Under the pieces are notes generated by a model. That model was not told the DNA's origin, did no database searches, and saw only the letters and a list, made by a program, of their open reading frames with translations. The position numbers and the translations under genes were made by a program. 64,000 bases of DNA from Escherichia coli. Lineage in GTDB: Bacteria; Pseudomonadota; Gammaproteobacteria; Enterobacterales; Enterobacteriaceae. Numbering within the stretch: the stretch's first letter is position 1; every line of letters begins with the position of its first letter. Below are positions 1 through 64,000 of this stretch, piece by piece. The DNA lies in the NCBI RefSeq assembly GCF_003790525.1, contig NZ_CP033635.1; one strand, 5' to 3'.

Positions 1-450
1 TATCGAAGCCGTATTCCGCGCCAGCTTTCTGTAATAACAAGAAATCGCCTTCACGACCAGCGCCAAAGCGGAAATCATCACCTACGGCAAGAAATTTTAC
101 CCGCAAATGCTTCACCAGAAGATCGCTGATGAAATTTTGCGCGGTTAACGCCGCGAAACGCCTGTCGAAACGCACGCACAGCACGTAATCAACGCCACAC
201 TCTGCAAGGTAACGCAGTTTTTCCCGCAGCCGGGTCAGCCGTGCCGGGGCTTTATCGGTAGCAAACAGTTCCAGTGGTTGAGGTTCAAAAAGCATCAACA
301 TCACCGGTAAGTTGCGCTTGCGCCCTTCTTCCTGCAAGCCCTGTAACAGCGCGCGATGACCGCGATGCACGCCGTCGAAATTACCAATAGTCAGCACACA
401 CCCTTCTTGCGGGGCCTGGCTGAGATTATGTATGCCGCGTATCAGCTTCA
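1..450 (-). CDS. ribF: Bifunctional riboflavin kinase/FMN adenylyltransferase, N-terminal ~150 codons; gene continues beyond the window start
   Basis: Minus-strand frame open to the window edge; reverse complement of 421-450 reads ATGAAGCTGATACGCGGCATACATAATCTC (MKLIRGIHNL), the RibF N-terminus as I recall it; divergent from rpsT as in K-12. Confidence 0.85.
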
Positions 451-458
451 TGTCTGGC

Positions 459-677
459 TCAAAACAGTGAAAATCGTCCGAGTATACCTTGTACAGCGGT
501 CAAGGTTAACCGGCGATTGAGTACCGAAATCAGAAAGAAGTGGCTTTTCATTGCCATGGCGCAAATCACGGGAAGAAACTGACCGCCTGCTGCAATTTTT
601 ATCGCGGAAAAGCTGTATTCACACCCCGCAAGCTGGTAGAATCCTGCGCCATCACTACGTAACGAGTGCCGGCACAT
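459..677 (-). CDS. yaaY: Small protein YaaY (72 aa), function unknown
   Basis: 72-aa ORF immediately upstream of ribF on the same strand; length and position match K-12 yaaY. Confidence 0.65.
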   Translation of the reverse strand: MCRHSLRSDGAGFYQLAGCEYSFSAIKIAAGGQFLPVICAMAMKSHFFLISVLNRRLTLTAVQGILGRFSLF

Positions 678-758
678 TAACGGCGCTTATTTGCACAAAT
701 CCATTGACAAAAGAAGGCTAAAAGGGCATATTCCTCGGCCTTTGAATTGTCCATATAG

Positions 759-1043
<285 letters not shown>

Positions 1044-1069
1044 TTGCCAATTTGCTGAAGCTTTGTGAA

Positions 1070-1095
1070 AAAGCCCGCGCAAGCGGGTTTTTTTA
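1070..1095 (+). terminator. rpsT intrinsic terminator
   Basis: GC stem cccgc(gcaa)gcggg followed by a run of 7 T immediately after the rpsT stop. Confidence 0.7.
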
Positions 1096-1450
1096 TGCCT
1101 GCACGCCTGGAAATTTCAAATGAAAGGCATATCTCTTTTACTTATTTCTGCCGCCATATATTTCCCCAAGTATAAAACATTTAACATTTCATCATAAAAG
1201 TTAAAATGTTTTATTCTCTGATAAAACGTGAACTGCATAACAAAATACAGAGAAACAAAGCCAAAAACGAATTAACGCAAACTTAAAACGAAAAATTATA
1301 ATTGTCGCCATCACTCTCCTTAACTAACCTCATTCCCACAACGTTGTTTAAATCATTAATAAATATGCATTAAGGAAAGTCAGTATGTATTTGCTTAGAA
1401 AATAAAAGCTTTTTTTCTGAGACAGGCATTCTTGTTCTGGAGAGAATATA

Positions 1451-2824
1451 ATGAGTTCCGTCATTGAAACTACTCAATCAACTTCATCCGATTCCTTACC
1501 TTTAATACAGCGGATTAGCTACGGCTCACTGGATGTTGCCGGTAATCTGCTCTACTGTTTTGGCTCTACCTACATTCTTTATTTCTACACCGACGTAGCA
1601 GGGATTAGTCTGGCGGTTGCAGGCATAATCCTACTGCTGGCGCGCATTGTAGACGGTATTGATGCGCCAGTGTGGGGAATCATTATCGATAAAACCCATT
1701 CGCGTTATGGAAAATGCCGTCCATGGTTTTTATGGTTACCATTACCTTTTGCTGTATTTAGTGCGCTTTCTTTCTGGTCACCCGATATCAGCATGACAGG
1801 GAAAGCTGTTTATGCAGCAATATCGTACATGTTAGCCAGCATTCTGTTCACTGGGTTGAATACACCATTAAGCGCTATATTACCGCTGATGACGCTGTCA
1901 CCAAAGGAACGCCTGGTATTAAACTCATATCGCATGACTGGTGGGCAAATTGGCGTACTATTAATGAATGCGACAGCATTGCCATTGGTCGCTTTCCTTG
2001 GTAATGGTAACGATAAAGCAGGCTTTATATATACTGCCATAGTCTTTGCCGTAATATCCTGTGCCTTAACGTTGTTTGCCTTTAAAAATATTCGCGAACT
2101 GGATACCGATAAAATACAGCAAGAACCACGACTGCCGATGAAAAAGAGTTTTTCGGCAATGAAAGGGAACTGGCCGTGGCTCCTGATGGTAGTGGCGAAC
2201 CTTATCTTCTGGATTGCCCTACAGCAGCGCAACACTACTATTGTTTACTATTTAACCTACAATCTGGATCGCAAAGATCTGGTCCCGCTGGTTAACAGCC
2301 TCGCCACCATTCAGATCCTGTTTATCATTGCCATTCCGTTCTTCAGTCGCTATCTCACCAAAACCTGGATTTGGATTACCGGGCTGCTGGTTGCGATGTT
2401 AGGCGGGGGCCTCATGTGGCTGGCTGCCGACAGCATCCCTTTGATGATCGCCGCCTGGGTACTCGCCAATATCGGCAGCGGTATCGCCTGTTCTATGCCT
2501 TTCGCGATGCTCGGTTTCGCCGTTGACTTTGGTCGCTGGAAAACCGGCATTAAAGCTACCGGCATTCTGATCGCCTTCGGCAGCACCTTCTGCATCAAGA
2601 TGGGCAGTGGTATCGGTACAGCTTTCGCTGCCTTTATTATGGACAGCTTTGGTTATATCCCCAACCAACAACAGACGGCTGCGGGGTTGGAAGGTATCAG
2701 CCTGGCATTTATCTGGGTCCCTGCGCTGCTCTTTGCTCTCGCGGCTGTACCACTGCTCTTCTTTCGCCAGTATGAAGCGATGGAAGGTCGTATCCAACAC
2801 GATCTGCAAGCCCACAATCGTTGA
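1451..2824 (+). CDS. GPH-family (glycoside-pentoside-hexuronide:cation symporter, MelB/YicJ-like) MFS transporter, 457 aa
   Basis: ATG with upstream GGAGAG; highly hydrophobic multi-span protein; GPH-type motif DGIDAPVWGIIIDKTHSRYGKCRPW in loop 2-3; not present at this position in K-12. Confidence 0.85.
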   Translation: MSSVIETTQSTSSDSLPLIQRISYGSLDVAGNLLYCFGSTYILYFYTDVAGISLAVAGIILLLARIVDGIDAPVWGIIIDKTHSRYGKCRPWFLWLPLPFAVFSALSFWSPDISMTGKAVYAAISYMLASILFTGLNTPLSAILPLMTLSPKERLVLNSYRMTGGQIGVLLMNATALPLVAFLGNGNDKAGFIYTAIVFAVISCALTLFAFKNIRELDTDKIQQEPRLPMKKSFSAMKGNWPWLLMVVANLIFWIALQQRNTTIVYYLTYNLDRKDLVPLVNSLATIQILFIIAIPFFSRYLTKTWIWITGLLVAMLGGGLMWLAADSIPLMIAAWVLANIGSGIACSMPFAMLGFAVDFGRWKTGIKATGILIAFGSTFCIKMGSGIGTAFAAFIMDSFGYIPNQQQTAAGLEGISLAFIWVPALLFALAAVPLLFFRQYEAMEGRIQHDLQAHNR

Positions 2825-2863
2825 ATTTAATCAACATGCCACTTGCTCCTGGGAGGAACAATT

Positions 2864-4903
2864 ATGTCGTTTATTAAGCAAGATCCCCACCGTCTGGTCT
2901 GGCAACAAGACGATCGTTATCTCTGGATTGAAGCCTGGGGCGAAAACAGCTTACGCGTGCGAAGCGGCCGCCATTTACCGGTAATGCGCAATGAAAACTG
3001 GGCGTTAACTCAGGATCCTGGCGATGCTGTCGCTCATATCACCTGGGATGAAAAACAGGCAACGCTGAGAAATGGTAAAATCACTGCCATCGTAAATCTT
3101 CAGGGCCAGCTCTCTTTCTGGCGTAATGATGATAAATGCCTGCTGCAAGAGTTCTGGCGTCAACGTGGCGAAATTGGTGAAGATGAGTCAGCACACGGCC
3201 AATATGTGAGCGCTCTTAATCTACAGGCCCGTGAATTCAAGCCTATTCCTGGCGGGAAATTTACGATTAAGGCACGATTTGAAGCCAACGATGGCGAGAA
3301 ACTCTTTGGCATGGGTCAGTATCAGCAACCAAACCTGGATTTAAAAGGTTGCATGCTGGAGCTGGCACAACGTAACTCGCAGGCTTCTGTTCCCTTCCTG
3401 CTATCAAATCAGGGTTATGGTTTTCTGTGGAATAACCCAGCAATTGGCCGCGTCACCTTCGCGCAAAACGGTACGGAATGGGTAGCAGAAGTCAGTGAAC
3501 AACTGGACTACTGGATCACTGCGGGCGATACTCCGGCTGAGATCAGTGAAGCCTATGCACGAGTAACCGGTACGCCACCGATGATGCCTGATTACGCAAT
3601 GGGGTTCTGGCAATGCAAGCTTCGCTATCGTAATCAACAAGAATTGTTAGAAGTCGCACGCGGCTACAAGCAACGCAATCTTCCGATCTCGGTGATTGTC
3701 ATCGATTTCTTCCATTGGCCGAATCAGGGTGACTGGATGTTCGATCTGCGTGACTGGCCCGATCCCGATGCGATGATCGCCGAATTAAAAGAAATGGGTA
3801 TCGAACTGATGGTTTCATTCTGGCCTACCGTAGATAACCGTACCGAGAGTTATCGGGAGATGAAAGAAAACGGCTGGCTAGTCCACACCGAGCGTGGTTT
3901 GCCTATCAATATGGATTTCCTTGGCAACACCACGTTCTTTGATGCGACACATCCTGGCGCACGGGAATATGTCTGGAACAAAGCCAAACGCAATTATTAC
4001 GATAAAGGCGTGAAACTGTTCTGGCTGGATGAAGCCGAGCCAGAGTTCGGTGTTTACGATTATGACAACTATCGTTACTACGCAGGGCCAGTGCTGGAAG
4101 TCGGTAATATCTATCCGCGTATGTACGCCAAAACGTTCTTCGATGGCATGCAGGCAGCCGGAGAAAAGCAGGTGATCAATTTGCTACGCTGCGCCTGGGC
4201 CGGTAGTCAGAAATATGGTGCCCTGGTGTGGTCAGGCGATATCCACTCCTCCTTCCGTTCTCTGCGCAATCAGTTTGCTGCGGGGCTGAACATGGGAATT
4301 GCCGGGATCCCGTGGTGGACGACGGATATTGGCGGTTTCCACGGTGGCAACATACATGATCCAAAATTTCATGAACTGCTTATTCGCTGGTTCCAGTGGG
4401 GGGTATTCAGCCCAGTAATGCGTTTACATGGCAACCGCGACCCGCAAGTTTTGCCTGAACAACCCTATCGTGATGGCATCGCACAATGTCCGACTGGCGC
4501 GCCGAATGAAGTCTGGAGCTATGGTGAAGAAACCGGTGAAATTCTCACTTCCTGCCTGCAGTTGCGTGAGAAGCTGAAACCTTATATCAGTAAAATTATG
4601 GCTGAGACGCACGAGAAGAACAGCCCGGTAATGCGCACGATGTTCTTTGAGTTTCCAGACCAGGCAGAAAGCTGGAATATTTATGATCAGTACTGCTTTG
4701 GCCCGGACCTTCTCGTTGCCCCTGTAATGCACGAAGGTACACGTTCACGTGATGTCTGGTTGCCTGCCGGAGAGACATGGATCGATTTTTATACCCATGA
4801 ACACTACGCGGGTGGGCAAAAGCTTCATCATTGCGCGCCGCTGCACCAGATACCGGTATTCATTCGTGAGAAAGGGAAATATCGCCAGTTATTACCCGTT
4901 TAA
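2864..4903 (+). CDS. Glycoside hydrolase family 31 alpha-glycosidase (YicI/YihQ-like), ~679 aa
   Basis: ORF track begins at TTG 2843, but ATG 2864 has a GGGAGG Shine-Dalgarno 7 nt upstream; GH31 motifs FWLDEAEPE (candidate nucleophile Asp) and WSGDIHS (candidate acid/base Asp); 19 bp after the transporter stop, so likely one operon. Confidence 0.85.
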   Translation: MSFIKQDPHRLVWQQDDRYLWIEAWGENSLRVRSGRHLPVMRNENWALTQDPGDAVAHITWDEKQATLRNGKITAIVNLQGQLSFWRNDDKCLLQEFWRQRGEIGEDESAHGQYVSALNLQAREFKPIPGGKFTIKARFEANDGEKLFGMGQYQQPNLDLKGCMLELAQRNSQASVPFLLSNQGYGFLWNNPAIGRVTFAQNGTEWVAEVSEQLDYWITAGDTPAEISEAYARVTGTPPMMPDYAMGFWQCKLRYRNQQELLEVARGYKQRNLPISVIVIDFFHWPNQGDWMFDLRDWPDPDAMIAELKEMGIELMVSFWPTVDNRTESYREMKENGWLVHTERGLPINMDFLGNTTFFDATHPGAREYVWNKAKRNYYDKGVKLFWLDEAEPEFGVYDYDNYRYYAGPVLEVGNIYPRMYAKTFFDGMQAAGEKQVINLLRCAWAGSQKYGALVWSGDIHSSFRSLRNQFAAGLNMGIAGIPWWTTDIGGFHGGNIHDPKFHELLIRWFQWGVFSPVMRLHGNRDPQVLPEQPYRDGIAQCPTGAPNEVWSYGEETGEILTSCLQLREKLKPYISKIMAETHEKNSPVMRTMFFEFPDQAESWNIYDQYCFGPDLLVAPVMHEGTRSRDVWLPAGETWIDFYTHEHYAGGQKLHHCAPLHQIPVFIREKGKYRQLLPV

Positions 4904-4924
4904 AGGACATCGTTTGTTCATTAG

Positions 4925-4949
4925 CACGCCCCGTATATAGCGGGGCGTG
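4925..4949. terminator. Perfect 9-bp stem-loop (cacgccccg / cggggcgtg) between the convergent GH31 and nhaR genes
   Basis: Seen directly; short T tract follows on the + strand. Confidence 0.4.
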
Positions 4950-4960
4950 AGTTTTAATAT

Positions 4961-5866
4961 CTATCGTGAGGCGGGAGAAAACAACGAAGAATAATCCGTA
5001 TTGCAGATTCGCTGTACCGCCGGGTGCTGAATCATCCGCTCAGCAAAAATAGCATGGTACTCTTCCATCACATTTTCGACGCGACCAATTTCTACGACAG
5101 TTTTATCGGCATAAAAGTCATATGCATAAAGCGTTGGGGCAACGAAGATTGCATTGTGCATCGCACCAAAAGCTTTCATCAACGCGGCATCATCAAACTC
5201 GCCGAGGATTTCTACGTTTAATCCCTGGGAGTTAAACCAGTTAAGCAATTTGCGCCCTAACATTGAACGTCGCCCAGGAATCAAAAGCCGCCGTTCTTCC
5301 AGACAAGCCGGGAACGGTTTTTCCGGTGGTGGATTTGTACACCAGAAACTCACGCCACATTCGCCAATTCTCACGGAGAACAGACCTTCCTGCTGCGTAG
5401 AATCTATCGGACAGTCGGAAATGATCATATCCAGTTTATGCTGACTTAATTGCTCCAGCAGCATTTCGTGGGTGGATTCGAAGCAGCGAAGATGAATCGG
5501 CTCGCCTTCTACCACTGCGGCGTTAAGTACGCTACTGACCAGGCGTTTAGAAAGTGCATCAGCCACGCCAACGTCAAACAATAAATTGGATTCTTTGCGA
5601 TAGTTCACGATATCCAGCATTTCCTGGCTTAAGGTGAACATTTTATCGGCATAGCGATAGACCAGCTCTCCCAGCTCGCTGGGCTCGAGGCCACGTCCCT
5701 TGCGCTTAAATAATTTGCCTTGCAGGCGCTCTTCCAGCGCCCGAATCTGTCCGGTAATGGTTTGTGGTGTTAAATAAAGCGCCTCCGCTGCGCCAACCAC
5801 GGAACCTTCTTTATAGACATGCCAGAAGTAATACAAGTGGTTGTAATTGATATGAGACATGCTCAT
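4961..5866 (-). CDS. nhaR: LysR-family transcriptional activator NhaR
   Basis: Translation from [41 protein letters not shown]...; 301 aa as in K-12 (ORF track extends 6 codons upstream). Confidence 0.93.
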
Positions 5867-5925
5867 TTCTCTCCCTGATAACAATGAAAAGGGAGCCGTT
5901 TATGGCTCCCCGGTAAACCGTCCTG

Positions 5926-7092
5926 TCAAACTGATGGACGCAAACGAACGCGTAACCAGCTGTATCCAATTACCGCCGAAGAGATAGAACCGACCAGGAT
6001 ACCGAGTTTCGCCCAGTTAATCAGTTCTGGATCTACGCTACCAAAGGCAAGGCTGGCAATAAAGATAGACATAGTAAAACCGATACCGCATAGGATCCCC
6101 ACCGCCATAATTTGCTGATAAGTCGTTCCCTCAGGCAGATGCGCCAGTTTCAAACGCAGCGCCAACCAGCAGAACAGACTAATACCCAGTGGCTTGCCAA
6201 TCAGCAAACCGGCGATGATCCCTAATGGCAGAATGGAGGTCAGGCCATCCAGCGTCACGCCTTGCAGAGATACCCCCGCATTGGCAAACGCAAACAACGG
6301 CAAAATCAGATATGCCACCCACGGATGCAAAACATGCTCCAGACGTTTAGCCGGAGAGCGCCCATGCTTCTCTTTTAACGGAATAAAGAAGCCGACAATG
6401 ACGCCAGCCAGCGTTGCATGGACACCTGATTTCAACACCGCTGTCCACAGTACCACGCCAACCAGAATATAAACGCCCGTGCGACGAACACCACAGATAT
6501 TCAGTACCGCGAGTACGGCAATCGCTACTGCCGCAACGCCGAGAGACGCCATCGATAAGTCATTAGTGTAGAACAATGCGATGATAATGATGGCCCCAAG
6601 ATCGTCGATAATAGCCAGAGCCATCAAAAAGATCTTCAGCGCTAACGGAACACGACTTCCCAACAGCGCCAGCACACCAAGTGCAAAGGCAATGTCAGTA
6701 GCCGCCGGGATCGCCCACCCTTCGCGGGTAATCGGATCGGCATAGTTAAAGGCCAGATAGAGCAATGCCGGCACAATCATCCCACCAATAGCGGCGATAA
6801 CTGGAAATGCGGCCTGGCGTAAGCTGGCTAGCGATCCTTGCATCAGTTCACGTTTAACTTCCAGACCGACTAACAGGAAAAATACCGCCATCAGCGCGTC
6901 ATTTATCCATAACAGCATGTTTTTGTTGATTTCGAGTGAACCAACCCGGAGCTGAACCGGCGTCTCCAGAAAGTCGTGATACCATCCACTGGTTGCGCCG
7001 CTATTGGCCATAATCATCGCCAGGATAGCGGCAATGATAAGAATAATGCCTCCCGAGGCATCACTGCTAAAGAATCGATGCAGATGTTTCAC
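5926..7092 (-). CDS. nhaA: Na+/H+ antiporter NhaA
   Basis: 388-aa polytopic membrane protein [51 protein letters not shown]... Confidence 0.95.
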
Positions 7093-7343
7093 TTTTTATT
7101 TCTCTTTCAGGTGAATAGATCGTTTTTACTATTTTACCCCGCACGAATCATCGTTAAAATCAGATTATAGTGTAGGAATAATTCGTTTTTTACGAACCAT
7201 TGAAGGATTTGTGCCATCAGCGATGAGATGATTTTTTGACGGCTGTAAGCGCTCACGAGTGACCCTAAGCCCTGATAATCATAGCTTAAGGTGAGGATTT
7301 CTGAGGGATTAATTAGGAAAAGTAATAATAAAATCGCACTGTG

Positions 7344-8588
7344 CTATAGCTGTTTATTCCAGAGATGCTTGAAAATATCTAATGTGGAGACAACATTGGC
7401 AGGCGACATTCGGTTTAATGAGGATAGAAAGGGATGAGACTCCAGGAAGTTGATAAAACGAGTCGCGCTTGCTAACGTCGAATACCGCATTTCATTTGCT
7501 TTCTTGTTTCCTGTAAGGTTACAAACAGCCATTGAATAATCACGGGCGGAAAATGTACGCCAAACATTATTTCTCACGCCACCACTCAAAAACAACCGCG
7601 GCGGCGTATCATAATGAGTCGTTTTCTCGCCGCGTTCTTTCACAAATGAAATATGGCACCGGCCTTGATGAATATGCTGTAAATTAGCCATCAGACAACC
7701 ACCTAATATAAAGCACTCGTGATCAAGGTAGTGTTGAATATTTATAGAATATGCTTCAGTCAGTGCTCTAACCAGTTCAAAATGGCGATACGCCGGAAGA
7801 ACCGGTTTCACCAACATCCCCGGATCGTTTTGATGTAATATCGCCCGACCATAATCAATATCAAATAAGGTATCACGCCGCATAGTAAGTAACTCCTTGC
7901 GTTGTACGTGATGCGCCAGTGTACCTGGAGACAAACGCTCTTCATAACTTGATGCATATTGATAATGCGACTCTACCGCTGATGGAGAATAATTTGTTGA
8001 AATAGCGACGACTCTACCGCTTTGTTCTTCTGCGGTAACAAGGCTATAAAGATAGTTATTACTACCGTTAAACTTTACGCGAAAAGCGCGGGTAGATAGA
8101 GAAATATCAGAAGCAGAAGAGTATTGGTAACTTTCTTTATAGTTTACTTCCCGGGCTAGTTTCATCAACTCACGGTTAAGCCCTGTGCTATTAAGAAGTA
8201 ATAATTTACGGATATCTGCAAGTGAAGCGCCTTGATCAATCATCAATGCTAAATGTGTTCTTCGCGGCGTTGTATTTACATGATCCAGAGTGATAAAAGT
8301 TCTGGAACAATGATGACAATACATTCTCCTCTGCCCCTGAGCTGAATAGCCATACTTTTTCAGAGATGTGCTTCCGCAAGCTGAACATTGTGGAACCAAC
8401 CCTCTCCATGAATGATTAACACGATTACGATAAATATTAAGAGATCGTTCAGATATCACAGGAAACAAGTAACCGCATTCCCGACATAAAATATTTTTTC
8501 CTTGTGCAATATAATCCTGGCTATTCAACAACCCCAGGTTTTTGCATCCTGGTGTTTTGCAACAATCAACATTTACGTTGGTAAACAT
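7344..8588 (-). CDS. Uncharacterised Cys-rich protein with two predicted CxxC...CxxC zinc-ribbon modules (InsA-like), ~414 aa
   Basis: ORF track starts at 8624, but the ATG at 8588 (MFTNVNV) has AGGGAG 6 nt upstream; motifs CKTPGC...CRECG and CSACGSTSLKKYGYSAQGQRRMYCHHCSRTF; C-terminal ~300 aa with no motif I recognise. Confidence 0.7.
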   Translation of the reverse strand: MFTNVNVDCCKTPGCKNLGLLNSQDYIAQGKNILCRECGYLFPVISERSLNIYRNRVNHSWRGLVPQCSACGSTSLKKYGYSAQGQRRMYCHHCSRTFITLDHVNTTPRRTHLALMIDQGASLADIRKLLLLNSTGLNRELMKLAREVNYKESYQYSSASDISLSTRAFRVKFNGSNNYLYSLVTAEEQSGRVVAISTNYSPSAVESHYQYASSYEERLSPGTLAHHVQRKELLTMRRDTLFDIDYGRAILHQNDPGMLVKPVLPAYRHFELVRALTEAYSINIQHYLDHECFILGGCLMANLQHIHQGRCHISFVKERGEKTTHYDTPPRLFLSGGVRNNVWRTFSARDYSMAVCNLTGNKKANEMRYSTLASATRFINFLESHPFLSSLNRMSPANVVSTLDIFKHLWNKQL

Positions 8589-8628
8589 ATTCACTCCCTG
8601 CGAATACCCGGATATTATCGTCATATGT

Positions 8629-8669
8629 CAAAGAAAAGAACCTGACTCAATGTGTAACATTGAATCAGG
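8629..8669 (-). terminator. Candidate intrinsic terminator/attenuator between the sulfatase gene and the Cys-rich gene
   Basis: 12-bp inverted repeat cctgactcaatg(tgtaa)cattgaatcagg; on the minus-strand RNA the stem is complete with one G-U pair and is followed by UUCUUUUCUUU. Confidence 0.45.
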
Positions 8670-8717
8670 CGGGCATGGCCCTGAAAGGCATACATTACAT
8701 TTATTATGGTTATCAGA

Positions 8718-10211
8718 TTAGCCCCAGGTTACCGCTTCCGGTTTATCACCTCTGGCTTTCATTAATGAATCATTATCAATATCGGCTTTATACTTTAAGA
8801 ACTTACCATACATTTGTTTTTCAATGTCTGGATTTTTACCTATCTGATTAATGGTCTCAAAACGATCGGTTTTGAGGTTGTATAGGTACTTTGGCTTATT
8901 GTTACGATCGATGATCATTTTCCAGTCACCATCACGTATCGCCCATTCGTCGGTTGGATCATCCTGGAATGGCATGTCAATTCCGAAGATTAATGGCTTT
9001 TCACGTTTTAGCGCTTTGTTCTCAAGGACAGGAACCAACGATTCGCCATCAAAAGTCCGGTCCGTCGGTAATTTGAAGTTCATCATTTTCGCCAGCGTAG
9101 GCATCCAGTCCAGACCATAAACAGGCGTATCTGAAACCATTCCCTTTGGAAGATGCTTTCCGTATTTAATAATCGCCGGAACACGGATGCCACCTTCCCA
9201 GAGATTATCCTTGCGACCACGTAATCCATCAGTTTCCCCTGCCAAATTCAGTTCATAAACTTTGCGCGCTTCACGCGTTACTGGTCCGTTATCACTGGTA
9301 AAAATAACGATGGTGTTATCTTCTTCACCCATCGCTTTGATTTTATCCAGTACTTTTCCAACCTGAGCATCCAGATAACTGATGTTGGCATAATATTCTC
9401 CTGTACCACGCCAGGGTTTATCCGCCCAGTCGCCATAAAATAAATCAGGATGCTGCTTCTGATAGTCGCTCATATATTGTGAGTACATGTCGAGGTATTT
9501 TTTGGGCGAAGCCAGGGGACTGTGCACTTCGGTAAAAGCGACATAAAGGAAGAAAGGCTTACTGTCCTTTTTGTTATCCAACCAGTTGACGACTTCCGAA
9601 CTGACATACTCACCACTCATTTTATCGGAACGTGGTGTGGGTTGCCCGTTACGCAACCAGCCCGTTGGATAGACCATGCCAAAACGGGGACGCTCCTTCG
9701 CATTATCCAGAGTAGCGTCGGTAACAAAACCCGCCGTATTAACCAGTGAGTAATCAAAGCCCATATCTTTTGCCTGCGGCTGATCGGTGCGATCGCCGCC
9801 TGCATTCAGATGCAGCTTACCCATCATGGCCGTGTCGTACCCTTGCGCTTTGAGTAGATTAGCAATCGTGAGTTCATTACGCCCTAATGCCACATCTTTT
9901 CCCGTTGGGATCCATGAGCGTATGCCGGTACGAAATGGCATCCGCCCTGTTAATAGTCCCGCCCGTGAAGGAGAACTTAAGGGGGCAGGTGCATAATAGT
10001 CGGTAAATTTGACGCCTTCCTGGGCAAGCCTGTCTATATTGGGCGTTTTAACGATCTGATGTCCATATGTTGCCAAATCACCATAGCCTAAATCATCCGC
10101 CATAATGATGACTAAATTGGGTTGTTTAGTTTCGGCGGCTACGGCTGGATTAAAAGCATTCCCTGTGCAAACTGCAAGGCCGATCAAACTGGCCATTAAT
10201 GTTTTCTGCAT
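8718..10211 (-). CDS. Secreted sulfatase (arylsulfatase family), Ser-type active-site motif SSPSR, ~497 aa
   Basis: Sulfatase signature PNLVIIMADDLGYGDL, active-site block PLSSPSRAGLLTGR (Ser at the formylglycine position), second signature GYDTAMMGKLH; N-terminal signal peptide MQKTLMASLIGLAVCTGNA; start chosen at ATG 10211 with AGGGA RBS (track ORF extends to 10247). Confidence 0.85.
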   Translation of the reverse strand: MQKTLMASLIGLAVCTGNAFNPAVAAETKQPNLVIIMADDLGYGDLATYGHQIVKTPNIDRLAQEGVKFTDYYAPAPLSSPSRAGLLTGRMPFRTGIRSWIPTGKDVALGRNELTIANLLKAQGYDTAMMGKLHLNAGGDRTDQPQAKDMGFDYSLVNTAGFVTDATLDNAKERPRFGMVYPTGWLRNGQPTPRSDKMSGEYVSSEVVNWLDNKKDSKPFFLYVAFTEVHSPLASPKKYLDMYSQYMSDYQKQHPDLFYGDWADKPWRGTGEYYANISYLDAQVGKVLDKIKAMGEEDNTIVIFTSDNGPVTREARKVYELNLAGETDGLRGRKDNLWEGGIRVPAIIKYGKHLPKGMVSDTPVYGLDWMPTLAKMMNFKLPTDRTFDGESLVPVLENKALKREKPLIFGIDMPFQDDPTDEWAIRDGDWKMIIDRNNKPKYLYNLKTDRFETINQIGKNPDIEKQMYGKFLKYKADIDNDSLMKARGDKPEAVTWG

Positions 10212-10230
10212 AATTATTCCCTGATGAAAA

Positions 10231-10992
10231 TTAGAAATCATAACCAAGCATATAAATCATTTGATCGCCAAAACCATCGTAGCCCAACTTATTATCGAAA
10301 TAACGCCACGTCACACTGGCTTTCCAGCGAGGATAGAACTTCCAGGCCACTGTTAAACCGCCATTTAGCCCATTCCGACCAAATTGTTGTTCCGCATAGG
10401 CATCATTTCTGTCCAGTTCTATTTCATTCCAGTTAGATAAAACAAATTTTTCGTCAAATAACGTAAAAGGTAATACTGCTGTCCAGCCAACAACATAACC
10501 ATTCCAGCCATTTGTTTGTCCATATTTGGCTGAGACGTAGTCTCCAGATTGATTATGTAATCCAATATACGGTTTAAAAAACCCCCATGAACCATTCCAG
10601 CCGAGGTAGCCCAAACCATAAAACATATCAAGATCGTCACCCCATGAGTTATCCCATTGACCATAGATCTTGCCAAAGAAAGTCATATTGGAGTCAAAGA
10701 GTCTGACATGTGTCATAGCAGAAACGGTATGATTACGCCCCGCTACGGCATGGTTAAGCACATTGCTTTCATAAAATGAGTAAAACTCGGCTTCTTTAAA
10801 ATTCACACCAAAGTCTGCAGTCACTTTCCATACTTCACCACGATGAGTGTTAACGAAGCCACTATTCCAGTCAGCATAACCTGCATTTATTGAGCCAAAG
10901 GAACCTTTATATTCTAATGAAGAATATGCAGGAAGGTGATAGAAAATCGTTGTCAGGGCACACGCAATAAGAAGCCGTCTTTTGGCAGACAT
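10231..10992 (-). CDS. Tsx/OmpK-like outer-membrane channel protein, 253 aa
   Basis: Signal peptide MSAKRRLLIACALTTIFYHLPAYS, Trp/Tyr/Gly-rich beta-barrel-like sequence, C-terminal Phe; WDNSWGDDLD block resembles Tsx; GGAGAG RBS; ends 19 bp upstream of the sulfatase start. Confidence 0.7.
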   Translation of the reverse strand: MSAKRRLLIACALTTIFYHLPAYSSLEYKGSFGSINAGYADWNSGFVNTHRGEVWKVTADFGVNFKEAEFYSFYESNVLNHAVAGRNHTVSAMTHVRLFDSNMTFFGKIYGQWDNSWGDDLDMFYGLGYLGWNGSWGFFKPYIGLHNQSGDYVSAKYGQTNGWNGYVVGWTAVLPFTLFDEKFVLSNWNEIELDRNDAYAEQQFGRNGLNGGLTVAWKFYPRWKASVTWRYFDNKLGYDGFGDQMIYMLGYDF

Positions 10993-11499
10993 ATAATATG
11001 CTCTCCATTCATTTTTTTTATGGTTCCATAGAAATCAATACATCAGATAATTCATTTTGATTAAGAACGACTCAGAAAGTATATTTAAAGGTGAATGGCA
11101 AAGCGTGATGGAGATCGCAGATTACTTTTACCCCCGGGTGTGGAGGTATCGTGTTTCAAAAAGTGTGTCGATTTTAAATATCACTCATTGATTTATAAAC
11201 ATTTTTCCTCACAAAAAGAAAATTCAATTCTGTACAAGAATATTTTGTATCTTCTATTACTTTCTCCAGTAATAACTCACCATTCAGGCATAACTTAAAC
11301 CTCTTGTTCATAATCTCAACTTTTGTAAATGAAAACGCACATAAGAGTTAAAATAAACAATGTACTAAAGATTGATTACGCAAAAATGCGAGGCGTCTTC
11401 AGGATTAGAATCGATAAAACAGAATGGGTTAAAGAGAGCGATATAATAGCGGCGGGTGCTTGAGGCTGTCTGTCTCAGGCATTAGCTGAACGGCAGATA

Positions 11500-11560
11500 G
11501 AGAAAAGCCCCGAGTGATATTTTACCATCAACCCGAGGCCCCCTATATGCAGAACACATG
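11500..11560 (-). ncRNA. sokC: sokC antisense RNA of the hokC/mokC type I toxin-antitoxin locus (approximate position)
   Basis: Placed by analogy with K-12, where sokC is antisense to the mokC start; not independently verified from the sequence. Confidence 0.35.
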
Positions 11561-11756
11561 TAGAGTGCCTCTTACTGACCGTAAGGTCAAGGAGAAGAGA
11601 GCAATGAAGCAGCATAAGGCGATGATTGTCGCCCTGATCGTCATCTGTATCACCGCCGTAGTGGCGGCGCTGGTAACGAGAAAAGACCTCTGTGAGGTTC
11701 ACATCCGAACTGGCCAGACGGAGGTTGCTGTTTTCACGGCTTACGAATCCGAGTAA
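11547..11756 (+). CDS. mokC: mokC, overlapping reading frame that couples hokC translation (69 aa)
   Basis: In-frame upstream ATG giving MQNTCRVPLTDRKVKEKRA fused to the HokC sequence. Confidence 0.6.
   Translation: MQNTCRVPLTDRKVKEKRAMKQHKAMIVALIVICITAVVAALVTRKDLCEVHIRTGQTEVAVFTAYESE
11604..11756 (+). CDS. hokC: Hok/Gef-family small membrane toxin HokC (50 aa)
   Basis: Translation MKQHKAMIVALIVICITAVVAALVTRKDLCEVHIRTGQTEVAVFTAYESE; 3' hairpin ggcgggg(agtgat)ccccgcc at 11764-11783. Confidence 0.85.
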   Translation: MKQHKAMIVALIVICITAVVAALVTRKDLCEVHIRTGQTEVAVFTAYESE

Positions 11757-11859
11757 GAGCAACGGCGGGGAGTGATCCCCGCCACTTTACAGGTGCTCGC
11801 ATATCTTCAACGCACCCTATTTTTACCCTGGCCTGCCCACGGGCAGGCTTTTGGGGAGG

Positions 11860-12990
11860 TTAGCGAGTCAGGTCGTCAAAAAACTTCTTCACACCATCAA
11901 AGAAGCTCTTTGAACGCGGGCTGTTGTGCTCGCCGGTTGGGCCACCGAAGCTTTCCTGCAGCTCTTGCAGCAGCTGTTTCTGCTTCTCGTTCAGACCTAC
12001 CGGTGTTTCGACGACAACGCGGCACAGCAAGTCCCCTTGCGCACCGCCGCGAACAGACTTGACGCCTTTACCACGCATACGGAACAGCTTACCGGTCTGG
12101 GTTTCGCCAGGCACTTTCAGTTTGACGCGACCATCAAGGGTCGGTACTTCGATTTCGCCACCCAGCGCTGCCATCGCGAAGTTGATCGGGACTTCGCAAT
12201 ACAGGTTGTTACCTTCACGCTCGAAAATCGGGTGCTGTTTAACCTGAACCTGAACGTACAGATCGCCTGCCGGTGCGCCATGCTCGCCCGCTTCACCTTC
12301 GCCCGCAAGACGGATGCGGTCTCCAGTGTCCACCCCTGCCGGGATTTTAACGGACAGCGTTTTGCTGCGCTCAACACGACCATGACCATGACATTTGTTG
12401 CACGGATCTTTGATCAGCGTACCGCGGCCCTGACAGTGTGGACAGGTCTGCTGTACAGCGAAGAAGCCCTGGCGCATCTGCACCTGACCAGAACCATGAC
12501 AGGTCGGACAGGTCTGCGGCTGTGTACCTGGTTTTGCACCGCTACCGTGGCAAACGTCACACTCTTCCAGAGTCGGAATGCGGATCTCTTTGGTCACGCC
12601 ACGTACAGCTTCTTCGAGGGTGAGCTCCATGTTATAGCGTAAATCAGCACCGCGCGCCGCACGTTGACGACCACGTCCGCCGCCAAAAATATCGCCGAAA
12701 ACGTCACCAAAAATATCGCTGAAGTCTGCGCCGCCGCCAAAACCGCCGCCGCCCATGCCGCCTTGCTCAAACGCAGCATGACCATACTGATCGTATGCCG
12801 CACGTTTTTGCGAGTCGGTCAGAACTTCATAAGCTTCCTTGATCTCTTTAAATTTCGCCTCGGCCTCTTTGTCACCCTGGTTACGGTCCGGGTGGTATTT
12901 CATGGCCAGGCGTTTGTAGGCCTTTTTGATTTCACGCTCTTCCGCTGTTTTGGAAACGCCTAAAATCTCGTAATAATCTTGCTTAGCCAT
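11860..12990 (-). CDS. dnaJ: Chaperone DnaJ (Hsp40)
   Basis: Translation from [47 protein letters not shown]...; 376 aa; Gly-rich and CxxCxGxG zinc-finger repeats. Confidence 0.96.
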
Positions 12991-13078
12991 CTTTTTTAAA
13001 TTGCCCCTAGATGAATGCACGGGCGGAGAGGAAATTCCCCTTCGCCCGTGTCAGTATAATTACCCGTTTATAGGGCGA

Positions 13079-14995
13079 TTATTTTTTGTCTTTGACTTCT
13101 TCAAATTCAGCGTCGACAACATCGTCATCTTTCGCGTTGTTTGCAGAAGCATCAGCACCGGCAGTCTGCTGCTGGGCATGTTGCTGCTGGGCGATTTCCA
13201 TCAGTTTCTGGGAAACCTGTGCCAGTTCCTGCATTTTCGCTTCGATAGCGGCTTTGTCTTCACCTTTCAGAGCAGTTTCCAGTGCAGTCAGTGCAGACTC
13301 GATAGCAGTTTTGTCGTCAGCCGGCAGTTTGTCGCCTGCTTCTTCAACCTGCTTACGGGTGCTGTGCAGCAGATGGTCGCCCTGGTTGCGAGTCTGTACC
13401 AGCTCTTCAAACTTACGGTCAGCTTCGGCGTTAGCTTCTGCGTCGCGTACCATTTTCTGGATTTCATCTTCGTTCAGACCAGAAGAAGCCTTGATGGTGA
13501 TCTTCTGCTCTTTACCGCTGTTTTTATCTTTCGCGGAAACGTGCAGGATACCGTCAGCATCGATATCGAAGGTAACTTCGATCTGCGGCATGCCGCGCGG
13601 TGCCGGGTTGATACCATCCAGGTTGAACTGACCCAGAGATTTGTTATCAGCCGCACGTTTACGTTCACCCTGCAGCACGTGGATGGTTACCGCAGACTGG
13701 TTGTCTTCAGCGGTAGAGAACACCTGGCTGTGCTTGGTCGGGATAGTGGTGTTTTTCGCGATCAGCGTCGTCATCACACCGCCCATGGTTTCGATACCCA
13801 GAGACAGCGGGGTAACGTCCAGCAGCAGTACGTCTTTCACGTCACCAGTCAGAACACCACCCTGAACAGCAGCACCGATTGCTACAGCTTCGTCCGGGTT
13901 AACGTCTTTACGCGGCTCTTTACCAAAGAATTCAGCAACTTTCTTCTGAACCATTGGCATACGAGTCTGACCACCAACGAGGATAACGTCGTCGATATCA
14001 GATACGGACAGGCCAGCGTCCTGCAGTGCAACTTTCAGCGGCTCAATGGAACGGTTTACCAGATCTTCAACCAGGCTTTCCAGTTTCGCACGAGTCACTT
14101 TGATGTTCATGTGTTTCGGACCGGTCGCGTCTGCAGTGATGTACGGCAGGTTAACGTCGGTCTGCTGAGCGGAAGACAGTTCGATTTTCGCTTTTTCTGC
14201 CGCTTCTTTCAGGCGCTGCATTGCCAGCGGATCGTTGCGCAGGTCAATGCCCTGATCTTTCTTGAATTCTTCAACCAGGTAGTTGATCAGACGGCTGTCG
14301 AAGTCTTCACCCCCCAGGTGGGTATCACCGTTGGTTGCCAGAACTTCGAAGGTTTTTTCGCCGTCAACTTCGTCGATTTCGATAATAGAAATATCGAAAG
14401 TACCACCACCCAGGTCATAAACCGCGATAGTACGGTTGCCAGTACCTTTGTCCAGACCGTAAGCCAGCGCAGCTGCGGTCGGTTCGTTGATGATACGTTT
14501 TACTTCCAGACCAGCGATACGGCCTGCGTCTTTGGTTGCCTGACGCTGAGCATCGTTAAAGTATGCCGGTACGGTGATAACAGCTTCAGTTACCGGTTCA
14601 CCCAGGTAATCTTCAGCGGTTTTCTTCATTTTTTTCAGCACTTCAGCAGAGATCTGCGGCGGTGCCATTTTCTGGCCTTTAACTTCGACCCATGCGTCGC
14701 CGTTATCAGCAGCAATAATTTTGAACGGCATGATGGAAACATCACGCTGTACTTCTTCGTCCTGGAAGCGGCGGCCAATCAGGCGTTTAATCGCAAACAG
14801 GGTGTTTTGCGGGTTCGTCACTGCCTGACGTTTAGCCGGCTGACCAACCAGAGTTTCACCATCCTGGGTATAGGCAATGATAGAAGGCGTGGTGCGATCG
14901 CCTTCGGCGTTCTCCAGTACACGAGGAGTGGTGCCATCCATAATCGCTACACAAGAGTTGGTAGTACCCAGGTCGATACCAATTATTTTACCCAT
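13079..14995 (-). CDS. dnaK: Chaperone DnaK (Hsp70)
   Basis: 638-aa translation [43 protein letters not shown]... Confidence 0.97.
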
Positions 14996-15042
14996 CTAAA
15001 CGTCTCCACTATATATTCGGTCATCATGTGGTTGTGAGTCTG

Positions 15043-15069
15043 TAATAGGGGCGAAACGTCTGGTTTCAA
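15043..15069 (-). promoter_or_regulatory. dnaK heat-shock promoter P2 (sigma-32 type)
   Basis: Minus strand reads TTGAAA-N14-CCCCTATTA, matching the sigma-32 consensus. Confidence 0.6.
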
Positions 15070-15117
15070 CTGCCCAATTTCATTTTTTTGCAGACTCACT
15101 CACTGCGGTTGACTACT

Positions 15118-15146
15118 AAATGGGGTCGTAACCCACGTCATCAAGG
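15118..15146 (-). promoter_or_regulatory. dnaK heat-shock promoter P1 (sigma-32 type)
   Basis: Minus strand reads CTTGATGACGTGGGTTACGACCCCATTT, i.e. a TTGA -35 element and a CCCCATTT -10 element. Confidence 0.65.
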
Positions 15147-15370
15147 GGGAGATGCAAAAATTTTTTGTGCTTTTGCGCAGAAATTTCGCGATATGGCAGG
15201 ACAAGACATGAAACTGACCGCAATTTTATTCATATAGAGAATGAATGACAGCCAAGACATTCATAGAAAAATTGTAATAAAAAGAAAATATTACGTACCT
15301 GAATCTTCTCTTTATCAGCAGTAAACTAGTGGGTATTCATCCCCTACCTCTCCCTACTAAGAGAATCCTT

Positions 15371-15775
15371 ATGAAATCCGTTTTTACGCTTTCCGCCAGC
15401 CTGGCGATTAGCCTGCTGCTGTGCTGCACGGCGCAGGCAAACGACCATAAAATCCTCGGCGTCATTGCAATGCCGCGAAACGAAACCAACGATCTGGCGC
15501 TGAAACTTCCTGTTTGTCGCATTGTTAAACGCATTCAACTCACTGCCGACCATGGCGATTTACAGTTAAGTGGTGCATCGGTTTATTTCAAAGCCGCCCG
15601 TAGCGCCAGTCAGAGCCTGAATATTCCTTCAGAAATAAAAGAAGGGCAAACCACTGACTGGATCAACATTAACAGCGATAACGACAATAAACGCTGCGTC
15701 TCAAAAATCACCTTTTCCGGCCATACGGTGAACTCATCGGATATGGCCACGCTGAAAATTATCGGCGACGACTAA
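15371..15775 (+). CDS. yaaI: Secreted protein YaaI (DUF2541), 134 aa
   Basis: Translation [30 protein letters not shown]... with signal peptide; track ORF begins 14 codons upstream. Confidence 0.85.
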
Positions 15776-15799
15776 CGCCAGAATATAGAAGCAAAAAAA

Positions 15800-16513
15800 A
15801 TGAATGTTAATTACCTGAATGATTCAGATCTGGATTTTCTCCAGCATTGTAGTGAGGAACAATTGGCAAATTTCGCCCGGCTGCTCACCCATAATGAAAA
15901 AGGCAAAACTCGCCTCTCCAGCGTACTGATGCGCAACGAACTGTTTAAATCGATGGAAGGACATCCCGAGCAACACCGCCGCAACTGGCAGCTGATTGCC
16001 GGAGAATTACAACATTTTGGTGGCGATAGTATCGCCAACAAACTGCGCGGACACGGTAAATTGTATCGGGCCATTTTGCTCGATGTTTCAAAACGATTGA
16101 AGCTGAAAGCCGACAAAGAGATGTCTACGTTTGAAATTGAGCAACAGTTACTGGAACAATTTCTGCGTAATACCTGGAAGAAAATGGACGAGGAACATAA
16201 GCAGGAGTTTCTGCACGCGGTCGATGCCAGGGTGAATGAGCTGGAAGAGCTGCTGCCGCTGCTGATGAAAGACAAATTATTGGCAAAAGGCGTGTCGCAT
16301 TTGCTTTCCAGCCAATTGACCCGCATTTTACGCACCCACGCAGCAATGAGCGTACTTGGGCATGGTTTGCTGCGCGGCGCGGGGCTGGGAGGCCCTGTAG
16401 GCGCGGCACTAAATGGGGTTAAAGCGGTCAGCGGCAGCGCCTATCGCGTGACGATTCCAGCCGTACTGCAAATCGCCTGCCTGCGCCGGATGGTTAGTGC
16501 CACTCAGGTCTGA
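15800..16513 (+). CDS. yaaW: Uncharacterised protein YaaW (237 aa)
   Basis: 237-aa ORF MNVNYLNDSDLDFLQHCSEEQLANFARLLTHNEKGKTRL...; position and length match K-12 yaaW. Confidence 0.85.
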   Translation: MNVNYLNDSDLDFLQHCSEEQLANFARLLTHNEKGKTRLSSVLMRNELFKSMEGHPEQHRRNWQLIAGELQHFGGDSIANKLRGHGKLYRAILLDVSKRLKLKADKEMSTFEIEQQLLEQFLRNTWKKMDEEHKQEFLHAVDARVNELEELLPLLMKDKLLAKGVSHLLSSQLTRILRTHAAMSVLGHGLLRGAGLGGPVGAALNGVKAVSGSAYRVTIPAVLQIACLRRMVSATQV

Positions 16514-16661
16514 TACCGGAAACCGGGGAAAATTTTCATTTTCCCTTCAAAAGATCGTAGACACTGCCCCACTGGCTGATTATTATGCCGCGCCCTGAAA
16601 ACACTACAGTTATTCAGGGAAATTATTTCACCATTCATTCGATGATGATTTTTGAGGAATT

Positions 16662-17228
16662 ATGGGCAACACTAAGTTGGCTAATCCGGCACCGCTGGGC
16701 CTGATGGGCTTCGGCATGACCACCATTCTGCTTAACCTGCACAACGTGGGTTATTTCGCTCTTGACGGTATTATTCTTGCAATGGGCATTTTCTACGGCG
16801 GCATCGCGCAAATTTTTGCTGGTCTGCTGGAGTACAAAAAAGGCAACACTTTCGGTTTAACCGCATTCACCTCTTACGGTTCTTTCTGGCTGACGCTGGT
16901 TGCGATTCTGCTGATGCCGAAACTGGGTCTGACCGATGCGCCAAATGCACAGTTCCTTGGTGTCTACCTGGGTCTGTGGGGCGTATTTACGCTGTTTATG
17001 TTCTTCGGCACGCTGAAAGGCGCACGCGTTCTGCAATTCGTTTTCTTTAGCCTGACCGTGCTGTTTGCCCTGCTGGCGATCGGTAACATTGTCGGTAATG
17101 CCGCGATCATCCACTTTGCCGGCTGGATTGGTCTGATCTGCGGTGCCAGCGCAATCTATCTGGCGATGGGTGAAGTGCTGAACGAGCAGTTTGGTCGCAC
17201 CGTTCTGCCGATTGGTGAATCGCACTAA
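16662..17228 (+). CDS. satP: Succinate-acetate/proton symporter SatP (YaaH)
   Basis: 188-aa membrane protein MGNTKLANPAPLGLMGFGMTTILLNLHNVGYF... Confidence 0.93.
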   Translation: MGNTKLANPAPLGLMGFGMTTILLNLHNVGYFALDGIILAMGIFYGGIAQIFAGLLEYKKGNTFGLTAFTSYGSFWLTLVAILLMPKLGLTDAPNAQFLGVYLGLWGVFTLFMFFGTLKGARVLQFVFFSLTVLFALLAIGNIVGNAAIIHFAGWIGLICGASAIYLAMGEVLNEQFGRTVLPIGESH

Positions 17229-17238
17229 TTGTTTTGAG

Positions 17239-17268
17239 ATCCCCCCGCCCGGGGGGATTTTTTTATTC
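17239..17268 (+). terminator. satP intrinsic terminator
   Basis: atcccccc(gccc)ggggggat hairpin followed by TTTTTTTATT. Confidence 0.55.
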
Positions 17269-17850
17269 GCTAACTTCGCGTCTTGCACTCTTCGGTCTGA
17301 ATGCAGCAACCACTTCCGGTGCCGTTTCAACGTATGGCCCTTCCAGCAACTGAATGCAGTACGGTACGCTGGCAAAAATACCGTGCACCACAACGTTACC
17401 CTCAGCGTCCTTTACACCTTCCAGCGTCTCTTTAATCGACTTCGGCTGACCGGGTAAGTTAAGGATCAGCGCCTGTTTGCGAATCACACCCACCTGACGA
17501 GAAAGGATCGCAGTTGGTACAAAATGCAGGCTGATCTGGCGCATCTGTTCACCAAAGCCTGGCATCTCGCGGTCCGCTACTGCCAGCGTCGCATCGGGCG
17601 TTACGTCACGACGCGCCGGGCCAGTTCCGCCCGTGGTGAGCACCAGATGGCAACTCATTTCATCCACCAGCTCACACAACGTTTGCTCGATGATCGCCTG
17701 CTCATCGGGGATTAAGCGGGTTTCCAGTTCAAACGGCGTGGTTAGCGCCGATGTCAGCCATTCTTCCAGCGCAGGGATGCCTTTATCCTGATAAACGCCG
17801 CTGGATGCGCGATCAGAGATGGAAACTAAGCCAATACGTAAAGTATTCAT
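17263..17850 (-). CDS. mog: Molybdopterin adenylyltransferase Mog
   Basis: Translation MNTLRIGLVSISDRASSGVYQDKGIPALEEWL...; 195 aa. Confidence 0.93.
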   Translation of the reverse strand: MNTLRIGLVSISDRASSGVYQDKGIPALEEWLTSALTTPFELETRLIPDEQAIIEQTLCELVDEMSCHLVLTTGGTGPARRDVTPDATLAVADREMPGFGEQMRQISLHFVPTAILSRQVGVIRKQALILNLPGQPKSIKETLEGVKDAEGNVVVHGIFASVPYCIQLLEGPYVETAPEVVAAFRPKSARREVSE

Positions 17851-17964
17851 CAAGATTTTTCCGTTTAAACAGTCTCGTTAAACAGAATGATACACTGCGA
17901 AGGGAGTGACAGACAGGCTTCAGAAGAGGTAGCGTGACCGACTTCCCGGTCACGCTAAGAATGA

Positions 17965-18918
17965 TTACAGCAGATCGCCGATCATTTTTTCCAGTTTTTC
18001 CTGGTCAACAGCAAACTTACGGATACCTTCCGCCAGTTTATCTACTGCCATTGGATCCTGGTTGTGCTGCCACAGGAACTCGGACTCAGTGATACGCGCC
18101 GGACGCGCTTTCACTTCGCCGGTGTAAGACAGTTTACGTTCGATAGCCCCTTCGCTCTCCGCCAGCTCTTTCAGCAGTGCCGGTGCGATGGTCAGACGGT
18201 CGCAGCCTGCCAGTTCCAGAATTTCGCCGATGTTACGGAAGCTTGCGCCCATAACCACGGTTTCATAACCGTGCTCTTTGTAGTACTGGTAGATTTCAGA
18301 TACAGAAACCACGCCCGGATCTTCTGCCGGAGCGTACTCTTTCTTATCGGTATTCGCTTTGTACCAGTCAAGAATACGGCCAACAAACGGCGAGATCAGG
18401 AACACGCCCGCTTCCGCACAAGCACGAGCCTGAGCAAAGGAGAACAGCAGGGTCAGGTTACAGTTGATGCCTTCTTTTTCCAGCTGTTCCGCAGCACGGA
18501 TACCCTGCCAGGTAGAAGCCAGTTTGATCAGAATACGATCGTTGCTAATCCCTGCATCGTTGTAGAGTTTGATCAGGCGTTTTGCTTTCGCAATTGACGC
18601 TTCGGTGTCATAGGAAAGACGCGCATCAACTTCAGTTGAGATACGGCCCGGAACCAGTTTCAGGATTTCCAGACCAATATTTACTGCCAGTTTGTCGGTC
18701 GCGTCCACGATCTGCTGCGCGCGATCGTTGCTCTGCTGTTTCGCCCAGGCGACAGCATCATCAATCAACTTACGGTATTCCGGAATCTGCGCTGCGTTAA
18801 GAATGAGAGAAGGGTTGGTTGTGGCATCCTGCGGTTGATACAGCTTCATTGCCGCGATGTCCCCAGTGTCGGCCACTACGGTGGTGTACTGACGAAGGGA
18901 GGTCAATTTGTCCGTCAT
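17965..18918 (-). CDS. talB: Transaldolase B
   Basis: Translation from [44 protein letters not shown]...; 317 aa (track ORF extends 21 codons upstream). Confidence 0.95.
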
Positions 18919-19196
18919 GATAGTATTTCTCTTTAAACAGCTTGTTAGGGGGATGTAACCGGTCTGCCCTGATGATATCACGACGCAACGTCAGCGCAAC
19001 CGCCGACAAGACGGTTATCGCCAGGCGAGACTGTTTCGGATTTCTGACACTGCGTTGATATCGCCCGCCATTTTTATACAAAACCTCATGTATGCTACGC
19101 AGAAGTTATCAAGTACCTCGTAGCGTATATACTTCTTAAACAATTGGTAACGTTTACACAGGAAAGTCATCGCGACCGGCAATAAGAGGGATATGC

Positions 19197-20627
19197 ATGC
19201 CAGATTTTTTCTCCTTTATTAACAGCGTCCTTTGGGGATCGGTAATGATTTACCTGCTCTTCGGCGCAGGTTGTTGGTTCACTTTTCGCACCGGATTTGT
19301 GCAGTTTCGCTACATCCGCCAGTTTGGCAAAAGTCTTAAAAATAGCATTCATCCACAGCCAGGCGGTTTAACCTCATTTCAGTCATTGTGTACCAGTCTT
19401 GCGGCGCGCGTGGGTAGCGGCAACCTGGCTGGCGTTGCGCTGGCTATTACCGCCGGTGGACCAGGTGCCGTCTTCTGGATGTGGGTTGCCGCGTTTATCG
19501 GCATGGCGACCTCGTTTGCCGAATGTTCCCTTGCACAACTTTATAAAGAACGTGACGTTAATGGGCAGTTTCGTGGCGGACCGGCATGGTATATGGCGCG
19601 CGGGCTGGGGATGCGCTGGATGGGCGTTCTGTTCGCCCTCTTTTTGCTCATCGCCTACGGCATAATTTTCAGCGGAGTTCAGGCGAACGCCGTTGCCCGA
19701 GCCCTGAGTTTTTCTTTTGATTTTCCTCCGCTGGTGACAGGCATTATTCTCGCTGTCTTTGCTCTGCTGGCAATCACTCGCGGTCTTCATGGCGTCGCCC
19801 GGCTCATGCAGGGGTTTGTCCCGTTGATGGCGATAATCTGGGTACTGACCAGCCTGGTAATTTGCGTAATGAATATCGGGCAACTTCCCCACGTCATTTG
19901 GTCTATTTTTGAGAGTGCTTTTGGCTGGCAGGAAGCGGCAGGCGGCGCGGCGGGATATACCTTAAGCCAGGCGATTACTAACGGTTTTCAGCGCAGTATG
20001 TTTTCCAATGAGGCGGGAATGGGGTCGACGCCAAACGCGGCAGCGGCAGCGGCGTCCTGGCCTCCGCATCCCGCAGCGCAAGGAATTGTCCAGATGATTG
20101 GCATTTTTATCGACACCCTGGTCATCTGTACGGCAAGCGCCATGCTGATATTACTGGCGGGTAACGGCACAACCTACATGCCGCTGGAAGGTATTCAGCT
20201 TATCCAGAAGGCGATGCGGGTGTTAATGGGTTCCTGGGGTGCTGAGTTTGTTACCCTCGTGGTTATTCTGTTTGCCTTCAGCTCCATCGTTGCCAACTAC
20301 ATTTATGCCGAAAACAATCTCTTCTTTTTACGCCTGAACAACCCTAAAGCGATCTGGTGTCTGCGGATCTGCACCTTCGCAACGGTCATCGGCGGCACCT
20401 TGCTAAGTCTTCCGCTGATGTGGCAACTGGCAGATATCATAATGGCCTGCATGGCTATTACCAATTTGACCGCCATATTACTGCTCTCGCCTGTGGTTCA
20501 TACCATTGCCAGTGATTATCTACGCCAGCGTAAACTCGGCGTGCGCCCGGTGTTTGATCCGTTGCGTTATCCGGAGATCGGTCGCCAGCTTTCTCCAGAC
20601 GCGTGGGATGACGTTTCGCAGGAGTAA
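19197..20627 (+). CDS. yaaJ: Alanine/glycine:cation symporter family transporter YaaJ
   Basis: 476-aa polytopic membrane protein; length and position match K-12 yaaJ. Confidence 0.92.
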   Translation: MPDFFSFINSVLWGSVMIYLLFGAGCWFTFRTGFVQFRYIRQFGKSLKNSIHPQPGGLTSFQSLCTSLAARVGSGNLAGVALAITAGGPGAVFWMWVAAFIGMATSFAECSLAQLYKERDVNGQFRGGPAWYMARGLGMRWMGVLFALFLLIAYGIIFSGVQANAVARALSFSFDFPPLVTGIILAVFALLAITRGLHGVARLMQGFVPLMAIIWVLTSLVICVMNIGQLPHVIWSIFESAFGWQEAAGGAAGYTLSQAITNGFQRSMFSNEAGMGSTPNAAAAAASWPPHPAAQGIVQMIGIFIDTLVICTASAMLILLAGNGTTYMPLEGIQLIQKAMRVLMGSWGAEFVTLVVILFAFSSIVANYIYAENNLFFLRLNNPKAIWCLRICTFATVIGGTLLSLPLMWQLADIIMACMAITNLTAILLLSPVVHTIASDYLRQRKLGVRPVFDPLRYPEIGRQLSPDAWDDVSQE

Positions 20628-20696
20628 TCACAACTATCGATCAACTCATTCTCTTTTTTTGCTAAAGTCGGCATAAATTTCCTGCAAGGACTGGAT

Positions 20697-21473
20697 ATGC
20701 TGATTCTTATTTCACCTGCGAAAACGCTTGATTACCAAAGCCCGTTGCCCACCACGCGCTATACGCTGCCGGAGCTGTTAGACAACTCCCAGCAGCTGAT
20801 CCATGAAGCGCGGAAACTGACGCCCCCGCAGATTAGCTCCCTGATGCGCATCAGCGACAAACTGGCGGGTATCAACGCCGCTCGCTTTCATGACTGGCAG
20901 CCAGATTTCACGTCGGAGAATGCCCGCCAGGCGATTCTGGCATTTAAAGGTGATGTCTACACCGGCTTGCAGGCCGAAACCTTCAGCGAAGACGATTTCG
21001 ATTTTGCCCAACAGCATTTGCGAATGCTTTCCGGCTTGTATGGCGTACTGCGCCCGCTCGATTTAATGCAGCCTTATCGTCTGGAAATGGGGATACGTCT
21101 TGAGAATGCCCGAGGGAAAGATCTGTATCAATTCTGGGGAGATATCATCACCAACAAGCTGAACGAGGCGCTCGCAGCACAAGGCGATAATGTGGTGATA
21201 AATCTGGCGTCAGATGAGTATTTTAAATCGGTGAAGCCGAAGAAATTGAATGCCGAGATTATCAAGCCAGTGTTCCTCGATGAGAAGAACGGCAAATTTA
21301 AGATAATCAGCTTCTACGCTAAGAAAGCACGCGGTCTGATGAGTCGTTTCATTATTGAAAATCGGCTGACCAAACCAGAGCAACTGACTGGTTTTAATAG
21401 CGAAGGTTACTTCTTTGATGAAGCTTCCTCCAGCAATGGCGAACTGGTGTTTAAACGCTACGAGCAGCGTTAA
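20697..21473 (+). CDS. yaaA: Peroxide stress protein YaaA (UPF0246)
   Basis: 258-aa [44 protein letters not shown]... Confidence 0.93.
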
Positions 21474-21512
21474 GTTTGCAGTAAATGCCGGATGGCAATC
21501 CGGCATTGATAT

Positions 21513-21809
21513 TTAGCGATGATGTTTGTCAGGCCCCGGACGATGATCGCCACGATGATCATTGTGCTTGTTATGGCGCGGCGATGGCGGCGGTCCGTGT
21601 GGGTGCCAGCGATTGCCTCGCCATTCATAATGTTGTTTCCACCAGCCGTGGTCGCGCCAGTGACCGCCATCCCAGTAATAGCCACGATTATCACGATCGC
21701 CTATCTGTAATTTTACTGACGGGACTAACGTAATTTCCGCAGCCTGTGCTGCCATGGGAGCGACCAGAACCAGGGAAAGTGCGAGTACGATAGATTGCAT
21801 CTTTTTCAC
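21513..21809 (-). CDS. yaaX: His/Trp-rich secreted small protein YaaX (DUF2502), 98 aa
   Basis: Signal peptide [23 protein letters not shown] followed by a His/Trp/Arg/Gly-rich repetitive sequence. Confidence 0.8.
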
Positions 21810-21963
21810 AGGTTACTCCTTTTATCATTGCCCGTTATGGGTCGATATCCGGAGATTACGCGATGAGAACGGCAGTTGTTATTCTCCGCAATCCTAATCT
21901 CTAAGTTACCGCATTTATTGAGAATTTCTCCTTTTTCCCTGTCGTTTTTCTCCATATTTTCTT

Positions 21964-22002
21964 CATAAAAAAGCCGGGCTGCATAAAAGCAAACCCGGCC
22001 TG
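21964..22002 (-). terminator. thrC intrinsic terminator
   Basis: Minus strand: ggccgggtttgcttttatgcagcccggc hairpin followed by TTTTTTATG. Confidence 0.6.
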
Positions 22003-22022
22003 ATTGAGATAATGAATAGATG

Positions 22023-23309
22023 TTACTGATGATTCATCATCAATTTACGCAACGCAGCAAAATCGGCGGGCAGGTTATGCGAAAGCAAGGGTAAATCAGC
22101 ACGTTCTGCCAGCTCTTTTGGCAGATCCAATGTTTCACCGAGAATCGCTTCCACGCTCTCTTTAAATTTCGCCGGATGCGCGGTGCCGAGGAACAAGCCA
22201 TATTCGCCTGGATGCAACTGGTCACGCAGCGCACGATAAGCTACGGCAGCGTGCGGCTCCGAGGTATAGCCCAGTTCTTTTAACTCACGCATTGTCTGTT
22301 GCGTGGTTTCATCATCCACGGCTGCATACCCCAGCTCTTTCAGTTGCCAGATTTTGCGGCGGAACAACTCTTCCACACGCGGCCAGTTGTTTGGCTGGCT
22401 AACATCCATCGCATTGGATAACGTCGCCTGAGTCGCTTTGGGTGACCACTGACCGTCGTGCAGGAAACGTGGCACGGTATCGTTCACGTTGGTCGCAGCA
22501 ATAAAACGTTTCACCGGCAGACCGAGTGACTTCGCCAGCAGACCCGCCGTCAAATCGCCGAAGTTTCCGCTTGGCACCGAGACAACCAGCTGGTTGCGCG
22601 CTTCCTGCGGCAGCTGCGCAACAGCTTCAAAGTAGTAGCAAATCTGCGCCAGCAAACGGCTGATGTTAATGGAGTTAGCAGAGTTTAGCCCCAGCGCCAC
22701 TTTCAGTTCTTCATCATCAAACGCCTGCTTCACCAGCGCCTGACAGGCATCGAAATCGCCGTCGATGGCAACAGTTTCGATATTGCCGCCCAATGTACAG
22801 AACAGTTTTTCTTGCAGTGGACTGATTTTGCCTCGTGGATAGAGGATAACCACTTTCACATTCGGTAAACCGTAGAAAGCATGAGCCACTGCCGCTCCAG
22901 TATCACCAGATGTCGCGGTCAGAATGGTCACTGGCTTATCGCCCGCAATATGGGTCAGCATTTGTGCCATAAAGCGACCGCCGAAATCTTTAAATGCCAG
23001 CGTTGGCCCGTGAAACAATTCCAGACAACCGACATCGCTTTCAACATTGGCGACCGGAGCCGGGAAGGCAAACGCCGCGCGTACGCGCTCTTCCAGGATT
23101 TCCTGCGGGATTTCATCACCAATAAACGCCGAGAGGATCTTCGCACTGCGGGTGACAAAATCCAGCTTCAGCATCTCATCAATTTCAGTCAGGCTGAATT
23201 CCGGCAGGTCGTGCGGGAAAAACAGCCCCTGATTTTTGCCCAACCCCTGGGTTACGGCTTGCGCAAAGCTGACCTGCTCATTGTGATCTTTCAGATTGTA
23301 GAGTTTCAT
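22023..23309 (-). CDS. thrC: Threonine synthase
   Basis: 428-aa translation MKLYNLKDHNEQVSFAQAVTQGLGKNQGLFFPHDLPEF... Confidence 0.97.
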   Translation of the reverse strand: MKLYNLKDHNEQVSFAQAVTQGLGKNQGLFFPHDLPEFSLTEIDEMLKLDFVTRSAKILSAFIGDEIPQEILEERVRAAFAFPAPVANVESDVGCLELFHGPTLAFKDFGGRFMAQMLTHIAGDKPVTILTATSGDTGAAVAHAFYGLPNVKVVILYPRGKISPLQEKLFCTLGGNIETVAIDGDFDACQALVKQAFDDEELKVALGLNSANSINISRLLAQICYYFEAVAQLPQEARNQLVVSVPSGNFGDLTAGLLAKSLGLPVKRFIAATNVNDTVPRFLHDGQWSPKATQATLSNAMDVSQPNNWPRVEELFRRKIWQLKELGYAAVDDETTQQTMRELKELGYTSEPHAAVAYRALRDQLHPGEYGLFLGTAHPAKFKESVEAILGETLDLPKELAERADLPLLSHNLPADFAALRKLMMNHQ

Positions 23310-24242
23310 TTAGTTTTCCAGTACTCGTGCGCCCGCCGTATCCAGCTGGCAAATATGAACAAAACCTTCCTGATTTTGCAGGTAGTTCTTACCCAACCAG
23401 TCGGCAACGCGCTGGGCGGTTTCCGGCTTGTCACACAGAGCGAACAAGGTCGGGCCGGAGCCGGAGATACCGCTCGCTACCGCGCCGATTTCCGCGACCG
23501 CCTGCCGCGCCTGCCGGAAGCCTGGCAGTAACCGTTCACGGTAGGGTTCAGCGATAACATCTTTCATCAGCTTCGCGGCAAGCTCAGGCTGACGGGAATA
23601 GCAGGCGTGAATGAAGCCTGCCAGATGTCGCCCGTGCGCAATGCAATCCTGGCGGCGATACTGCGCCGGTAAAATAGCCCGGGCTTCTGCCGTCGAGACT
23701 TTAATCCCCGGATACGCCAGCACCCACAGCCACTCATCAAACCCTGGCACTTGCTGACTGATGATGTCGTTTTCTTCGATCATCAACTGCATACCACCAA
23801 GAAAACACGGTGCCACGTTGTCGTAATGAATGCTGCCGGAGATACGGCCTTCCAGCTCGCCCATCAAAGCCAGCAAACGAGTGTCATTAAGCGGCTTGCC
23901 GCAGTGTTCATTCATCGCCATCAGCGCCGCGACCACCGAACAGGCACTGGAGCCTAAGCCCGAACCGATCGGCATATTCTTTTCCAGGGTCATCGCCACT
24001 GGAATTTGCTTACCCAGTTCCTGGCAAAAACGCTCCCAGCACTGATAAACGATATTTTCCCGTGGTTCTGACGGCAGCTTATCGGCAAAGCGTCCGAGGT
24101 TGTTGAGACTGAATGTCTCTGCCGCCTCAACCGTGACTACATCTCCGAGCAATGCACCATCAACAGGTGTCACCGCCGCCCCGAGCACATCAAACCCGAC
24201 GCTCATATTGGCACTGGAAGCCGGGGCATAAACTTTAACCAT
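23310..24242 (-). CDS. thrB: Homoserine kinase
   Basis: 310-aa translation [44 protein letters not shown]... Confidence 0.97.
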
Positions 24243-24243
24243 G

Positions 24244-26706
24244 TCAGACTCCTAACTTCCATGAGAGGGTACGTAGCAGATCGGCAAAGACACCAGCAGC
24301 TGTAACGTCATTGCCCGCGCCATATCCGCGCAGAACCAACGGCAGCGGCTGATAATAGTGGCTATAGAAGGCCAGGGCGTTTTCGCCATTTTTCACTTTG
24401 AACAGCGGATCATTGCCATCCACTTCGGCAATCTTCACGCGGCAGATGCCATCTTCATCAATATTGCCAACATAGCGCAAAACTTTGCCCTCATCACGAG
24501 CCTTCGCCACGCGTGCGGCAAAGAGATCGTCGAGCTGTGACAGATTCGCCATAAAAGCGGCAACATCACCCTCTGCGTTAAACTCTGCGGGCAGCACAGG
24601 TTCAATTTCAATATCCGCCAGTTCCAGTTCACGTCCCGTTTCACGGGCGAGAATCAATAGCTTACGCGCCACATCCATACCAGAAAGATCATCTCGCGGG
24701 TCCGGTTCGGTATAACCCATTTCCCGCGCCAGCGTGGTCGCCTCGGAGAAACTCATGCCTTCGTCTAACTTGCCGAAGATATAAGAAAGCGAACCAGAAA
24801 GAATGCCGGAGAACTTCATCAATTCATCACCTGCATTGAGCAGATTTTGCAGGTTCTCAATAACCGGTAATCCAGCCCCAACGTTGGTGTCATAGAGGAA
24901 TTTACGCCGCGATTTTTCCGCCGCATAACGCAACTGATGGTAGTAATCCATCGACGAGGTGTTGGCCTTTTTGTTCGGCGTGACAACGTGGAAACCTTCG
25001 CGCAGGAAGTCGGCATATTGATCCGCCACTGCCTGGCTGGAAGTGCAGTCAACAATGACCGGGTTCAGCAGATGATATTCTTTCACGAGGCGAATTAAGC
25101 GCCCGAGATTAAACGGCTCTTTGGCTTGCGCCAGTTCTTCCTGCCAGTTTTCCAGATTAAGGCCATGTACATTGGTGAGCAGTGCCTTCGAGTTGGCAAC
25201 ACCGCAGACACGTAAGTCGATATGTTTATTCTTCAACCAGCTTTGCTGACGCTTCAGTTGCTCCAGCAGCGCACCGCCAACGCCACCGACACCAATCACA
25301 AACACTTCGATAACCTGATCGGTGTTGAACAGCATCTGATGAGTAACGCGCACGCCAGTGGTCGCATCATCGTTATTGACCACGACAGAGATTGAGCGTT
25401 CAGAAGATCCCTGAGCAATGGCGACAATGTTGATATTGGCGCGGGCCAGCGCGGCAAAGAATTTCGCCGAGATCCCACGCAAGGTGCGCATACCATCACC
25501 TACCACCGAGATAATGGCCAGCCGTTCCGTCACCGCCAGCGGCTCCAGCAAGCCTTCCTTCAGTTCAAGATAGAACTCTTCCTGCATCGCCCGTTCAGCT
25601 CGCACACAGTCGCTTTGTGGAACGCAGAAACTGATACTGTATTCAGAAGACGATTGCGTAATCAGCACCACGGAAATACGGGCGCGTGACATCGCTGCAA
25701 AGACACGCGCCGCCATGCCAACCATCCCTTTCATCCCCGGGCCGGAAACGCTGAACATTGCCATGTTATTCAGATTGGAAATGCCCTTGACCGGTAATTC
25801 GTCTTCATCACGGCTGGCACCAATGAGCGTACCTGGTGCTTGAGGATTTCCGGTATTTTTAATCAGGCAAGGGATCTGGAACTGGGCGATAGGGGTAATT
25901 GTGCGGGGGTGAAGAACTTTAGCGCCGAAGTAGGAAAGCTCCATCGCTTCCTGGTAGGACATCGACTTCAACAACCTCGCATCGGGCACCTGACGCGGGT
26001 CGCAGGTATAGACCCCGTCAACGTCCGTCCAAATCTCGCAACAATCGGCGCGTAGACAGGCAGCCAGCACCGCAGCAGAGTAGTCGGAACCGTTGCGTCC
26101 AAGCACCACCAGTTCGCCTTTTTCATTACCGGCGGTGAAACCTGCCATCAGCACCATGTGATCAGCCGGAATACGACTTGCCGCAATACGGCGGGTGGAC
26201 TCAGCAATATCGACGGTAGATTCGAGGTAATGCCCCACTGCCAGCAGTTTTTCGACCGGATCGATAACGGTAACGTTGTGACCGCGCGCTTCTAATACGC
26301 CGGCCATAATGGCGATCGACATTTTCTCGCCACGGCAAATCAGCGCAGCGTTGATGCTATCCGGGCACTGCCCCAACAAACTAATGCCATGCAGGACATG
26401 TTTTATTTGGGCAAATTCCTGATCGACGAAAGTTTTCAATTGCGCCAGCGGGAACCCCGGCTGGGCGGCGGCGAGTCCCGTCAAAAGTTCGGCAAAAATA
26501 CGTTCGGCATCGCTGATATTGGGTAAAGCATCCTGGCCGCTAATGGTTTTTTCAATCATCGCCACCAGGTGGTTGGTGATTTTGGCGGGGGCAGAGAGGA
26601 CGGTGGCCACCTGCCCCTGCCTGGCATTGCTTTCCAGAATATCGGCAACCCGCAGAAAACGTTCTGCATTTGCCACTGATGTACCGCCGAACTTCAACAC
26701 TCGCAT
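24244..26706 (-). CDS. thrA: Bifunctional aspartokinase I / homoserine dehydrogenase I
   Basis: 820-aa translation [45 protein letters not shown]... Confidence 0.97.
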
Positions 26707-26732
26707 GGTTGTTACCTCGTTACCTTTGGTCG

Positions 26733-26770
26733 AAAAAAAAAGCCCGCACTGTCAGGTGCGGGCTTTTTTC
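26733..26770 (-). terminator. thr operon attenuator terminator
   Basis: Minus strand: agcccgcacctgacagtgcgggct hairpin followed by 8 U, between thrL and thrA. Confidence 0.8.
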
Positions 26771-26787
26771 TGTGTTTCCTGTACGCG

Positions 26788-26856
<69 letters not shown>

Positions 26857-27066
26857 TGTTGTGTACTCTGTAATTTTTATCTGTCTGTGCGCTATGCCTA
26901 TATTGGTTAAAGTATTTAGTGACCTAAGTCAATAAAATTTTAATTTACTCACGGCATGTAACCAGTTCAGAAGCTGCTATCAGACACTCTTTTTTTAATC
27001 CACACAGAGACATATTGCCCGTTGCAGTCAGAATGAAAAGCTGAAAAATACTTACAAAGGCGTTTT

Positions 27067-27753
27067 TTATTTGGTGATATTTTTTTCAATATCATGCAGC
27101 AAACGGTGCAACATTGCCGTGTCTCGTTGCTCTAAAAGCCCCAGGCGTTGTTGTAACCAGTCGACCAGTTTTATGTCATCTGCCACTGCCAGAGTCGTCA
27201 GCAATGTCATGGCTCGTTCGCGTAAAGCTTGCAGTTGATGTTGGTCTGCCGTTGCATCACTTTTCGCCGGTTGTTGTATTAATGTTGCTAATTGATAGCA
27301 ATAGACCATCACCGCCTGCCCCAGATTGAGCGAAGGATAATCCGCCACCATCGGCACACCAGTAAGAACGTCAGCCAACGCTAACTCTTCGTTAGTCAAC
27401 CCGGAATCTTCGCGACCAAACACCAGCGCGGCATGGCTCATCCATGAAGATTTTTCCTCTAACAGCGGCACCAGTTCAACTGGCGTGGCGTAGTAATGAT
27501 ATTTCGCCCGACTGCGCGCAGTGGTGGCGACAGTGAAATCGACATCGTGTAACGATTCAGCCAGTGTCGGGAAAACTTTAATATTATCAATAATATCACT
27601 AGATCCATGTGCGACCCAGCGGGTGGCTGGCTCCAGGTGTGCCTGACTATCGACAATCCGCAGATCGCTAAACCCCATCGTTTTCATTGCCCGCGCCGCT
27701 GCCCCAATATTTTCTGCTCTGGCGGGTGCGACCAGAATAATCGTTATACGCAT
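27067..27753 (-). CDS. yjtD: SpoU-family tRNA/rRNA methyltransferase YjtD (LasT)
   Basis: Translation from MRITIILVAPARAENIGAAARAMKTMGFSDLRIVDSQAHLEPATRWVAHGS...; 228 aa. Confidence 0.85.
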   Translation of the reverse strand: MRITIILVAPARAENIGAAARAMKTMGFSDLRIVDSQAHLEPATRWVAHGSSDIIDNIKVFPTLAESLHDVDFTVATTARSRAKYHYYATPVELVPLLEEKSSWMSHAALVFGREDSGLTNEELALADVLTGVPMVADYPSLNLGQAVMVYCYQLATLIQQPAKSDATADQHQLQALRERAMTLLTTLAVADDIKLVDWLQQRLGLLEQRDTAMLHRLLHDIEKNITK

Positions 27754-28151
27754 ATTGCCACTCTTCTTGATCAAATAACCGCGAACCGGGTGATCACTGT
27801 CAACTTATTACGCGGTGCGAATTTACAAATTCTTAACGTAAGTCGCAGAAAAAGCCCTTTACTTAGCTTAAAAAAGGCTAAACTATTTCCTGACTGTACT
27901 AACGGTTGAATTGTTAAAAAATGCTACATATCCTTCTGTTTACTTAGGATAATTTTATAAAAAATAAATCTCGACAATTGGATTCACCACGTTTATTAGT
28001 TGTATGATGCAACTAGTTGGATTATTAAAATAATGTGACGAAAGCTAGCATTTAGATACGATGATTTCATCAAACTGTTAACGTGCTACAATTGAACTTG
28101 ATATATGTCAACGAAGCGTAGTTTTATTGGGTGTCCGGCCCTCTTAGCCTG

Positions 28152-28292
28152 TTATGTTGCTGTTAAAATGGTTAGGATGACAGCCGTTTTTGACACTGTC
28201 GGGTCCTGAGGGAAAGTACCCACGACCAAGCTAATGATGTTGTTGACGTTGATGGAAAGTGCATCAAGAACGCAATTACGTACTTTAGTCAT
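28152..28292 (-). CDS. yjjY: Small protein YjjY (46 aa)
   Basis: Minus-strand ORF translating to MTKVRNCVLDALSINVNNIISLVVGTFPQDPTVSKTAVILTILTAT; divergent from arcA; too short for the ORF track. Confidence 0.55.
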   Translation of the reverse strand: MTKVRNCVLDALSINVNNIISLVVGTFPQDPTVSKTAVILTILTAT

Positions 28293-28387
28293 GTTACGCC
28301 GATCATGTTAATTTGCAGCATGCATCAGGCAGGTCAGGGACTTTTGTACTTCCTGTTTCGATTTAGTTGGCAATTTAGGTAGCAAAC

Positions 28388-29104
28388 ATGCAGACCCCGC
28401 ACATTCTTATCGTTGAAGACGAGTTGGTAACACGCAACACGTTGAAAAGTATTTTCGAAGCGGAAGGCTATGATGTTTTCGAAGCGACAGATGGCGCGGA
28501 AATGCATCAGATCCTCTCTGAATATGACATCAACCTGGTGATCATGGATATCAATCTGCCGGGTAAGAACGGTCTTCTGTTAGCGCGTGAACTGCGCGAG
28601 CAGGCGAATGTTGCGTTGATGTTCCTGACTGGCCGTGACAACGAAGTCGATAAAATTCTCGGCCTCGAAATCGGTGCAGATGACTACATCACCAAACCGT
28701 TCAACCCGCGTGAACTGACGATTCGTGCACGCAACCTGCTGTCCCGTACCATGAATCTGGGTACTGTCAGCGAAGAACGTCGTAGCGTTGAAAGCTACAA
28801 GTTCAATGGTTGGGAACTGGACATCAACAGCCGTTCGTTGATCGGCCCTGATGGCGAGCAGTACAAGCTGCCGCGCAGTGAGTTCCGCGCCATGCTTCAC
28901 TTCTGTGAAAACCCAGGCAAAATTCAGTCCCGTGCTGAACTGCTGAAGAAAATGACCGGCCGTGAGCTGAAACCGCACGACCGTACTGTAGACGTGACGA
29001 TCCGCCGTATTCGTAAACATTTCGAATCTACGCCGGATACGCCGGAAATCATCGCCACCATTCACGGTGAAGGTTATCGCTTCTGCGGTGATCTGGAAGA
29101 TTAA
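28388..29104 (+). CDS. arcA: Aerobic respiration control response regulator ArcA
   Basis: 238-aa translation [71 protein letters not shown]... Confidence 0.97.
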
Positions 29105-29121
29105 TCGGCTTTACCACCGTC

Positions 29122-29157
29122 AAAAAAACGGCGCTTTTTAGCGCCGTTTTTATTTTT
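29122..29157. terminator. Bidirectional intrinsic terminator between arcA and creD
   Basis: A7-cggcgc(ttttta)gcgccg-T run, symmetric, between convergent genes. Confidence 0.6.
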
Positions 29158-29162
29158 CAACC

Positions 29163-30515
29163 TTATTTCCAGATACGTAATTCATCGTCCGTTGTAACTT
29201 CTTTACTGGCTTTCATTTTCGGCAGTGAAAACGCATACCAGTCGATATTACGGGTCACAAACATCATGCCGGCCAGCGCCACCACCAGCACACTGGTTCC
29301 CAACAACAGCGCGCTATCGGCAGAGTTGAGCAGTCCCCACATCACACCATCCAGCAACAACAGCGCGAGGGTAAACAACATGCTGTTGCGCCAACCTTTC
29401 AATACCGCCTGCAAATAAATACCGTTCATTAACGCCCCAATCAGACTGGCGATTATCCATGCCACGGTAAAACCGGTATGTTCAGAAAGCGCCAGCAAGA
29501 GCAAATAAAACATCACCAATGAAAGCCCCACCAGCAAATATTGCATTGGGTGTAAGCGTTGCGCGGTGAGCGTTTCAAAAACAAAGAACGCCATAAAAGT
29601 CAGCGCAATCAGCAGAATGGCATACTTAGTCGCCCGGTCAGTTAATTGGTATTGATCGGCTGGCGTCGTCACTGCGACGCTAAACGCCGGGAAGTTTTCC
29701 CAGCCGGTATCATTGCCTGAAGCAAAACGCTCACCGAGATTATTAGCAAACCAGCTGCTTTGCCATTGCGCCTGAAAACCTGACTCACTAACTTCCCGTT
29801 TGGCTGGTAGAAAATCACCTAAAAAACTGGGATGCGGCCAGTTGCTGGTTAAGGTCATTTCGCTATTACGCCCGGCAGGCACCACAGAAAGATCGCCGGT
29901 ACCGCTTAAATTCAGTGCCATATTCAGCTTCAGGTTCTGCTTCCGCCAGTCCCCTTCGGGTAAAGGGATATGCACGCCCTGCCCGCCTTGCTCTAACCCG
30001 GTGCCGGGTTCAATGGTCAGCGCCGTTCCGTTAACTTCAGGCGCTTTCACCACACCAATACCACGCGCATCCCCGACGCTAATCACAATAAATGGCTTGC
30101 CAAAGGTGATATTTGGCGCGTCGAGTTCGCTAAGACGCGAAACATCGAAATCGGCTTTTAGCGTTAAATCACTGTGCCAGACCTGACCGGTATAAATCCC
30201 TATCTTGCGTTCTTCCACGTTCTGATTGCCATCAACCATCAATGACTCAGGTAACCAAAAATGGATAAAACTTCGTTTCCGCTCCACGGTTTTATCCTCT
30301 TCCTGCACCGTATAAAGCTCGGTCACAGGAATAGCGATGAGCGGCCCAACGAGTTTTTGCGGCCCGCTGGTACTTTGGCGAATCGCATCTTCCACATCGC
30401 TACGGTAATCGGCACGTTCGACAATCACCTGCCGAATCAGCATTATCGGAATCAACAACAGCAATACGGCACCAAACAGGGTGGTCATTTTCCAGAACAG
30501 GGGGGATTTCAACAT
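29163..30515 (-). CDS. creD: Inner membrane protein CreD
   Basis: 450-aa membrane protein MLKSPLFWKMTTLFGAVLLLLIPIMLIRQVIVERADYRSDVED... Confidence 0.93.
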   Translation of the reverse strand: MLKSPLFWKMTTLFGAVLLLLIPIMLIRQVIVERADYRSDVEDAIRQSTSGPQKLVGPLIAIPVTELYTVQEEDKTVERKRSFIHFWLPESLMVDGNQNVEERKIGIYTGQVWHSDLTLKADFDVSRLSELDAPNITFGKPFIVISVGDARGIGVVKAPEVNGTALTIEPGTGLEQGGQGVHIPLPEGDWRKQNLKLNMALNLSGTGDLSVVPAGRNSEMTLTSNWPHPSFLGDFLPAKREVSESGFQAQWQSSWFANNLGERFASGNDTGWENFPAFSVAVTTPADQYQLTDRATKYAILLIALTFMAFFVFETLTAQRLHPMQYLLVGLSLVMFYLLLLALSEHTGFTVAWIIASLIGALMNGIYLQAVLKGWRNSMLFTLALLLLDGVMWGLLNSADSALLLGTSVLVVALAGMMFVTRNIDWYAFSLPKMKASKEVTTDDELRIWK

Positions 30516-30572
30516 AGTCTTCTCCTTTGCAATGGCAGCAGGATACGAAGGCTATGTGGGAAGAATTTGAAG

Positions 30573-31997
30573 CTATGTGAAGTGACGGTGAAGTCGAAGC
30601 GAGGCCAGCACGCCACCTTCCTGCACGTTGTGCAGCGTGACTTCGCCGTTAAACAAACGGGCGACCTCACTGACGAACGCCAACCCCAGACCGCTGCTTT
30701 TTTGCCCATTTGCACGCGGCAAAGAGTAAAAGCGTTCAAAAATACGTGAAAGCGCGTAGTCAGGAATACCACTACCGGTATCCAGCACCTTAAGCGTGAC
30801 GTGTTCCTGCTCCACTTCGGCGCTTAGCGTTATACGACCGCTCTCGGGGGTAAAATCGATGGCGTTATCCAGTAAATTCCCCAGCGCCTGCTCCAGTAAC
30901 GTCGGTTCAGCAGCAACGTTAACCTCGGTGGGCATAACATGCAGAGTGATTTTTTTTTCTGCCAACTGCACGGTGCGCGCTTCGCTGACGCGGCGGAATA
31001 ATGCCGCCACATCAACAACAGTCAGAACGACTTCCTGACGATTCTCCAGTCTTGCCTGGCGTAGTAACGTTTCCACCAGTGCCTGCATACGCGCATTTTG
31101 CGTCAGAATGTTGTCAGTAAAACGAGCCACCACTTCCGGCGGCGGACCTTCGCGTAAAATTTCCGCCGCGCCACGAATCGCCGCCAGTGGGCTTTTTAGC
31201 TCATGGGTTAACGCATAAACATACTGCTCAATATAGTTTTTCCCTTCCAGCTTCACGCGCATACTTTCCAGCGCCTGCGCGAGTTTACGCAACTCGCTAC
31301 TACCGAGATCGGGGAGAGGAACGGGCTTATTGTCAGTGACGGAATCAGCATAGCGAGTGAGCCGGGCAATAGAGCGGTTGATCCACCAAACCATGCCTGC
31401 GCCAATCACCAGTGCAATCCCCAACAAAATGGCGCTGGCCCATAAAATTCGCCGCTCGCTACGCTTAATGACCGGAGCCATCGCCGCGTTCGGTTTGCCT
31501 ACGCTCAAAACGCCAATAAGCCGCGAGCCGTCCATAATCGGTGCGGCAACATACATCACAGAACTTTCGGGATCGGCAGGATTTTGCAACGTGCTGCGCG
31601 CACCATACTGACCACGCAACGTTAGCCAGACGTCATTCCAGCGCGAATAATCCTGTCCAACGGCTTTATTTGCCGAATCGAACAATACTTTGCCCTGCGC
31701 ATCGGTCATATAGACATGATATTCATTGCGCACTTTGTTAATGCCACCGATATTGGCGCGAAACGGGCGATGTTGTAGCTGATTAAACGCCTGCGCCAGT
31801 TGCCCATGCGTTGGGTCCCCAGAGAGCAAATCGGGACGCGCCAGCTCCGCCAGCAACGTTGCGGTGTCGATCAACGTCCCCTCCGTTGCTCTTCGCACGC
31901 CCGGTTTAACTTCTTTGACAAAAATGGCCAGTACGAACCAGGCTGCCACCGCCACCAGTAAAAAATAGCCCAGCAACAACCGCATGCCGATACGCAT
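30573..31997 (-). CDS. creC: Sensor histidine kinase CreC
   Basis: 474 aa; HisKA/HATPase features (HELKSPLAAIRGAAE, DTGSGIPDYA...GLGLAFV). Confidence 0.95.
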   Translation of the reverse strand: MRIGMRLLLGYFLLVAVAAWFVLAIFVKEVKPGVRRATEGTLIDTATLLAELARPDLLSGDPTHGQLAQAFNQLQHRPFRANIGGINKVRNEYHVYMTDAQGKVLFDSANKAVGQDYSRWNDVWLTLRGQYGARSTLQNPADPESSVMYVAAPIMDGSRLIGVLSVGKPNAAMAPVIKRSERRILWASAILLGIALVIGAGMVWWINRSIARLTRYADSVTDNKPVPLPDLGSSELRKLAQALESMRVKLEGKNYIEQYVYALTHELKSPLAAIRGAAEILREGPPPEVVARFTDNILTQNARMQALVETLLRQARLENRQEVVLTVVDVAALFRRVSEARTVQLAEKKITLHVMPTEVNVAAEPTLLEQALGNLLDNAIDFTPESGRITLSAEVEQEHVTLKVLDTGSGIPDYALSRIFERFYSLPRANGQKSSGLGLAFVSEVARLFNGEVTLHNVQEGGVLASLRLHRHFT

Positions 31998-32686
31998 TAC
32001 AGGCCCCTCAGGCTATATCCCATGCCGCGATGAGTATTAATCGGTGAAAGATCGGGGTTGATGGCGCGCAGCTTGGCACGCAGCGTTTTAATGTGGGTAT
32101 CGACGGTGCGATCGTAGGTGTCCTGCGCATCTTCCCACACGCTATCCATCAGTTGCTGGCGGGACCAGACGCGGCCTGGCGACTTGAGTAACGTCTTCAG
32201 CAATAAAAACTCATACCGCGTCAGCGTTAATGGCGTGTCAAACCAGCTGATCTGCGCCGCGGGTTCATTCAATTCAAAATGACCAATACGGATGACGGGA
32301 GACGGCGTCGAGAACTTCTTCACCCGACGCAGTAAGGTGCGCACCCTGGCGCACACTTCGCGGGGTGAAAACGGTTTAGCCACATAGTCGTCAGCGCCAA
32401 TTTCCAGCCCAAGCAGGCGATCGACCTCTTCACTTCGGGCCGTCAGGAACAGTACAGGTAACGCCGGATGGAGCGCCAGTAACTGGCGGCACAATTCAAA
32501 GCCGCTGATATCCGGCAGACCAACATCGAGAATCATGACGTCGGGTACCTGCTGGCGAGCTTTATCCAGCACCGGCAAGCCTCGCTCAAAGACCTCGACA
32601 GCAAAACCTTCCTGCTGCAACATGTAGACCAGCGTGTCGGCTATCCCTTGCTCATCTTCCACTAACCAGACCGTTTCCCGTCGCAT
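31997..32686 (-). CDS. creB: Response regulator CreB (OmpR family)
   Basis: 229 aa, MRRETVWLVEDEQGIADTLVYMLQQEGFAVEVF...; overlaps creC by 1 nt. Confidence 0.95.
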   Translation of the reverse strand: MRRETVWLVEDEQGIADTLVYMLQQEGFAVEVFERGLPVLDKARQQVPDVMILDVGLPDISGFELCRQLLALHPALPVLFLTARSEEVDRLLGLEIGADDYVAKPFSPREVCARVRTLLRRVKKFSTPSPVIRIGHFELNEPAAQISWFDTPLTLTRYEFLLLKTLLKSPGRVWSRQQLMDSVWEDAQDTYDRTVDTHIKTLRAKLRAINPDLSPINTHRGMGYSLRGL

Positions 32687-32698
32687 AAATCGCCTCTG

Positions 32699-33172
32699 TT
32701 ATTGCCGCCACGGCATGACAGGAACCGCGCTAATCGCGTTTTTCGGCGAACCTTCTACAACTTTGTCGGAGTAAGCCAGATAAGCGAGCGCGTTGCGTTT
32801 AGCGTCATAAAAGCGCACGACCTGTAACGACTTAAAGACCAGGGACGTACGTTTTTTGAATACTACCTCGCCCTGAGCTTTGCCGTTTTTAATACGATCC
32901 GACAGTTCAATCGGCCCGACTTGCTGACAAGAAATGGCCGCATCGGAGGTATCTTCCGCCAGACCCAATCCCCCTTTAATACCACCGGTTTTCGCCCGGC
33001 TCACATAACAGGTGACATTTTTCACATCGGGATCATCAAAGGCTTCCACAACAATTTTGTGATCCGGGCCGATCATTTTAAATACGGTGTCGACCGAACC
33101 AATCTCTTCTGCATGAGCCAATGGCCCCAGCATTATCAGGCTTAAAGACAGGATCAAATGCTTGTATTTCAT
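32699..33172 (-). CDS. creA: Periplasmic protein CreA
   Basis: 157 aa with signal peptide [21 protein letters not shown]. Confidence 0.9.
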
Positions 33173-33382
33173 ATTGTTACCATTTTTATCTATTACACGA
33201 GCAATTAGTTCGTCACGGTAAATAACATATTGATTAAGAACAAAATCTCAATACTTTTATTTCCGTCAAGTCCTAAAACATACTCTACTAAGAAAAAAAC
33301 ACTGAATGCTAAAACAGCAAAAAATGCTATTATCCAATTACCTGATGTCAGGTGCTCGTTGTTGAAAGGATGAGGATATTTT

Positions 33383-34252
33383 ATGGATCAGGCCGGCATT
33401 ATTCGCGACCTTTTAATCTGGCTGGAAGGTCATCTGGATCAGCCCCTGTCGCTCGACAATGTAGCGGCGAAAGCAGGTTATTCCAAGTGGCACTTACAGA
33501 GAATGTTTAAAGATGTCACTGGCCATGCTATTGGCGCGTATATTCGTGCTCGTCGTTTGTCGAAATCGGCGGTCGCACTACGCCTGACTGCGCGTCCGAT
33601 TCTGGACATCGCGCTGCAATACCGCTTCGACTCTCAACAGACATTTACCCGCGCATTCAAGAAGCAGTTTGCCCAGACTCCTGCACTTTACCGCCGTTCT
33701 CCTGAATGGAGCGCCTTTGGTATTCGCCCGCCGCTACGTCTGGGTGAATTCACTATGCCAGAGCACAAATTTGTCACCCTGGAAGATACGCCGCTGATTG
33801 GTGTAACCCAAAGCTACTCCTGTTCGCTGGAGCAAATCTCTGATTTCCGCCATGAAATGCGTTATCAGTTCTGGCACGATTTTCTCGGCAACGCGCCGAC
33901 CATTCCACCTGTGCTCTACGGCCTGAATGAAACGCGTCCGAGCCAGGATAAAGACGACGAGCAAGAAGTGTTCTATACCACCGCATTAGCCCAGGATCAG
34001 GCAGATGGCTATGTATTGACCGGGCATCCTGTGATGCTGCAAGGCGGTGAATATGTGATGTTTACCTATGAAGGTCTGGGAACCGGCGTGCAGGAGTTTA
34101 TCCTGACGGTATACGGAACGTGCATGCCAATGCTCAACCTGACGCGCCGTAAAGGTCAGGATATTGAGCGATACTACCCGGCAGAAGATGCCAAAGCGGG
34201 AGATCGCCCAATTAATCTGCGCTGTGAACTGCTGATTCCGATCCGTCGTTAA
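33383..34252 (+). CDS. rob: AraC/XylS-family regulator Rob (right origin-binding protein)
   Basis: 289 aa, MDQAGIIRDLLIWLEGHLDQPLSLDNVAAKAGYSKWHLQRMFKDVTGHAIGAYIRARRL... Confidence 0.95.
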   Translation: MDQAGIIRDLLIWLEGHLDQPLSLDNVAAKAGYSKWHLQRMFKDVTGHAIGAYIRARRLSKSAVALRLTARPILDIALQYRFDSQQTFTRAFKKQFAQTPALYRRSPEWSAFGIRPPLRLGEFTMPEHKFVTLEDTPLIGVTQSYSCSLEQISDFRHEMRYQFWHDFLGNAPTIPPVLYGLNETRPSQDKDDEQEVFYTTALAQDQADGYVLTGHPVMLQGGEYVMFTYEGLGTGVQEFILTVYGTCMPMLNLTRRKGQDIERYYPAEDAKAGDRPINLRCELLIPIRR

Positions 34253-34896
34253 CGCTGCAGCTCATCTAATGCAGGGGCGTCCAGATGCGAGATGTCCCCT
34301 GCGGTTTCAACGACCCAGCCAGACGCCAGCCACAGGCTTTCCTGATAATCCACGCGCGAAATAGAACAGTTACGCAGACGTAAGCGACGCTCTGCCCATG
34401 CTGGTAATCCGAGAATCGTACTCACCAGGCATCCCAGTGCAATACCGTGGCTCACCAGCAGCGGTCGGCTTCCCTGCGGTAAGTCCCGGCAAGATTCCAG
34501 TGCCGCATTGACGCGATCGCTGAGCTCCTGCATTGACTCTCCTTCAGGAATACGCCCGTCAACGGTGCCATTGACCAGCTGCCGACGCCAGTTCTCTTCT
34601 TCTTCGGTCAGAGAATCGATATGTCTTTTTTCCAGCACCCCCATGTTTAATTCACGCAGGCGAGAATCAAAGATGATGTCACAGCCGCAGGCCTGGGCGA
34701 TGATTTCCGCCGTACGCCGGGTGCGTCCTAAATCGCTACTGATGATATGCGTAATGCCAAGCTCTTTGGCACGGGTTGCCACCTGCATCGCCTGTTGCTC
34801 ACCTTTGGCGGTCAGCGGGCTGTCAGACTGGCCCTGAATACGTCGCTCGGCGTTCCACTGCGTTTCACCGTGGCGGACTAGGTATACCTGTAACAT
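34249..34896 (-). CDS. gpmB: Phosphoglycerate mutase family protein GpmB (YtjC)
   Basis: 215 aa, MLQVYLVRHGETQWNAERRIQGQSDSPLTAKGEQQA...; His-phosphatase RHGE motif. Confidence 0.93.
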   Translation of the reverse strand: MLQVYLVRHGETQWNAERRIQGQSDSPLTAKGEQQAMQVATRAKELGITHIISSDLGRTRRTAEIIAQACGCDIIFDSRLRELNMGVLEKRHIDSLTEEEENWRRQLVNGTVDGRIPEGESMQELSDRVNAALESCRDLPQGSRPLLVSHGIALGCLVSTILGLPAWAERRLRLRNCSISRVDYQESLWLASGWVVETAGDISHLDAPALDELQR

Positions 34897-34935
34897 GCTT
34901 TTTTTCCGTATACTGCTGTAACGTTAATTTTCTGA

Positions 34936-35798
<863 letters not shown>

Positions 35799-35830
35799 TT
35801 AGCGGGAGAAGCAAAATGCCTCCCCCGGTT

Positions 35831-35848
35831 GTACTCGCTAAAGAGTAC
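35831..35848. promoter_or_regulatory. trpR operator (TrpR autoregulation site)
   Basis: Palindrome GTACTCGCTAAAGAGTAC about 50 bp upstream of the trpR start. Confidence 0.55.
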
Positions 35849-35872
35849 GATAGCATATCATAAACGTGTGGA

Positions 35873-37810
35873 TCAGTAACGACGTCCCCATTCCGTGGCG
35901 CTCATCAACGTCGGTTTATCCCCCATGAAATAGCGGTAGTAAGCGTCATAAGCCAGCACGTTTTTCACATAACCGCGCGTCTCGGAGAATGGAATACTCT
36001 CGACAAATGCCACTGCGTCGATACGCCCTGCGCTGTTGCCAAGCCAGGTTCGCACCCGCCCTGGTCCGGCGTTATAAGCTGCTGAGGAGAAAATACGGTT
36101 ATTGCCAAACTGCTGATAAACATATTGCAGGTAACTGGTGCCAATGTTGATGTTTGTTTCCGGATCCAGCAATTGCCCAGGGCTGCTATAACCGGGAATA
36201 GAGAACATCTTCACCGTATGGGTCGCTGTACCCGGCATAATCTGCATCAGGCCGCTGGCTCCTACCGGCGATTTCACTTTCGGATTCCAGGCACTCTCCT
36301 GACGGGCAATCGCCATCGCATAGCTTTGCGGGATCTCCTTCCCACTGGTGTAACGTTTGAAAAGATCGTTGTAAGCCAGCGGGAATCTCTCTTCCAGATG
36401 ATCCCACAGCTTCCCGGCGATCGTTGCCTGAACGCTGAGATCCCACCATTGGTTATTGAAAGCATACCGCGCCAGTTGCGCCTGCTCTGTTTTTGACTTG
36501 CTCTTCACCAGATTGGCCCACTCGCTACGCGCGGTGTTATCGAGATTCCAGTACATCAACTCGCGCACGCGCGCCATCTCCGGCCCCTGAGTCAGGGCGC
36601 TGTCAACATTCTGCGGCGCTTTATCAATCTTCAGCTCATACTCTTCGCCGATGCGTTGTGCAGCAACCATCGGGTAGAAACCACGCTGTTGCATGAGTTG
36701 ATGCAAAATCTCTTTTGCTTCAGCTTCACGTCCGCGTTCAAGCAGTAAATCCGCCTGCCAGTAACGCCATTCATCTTTCTCTTTCGCCTCCATCGGCAGA
36801 CGCGCCAGCCAGGTATTCAGGCCGCGACGATCGCCGGTGCCAAGCGCCATTCGCACACGGCGTTCAATAAGCGAAGTAGATTGCGAACGCATAATGGCGT
36901 CATCACGCCATTTCGCCTGTTCGTCGGTGACATCGTTGCCCATCAAACGCCAGGCGACGATATCGCGCAGTTCCTGAATCTGATCTTCATTAAGCTGCTG
37001 TGCCTGAGCAAGCGATGGAATCATCAGCCGTGCATTTTCAGCATCCTGCCGCGCCACGCTGGCAAACGCCACCGCCGCCATTTGACGGGTAAAATCGGTC
37101 GCGCCGGTTGTACGCGCGAAGGTCAGTACCGTATTAGGGTTGTTCGCCAGTGAAATGATTGCCGAAGCGATAGTCTGGTAATCGGCAGGCATCTGCCCTG
37201 CCAGCACTGTTACCAGGCCGGTGTTACCCGCTTTCATCGCCAGACGGATACGCTCTAAATACGCCAGCGGATCTTGTTTACCTGACGCACGCCAGACGCT
37301 AAATAACTTGTCACAGGCGTTAGGCTGGCTCTTGCCGGTTAGCCACAGCTCTTTCGCCCCTTGCCAGGCTTCTTCACTCTGCCCGGTGTTCCATTTCGCA
37401 TAGTAGTAATTACATTGCGCTTCGGTAGTTCCGGGTTTTTCCGGGCTAAAGGCTAACAAGCCACGCCAGTCTTCACGCCGCGCCAGTTCATTGACGAAAC
37501 GAGATTGCAGCGTGCGAGCGGGAGGAAGCGTGGGGTTAGCGCGAACAAAGTTAGTGACCGTCACCGCCGGTTGATTCATCAGGTCATCGGTGATCTGGCG
37601 GTATTCCAGATAGGGATAAAGTGGATAATCCTTCAATCCAGGCATCATTTGTTCGACCACATCCATTTGTCGATTATCCCAGGCCTGCTTAATTTGCGCG
37701 TAACGGCTACGCTGCTCATCCAGTGAGTCGGCTCGCGCCACGCTGCTGACCGTCAGCAGACAGACACCGACAGCCAACAGCCGCCAGGTAACGTGTTTGG
37801 CTTTTTCCAC
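35873..37810 (-). CDS. slt: Soluble lytic murein transglycosylase Slt70
   Basis: 645 aa with signal peptide; translation MEKAKHVTWRLLAVGVCLLTVSSVARADSLDEQRSRYAQIKQAWDNRQMD... Confidence 0.95.
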   Translation of the reverse strand: MEKAKHVTWRLLAVGVCLLTVSSVARADSLDEQRSRYAQIKQAWDNRQMDVVEQMMPGLKDYPLYPYLEYRQITDDLMNQPAVTVTNFVRANPTLPPARTLQSRFVNELARREDWRGLLAFSPEKPGTTEAQCNYYYAKWNTGQSEEAWQGAKELWLTGKSQPNACDKLFSVWRASGKQDPLAYLERIRLAMKAGNTGLVTVLAGQMPADYQTIASAIISLANNPNTVLTFARTTGATDFTRQMAAVAFASVARQDAENARLMIPSLAQAQQLNEDQIQELRDIVAWRLMGNDVTDEQAKWRDDAIMRSQSTSLIERRVRMALGTGDRRGLNTWLARLPMEAKEKDEWRYWQADLLLERGREAEAKEILHQLMQQRGFYPMVAAQRIGEEYELKIDKAPQNVDSALTQGPEMARVRELMYWNLDNTARSEWANLVKSKSKTEQAQLARYAFNNQWWDLSVQATIAGKLWDHLEERFPLAYNDLFKRYTSGKEIPQSYAMAIARQESAWNPKVKSPVGASGLMQIMPGTATHTVKMFSIPGYSSPGQLLDPETNINIGTSYLQYVYQQFGNNRIFSSAAYNAGPGRVRTWLGNSAGRIDAVAFVESIPFSETRGYVKNVLAYDAYYRYFMGDKPTLMSATEWGRRY

Positions 37811-38020
37811 AAGCGCATCCTCTAAGTGTCAATACATCAATGCAGCGTCATGCCGCGTAATAGATTTATGCTAACCAGTCATTGCCGTTTACGCCACGTT
37901 ACGGACACTTTTTTACTTTTACTGCGAGGGTGATCGACCGGCTGGGATTAGATAAGGAAAAAGGCTACACTTCGCCTTTGAAAACTCATCATCACGATAA
38001 ACATAGAGGCGAAGTCCAAC

Positions 38021-39688
38021 GTGGCTCAATTCGTTTATACCATGCATCGTGTCGGCAAAGTTGTTCCGCCGAAACGTCATATTTTGAAAAACATCTCTCT
38101 GAGTTTCTTCCCTGGGGCAAAAATTGGTGTCCTGGGTCTGAACGGCGCGGGTAAGTCTACCCTGCTGCGCATTATGGCGGGCATTGATAAAGATATCGAA
38201 GGTGAAGCGCGTCCGCAGCCAGACATCAAGATTGGTTACCTGCCGCAGGAACCTCAGCTGAACCCGGAACACACCGTGCGTGAGTCCATTGAAGAAGCGG
38301 TTTCTGAAGTGGTTAACGCTCTGAAACGTCTGGATGAAGTGTATGCGCTGTACGCCGATCCGGATGCCGATTTTGACAAGCTGGCCGCTGAACAAGGCCG
38401 TCTGGAAGAGATCATTCAGGCTCATGACGGTCATAACCTGAACGTTCAGCTGGAGCGTGCGGCTGATGCGCTGCGTCTGCCGGACTGGGACGCGAAAATC
38501 GCTAACCTTTCCGGTGGTGAGCGTCGTCGCGTGGCGTTGTGCCGCCTGCTGTTGGAAAAACCAGACATGCTGCTGCTCGACGAACCGACCAACCACCTGG
38601 ATGCCGAATCCGTGGCCTGGCTGGAACGCTTCCTGCACGACTTCGAGGGTACCGTGGTGGCGATTACCCACGACCGTTACTTCCTCGATAACGTTGCAGG
38701 CTGGATCCTCGAACTTGACCGCGGTGAAGGTATTCCGTGGGAAGGCAACTACTCCTCCTGGCTGGAGCAGAAAGATCAGCGCCTGGCGCAGGAAGCTTCA
38801 CAAGAAGCGGCGCGTCGTAAGTCGATTGAGAAAGAGCTGGAGTGGGTACGTCAGGGAACTAAAGGCCGCCAGTCGAAAGGTAAAGCCCGTCTGGCGCGCT
38901 TTGAAGAGCTGAACAGCACCGAATATCAGAAACGTAACGAAACCAACGAACTGTTTATTCCACCTGGACCACGTCTGGGCGACAAAGTGCTGGAAGTCAG
39001 CAATCTGCGTAAATCCTATGGCGATCGTCTGCTGATTGACTCCCTGAGTTTCTCGATCCCGAAAGGGGCGATCGTCGGGATCATCGGTCCGAACGGTGCG
39101 GGTAAATCGACCCTGTTCCGTATGATCTCCGGTCAGGAACAGCCGGACAGCGGCACCATCACTTTGGGTGAAACGGTGAAACTGGCATCGGTTGATCAGT
39201 TCCGTGACTCAATGGATAACAGCAAAACCGTTTGGGAAGAAGTTTCCGGCGGGCTGGATATCATGAAGATCGGCAACACCGAGATGCCAAGCCGCGCCTA
39301 CGTTGGCCGCTTTAACTTTAAAGGGGTTGATCAGGGTAAACGCGTTGGCGAACTTTCCGGTGGTGAGCGTGGTCGTCTGCATCTGGCGAAGCTGCTGCAG
39401 GTTGGCGGCAACATGCTGCTGCTCGACGAACCGACCAACGACCTGGATATCGAAACCCTGCGCGCGCTGGAAAACGCCCTGCTGGAGTTCCCGGGCTGCG
39501 CGATGGTTATCTCGCACGACCGTTGGTTCCTCGACCGTATCGCCACACACATTCTGGATTACCAGGATGAAGGTAAAGTTGAGTTCTTTGAAGGTAACTT
39601 TACCGAGTACGAAGAGTACAAGAAACGCACGCTGGGCGCAGACGCGCTGGAGCCGAAGCGTATCAAGTACAAGCGTATTGCGAAGTAA
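38021..39688 (+). CDS. ettA: ABC-F energy-dependent translational throttle protein EttA (YjjK)
   Basis: 555 aa with two ABC cassettes (GLNGAGKST / GPNGAGKST Walker A, LSGGERRR / LSGGERGR signatures). Confidence 0.96.
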   Translation: MAQFVYTMHRVGKVVPPKRHILKNISLSFFPGAKIGVLGLNGAGKSTLLRIMAGIDKDIEGEARPQPDIKIGYLPQEPQLNPEHTVRESIEEAVSEVVNALKRLDEVYALYADPDADFDKLAAEQGRLEEIIQAHDGHNLNVQLERAADALRLPDWDAKIANLSGGERRRVALCRLLLEKPDMLLLDEPTNHLDAESVAWLERFLHDFEGTVVAITHDRYFLDNVAGWILELDRGEGIPWEGNYSSWLEQKDQRLAQEASQEAARRKSIEKELEWVRQGTKGRQSKGKARLARFEELNSTEYQKRNETNELFIPPGPRLGDKVLEVSNLRKSYGDRLLIDSLSFSIPKGAIVGIIGPNGAGKSTLFRMISGQEQPDSGTITLGETVKLASVDQFRDSMDNSKTVWEEVSGGLDIMKIGNTEMPSRAYVGRFNFKGVDQGKRVGELSGGERGRLHLAKLLQVGGNMLLLDEPTNDLDIETLRALENALLEFPGCAMVISHDRWFLDRIATHILDYQDEGKVEFFEGNFTEYEEYKKRTLGADALEPKRIKYKRIAK

Positions 39689-39696
39689 TGCGTAAA

Positions 39697-39850
39697 ATGC
39701 CGGGTGCGGCGTGAACGCCTTATCCGGCCTACAAACCAAGAAATTTCAATACGTTGTGAATCTCCAGGCCTGATAAGACGCGGTAAGCGTCGCATCAGGC
39801 ATTGAGCACCGAATGCGGGATGCGGCGTGAACACCTTTTCCGGTCTACAA
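39697..39850. repeat. REP/BIME cluster (three REP-like palindromic units)
   Basis: Units of the form gccggatgcggcgtgaacgccttatccggcctaca in alternating orientation after the ettA stop. Confidence 0.7.
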
Positions 39851-39995
39851 CAGCCTTAGCATCCTCAATTTCGTGGCGGGTCACCCGTGCAGGTTTTTTC
39901 AAACCTTGTTTAATCTCGACAGCCTCTTCCAGAGAGGTTTTCAACTCATCAAAAAAACTCATTTTATACCTCGCCTTTGAGCAGTTTCGTCACGG

Positions 39996-41228
39996 TTATC
40001 CTTGCTCCCCCATCATCTCCCGCACCAGCTCCACGCAGCGCAGGAAACGGCTGTCGTAATCGTCCTCTTCAACCCGCACGAATTCGATATTGTTCTCTTC
40101 CAGCATCTCCACCAGCAAGTTCTGGAACTCTTTGCGATCCACCGAACTGCCGAGGCTGCGTAAACCATCCGCCACCCACGGCGTGTTGTTCTCCAGCAGG
40201 ATCACCAGATCGAAACGGTATTCATCAATCAGCGCCTGCACGAACGGATGCTCACGCCCTTCGTACTTTTTGCAGAACGCCTGGGTAGTGACAAAATCGG
40301 TGTCAATAAACGCCACTTTATTGGCGTATTTCACTGCAAAATCAATGTATTGTGCGTGGCCCAACGCGATTTTATCGTAGTCGGAATACTGCAATGCGAT
40401 CTCATCACCGCCGAGGTGTGAAAAGACATAATCGCGGCCATATTCCCACGCACTGGTGGTGTTGAAGATATTGGCAAGTTTGTTTACCAGGGTGGATTTA
40501 CCGCTCGACTCGCCGCCAAGGATCGCCACGGTACGCACAAAGAATGGCTTCACTTCCGTAGGAATATATTCCCAGTAGCGGAACGGGTTTTCGCGGATCT
40601 GCGCACCGCTGATACTCATAAAGGTGCGTTTCGGATCGACCAGCACCGTTTCGATCCCCAGATGTTCCATATACTGTGGCGCATCGGCTTCTTCCGAGGT
40701 GTAGATCAGGTCCGGCTGGATCCCCTTTTCAGCCATAAACTTTTTGATGCCGTTGCTCCACACATCCCAGCCGTGTGGATACGGCTCCATGCCCTCTTCG
40801 TTGAAGGCATGAATGCGAATATTTTTCTGATATTTAAAGGTTTGTAATAACCAGCGCAAACGATCCGGCACCGTGGGCTGCTGCGACATGGCACTGTCTT
40901 CAAACAACGCACGGTCACGGGTATCGTCAAAGCCCATAATGATATGCAGTTCGTCAACCTGGCTACAGGCGCGCTGGATAAGGTAGATATGTCCGGTATG
41001 CAACGGGTAGAACTTACCGAATACCACGCCAATGGTTTTCTTTTGGCGGGGAAACTCAAGCCCCAAAAAACGGTGCAACGCCTCCAGTTTTTGCGCGCTG
41101 GGGCTTTTAATTTTGGCATTCAGTAACTGGCTTAAATACCCTTTGGTCATACCGCTGGCATCAGCCACCTGCTGTAGCGTACAGCCCTGTTGCTTAATGG
41201 CAGTTTTCAGGTAATCAAATGACGACAT
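39996..41228 (-). CDS. nadR: NAD biosynthesis regulator / NMN adenylyltransferase / ribosylnicotinamide kinase NadR
   Basis: Translation from MSSFDYLKTAIKQQGCTLQQVADASGMTKGYLSQLLNAKIKSPSAQKLEALHRFLGLEF...; 410 aa. Confidence 0.93.
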   Translation of the reverse strand: MSSFDYLKTAIKQQGCTLQQVADASGMTKGYLSQLLNAKIKSPSAQKLEALHRFLGLEFPRQKKTIGVVFGKFYPLHTGHIYLIQRACSQVDELHIIMGFDDTRDRALFEDSAMSQQPTVPDRLRWLLQTFKYQKNIRIHAFNEEGMEPYPHGWDVWSNGIKKFMAEKGIQPDLIYTSEEADAPQYMEHLGIETVLVDPKRTFMSISGAQIRENPFRYWEYIPTEVKPFFVRTVAILGGESSGKSTLVNKLANIFNTTSAWEYGRDYVFSHLGGDEIALQYSDYDKIALGHAQYIDFAVKYANKVAFIDTDFVTTQAFCKKYEGREHPFVQALIDEYRFDLVILLENNTPWVADGLRSLGSSVDRKEFQNLLVEMLEENNIEFVRVEEDDYDSRFLRCVELVREMMGEQG

Positions 41229-41248
41229 ATCTCCCTCCGTATCTCTCA

Positions 41249-42631
41249 TTATAAGTCGTCGAACACGCTAAGCGCGTCGGAGAGTTTTTTAACGCCAAAA
41301 ATCTGCATCCCTTCCGGCGCTTTTTTCGGCACGTTAGCCGCCGGAACAATCGCCCGCCGAAAACCATGTTTCGCCGCTTCTGAGATACGTTCCTGACCGC
41401 TGGGCACCGGGCGGATCTCCCCTGCCAGCCCGACTTCACCAAACACCACCAGATCCTGCGGCAGCGGTCTGTCGCGCAGGCTGGAAACCATCGCCAGCAG
41501 TAACGCTAAGTCGGCGCTGGTTTCCGTCACCTTCACGCCACCGACCACGTTAACAAACACATCCTGATCGGCCATTTGTAGACCACCGTGACGGTGAAGC
41601 ACCGCCAGCAGGATTGCCAGACGGTTTTGCTCCAGCCCGACTGCCACGCGGCGTGGATTCGCCATCATCGAGTGATCGACGAGCGCCTGAATCTCCACCA
41701 GCAGCGGACGCGTTCCTTCCCACACTACCATCACTGAGCTACCCGAGGTCACTTCATCACCGCGGCTTAAAAAGATTGCCGAAGGGTTGCTGACTTCACG
41801 CAGACCCTGTTCGGTCATTGCGAAGACGCCCAGCTCATTCACCGCGCCGAAGCGGTTTTTATGGCTGCGTAAGGTGCGAAAACGGGAGTCGGCATCGCCA
41901 TCCAGAAGCACCGAACAGTCGATACAGTGTTCCAGCACTTTAGGGCCAGCCAGCGAGCCATCTTTGGTTACGTGCCCAACCATGACAATCGCCACACCGC
42001 GCGTTTTGGCGAAGCGCGTCAGATAAGCCGCCGTTTCACGCACCTGCGCCACGCTGCCAGGCGATGATTGTACATCCGCCATATGCATCACCTGGATGGA
42101 GTCAATTACCATCAGCTTCGGTTGCTCTTCTTCGGCAATCAGGCAGATCTGCTCGATGCTGGTTTCCGACAACATATTGAGATTGTCAGTCGGCAGGCCA
42201 AGGCGATGAGCGCGCATTGCCACCTGTTGCAGCGACTCTTCGCCGGTGACATACAGCGTTTTCATCTGCTGGGCCAGTTTGCACAGCGTTTGCAACAGCA
42301 GCGTGGATTTCCCCGCACCTGGGTTACCGCCAATCAGAATGGCGCTTCCCGGCACCACCCCGCCGCCTAATACGCGGTCGAACTCTTTAAATCCGGTAGA
42401 AAAACGCGGCAGCTCCTCAAGGCTGATGTCGGAGAGTTTCTGGACTTTTGCCACTCCGGCGCTACCGGCATAGCCACTGAGACGCTCGTTACGCGCCACC
42501 GTTGGCGACGCAGCAAGACGCACCTCGGTGATGGTGTTCCAGGCATGACAGGCACTGCACTGCCCCTGCCAGCGCGGATAATCGGCCCCGCATTCATTAC
42601 AAACAAAGGCGCGTTTTGGAGCTTTTGCCAC
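41249..42631 (-). CDS. radA: DNA repair protein RadA (Sms)
   Basis: Apparent GTG start giving VAKAPKRAFVCNECGADYPRWQGQCSACHAWNT...; 460 aa; C4 zinc finger and Walker A GNPGAGKST. Confidence 0.9.
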   Translation of the reverse strand: MAKAPKRAFVCNECGADYPRWQGQCSACHAWNTITEVRLAASPTVARNERLSGYAGSAGVAKVQKLSDISLEELPRFSTGFKEFDRVLGGGVVPGSAILIGGNPGAGKSTLLLQTLCKLAQQMKTLYVTGEESLQQVAMRAHRLGLPTDNLNMLSETSIEQICLIAEEEQPKLMVIDSIQVMHMADVQSSPGSVAQVRETAAYLTRFAKTRGVAIVMVGHVTKDGSLAGPKVLEHCIDCSVLLDGDADSRFRTLRSHKNRFGAVNELGVFAMTEQGLREVSNPSAIFLSRGDEVTSGSSVMVVWEGTRPLLVEIQALVDHSMMANPRRVAVGLEQNRLAILLAVLHRHGGLQMADQDVFVNVVGGVKVTETSADLALLLAMVSSLRDRPLPQDLVVFGEVGLAGEIRPVPSGQERISEAAKHGFRRAIVPAANVPKKAPEGMQIFGVKKLSDALSVFDDL

Positions 42632-42679
42632 GGTGTACCTCGTTAATGCTGTGCCGCCCGCAGGATGACGGGCAGGCAA

Positions 42680-43648
42680 TTACTTCTGATTCAGGCTGCC
42701 AGAGAGGATGCAGAATACCCCCATCAGGTCAGCGTGACGGATGGTGACTTCCGTTTTTTCATTCACTTTTGGCTTGGCATGGTAGGCAATCCCCAGCCCT
42801 GCCGCTTTGATCATCGGCAGGTCATTGGCTCCATCGCCAATCGCCACGGTCTGCGCCAGCGGGATTTCATACTCCTGCGCGAGGCGAGTCAGAGTTTTCG
42901 CTTTGTACTGCGCGTCTACGATGTCGCCGATCACATTGCCGGTAAATTTACCGTCCATGATCTCCAGTTCATTGGCTACCACGGCTGTCAGGCGCAGCTT
43001 GTCGCGCAGGTATTCAGCAAAGAAAGTAAAGCCGCCGGAAGCAATCGCCACTTTCCAGCCCAGCGTTTCCAGCTTGAGCACCAGTTGCGTTAAGCCTGGC
43101 ATCAGCGGCAGATTTTCACGCACCTGTTGCAGGATATTGGCGTCAGCGCCTTTCAGCGTCGCCACACGGCTGCGCAGGCTGGCGGTAAAATCGAGTTCGC
43201 CGCGCATCGCCCGTTCGGTTACCTCCGCCACCATCTCGCCGGTTCCGGCCAGTTTGGCAATTTCGTCAATACATTCAATCTGAATGGCGGTGGAATCCAT
43301 GTCCATCACCAGCAAACCCGGAGAGCGCAGGTGCGGGATTTTCCCCAACGGCGCGACATCCAGTTGCGCTTCGTGGGCCAGGCGCGTAGCCCGCGCGGTG
43401 AGTGAACCTGCCAGACGAATCACCTGATAATCTTCCACGCACCAGGCGGCAACAATCACCATAGCCGCGCCCAGTTTGCTCTGGTATTGGGTCAGACGTT
43501 GTTTATCCAGCCCACGACCATACAGCAGCCAGCCGCTACGACCTGCGTGGTAATCCAGTGGCATCACTTCATCACCACTTAATGAAAGAGGCAGACCAGG
43601 CCATAAAGAGACATCTTCAGGCAGGTCGCACCAGGTAATGTTAGGCAT
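42680..43648 (-). CDS. serB: Phosphoserine phosphatase SerB
   Basis: Translation from MPNITWCDLPEDVSLWPGLPLSLSGDEVMPLDYHAGRSGWLLYGRGLDKQRL...; 322 aa; HAD motif DMDST. Confidence 0.93.
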   Translation of the reverse strand: MPNITWCDLPEDVSLWPGLPLSLSGDEVMPLDYHAGRSGWLLYGRGLDKQRLTQYQSKLGAAMVIVAAWCVEDYQVIRLAGSLTARATRLAHEAQLDVAPLGKIPHLRSPGLLVMDMDSTAIQIECIDEIAKLAGTGEMVAEVTERAMRGELDFTASLRSRVATLKGADANILQQVRENLPLMPGLTQLVLKLETLGWKVAIASGGFTFFAEYLRDKLRLTAVVANELEIMDGKFTGNVIGDIVDAQYKAKTLTRLAQEYEIPLAQTVAIGDGANDLPMIKAAGLGIAYHAKPKVNEKTEVTIRHADLMGVFCILSGSLNQK

Positions 43649-43753
43649 TAAGGCTCCTGTAAAATCGTTCGAAGCAGGGAAAATAACGCATGAGGCTACC
43701 TTGTATCCATTGCTTCTGGCAACATTAAGTCTCAAATTTTCAAAGGGTGGAAG

Positions 43754-44398
43754 ATGGCTCGCACAAAACTGAAATTCCGGCTGCATCGGGCAGTGATTGT
43801 CCTGTTCTGTCTCGCCTTGTTAGTGGCGCTGATGCAGGGGGCGTCATGGTTTAGTCAAAACCACCAGCGACAGCGTAATCCACAGCTGGAAGAACTGGCC
43901 CGCACCCTGGCGCGTCAGGTAACGCTGAATGTTGCACCGCTGATGCGTACCGACTCACCGGATGAAAAACGTATTCAGGCGATCCTTGATCAGTTAACGG
44001 ATGAAAGCCGCATCCTCGACGCGGGCGTGTATGACGAACAAGGCGATCTTATCGCCCGTTCTGGCGAAAGCGTCGAAGTGCGCGACCGGTTGGCGCTCGA
44101 CGGTAAAAAAGCGGGCGGCTATTTTAACCAGCAGATTGTCGAACCCATTGCGGGTAAAAACGGACCGCTCGGCTATCTGCGCCTGACGCTCGACACCCAT
44201 ACGCTCGCCACCGAAGCCCAACAGGTGGATAACACCACTAACATTTTACGCCTGATGTTGCTGCTCTCGCTGGCAATCGGCGTAGTGCTGACCCGTACGC
44301 TGCTACAGGGTAAACGCACCCGCTGGCAGCAATCGCCCTTCCTGTTAACCGCCAGCAAACCGGTGCCGGAAGAGGAAGAAAGCGAGAAAAAAGAGTGA
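43754..44398 (+). CDS. ytjB: Membrane protein YtjB (Smp)
   Basis: 214-aa ORF MARTKLKFRLHRAVIVLFCLALLVALMQGASWFSQNHQRQRN... Confidence 0.9.
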   Translation: MARTKLKFRLHRAVIVLFCLALLVALMQGASWFSQNHQRQRNPQLEELARTLARQVTLNVAPLMRTDSPDEKRIQAILDQLTDESRILDAGVYDEQGDLIARSGESVEVRDRLALDGKKAGGYFNQQIVEPIAGKNGPLGYLRLTLDTHTLATEAQQVDNTTNILRLMLLLSLAIGVVLTRTLLQGKRTRWQQSPFLLTASKPVPEEEESEKKE

Positions 44399-44425
44399 CC
44401 CATTACTACAAGAAAGGAAATCGTT

Positions 44426-45442
44426 ATGTCCACATTACGCCTGCTCATCTCTGACTCTTACGACCCGTGGTTTAACCTGGCGGTGGAAGAGTGTATTTTT
44501 CGCCAGATGCCCGCCACGCAGCGCGTTCTGTTTCTCTGGCGCAATGCCGACACCGTGGTGATTGGTCGCGCACAGAACCCGTGGAAAGAGTGTAATACCC
44601 GGCGGATGGAAGAAGATAACGTCCGCCTGGCGCGGCGCAGCAGCGGTGGCGGCGCGGTGTTCCACGATCTCGGTAATACCTGCTTTACCTTTATGGCTGG
44701 CAAGCCGGAGTACGATAAAACTATCTCCACGTCGATTGTGCTCAATGCTCTGAACGCGCTCGGCGTCAGCGCCGAAGCGTCCGGCCGTAACGATCTGGTG
44801 GTGAAAACCGCCGAAGGCGACCGCAAAGTCTCAGGCTCAGCCTATCGCGAAACTAAAGATCGCGGCTTCCATCATGGCACCTTGCTACTCAATGCTGACC
44901 TTAGCCGTCTGGCAAACTATCTCAACCCGGATAAAAAGAAACTGGCGGCGAAAGGCATTACGTCGGTACGTTCCCGCGTGACCAACCTCACCGAGCTGCT
45001 GCCGGGGATCACCCATGAGCAGGTTTGCGAGGCCATAACCGAGGCCTTTTTCGCCCATTATGGCGAGCGCGTGGAAGCGGAAATCATCTCCCCGGACAAA
45101 ACGCCAGACTTGCCGAACTTCGCCGAAACCTTTGCCCGTCAGAGTAGCTGGGAGTGGAACTTCGGTCAGGCTCCGGCGTTCTCGCATCTGCTGGATGAAC
45201 GCTTCACCTGGGGCGGCGTGGAACTGCATTTCGACGTTGAAAAAGGCCATATCACCCGCGCCCAGGTGTTTACCGACAGCCTCAACCCCGCACCTCTGGA
45301 AGCTCTCGCCGGGCGACTGCAAGGCTGCCTGTACCGCGCGGATATGCTGCAACAGGAGTGCGAAGCGCTGTTGGTTGACTTCCCGGAACAGGAAAAAGAG
45401 CTACGGGAGTTGTCGACGTGGATAGCGGGGGCGGTAAGGTAA
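44426..45442 (+). CDS. lplA: Lipoate-protein ligase A
   Basis: 338 aa, [89 protein letters not shown]... Confidence 0.95.
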
Positions 45443-45473
45443 CTCACTGATTTAAATATCCAGGGAAGGAAAT

Positions 45474-45737
45474 ATGATCGATCTGGAAAACCAGGAACGG
45501 GAGATTATCAATTTAATGTTCAGCCAGGGTATATCCTGGCTAACCGCCGTGCGTATCAGGCATAAACTATCACTTGCTGAAGTAAGTAAAATGTTAGGTA
45601 TCTCCATTAATTCTCTAAAACAGATCGAAAAGACGGAACGGCTTAGTTCAAACATCAAAAGCAAAATGGCAGGAATTTATGGTTGTCCACCAGAGTTGCT
45701 GATATGCCCTTCCTGGATGACGGCTGAACATAAATGA
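45474..45737 (+). CDS. Small XRE-family helix-turn-helix protein (87 aa), uncharacterised
   Basis: ATG with GGAAGGA RBS; HTH segment LSLAEVSKMLGISINSLKQIEKTERLSSNIKSKMAGIYGCPPELL; occupies the slot between lplA and deoD. Confidence 0.55.
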   Translation: MIDLENQEREIINLMFSQGISWLTAVRIRHKLSLAEVSKMLGISINSLKQIEKTERLSSNIKSKMAGIYGCPPELLICPSWMTAEHK

Positions 45738-45832
45738 ATAGATTCGTGAATAGATACTTGAATGGATTTTATTTTCTATCCATATGAAAAATAATAGTAA
45801 ATCTATAAATCAGTTGCTATTGATGAATAGAT

Positions 45833-45864
45833 ACTAAAAAGCCGGAGCAGTCTCCCGCTCCGGC
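45833..45864 (-). terminator. deoD (deo operon) intrinsic terminator
   Basis: Minus strand: gccggagcgggagactgctccggc hairpin followed by TTTTTAGTAT. Confidence 0.6.
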
Positions 45865-45897
45865 TTCACAAGGCAATCGCCTTTCAGCGAAACACAA

Positions 45898-46617
45898 TTA
45901 CTCTTTATCGCCCAACAGAACGGATTCCAGTGCGATTTTGATCATGTCGTTGAAGGTGGTCTGACGCTCAGCGGCAGTGGTCTGCTCGTGAGTGCGGATG
46001 TGGTCAGACACGGTGCAGATGGTCAGGGCTTTCGCGCCAAATTCTGCAGCGACGCCGTAGATACCAGCTGCTTCCATTTCCACGCCGAGGATGCCGTATT
46101 TTTCCATCACGTCGAACATTTCGCCGTCCGGAGAGTAAAACAGGTCAGCGGAGAACAGGTTACCAACGCGAGCATCAATGCCCAGTGCTTTAGCTGCATC
46201 TACCGCGTTACGCACCATGTCAAAGTCAGCGATAGCGGCAAAGTCATGGTCTTTAAAACGGATACGGTTAACTTTGGAATCGGTGCAGGCACCCATACCG
46301 ATAACGACGTCGCGCAGTTTTACGTGCGGCAGAACAGCGCCACAGGAGCCTACGCGGATAATTTTCTTCACGCCGAAATCGGTGATCAGTTCTTTGGTGT
46401 AGATGGAGCAGGACGGGATACCCATACCGTGCCCCATTACGGAAATTTTGCGGCCTTTGTAAGTACCGGTGAAGCCCAGCATACCGCGAACGTTGTTCAC
46501 TTCACGGGCATCTTCAAGGAAAGTTTCAGCAATATACTTCGCACGCAGCGGGTCGCCTGGCATCAAAACTACGTCAGCGAAATCGCCCATTTCTGCATTA
46601 ATGTGTGGGGTAGCCAT
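45898..46617 (-). CDS. deoD: Purine nucleoside phosphorylase DeoD
   Basis: Translation from [57 protein letters not shown]...; 239 aa. Confidence 0.96.
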
Positions 46618-46673
46618 TGTTTTATCCTTTTTGTGACATAACAAAGGCGGAGTCAACGCTCCGCCCAAATCCA

Positions 46674-47918
<1,245 letters not shown>

Positions 47919-47948
47919 TCAAATTTAAATGATCAGATCAGTATACCG

Positions 47949-49271
47949 TTATTCACTGATACGACGATAGACAGTTGGTGTGCTTTCCGGTGCTTTATCG
48001 GCAAGTTTAATTGCCGCTTTCACCGCTTTCGCCGCTTCCTGCCAGCTGTTTTCGTCTTTCGCGTGGATAACTGCCAGCGGACGCTGACCGTCTACCTGGT
48101 CGCCCAGACGCGCCATATCAGTAAAGCCGACGCTGTAATCGATGGTGTCAGATGCCTGACGGCGTCCGCCGCCCATTGCAACCACTGCCATCCCCAGCGC
48201 GCGGGTATCCATTTCACTGACAAACCCTTCGGTATCAGCATAGACTGCTTTCGTCAGCATCGCTGTCGGCAGATACTTCGCGTAGTTCTCAACGAAGTCA
48301 GTCGGGCCTTTTTGTGCCGCTACCATACGACCAAAGACTTCTGCCGCTTTACCGTTGTCCAGCACCGCCTGCAATTTCGCGCGCGCTTCGGCGTCATCTT
48401 TCGCCAGTTTGCCGGAGATAAGCATCTCTACGCACAGCGCCATTGTGACATCAAACAGACGCGGGTTACGATACTCACCCGTCAGGAACTGCACCGCTTC
48501 ACGAACTTCAACCGCGTTACCTGCACTGGAGGCCAGTACCTGATTCATATCGGTGAGCAGCGCGGTGGTACGCACGCCAGCGCCGTTAGCTACGCCAACA
48601 ATCGCTTCGGCAAGGGCTTCAGAAAGTTCGTAGGTCGGCATAAACGCGCCGCTACCCACTTTCACGTCCATCACCAGCGCATCCAGACCTTCCGCCAGTT
48701 TCTTCGCCAGGATCGAGGCAGTGATCAGCGGGATGGAGTCCACGGTTGCGGTAATATCACGGGTCGCGTAGAAACGTTTATCCGCCGGAGCCAGTGAGCT
48801 GGTCTGACCGATAATCGCCACGCCGACGTCTTTAATAATTTCGCGGAAACGGTTGTCATCCGGGAAAATGTCGAAGCCAGGGATGGATTCCAGTTTGTCG
48901 AGCGTACCGCCAGTATGACCGAGGCCGCGACCGGAGATCATCGGAATATAGCCGCCACAGGCAGCGACCATCGGCCCCAACATCAGCGAAGTCACATCGC
49001 CGACACCGCCGGTCGAGTGTTTATCAACAATCGGGCCATTCAGATGCAGGCTTTTCCAGTCGAGAACGGTTCCTGAATCTCGCATCGCCATGGTCAGCGA
49101 GACACGCTCAGGCATTGTCATATCGTGGAAGAAAATGGTCATCGCGAGGGCGGCAATCTGCCCTTCGGAGATAGTGTTGTCGCGAATGCCGTTGATAAAG
49201 AAACGAATTTCTTCATCACTCAGCGCATGACCATCACGTTTTTTACGAATAATTTCTTGTGCGAGAAACAA
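47949..49271 (-). CDS. deoA: Thymidine phosphorylase DeoA
   Basis: Apparent TTG start (rc of caa at 49269-49271) giving (M)[41 protein letters not shown]...; 440 aa. Confidence 0.93.
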
Positions 49272-49348
49272 GGTAACCTCCCGTGGAAAAGAGACGAGGT
49301 AATCGGGGAACCGGATGAGCATCGCTGCATCATCCGGCAAATCAAGCC

Positions 49349-50128
49349 TTAGTAGCTGCTGGCGCTCTTACCGTCGCCGTGGCCCAGAGCTTTCAGCAGG
49401 CTTGCCAGCAAGCTGGAAGCACCAAAGCGGTAGTGACGCGCATCAGCCCAGTCAGCACCGAACAGTTCATCGGCGATGGAGAGATATTTCTGCGCATCTT
49501 CCGCAGTACGCACGCCGCCCGCCGGTTTGAAACCAACGGTTTTTTCTACGCCCATATCGCGGATCACTTCCATCATGATGCGCGCGCTTTCCGGCGTCGC
49601 ATTCACAGCCACTTTACCGGTAGAGGTTTTGATGAAGTCAGCACCCGCTTTGATGGAGATTTCAGACGCTTTACGGATCAGCGCTTCGTCTTTCAGTTCT
49701 CCGGTTTCAATAATCACTTTCAGCAGGACGTTCGCCGCAGCGCAAGCCTCTTTACAGGCTTTCACCAGGTCAAAACCAACCTGCTCGTTACCCGCCATCA
49801 GCGCGCGGTACGGGAACACCACGTCAACTTCATCGGCACCGTAGGCGATTGCCGCACGGGTTTCTGCCAGCGCGATTTCGATGTCGTCGTTACCGTGTGG
49901 GAAGTTAGTTACCGTAGCGATACGGATTTCCGGGGTGCCCTGCTCTTTCAGAGTTTTGCGAGCAATCGGGATAAAGCGAGGATAGATACAGATAGCGGCG
50001 GTATTGCCGACCGGAGTTTTGGCCTGATGACACAGGGCGATCACTTTCTCATCGGTGTCGTCGTCATTCAGGGTGGTCAGGTCCATCAATTTCAGTGCAC
50101 GCAGGCTGCTTGCTTTCAGATCAGTCAT
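49349..50128 (-). CDS. deoC: Deoxyribose-phosphate aldolase DeoC
   Basis: Translation from [82 protein letters not shown]...; 259 aa. Confidence 0.96.
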
Positions 50129-50172
50129 TTCATTCTCCTGGCTTGTCGCCAATAAAATTCACCTTGCGAGTT

Positions 50173-50188
50173 TGTTAGTATTCTAACA
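50173..50188. promoter_or_regulatory. DeoR operator palindrome at the proximal deo promoter (O2)
   Basis: TGTTAGTATTCTAACA, 15/16 match to the TGTTAGAATTCTAACA palindrome, about 45 bp upstream of the deoC start. Confidence 0.65.
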
Positions 50189-50385
50189 TCTACTCCGCAA
50201 CACACTTCGATGTACATCACAATTAAGGAAATCTACTTACAAGTTTGCATCACTGTAATGCGATCTGGTTCAAATAATTCACTTTCAAATGAATGCGTCA
50301 GTGGTGGCAAACGCATCAGGATCAAAGTGAACATCACGAAACTTCTTACAATGGCGCATCACCTTCGGCATAAAAGGAAAAGAAG

Positions 50386-51936
50386 ATGCCCACTTCTCAT
50401 GAAAATGCACTGCAACAACGTTGCCAGCAAATTGTCACCAGCCCGGTACTTAGCCCGGAGCAGAAGCGCCATTTTCTGGCACTGGAAGCAGAAAACAATC
50501 TGCCTTACCCCGCGTTGCCTGCCGAAGCCCGCCGCGCACTGGATGAGGGTGTAATCTGCGATATGTTTGAAGGTCATGCGCCGTACAAACCGCGCTATGT
50601 CTTACCCGATTACGCCCGTTTTCTGGCGAACGGTTCCGAATGGCTGGAGCTGGAAGGCGCGAAAGATCTTGATGACGCACTCTCTCTGCTGACCATTCTT
50701 TACCACCACGTACCGTCGGTCACATCGATGCCGGTCTACCTGGGGCAACTGGATGCGTTGTTGCAACCGTATGTTAGAATTCTAACACAAGACGAGATCG
50801 ATATTCGAATAAAACGTTTCTGGCGTTACCTCGACAGAACCCTGCCAGACGCCTTTATGCACGCCAATATCGGCCCGTCTGATTCGCCCATCACCCGTGC
50901 AATCTTACGTGCAGATGCAGAGCTGAAGCAGGTTTCACCAAACCTGACCTTTATCTACGATCCTGAAATCACCCCTGATGACCTGCTGCTGGAAGTGGCG
51001 AAGAACATCTGTGAATGTAGCAAACCGCACATCGCCAACGGTCCGGTGCATGATAAAATTTTCACAAAAGGGGGCTACGGGATTGTGAGCTGTTACAACT
51101 CACTGCCGCTGGCGGGTGGTGGCAGCACGCTGGTACGCCTAAACCTGAAAGCCATTGCCGAGCGCAGTGAATCGCTGGAGGACTTCTTTACGCGCACTCT
51201 ACCGCACTACTGCCAACAGCAGATCGCCATCATCGATGCGCGGTGTGAATTCCTCTATCAACAATCACACTTCTTTGAGAATAGCTTCCTGGTGAAAGAA
51301 GGGCTGATTAACCCTGAACGTTTTGTGCCAATGTTTGGCATGTACGGACTGGCGGAAGCAGTTAACTTACTGTGTGAGAAAGAAGGAATTGTCGCACGTT
51401 ACGGTAAAGAAGCCACCGCAAATGAAGTGGGTTATCGCATCAGCGCGCAACTGGCGGAGTTTGTCGCCAATACCCCTGTGAAATATGGCTGGCAAAAACG
51501 CGCCATGTTACACGCACAGTCGGGGATCAGTTCCGATATCGGCACCACGCCGGGCGCGCGTTTACCATATGGCGATGAGCCAGATCCGATTACCCATCTG
51601 CAAACTGTCGCGCCGCATCATGCTTATTATTATTCCGGCATCAGCGACATTCTGACGCTCGACGAAACCATCAAACGTAATCCGCAGGCGCTGGTACAGC
51701 TTTGCCTCGGTGCCTTTAAAGCCGGAATGCGTGAATTTACCGCCAATGTCAGCGGTAACGATCTGGTTCGCGTTACCGGTTATATGGTGCGTTTGTCGGA
51801 TTTAGAAAAATATCGCGCCGAAGGTTCACGCACCAACACCACCTGGCTGGGAGAAGAAGCCGCACGCAACACTCGTATTCTGGAACGTCAGCCGCGCGTG
51901 ATAAGCCATGAACAGCAGATGCGCTTTAGTCAGTAA
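50386..51936 (+). CDS. yjjI: Glycyl-radical-enzyme-like protein YjjI (DUF3029)
   Basis: 516 aa; C-terminal RVTGYMVR resembles the glycyl-radical RVSGY motif; translationally overlaps the downstream activase gene. Confidence 0.9.
50772..50787. promoter_or_regulatory. DeoR operator palindrome at the distal deo promoter (O1), inside the yjjI coding frame
   Basis: Perfect 16-bp palindrome TGTTAGAATTCTAACA exactly 599 bp from the 50173 palindrome. Confidence 0.65.
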
Positions 51937-52771
51937 GATTATCCCCTTCTCCTGCGTTGACGGGCCAGGCAGTCGTCTGGCTCTGTTTTTGCAGGGCTGC
52001 AATCTGCGCTGCAAAAACTGTCACAATCCGTGGACGATGGGGCGCTGTAATGATTGCGGAGAGTGCGTGCCGCAGTGTCCGCATCAGGCGTTGCAGATTA
52101 TCGAAGGCAAAGTGGCGTGGAGCGCGGCTGTTTGCGAGCAATGTGATACCTGCCTGAAGATGTGCCCGCAACATGCCACGCCAATGGCGCAATCCATGAG
52201 CGTGGACGAGGTGCTTAACCATGTCCGCAAAGCGGTGCTGTTTATTGAAGGGATAACGGTAAGCGGCGGCGAAGCCACGACCCAGTTGCCGTTTGTGGTG
52301 GCGCTGTTTACTGCCATCAAAAACGATCCGCAACTGTGCCATCTCACCTGCCTCGTGGACAGTAACGGCATGTTGAGCGAAACCGGCTGGGAAAAATTGC
52401 TCCCGGTGTGTGACGGCGCAATGCTCGATCTCAAAGCGTGGGGGAGCGAATGTCATCAGCAATTAACCGGACGCGATAATCAGCAGATCAAGCGCAGCAT
52501 CTGTTTGCTGGCAGAGCGCGGTAAGCTGGCGGAACTGCGTTTGCTGGTAATCCCTGGCCAGGTGGATTATTTGCAACACATCGAAGAACTGGCGGCGTTA
52601 ATCAAGGGACTTGGCGATGTTCCGGTACGCCTGAACGCGTTTCATGCCCACGGCGTGTATGGCGAGGCGCAAAGCTGGCCGAGCGCCACGCCGGAGGATG
52701 TGGAACAACTGGCTGATGCGTTACGGGAGCGCGGGGTGAGTCGGTTAATATTTCCGGCGCTATATTTGTGA
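51908..52771 (+). CDS. yjjW: Glycyl-radical enzyme activating protein (radical SAM) YjjW
   Basis: 287 aa; radical-SAM CNLRCKNC (Cx3Cx2C) plus ferredoxin-like clusters [12 protein letters not shown] and [12 protein letters not shown]. Confidence 0.9.
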
Positions 52772-52800
52772 CATGCCGGATGTGGCCTACGAAGGGCAAA

Positions 52801-53583
52801 CTACCCACGCATGTTAAACACCTCATTCGTATTATTAAGCAACACTTCGGCAATCTCATCCGCGGGTTCCGGTCGTAACTCGCATAGCACAGCAAACACA
52901 CGGGCTGCCTGTTCAGGGCGATTAGGCTGCCCCTGAAAACCATTGAGCGGCATATCTGGTGCGTCGGTTTCCAGCAACAACGATGCCAGCGGCAGTTTTG
53001 CGATGACATCGCGGGTTTTACTGGCGCGTGGATAGGTGATAGTACCGCCTACGCCGATTTTGTAGCCCAGCTGTACAAACCGTTCAGCCTGTTGCTGGCT
53101 GCCAGAAAATCCGTGGACAACACCAGCACGCGATAAATCGTGGCGTTTAAGATGCATCGCCAGTTTGTCGTGCGTGCGCCGTGAATGCAGGATCACCGGC
53201 AGATCGTAGCGTTTCGCCAGTTTCAGTTGTTCATCAAGCAACCACTGCTGCCTCTCAAATTGCGGATCGTCACCAAAGAGATCCAGGCCGATCTCCCCCA
53301 CCGCCACCACCTTCGCCGGATGCCTTTCCAGCGCCTGCTGTAGCTGATCAAGAGACACATCGCTATGTTTTTCCAACATACCAGGATGCAAGCCCAATGC
53401 GGCATACAGCGGTTGATATTTTTCCGCTAACGCCTGCACGCGGGCAAAATTTTCCGCCTCTGTCGCCGGAACAATGATCTTGCCTACGCCAGCTTGTGCC
53501 GCACGTTGCAGGCTGGCCTCTTCATCGCCACTAAACGGCGGGAAATCAAAATGGCAGTGGGTGTCGATAAAACGGCAAATCAA
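52801..53583 (-). CDS. yjjV: TatD-family metal-dependent hydrolase YjjV
   Basis: 260-aa ORF MICRFIDTHCHFDFPPF... with the TatD HxH motif at the N-terminus. Confidence 0.9.
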   Translation of the reverse strand: MICRFIDTHCHFDFPPFSGDEEASLQRAAQAGVGKIIVPATEAENFARVQALAEKYQPLYAALGLHPGMLEKHSDVSLDQLQQALERHPAKVVAVGEIGLDLFGDDPQFERQQWLLDEQLKLAKRYDLPVILHSRRTHDKLAMHLKRHDLSRAGVVHGFSGSQQQAERFVQLGYKIGVGGTITYPRASKTRDVIAKLPLASLLLETDAPDMPLNGFQGQPNRPEQAARVFAVLCELRPEPADEIAEVLLNNTNEVFNMRG

Positions 53584-54653
53584 GCCAGATCCTCATTGTT
53601 AAATGTCGGGTCGTTCGCCTGCGGAGCGTCGCTCACTTCGGCAACCAACGTATCGTTGGCGACTGGCGCAGGCGGAATAACGATCGACTCCGGCGTCACC
53701 ACCGGCACCAGATGGCGGCTCAGCGGCGCTTTTTCAGTCAATAATTTACCGACCGTTGCCAGAAAATAACGCCCACATAAACGCCCAAGTTTATAGTCTT
53801 CACGCAGCGCCGGAATCCGACTGCCGAGCGCAATACTATGCAATGGCTTCGGCGGATAAATTTCGAATATCCGCAGCTGGCCCGGTGGTTTCTCAATAAA
53901 TTGCTGAATCTCACGATAGCTGGTTTCATGATGCTGCACCAGATTGACCAGCGGCTGCAGGCTACTGTCACCCAGCCAGCGTTCCATGCGTTTGAACCAC
54001 TGCGGCGTGTAGTACATTTGTGACGGCACAGTGCGGATGACGACCAACGTTTTTGCTCCCTGCCTTGCCGCCTCTTTAACCGGGATCGCATCACTGATCC
54101 CGCCATCCAGGTAGTTAATGCCTTCCAGCGACACTCCGCTACGATAAAAGCCAGGTATCGCACTGGAGGCGCGAATCACATCCAGCCAGTTTTGTTTGGT
54201 TGGTAAAAAGTAATTCGGCGCGTAGTCATCCTGACGACAGGCGCACATATAAAACGATTTGCCGCTGTCAAACAACCGCGCGGCGGTATCCATTTGCAAC
54301 GGCATCTGGCTTGCGGTGGCCTCCACCAGCCAGTCGAGATCGATAAGATTTCCTCCACGGACAAAGCGCAATGGATCGAAAAATTCGCGTTTTGTGGTAT
54401 AGCGCATGATGACTTTGCGCGCGTAACCGGGCTGATTACAGATATACGCCGAGAGGTTCTGCGCCCCGGCAGATGTGCCGAGATAAAGATCGAAAGGATT
54501 AAACTGCGCGCGCATAAACTCATCCAGCACGCCAGCCGTGAAAATTCCACGCTGTCCGCCGCCTTCGCACACCAGAGCAATCCGTCCAGGCTGGAACGGC
54601 CTTAGCGACAACGGCGCAATATTACCAAGCGTTACAGGTATTCGCTGCCCCAC
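53580..54653 (-). CDS. yjjU: Patatin-like phospholipase YjjU
   Basis: Likely GTG start at 54653 (VGQRIPVTLGNIAPLSLRPFQPGRIALVCEGGGQRGIFTAG...); patatin GGGxRG and GTSAG motifs; 357 aa. Confidence 0.88.
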   Translation of the reverse strand: MGQRIPVTLGNIAPLSLRPFQPGRIALVCEGGGQRGIFTAGVLDEFMRAQFNPFDLYLGTSAGAQNLSAYICNQPGYARKVIMRYTTKREFFDPLRFVRGGNLIDLDWLVEATASQMPLQMDTAARLFDSGKSFYMCACRQDDYAPNYFLPTKQNWLDVIRASSAIPGFYRSGVSLEGINYLDGGISDAIPVKEAARQGAKTLVVIRTVPSQMYYTPQWFKRMERWLGDSSLQPLVNLVQHHETSYREIQQFIEKPPGQLRIFEIYPPKPLHSIALGSRIPALREDYKLGRLCGRYFLATVGKLLTEKAPLSRHLVPVVTPESIVIPPAPVANDTLVAEVSDAPQANDPTFNNEDLA

Positions 54654-54774
54654 CTCTGCCTTCCTGTTTTTGTTGTGAAAGAATGACAAAGTAACGCAAT
54701 TTATTATTCGCTAAAACCGCAAAAGCCAGTCCGCTGGACTGGCTTTGGATAAAATTTTCTTAATGGTCTGAAAT

Positions 54775-54936
54775 CTAGGGTCGTTTTCGGCCCATGAACA
54801 AACTCACCAGGAACAGAATAATCCCGACGACAAAGACAATTTTAGCTGCGCCTGCAGCAGTACCGGCCAGACCACCAAACCCAAGTGCGGCGGCGATTAA
54901 CGCGATAACCAGAAATATGATGCCCCAACGAAACAT
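54775..54936 (-). CDS. ytjA: Small membrane protein YtjA (UPF0391), 53 aa
   Basis: Translation [53 protein letters not shown]. Confidence 0.7.
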
Positions 54937-55062
54937 AAGCGTCTCCTTTACCATAGTTAATGTCACCGCTTGATATGAGCGTGAAAATCACTCAATGCGA
55001 TATTTTTAGTGTGGCGCACATCGCGCCTCCCGACAAAGTTCGGGAGATCGAATTACGACGAA

Positions 55063-55668
55063 TTACTTAGTTTTCAGATCATTTTTAACGCTTTTCACAC
55101 CATCTACCGCTTTGGCGATACTTTCAGCACGGTCGCTCTGTGCCTGAGAATCTACGGTACCGGAGAGCTGGACCACGCCATCGGTGGTTTCAACTTTCAC
55201 ATGACGGGAAGGGACGATATCGTCCGCCAGCAGTTTGGCTTTGATTTCACTGGTGGTGGCGGTGTCACCCGCGTAGCCTTTCACAGAACTTTCTTTAGCG
55301 TCGCGAACGTGCAGTTTGTCGCTGACAGAGGTCACGCCTTCAACGCCTTTCGCCACTTTCACTGCCTCTTCGGCCTGGGCCTGGCTTTCAACGAAACCGC
55401 TCAGGGTCACGACTTTTTGATCGGTTTTGACAGAGATATCGGTGCTCTTGATGTTGTCATGATCCACCAGGGCCGCCTTCACTTTCGCGGTGATGGCGCT
55501 GTCATCCATGAAATTACCGACTTTATTCATAGAGCTATCGACTTTTTGCCCTGCGCTTTCATTGGTAGTCTGCGCGTTGTTTTCCGCGTAGGCAGAGCCG
55601 GTCGCGACGGCAGAGGTCAACATTACAGCCAGCAAAGTTTTCGAAATCTTCAGTCTTGTCATAGTCAT
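55063..55668 (-). CDS. osmY: Osmotically inducible periplasmic protein OsmY
   Basis: Translation from [70 protein letters not shown]...; 201 aa, two BON domains. Confidence 0.93.
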
Positions 55669-56060
55669 CGATTTATTCCTGTATGTTTGCTCGTAATTTG
55701 AGCCTGGCAACACGAGGTTGCATTGCTGAATAGGGAGAGACTTCACCCTCTACAAAAGTCAATGGCCGCCATCACAAAAGCGATGGGTGATGAATAACGA
55801 CCATTACAGCCTCTGAATCAGTTATTAATATCGGTAGAATGACAATCGACGGCTTTAGATACTGATATCTACGCATTGAACGGTATTTAACGCCGTCAGA
55901 AATGTCATTACTTTGTTAAATATAGATCACAATTTTGAAACCGCTCGGGATATCAGCGAAAACATAAGCAAAAGTGAATGTTTTAAGAACATTCCGTAAG
56001 CGGCTAATAAGGAAGGAAAATTGACAGGGCGCAGCGGCTACCGCGCCCTGGAGGCAAGAA

Positions 56061-57650
56061 TTAATGCTCGCGGGTCTGGTGGAACTGAACGTCCGGATAA
56101 CGTTCCTGCGCCAGGCGCAGGTTGACCATGCTGGTAGCGATGTAAGCGAGGTTATCGCCGCCATCAAGCGCCAGTTGGCTTTCGTTCTTACGCTTGAACT
56201 CTTCGAATTTCTTCGCGTCCGCACATTCTACCCAGCGGGCAGTGGCAACGTTGACTGACTCATACACTGCTTCAACGTTGTATTCGCTCTTCAGGCGCGC
56301 TACCACCACATCAAACTGCAGCACACCAACTGCACCAACGATCAGGTCGTTGTTGGAGATCGGACGGAACACCTGCACCGCGCCCTCTTCGGAAAGCTGT
56401 ACCAGCCCTTTGAGCAGCTGTTTTTGCTTCAGCGGATCTTTCAGGCGGATACGACGGAACAGTTCTGGCGCGAAGTTCGGAATACCGGTGAACTTCATCA
56501 TCTCACCCTGGGTAAAGGTGTCGCCGATCTGAATGGTGCCGTGGTTGTGCAGACCAAGGATATCGCCAGGATACGCTTCTTCAACGTGCGAACGGTCACC
56601 CGCCATAAAGGTCAGCGCGTCGGAGATCACCACATCTTTCGCAGTACGCACCTGGCGCAGCTTCATGCCTTTTTCATATTTACCGGACACCACACGCATA
56701 AACGCCACGCGGTCGCGGTGTTTCGGGTCCATGTTGGCCTGAATTTTAAATACGAAGCCGGTAAATTTATCTTCGCTCGCCTCTACGGTACGGGTATCAG
56801 TCTGACGCGGCATCGGCGCTGGGGCCCACTCCACCAGGCCATCCAGCATATGATCAACGCCGAAGTTACCCAGCGCAGTACCAAAGAACACTGGAGTAAT
56901 TTCGCCCGCAAGGAACAATTCTTTGTCGAACTCGTTAGACGCGCCTTTCACCAGTTCCAGTTCGTCACGCAGTTGCTGTGCCAGATCTTCACCAACCGCA
57001 GCGTCGAGATCCGGGTTATTCAGCCCTTTAACAATGCGGACTTCCTGAATGGTGTGGCCTTTACCGCTCTGATAGAGATAGGTTTCATCTTTATAAAGGT
57101 GGTAAACGCCTTTAAACAGCTTGCCGCAGCCAATCGGCCAGGTGATCGGTGCGCAGCCGATTTTCAGCTCGTTCTCAACTTCATCGAGCAGTTCCATCGG
57201 GTCGCGGATATCACGGTCAAGTTTGTTCATAAAGGTGAGGATCGGCGTATCGCGCAGACGGGTAACTTCCATCAGCTTACGGGTACGATCTTCAACACCT
57301 TTTGCAGCGTCGATAACCATCAGGCAGCAGTCCACCGCCGTCAGGGTACGATAGGTATCTTCCGAGAAGTCTTCGTGCCCCGGGGTGTCGAGCAGGTTAA
57401 CCAGGCAATCGTGATACGGAAACTGCATCACAGAAGTAGTAATGGAGATCCCACGCTGCTTTTCCATCTCCATCCAGTCCGACTTAGCGTGCTGGTTGGA
57501 ACCACGGCCTTTTACTGTACCGGCGGTCTGAATGGCCTGTCCGAACAGCAGCACCTTCTCGGTGATGGTAGTTTTACCGGCGTCCGGGTGAGAAATAATG
57601 GCAAAAGTGCGGCGCTTCGCCACCTCTTGCAAATAAGGAGACAACGTCAT
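56061..57650 (-). CDS. prfC: Peptide chain release factor 3 (RF3)
   Basis: Translation from [70 protein letters not shown]...; 529 aa. Confidence 0.96.
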
Positions 57651-57740
57651 AATTCTTTCTTCTTGAGTAAGCGGCATCGCGCCGCGCTTGTTGAAAACGA
57701 AAAATTGCGGCTATTTTACCCATCAACGGGGGGGAGGCAA

Positions 57741-58418
57741 TCAGTGTTTACACAGGAGCTGCTCCAGTTCGTGCAACGAAGAAACGGTCCAGGTGGGCGC
57801 GATGCCTTCTGGTTGCTCGCGATTGTGCGCATTCAGCCAGCAGGTCGCAAGCCCGGCGTTGATGCCACCGAGAATATCGGACTCGGCAGTGTCGCCAACC
57901 ATCAGCACGCGTGAACGGTCAGGATTGCCCGCCTGTTCCAGCGCATAATCGAAAATTTTCTTATTCGGTTTGGCAACGCCAACTTCTTCGGAAATCACCA
58001 GCAAATCGAAATAATCACGCAGGCCCGTGCGTTCCAGACGCACCTGTTGCAAGGCGCTAAAACCGTTGGTGATGATGCCGATTTTGGCATTGCCACGAAT
58101 GGCGTTAAGCAGAGAAACCGCGCCCGGCAACGGCGTACAGATTTCCGCCATCGCATTAATAAAGGCCTCGTTGAGTTTACCTGGCTCGACGTTCAGCCGT
58201 TCGGCCCAGCTCTCAAAACGCCCGTGCTGAAGCTGTAATGAAGTGATCGCGCCGTTTTGATAATCTACCCACAGGGGCTTGTTAACGGCCTGATAGTCCT
58301 GAAAATCTTCAGCGGTAAAAGTGACGCTGTAATCAAGAAACATCCGCTGCAGTCCGGTGAACGAGTCAAAGGTAAACAGCGTTTCATCGGCATCAAAGAA
58401 AATCCAGTCCCACTTCAT
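57741..58418 (-). CDS. yjjG: HAD-family pyrimidine 5'-nucleotidase YjjG
   Basis: 225 aa, [20 protein letters not shown]...; HAD motif FDADETL. Confidence 0.93.
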
Positions 58419-58432
58419 TATTCCACCTTGTC

Positions 58433-58879
58433 TTACATACTGATTGGCAACGCCATGATGATGGCGTCTTCGCGACCGTCCGTGGTGGGGTAGTAATTGC
58501 GGCGAATTGTCGCCTCGTTAAAGCCTAAACTTTCGTACAGGGCAATGGCGGCAGCGTTTGAAGCACGGACTTCCAGCCATAGCGTCGCCACGCCGCGTTT
58601 TTCCAGTTCGTCGATCAGATGTTCCAGCAGCGCCCTTCCCAATCCCTGACGCTGATAGTCAGGATCGACCGCAATATTGAACAATGTAGCTTCATCCAGC
58701 ACCACTTGCGTAATCGCAAACGCCGCCATTTTGCCGTTTTGCGTTAACTGAAAGTTGAGATAACGCTCGCCCTGATTACTGGCAAAGGTTTTTTCACTCC
58801 ACGGAAAGGCGTGGGCGCGTTGTTCAATGTGGTAAGCCGCTGGTAAATCAGTCGTTTCGAGGGAAGAAATCGTGTTCAT
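58433..58879 (-). CDS. rimI: Ribosomal protein S18 alanine N-acetyltransferase RimI
   Basis: 148 aa, [81 protein letters not shown]... Confidence 0.93.
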
Positions 58880-59261
58880 ATGCGCAAATTTGTTGCCATA
58901 ACGCGGCGCGTGCCGTTGGGTTTGCCCGTAATTCGGTGAGCGCCGGTGATGCCACCTGAGCGCCTTCCAGTGATAGCGGTTCGTCAGTACCCAACCGCCA
59001 GCTGTTGCAGCGACTGCCTTGCGGCAGCATCGCGATTTTTTCTGGCGTCAGTTGCAGCACTTGATCGGGGCTGACGGTTAATGCGCGCAGAACATCGCTC
59101 ACTAAAGGATCAGTCAGGGCGGGAAGATCGTTTGCCACCATCACCAGACGGACGTGTGCCGGGATCGCAATGGCAATCTCCCCCTGCAACGCGCCAGGGC
59201 GACGCAGCGACCACTGGGTAATGCCCAGTTGCTGTAACTGCCAGTCTCGTCGGGATGTCAT
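58848..59261 (-). CDS. holD: DNA polymerase III psi subunit HolD
   Basis: 137 aa, MTSRRDWQLQQLGITQWSLRRPGALQGEIAIAIPAHVRLVMVANDLP...; 3' end overlaps the rimI start. Confidence 0.93.
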   Translation of the reverse strand: MTSRRDWQLQQLGITQWSLRRPGALQGEIAIAIPAHVRLVMVANDLPALTDPLVSDVLRALTVSPDQVLQLTPEKIAMLPQGSRCNSWRLGTDEPLSLEGAQVASPALTELRANPTARAALWQQICAYEHDFFPRND

Positions 59262-59363
59262 AGCGAATCGCTCCTGTTGTCAGGGGCGCAAATATAGCAA
59301 ATTCGTCGATACCGCGCCAACATATGGCTATAATCGCCGCCAGTATCAATTGAGGAGCATTCC

Positions 59364-60395
59364 ATGTCTGCATTTACCCCGGCAAGTGAAGTCTTGCTGC
59401 GTCACAGTGATGATTTCGAACAAAGCCGTATTCTGTTTGCCGGAGACTTACAGGATGACCTGCCCGCGCGTTTAGATACCGCGGCCAGCCATGCTCATAC
59501 CCAGCAATTCCACCACTGGCAGGTGTTAAGCCGCCAGATGGGGGATAACGCCCGTTTTAGTCTGGTCGCCACGGCGAATGATGTCGCAGATTGCGATACG
59601 CTGATTTACTACTGGCCGAAGAACAAACCGGAAGCCCAGTTCCAGTTGATGAATTTACTTTCTCTGCTGCCAGTGGGCACGGATATTTTTGTCGTTGGCG
59701 AGAACCGCAGCGGCGTGCGCAGCGCCGAGCAGATGCTTGCAGATTATGCACCGTTGAATAAGGTGGACAGCGCCCGTCGCTGTGGCCTCTATTTTGGTCG
59801 TCTGGAAAAACAGCCGGTATTTGATGCCAATAAATTCTGGGGCGAATATAACGTCGATGGCCTGACGGTCAAAACGCTGCCTGGCGTGTTTAGCCGCGAC
59901 GGTCTGGATGTCGGTAGCCAGTTGCTGCTCTCGACGTTAACCCCGCACACGAAAGGTAAAGTGCTGGATGTCGGCTGTGGCGCGGGCGTACTTTCGGTTG
60001 CCTTTGCGCGCCACTCACCGAAGATTCGTCTCACGTTGTGCGATGTTTCTGCGCCAGCAGTTGAAGCCAGCCGTGCAACACTTGCGGCCAACGGTATTGA
60101 AGGTGAAGTCTTTGCCAGCAACGTCTTTTCTGAGGTGAAAGGTCGTTTTGATATGATCATCTCCAACCCGCCGTTCCACGATGGGATGCAAACCAGCCTC
60201 GATGCGGCGCAAACGCTGATTCGCGGCGCGGTGCGTCATCTTAATAGCGGCGGCGAGCTGCGAATTGTAGCGAACGCCTTCCTGCCTTACCCGGACGTGC
60301 TGGATGAGACATTTGGCTTCCACGAAGTGATCGCGCAAACCGGGCGCTTCAAGGTGTATCGCGCCATTATGACCCGCCAGGCGAAGAAAGGTTGA
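59364..60395 (+). CDS. rsmC: 16S rRNA m2G1207 methyltransferase RsmC
   Basis: 343 aa; SAM-binding [12 protein letters not shown] and NPPFH motifs. Confidence 0.95.
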
Positions 60396-60407
60396 GTATC
60401 CCGCCGC

Positions 60408-60575
<168 letters not shown>

Positions 60576-60695
60576 TTTCCTGATGGACATTTTTCCAGCA
60601 ATTACACCTCCGGCGATAATTAACTATTGACGAAAAGCTGAAAACCACTAGAATGCGCCTCCGTGGTAGCAATTCTTTTTAAGAATTGATGGTAT

Positions 60696-60781
60696 GCGAA
60701 GGTGGCGGAATTGGTAGACGCGCTAGCTTCAGGTGTTAGTGTCCTTACGGACGTGGGGGTTCAAGTCCCCCCCTCGCACCA
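60696..60781 (+). tRNA. leuQ: tRNA-Leu(CAG), copy 1 (leuQ position); 86 nt, one C shorter than copies 2 and 3
   Basis: GCGAAGGTGGCGGAATTGGTAGACGCGCTAGCTTCAGGTGTTAGTGTCCTTACGGACGTGGGGGTTCAAGTCCCCCCCTCGCACCA; 7 C after TCAAGT instead of 8. Confidence 0.85.
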
Positions 60782-60809
60782 AAAACCACGTTGATATTGC
60801 TCGCACTGG

Positions 60810-60896
60810 GCGAAGGTGGCGGAATTGGTAGACGCGCTAGCTTCAGGTGTTAGTGTTCTTACGGACGTGGGGGTTCAAGTCCCCCCCCTCGCACCA
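60810..60896 (+). tRNA. leuP: tRNA-Leu(CAG), copy 2 (leuP position); variable-arm C to T change
   Basis: 87-nt tRNA ending CACCA; GTGTTCTT in the variable arm where copies 1 and 3 have GTGTCCTT. Confidence 0.9.
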
Positions 60897-60930
60897 AACG
60901 AGGCGATATCAAAAAAAGTAAGATGACTGT

Positions 60931-61017
60931 GCGAAGGTGGCGGAATTGGTAGACGCGCTAGCTTCAGGTGTTAGTGTCCTTACGGACGTGGGGGTTCAAG
61001 TCCCCCCCCTCGCACCA
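60931..61017 (+). tRNA. leuV: tRNA-Leu(CAG), copy 3 (leuV position)
   Basis: 87-nt tRNA-Leu sequence with a long variable arm and encoded CCA. Confidence 0.9.
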
Positions 61018-61055
61018 ATTATCTTTACTTCCTTTCTTGTTGCTTCCCTGTTTTA

Positions 61056-61292
61056 TCATCCCTGCTTCAAATTCATTATCATCAGCATGATGCCAGCAAT
61101 AAGCGCCAGGCACGATGGCAGCAAAACGTAATGCCGCAACTGTTTGTGATACAGCATCACCGGCGTCAATACTAATCCCATCAGAATGATAATCCGCCAT
61201 TGATCCGGCGATAAATCCGCATACATCAGCCCTGCAATCAGCAATCCCGGCAGCAACACTCCCCAGCCACTGCCCAGCGTACGTTGCAACAT
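61056..61292 (-). CDS. yjjZ: Small membrane protein YjjZ (78 aa)
   Basis: Translation from MLQRTLGSGWGVLLPGLLIAGLMYADLSPDQWRIIILMGLVLTPVMLYHKQLRHYVLLPSCLALIAGIMLMIMNLKQG. Confidence 0.7.
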   Translation of the reverse strand: MLQRTLGSGWGVLLPGLLIAGLMYADLSPDQWRIIILMGLVLTPVMLYHKQLRHYVLLPSCLALIAGIMLMIMNLKQG

Positions 61293-61392
61293 GGTTTCAT
61301 CTCTTTCATTGATAATGATAACTAATATCATATGATAATTTTTATCATTTGCAAGCCAGAGAAATCCCTTGCTATCGGGTAAACCTATCGCT

Positions 61393-61411
61393 AGGATTAG
61401 CAATCATTATC
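61393..61411. promoter_or_regulatory. Candidate Fur box in the fhuF promoter
   Basis: AGGATTAGCAATCATTATC: 12/19 match to GATAATGATAATCATTATC with the 3' half AATCATTATC exact; about 20 bp upstream of the fhuF ATG. Confidence 0.45.
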
Positions 61412-61432
61412 ATTTAGATTACTATCGCGATT

Positions 61433-62221
61433 ATGGCCTATCGTTCCGCACCGCTCTATGAAGATGTTATCTGGCGAACGCATCTCCAGCCGCAGGATGC
61501 TGGGCTTGCACAAGCCGTACGGGCGACGATCGCCGAACATCGTGAACATTTGCTGGAGTTTATCCGCCTGGATGAACCCGCTCCGCTTAACGCCATGACG
61601 CTGGCGCAATGGTCATCACCGAATGCGCTAAGTTCTCTACTCGCGGTCTATTCCGATCATATCTATCGCAACCAACCTTTGATGATCCGCGAGAACAAAC
61701 CGCTGATCTCACTATGGGCACAATGGTATATCGGCCTGATGGTGCCACCATTAATGTTGGCGCTGCTGACGCAGGAAAAAGCATTAGATGTGTCGCCGGA
61801 ACATTTCCACGTTGAGTTTCACGAAACCGGACGCGCCGCCTGTTTCTGGGTCGATGTGTGTGAAGATAAAAACGCAACACCACATTCGCCGCAGCAGCGA
61901 ATGGAAACGTTAATCAGCCAGGCGCTGGTTCCGGTTGTGCAGGCATTAGAAGCGACGGGAGAGATCAACGGCAAACTTATCTGGAGTAATACCGGTTATT
62001 TGATCAACTGGTATCTCACTGAGATGAAGCAGCTGCTTGGCGAGGCGACGGTTGAATCGCTGCGCCATGCCCTCTTTTTTGAGAAAATGCTCACGAACGG
62101 TGAAGATAATCCACTCTGGCGTACCGTGGTACTGCGCGACGGCCTGCTGGTGCGCCGGACCTGCTGCCAGCGTTATCGCTTACCGGATGTGCAGCAATGT
62201 GGTGACTGTACGCTGAAATAG
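61433..62221 (+). CDS. fhuF: Ferric-siderophore reductase FhuF (2Fe-2S)
   Basis: 262 aa; C-terminal Cys cluster CCQRYRLPDVQQCGDC. Confidence 0.93.
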   Translation: MAYRSAPLYEDVIWRTHLQPQDAGLAQAVRATIAEHREHLLEFIRLDEPAPLNAMTLAQWSSPNALSSLLAVYSDHIYRNQPLMIRENKPLISLWAQWYIGLMVPPLMLALLTQEKALDVSPEHFHVEFHETGRAACFWVDVCEDKNATPHSPQQRMETLISQALVPVVQALEATGEINGKLIWSNTGYLINWYLTEMKQLLGEATVESLRHALFFEKMLTNGEDNPLWRTVVLRDGLLVRRTCCQRYRLPDVQQCGDCTLK

Positions 62222-62259
62222 AAAAATTTGCCGGGGAAGTAAACCCGGCATTAAGCGTA

Positions 62260-62937
62260 TTAATAGGGGTGCAACACGTTACTTGCTTCGCAATGACGCA
62301 TACATAACAGAATGTCTGCGGCCTCCAACAACCCTGCATCAGAACTGACGCCCAGTTTCGACATCACATTAAATTTATGTGCACGGATCGTTTTGATATT
62401 GCGTTTAAGCTGCTCGGCAATTTGTGTCATTGAGTAGCCACGCGACATAAAGCGCAATATTTCTCTCTCCGTCGGGCTTAACGTCCGGCTTTGGTTAATG
62501 TACCACTGATTGTTCAGTCGATCGGTCGCCTGACGTACACCATTTAATGACAAAAAGAGTTCCTGATGAAAAATCTCCAGCGTTGACGCTTTACTTAATA
62601 CACCGTCCAGCGGTGATGGCGACAATGAACCAATCAGCCGAGCTTCAATATCATCATCCGCAATAACTAAACGCCGGGTACGCGGAAACTTAATCGCCAG
62701 TTCAGTCAGGCAGGATAATCCCTCTCTGCGCGCACTTCTCATGGCAGAAAAAGAAAAAATGACCGCCGCAAACGAGATCCGCGACATGGCATCCTGAAAT
62801 GACTCCTGACTGGTATAGGTATGGAGCTTATAAGGGTTACCCGCAAACTTTCTGAATAAACTCTCAATACCGATACTGCTCATGACGCATTTTTCTATGA
62901 GTGCGACATTTCTCTTCTTAATTCGGCTGTGTTCCAT
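62260..62937 (-). CDS. bglJ: LuxR-family transcriptional activator BglJ
   Basis: 225 aa with C-terminal LuxR HTH ([45 protein letters not shown]). Confidence 0.9.
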
Positions 62938-63620
62938 TCTGCGGCATCTCCATAAACAGAAGGCAAGTTAAGTTCTCTTGCACCCTGCGCGCTATTTATC
63001 CATGCATACATTTCAGCGTTGCTGTGAATTGCCAGTCGACGCATCGCACTGTTTTTTTGGGCGCTGATAGTTTTATTACTTTTCTTAAGCAATGAAGCTA
63101 TCTGGTTGATGCCCCATCCTTTACCTAATAGCCGCAGCACTTTGCGCTCTGAAAGAGTGAGAATGACGGAGCGATAGCTAAAATCATGAGTTTCAGTCAT
63201 TGCCGGAGAGGTCAGCATGGCGCTGATACGCTCTGCGTGCGTATTGCCGGAACGTACGGTCTTGACCAGATTCTCAATGGGTTCAACATCAGACAATAAC
63301 GTCGCCGTAGGGCACATAAGCAGTTCTACTGCCTGGGAATACCAGGAGCGTGACACCATGAAAACCCAGTGAATTTCCCGATATTGCGAGATTAAAGAAT
63401 AATAATGTTCACAAACAGAACGTGGATCTTCACTTTCACCGGCTAAATCAGCAATGACTAATCCGGAACGACGTAATTGTAATAAGGTAAGGTCCTCCGC
63501 AGAGGCGCTGGATATTATTTCATATTCAGGGAAGTGAGTCCTCATGACCTCTTTTAACCCTGCTTGCATAACAGGTATTTTACTGATAACAATTCCATTT
63601 TTGCAGCATCCTGGCAACAT
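62895..63620 (-). CDS. yjjQ: LuxR-family regulator YjjQ
   Basis: 241 aa with C-terminal LuxR HTH ([43 protein letters not shown]); 3' end overlaps bglJ by 43 bp. Confidence 0.9.
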
Positions 63621-64000
63621 ATTTCCTCCACATCCACTGTCTAAAAATCATGATGGTTTATTCAGGATATTCATTCCTTAAATGTTTCCAGCAAATTAAT
63701 AGATTAAGCGAATAAATTATCCTTAGCATTCACTTTCATATCAGCATACTCCTGCTGCACAACAACTCCACTGCATGTGTCAGAAGGTTAGCATCAAATG
63801 ATAACCTGGTGAAATAGCCTGGAGACATTTAAAATATCTACATTAAGTTGTTAGAAATACTTAATGAAAAACAGAATTCTCATTCACTTAATTTATAATT
63901 AACTGATATCCCTTCCCGCAGGATGCAAAATCACACAATCAATATTTATTCAATAAAATCTGATAGTTTTAACTTGTTAAAATTAAAAAACGCGCCCAGT

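Follow-up and report, generated by a model that had tools for sequence, protein, structure and literature searches.

Three tandem tRNA-Leu(CAG) genes, all of them called by ARAGORN, occupy positions 60696–61017 on the + strand of the analysed window, a stretch of 64,000 nucleotides from Escherichia coli (contig NZ_CP033635.1). Judged by its sequence, the locus is the ordinary E. coli leuQ-leuP-leuV operon. In K-12 MG1655 the equivalent genes leuQ, leuP and leuV lie between rsmC and yjjZ/fhuF with leuQ in the promoter-proximal position; therefore, copies 1, 2 and 3 of the window correspond to leuQ, leuP and leuV, respectively. The annotated gene order rsmC-leuQPV-yjjZ-fhuF is the same in the window, K-12, SMS-3-5 and others, and the features expected of this operon, namely three Leu(CAG) genes, rsmC and yjjZ as flanks, and spacers and a promoter of K-12 type, are all present. 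The features of the locus are as follows:

60380–60556, no strand assigned: palindromic elements of REP/BIME type in the interval from rsmC to the operon promoter (Rfam naRNA4)
60627–60654, + strand: sigma-70 promoter TTGACG, 16-nt spacer, TAGAAT (consensus scan 10/12; the same upstream of leuQ in MG1655)
60696–60781, + strand: copy 1, leuQ, tRNA-Leu(CAG), 86 nt, one C short (ARAGORN, Rfam 40.8 bits, position relative to K-12)
60767–60773, + strand: C7 homopolymer of leuQ, C8 in the other copies and in the relatives (sequence reading, alignment)
60782–60809, + strand: leuQ-leuP spacer, 28 nt, identical to K-12
60810–60896, + strand: copy 2, leuP, tRNA-Leu(CAG), 87 nt, isodecoder with a U in the variable arm (ARAGORN, Rfam, alignment, K-12)
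60857, + strand: T (U48 in linear numbering) forming a U.G pair in the variable-arm stem of leuP (copy alignment, structure)
60897–60930, + strand: leuP-leuV spacer, 34 nt, identical to K-12
60931–61017, + strand: copy 3, leuV, tRNA-Leu(CAG), 87 nt, canonical (ARAGORN, Rfam, alignment, K-12)
61018–61055, + strand: unstructured 3' trailer (terminator scan)

The resemblance to the leuQ-leuP-leuV operon of K-12 MG1655 (b4370, b4369, b4368) covers gene order, flanks, promoter, leader, spacers, the T of leuP and the leuV gene. An alignment of 391 nt spanning the -10 promoter hexamer, leader, genes, spacers and trailer contains a single difference, one absent C: the leuQ tract of MG1655 reads C8, that of the window C7. 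Copy 1 is bordered by the rsmC-side leader and the leuQ-leuP spacer (AAAACCACGTTG / AAAACCACGTTGATATTGCTCGCACTGG). A 541-nt query across the locus found matches in 5,425 of 5,426 complete E. coli genomes, where three tRNA-Leu genes and yjjZ are annotated. From the established knowledge of the K-12 operon, we take the hexamers at 60627–60654 to be the functional leuQPV promoter. The three genes would thus share one sigma-70 promoter, their common transcript would be separated by RNase P, and termination would proceed without a hairpin. A terminator scan detected no intrinsic terminator after copy 3 on the + strand, and for the leuQPV transcript both the separation of the genes by RNase P and Rho-dependent termination have been described (PMC2190699). 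Table 1 of the same paper lists the 3' trailer CCAAACGAG under leuQ and CCAAAAACC under leuP, whereas in the RefSeq K-12 annotation CCAAACGAG belongs to leuP and CCAAAAACC to leuQ; this discrepancy looks like a label swap in one of the two sources. As a further side observation, about 585 genomes are without the combination of a T-bearing leuP and the K-12-type spacer, and in O157:H7 records (e.g. NZ_CP066756.1) only the tRNA part (59%) of a leuQ-plus-spacer query is matched, which suggests, as far as such matches can tell, that in some lineages the operon differs in its spacer or in its number of copies.

The REP/BIME-type elements upstream of the promoter score 70.3 bits (60474–60556) and a weak 22.2 bits (60380–60445) against naRNA4, and another intergenic repeat of this type is located at 39767–39845 (naRNA4, 61.9 bits). 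They lie outside the tRNA genes and are context only. Other Rfam matches above the gathering score, at 11454–11606, 12991–13068 and 26733–26852, are sok, tpke11 and the thr operon leader; the sok antitoxin RNA adjoins mokC/hok, tpke11 is found beside dnaK, and all three are expected in this region of the E. coli chromosome.

An earlier note on this DNA had pointed out that the three copies are not identical, and direct reading together with an alignment of the copies bears this out: they are 86, 87 and 87 nt long and differ at two sites in total. The first is a C tract, which reads C7 at 60767–60773 in copy 1 versus C8 at 60881–60888 in copy 2 and at 61002–61009 in copy 3. The second is position 60857 of copy 2, where a T (GTGTTCTT) takes the place of the C found at the equivalent site of copies 1 and 3. 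The note had further taken the K-12 copies to be identical 87-mers, which is wrong, as leuP of MG1655 also carries the T.

The change in copy 2 affects the variable arm, which forms a 4-bp stem (GUCC/GGAC) in the canonical gene and GUUC/GGAC with a U.G pair in leuP; T60857 converts the C48-G55 pair of this stem into U.G, precisely the wobble that had been described. Regarded there as a peculiarity relative to K-12, the base turns out to be the standard leuP allele. It is present in MG1655, SMS-3-5, CFT073, NCTC86, XDL, GN03551, TUM1586 and UID2309220003. An 82-nt query combining the T with the leuP-specific spacer matched 4,836 complete genomes at ≥80% coverage (3,380 of them exactly), as against only 138 for its C version at the same coverage. 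The separation of the two versions depends on an inferred behaviour of the search tool: if low-complexity masking removes the C8 and A7 runs, a 28-nt seed can be placed only within the first 32 nt, so that C and T queries would seed only on copies with the respective base. The T also occurs in Klebsiella michiganensis, in the middle copy of its corresponding triplet. On these sequence comparisons, the T of copy 2 is a normal, long-established leuP isodecoder allele and not a novelty of this genome. The 138 records with C at this site, which keep the leuP spacer and include NZ_CP025268.1, a record labelled K-12 MG1655, reflect an artefact of polishing in repeats or else conversion of one tandem gene copy by another.

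The missing C of copy 1 requires closer consideration. Placement of the sequences onto a class-II cloverleaf indicates that five bases of the C tract form the 3' side of the T stem and the other three open the 3' strand of the acceptor stem, which confirms that the deletion sits at the junction of T stem and acceptor stem. According to the Rfam structure line, the acceptor stem of the canonical gene contains a native A5.C mismatch. Copies 2 and 3 display seven acceptor layers including this mismatch, a 5-bp T stem and a terminal ACCA, whereas copy 1 as written would possess either six paired acceptor layers with A5 bulged or a T stem of only 4 bp. Energies computed on explicit cloverleaves amount to -29.5 kcal/mol for the C7 form with A5 bulged versus -30.0 kcal/mol for the canonical form, i.e. 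a cost of 0.5 kcal/mol. Unconstrained minimum free energy (MFE) folding of the C-bearing sequence returned no cloverleaf for either the C8 or the C7 version and thus cannot be used to rank the copies. The expectation that the deletion should perturb folding is therefore only weakly borne out in energetic terms; any functional defect of a C7 tRNA would rather be sought in the geometry of the acceptor/T stack.

ARAGORN places copy 1 one base off, at 60695–60780, and still assigns it as Leu(CAG). With the Rfam tRNA model RF00005 (Infernal), the per-copy scores proposed as a check in the note are 40.8 bits for copy 1 and 48.5 bits for each of copies 2 and 3; copy 1 is lower yet clearly above the gathering score of 29, and on this measure it is not a pseudogene. 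The loss of 7.7 bits is modest. It constitutes, together with the shifted ARAGORN boundaries, the argument for regarding leuQ as a decaying gene, i.e. a tRNA pseudogene in the making which is fixed in this lineage. This reading is confronted with the facts that the lesion is a single one of 1 nt, that promoter and spacers are intact and the same as in K-12, and that, as detailed below, the lesion is neither inherited from near relatives nor confined to related genomes. We consider it exceedingly unlikely.

The closest relatives over the whole 64 kb are SMS-3-5 (NC_010498.1), XDL, GN03551 and TUM1586. They are nearly identical to the window and carry the T in leuP, but their leuQ/leuP/leuV tracts read 8/8/8 in all four cases and C7 in none, which leaves no lineage inheritance for a decaying leuQ. 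Private to the window relative to these four genomes are five SNPs and two one-base deletions, both within C runs: one at 60773 (C8 to C7) and the other at 28141 (C4 to C3). The comparison set of 5,426 complete genomes excludes the window's own, and the best matches in it over 25 kb differ at three positions. The private SNPs are located at 298, 15219, 35407, 50538 and 59491. A longest-open-frame analysis classified those at 298 (V to L), 35407 (Y to H) and 59491 (R to H, rsmC region) as non-synonymous and the remaining two (15219, 50538) as silent or non-coding. Another genome that reads leuQ-C7, UID2309220003 (NZ_CM142671.1), was considered as close kin owing to 100% identity over 541 nt and rejected, because its flanks are only 97.7–98.8% identical. 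It is an unrelated genome, its flanks diverging from the window by about 1–2%, and the occurrence of leuQ-C7 in unrelated genomes also speaks against a decaying gene fixed in one lineage.

The second private deletion (28138–28141) is non-coding; yjjY ends shortly before it, and arcA follows about 250 nt further downstream. It is shared by none of 5,422 E. coli genomes and may be a private change in the region upstream of arcA or another miscalled homopolymer; as one more lost C, it suggests that homopolymer errors have remained in this assembly. No frameshifted coding sequence was found in the 64-kb window, and both private indels are outside protein-coding sequence. Save for one G7, no C/G run of the window is as long as those of the three tRNA genes, so that any length-dependent process, technical or biological, would hit them first.

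Exact C7 tracts recur in public assemblies. Among the 5,426 complete assemblies, 176 carry C7 in leuQ, 141 in leuP and 163 in leuV, or about 3% per copy. These numbers were obtained with short queries, in which a one-base gap pushes the identity below the 99% band. An apparent deficit of leuV-C7 (seven records) was rejected, as it could be traced to sequence variability beyond the 3' end of leuV (K-12 shows three differences there); the figure of 163 derives from a recount with a 71-nt query ending in conserved flank. Several C7 copies occur in the same assembly more often than expected: the partial lists contain at least 15 overlaps versus 4.6 expected (hypergeometric P = 4e-5), and the combinations of affected copies vary between strains. 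The calls are also batched. The CP027xxx accession series contributes 15/40, 21/60 and 25/60 of the first-listed C7 rows and 1/58 of the rows sampled at even intervals across the whole ranking, the latter figure leaving out two sampled rows which themselves carry C7.

Same-strain conflicts are equally apparent. MG1655 reads 8/8/8 and the K-12 derivative NEB 5-alpha (CP017100) 7/7/8, the two deletions being the sole indels between them in 40 kb; likewise, CFT073 reads 8/8/8 in NC_004431 and 8/7/8 in CP051263. We presume that NEB 5-alpha, CFT073 CP051263 and the CP027xxx series are PacBio-only assemblies; our search for a paper giving the sequencing platform of NEB 5-alpha found none. The window resembles NEB 5-alpha CP017100 and CFT073 CP051263 in lacking one C in the C8 tract of a leuQPV copy; for each of those two strains, C8 is found in a reference assembly. 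The opposite change, C9 in leuQ, was found in 24–27 records that are again clustered in batches, and deletions exceed insertions by about 7:1. A ratio of +1 to -1 changes among indels of the leu tracts was not found in the main text of PMC8510543, so that the deletion bias of the assemblies is not comparable with a true mutational bias.

Outside E. coli, a scan with one genome per species detected exact C7 in only four genomes, those of Kluyvera, Enterobacter sp. EA-1, Kosakonia sacchari and Klebsiella michiganensis. The triplet of Klebsiella michiganensis DSM 25444 reads C7/C8/C7, and a fourth, T-bearing C7 copy is situated elsewhere on the same contig; by its sequence, this genome extends the leuP-type U beyond Escherichia and adds a further assembly in which C7 is called more than once.

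Taken together, recurrence, batching, multi-copy hits and same-strain conflict indicate the signature of homopolymer under-calling. According to published benchmarks (PMC8812927), long-read assemblies retain errors of homopolymer length more often than any other kind, and within repeats these survive short-read polishing. The C tract of the leu genes lies within a four-copy repeat. A miscall in leuQ would accordingly be conceivable as follows: the tract is one of the three longest C/G tracts of the window, it resides inside a multi-copy repeat, and this setting would make its polishing with short reads unreliable. We thus regard it as probable that the C7 of leuQ in the window is an under-call of homopolymer length that exists in the assembly but not in the organism. 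This assignment is based on the 8/8/8 tracts of relatives from which the window differs by only five SNPs in 64 kb, on a C7 frequency near 3% at every copy, as expected of a context-driven error, and on the co-occurrence in several copies, the batch effect, the same-strain conflicts, the excess of deletions and the additional deletion at 28141. Of the two explanations offered in the earlier note, sequencing error is consequently the better supported one through the population pattern of C7, while decay of copy 1 finds no support in relatives that all read C8 and in a single lesion.

The same tract is, however, also known as a genuine slippage hotspot. In mutation-accumulation lines defective in mismatch repair (MMR), 95 of 117 indels in tRNA genes fell into the 8-G.C run of leuP/Q/V/T, a length outlier among tRNA genes, with nearly equal numbers of 23, 29, 25 and 23 per gene across the four leu genes (PMC8510543). 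Cells carrying such tract alleles are viable (PMC8510543). Equal rates per copy are thus expected under mutation as well, and the equal C7 rates as such do not separate error from mutation. The window shares with these lines the tract and the type of change (±1); theirs were verified experimentally in mutator backgrounds, whereas there is no sign that the strain of the window is a mutator. Natural alleles of altered length apparently exist, too. For NCTC86, two independent assemblies (CP019778.1 and LR217818.1) agree on C9 in leuQ, which is probably a real +1 slippage allele of this old strain and implies that real tract-length alleles occur. In LR217818.1, the run of five Gs in the T stem of leuQ also shows a G-to-A exchange, and leuV reads C9.

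A private -1 replication slippage in the leuQ C8 tract of this strain is, on this background, a serious though rather unlikely alternative. It would profit from the dominance of the 8-G.C run among tRNA-gene indels in the MMR-defective lines and the viability of the mutants, from the twofold observation of C9 in NCTC86 leuQ, and from the private branch of five SNPs on which the slippage could have happened. The position of both private indels outside coding sequence fits mutations filtered by selection, the cloverleaf could still form at nearly unchanged computed energy, and the gene still scores 40.8 bits. The product would be a tRNA of 86 nt with an acceptor 3' strand one base short, modelled with A5 bulged instead of in the A5.C mismatch and with six instead of seven paired layers. 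Such a tRNA is probably impaired but would be tolerated, as leuP, leuV and leuT supply the same tRNA. The behaviour of most public C7 calls as artefacts, with their co-occurrence, batches and same-strain discordance, and the C8 of all four nearest relatives argue against a real deletion. Moreover, two private indels, both of them single-C deletions, next to five SNPs would exceed natural indel:SNP ratios, and at mutation-selection balance a deleterious allele of the leucine tRNA that is used most would hardly be expected to reach about 3% per copy.

A more far-reaching scenario would regard the C8 tracts as contingency loci, i.e. reversible slippage switches for the dosage of tRNA-Leu(CAG), of which the window would represent an OFF allele. 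Both C7 and C9 alleles do occur in public genomes, slippage rates at the tract are high (PMC8510543), and its length is exceptional among tRNA genes (PMC8510543). Nevertheless, the variation in the databases appears mostly technical and the tract length is already fixed by structure, as five T-stem and three acceptor bases, and we attach next to no credence to this scenario. The related composite proposal, that C7 is real and that in each of the four tRNA-Leu(CAG) genes the C8 tract acts as a reversible slippage switch between a functional C8 and impaired C7/C9 states, appears very unlikely. If true, natural E. coli would vary heritably and revertibly in the dosage of its most-used leucine tRNA.

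With a homopolymer under-call as the preferred explanation of the leuQ C7, the biological weight of the locus is small: it is a textbook tRNA operon with ordinary explanations for both differences between its copies, and the leuQPV operon, the leuP isodecoder, the hypermutable 8-G.C run and homopolymer errors in assemblies are all already known. A useful by-product is the measured frequency of the C8-to-C7 miscall in public genomes designated as complete. About 3% of "complete" E. coli assemblies show a one-base contraction at each tRNA-Leu C8 tract, and up to about a quarter do so in some batches. Differences between individual tRNA copies at this tract should therefore not be taken as biology without read support; at the same time, the tract is a true slippage hotspot, and a real variant is not to be dismissed on sequence alone.
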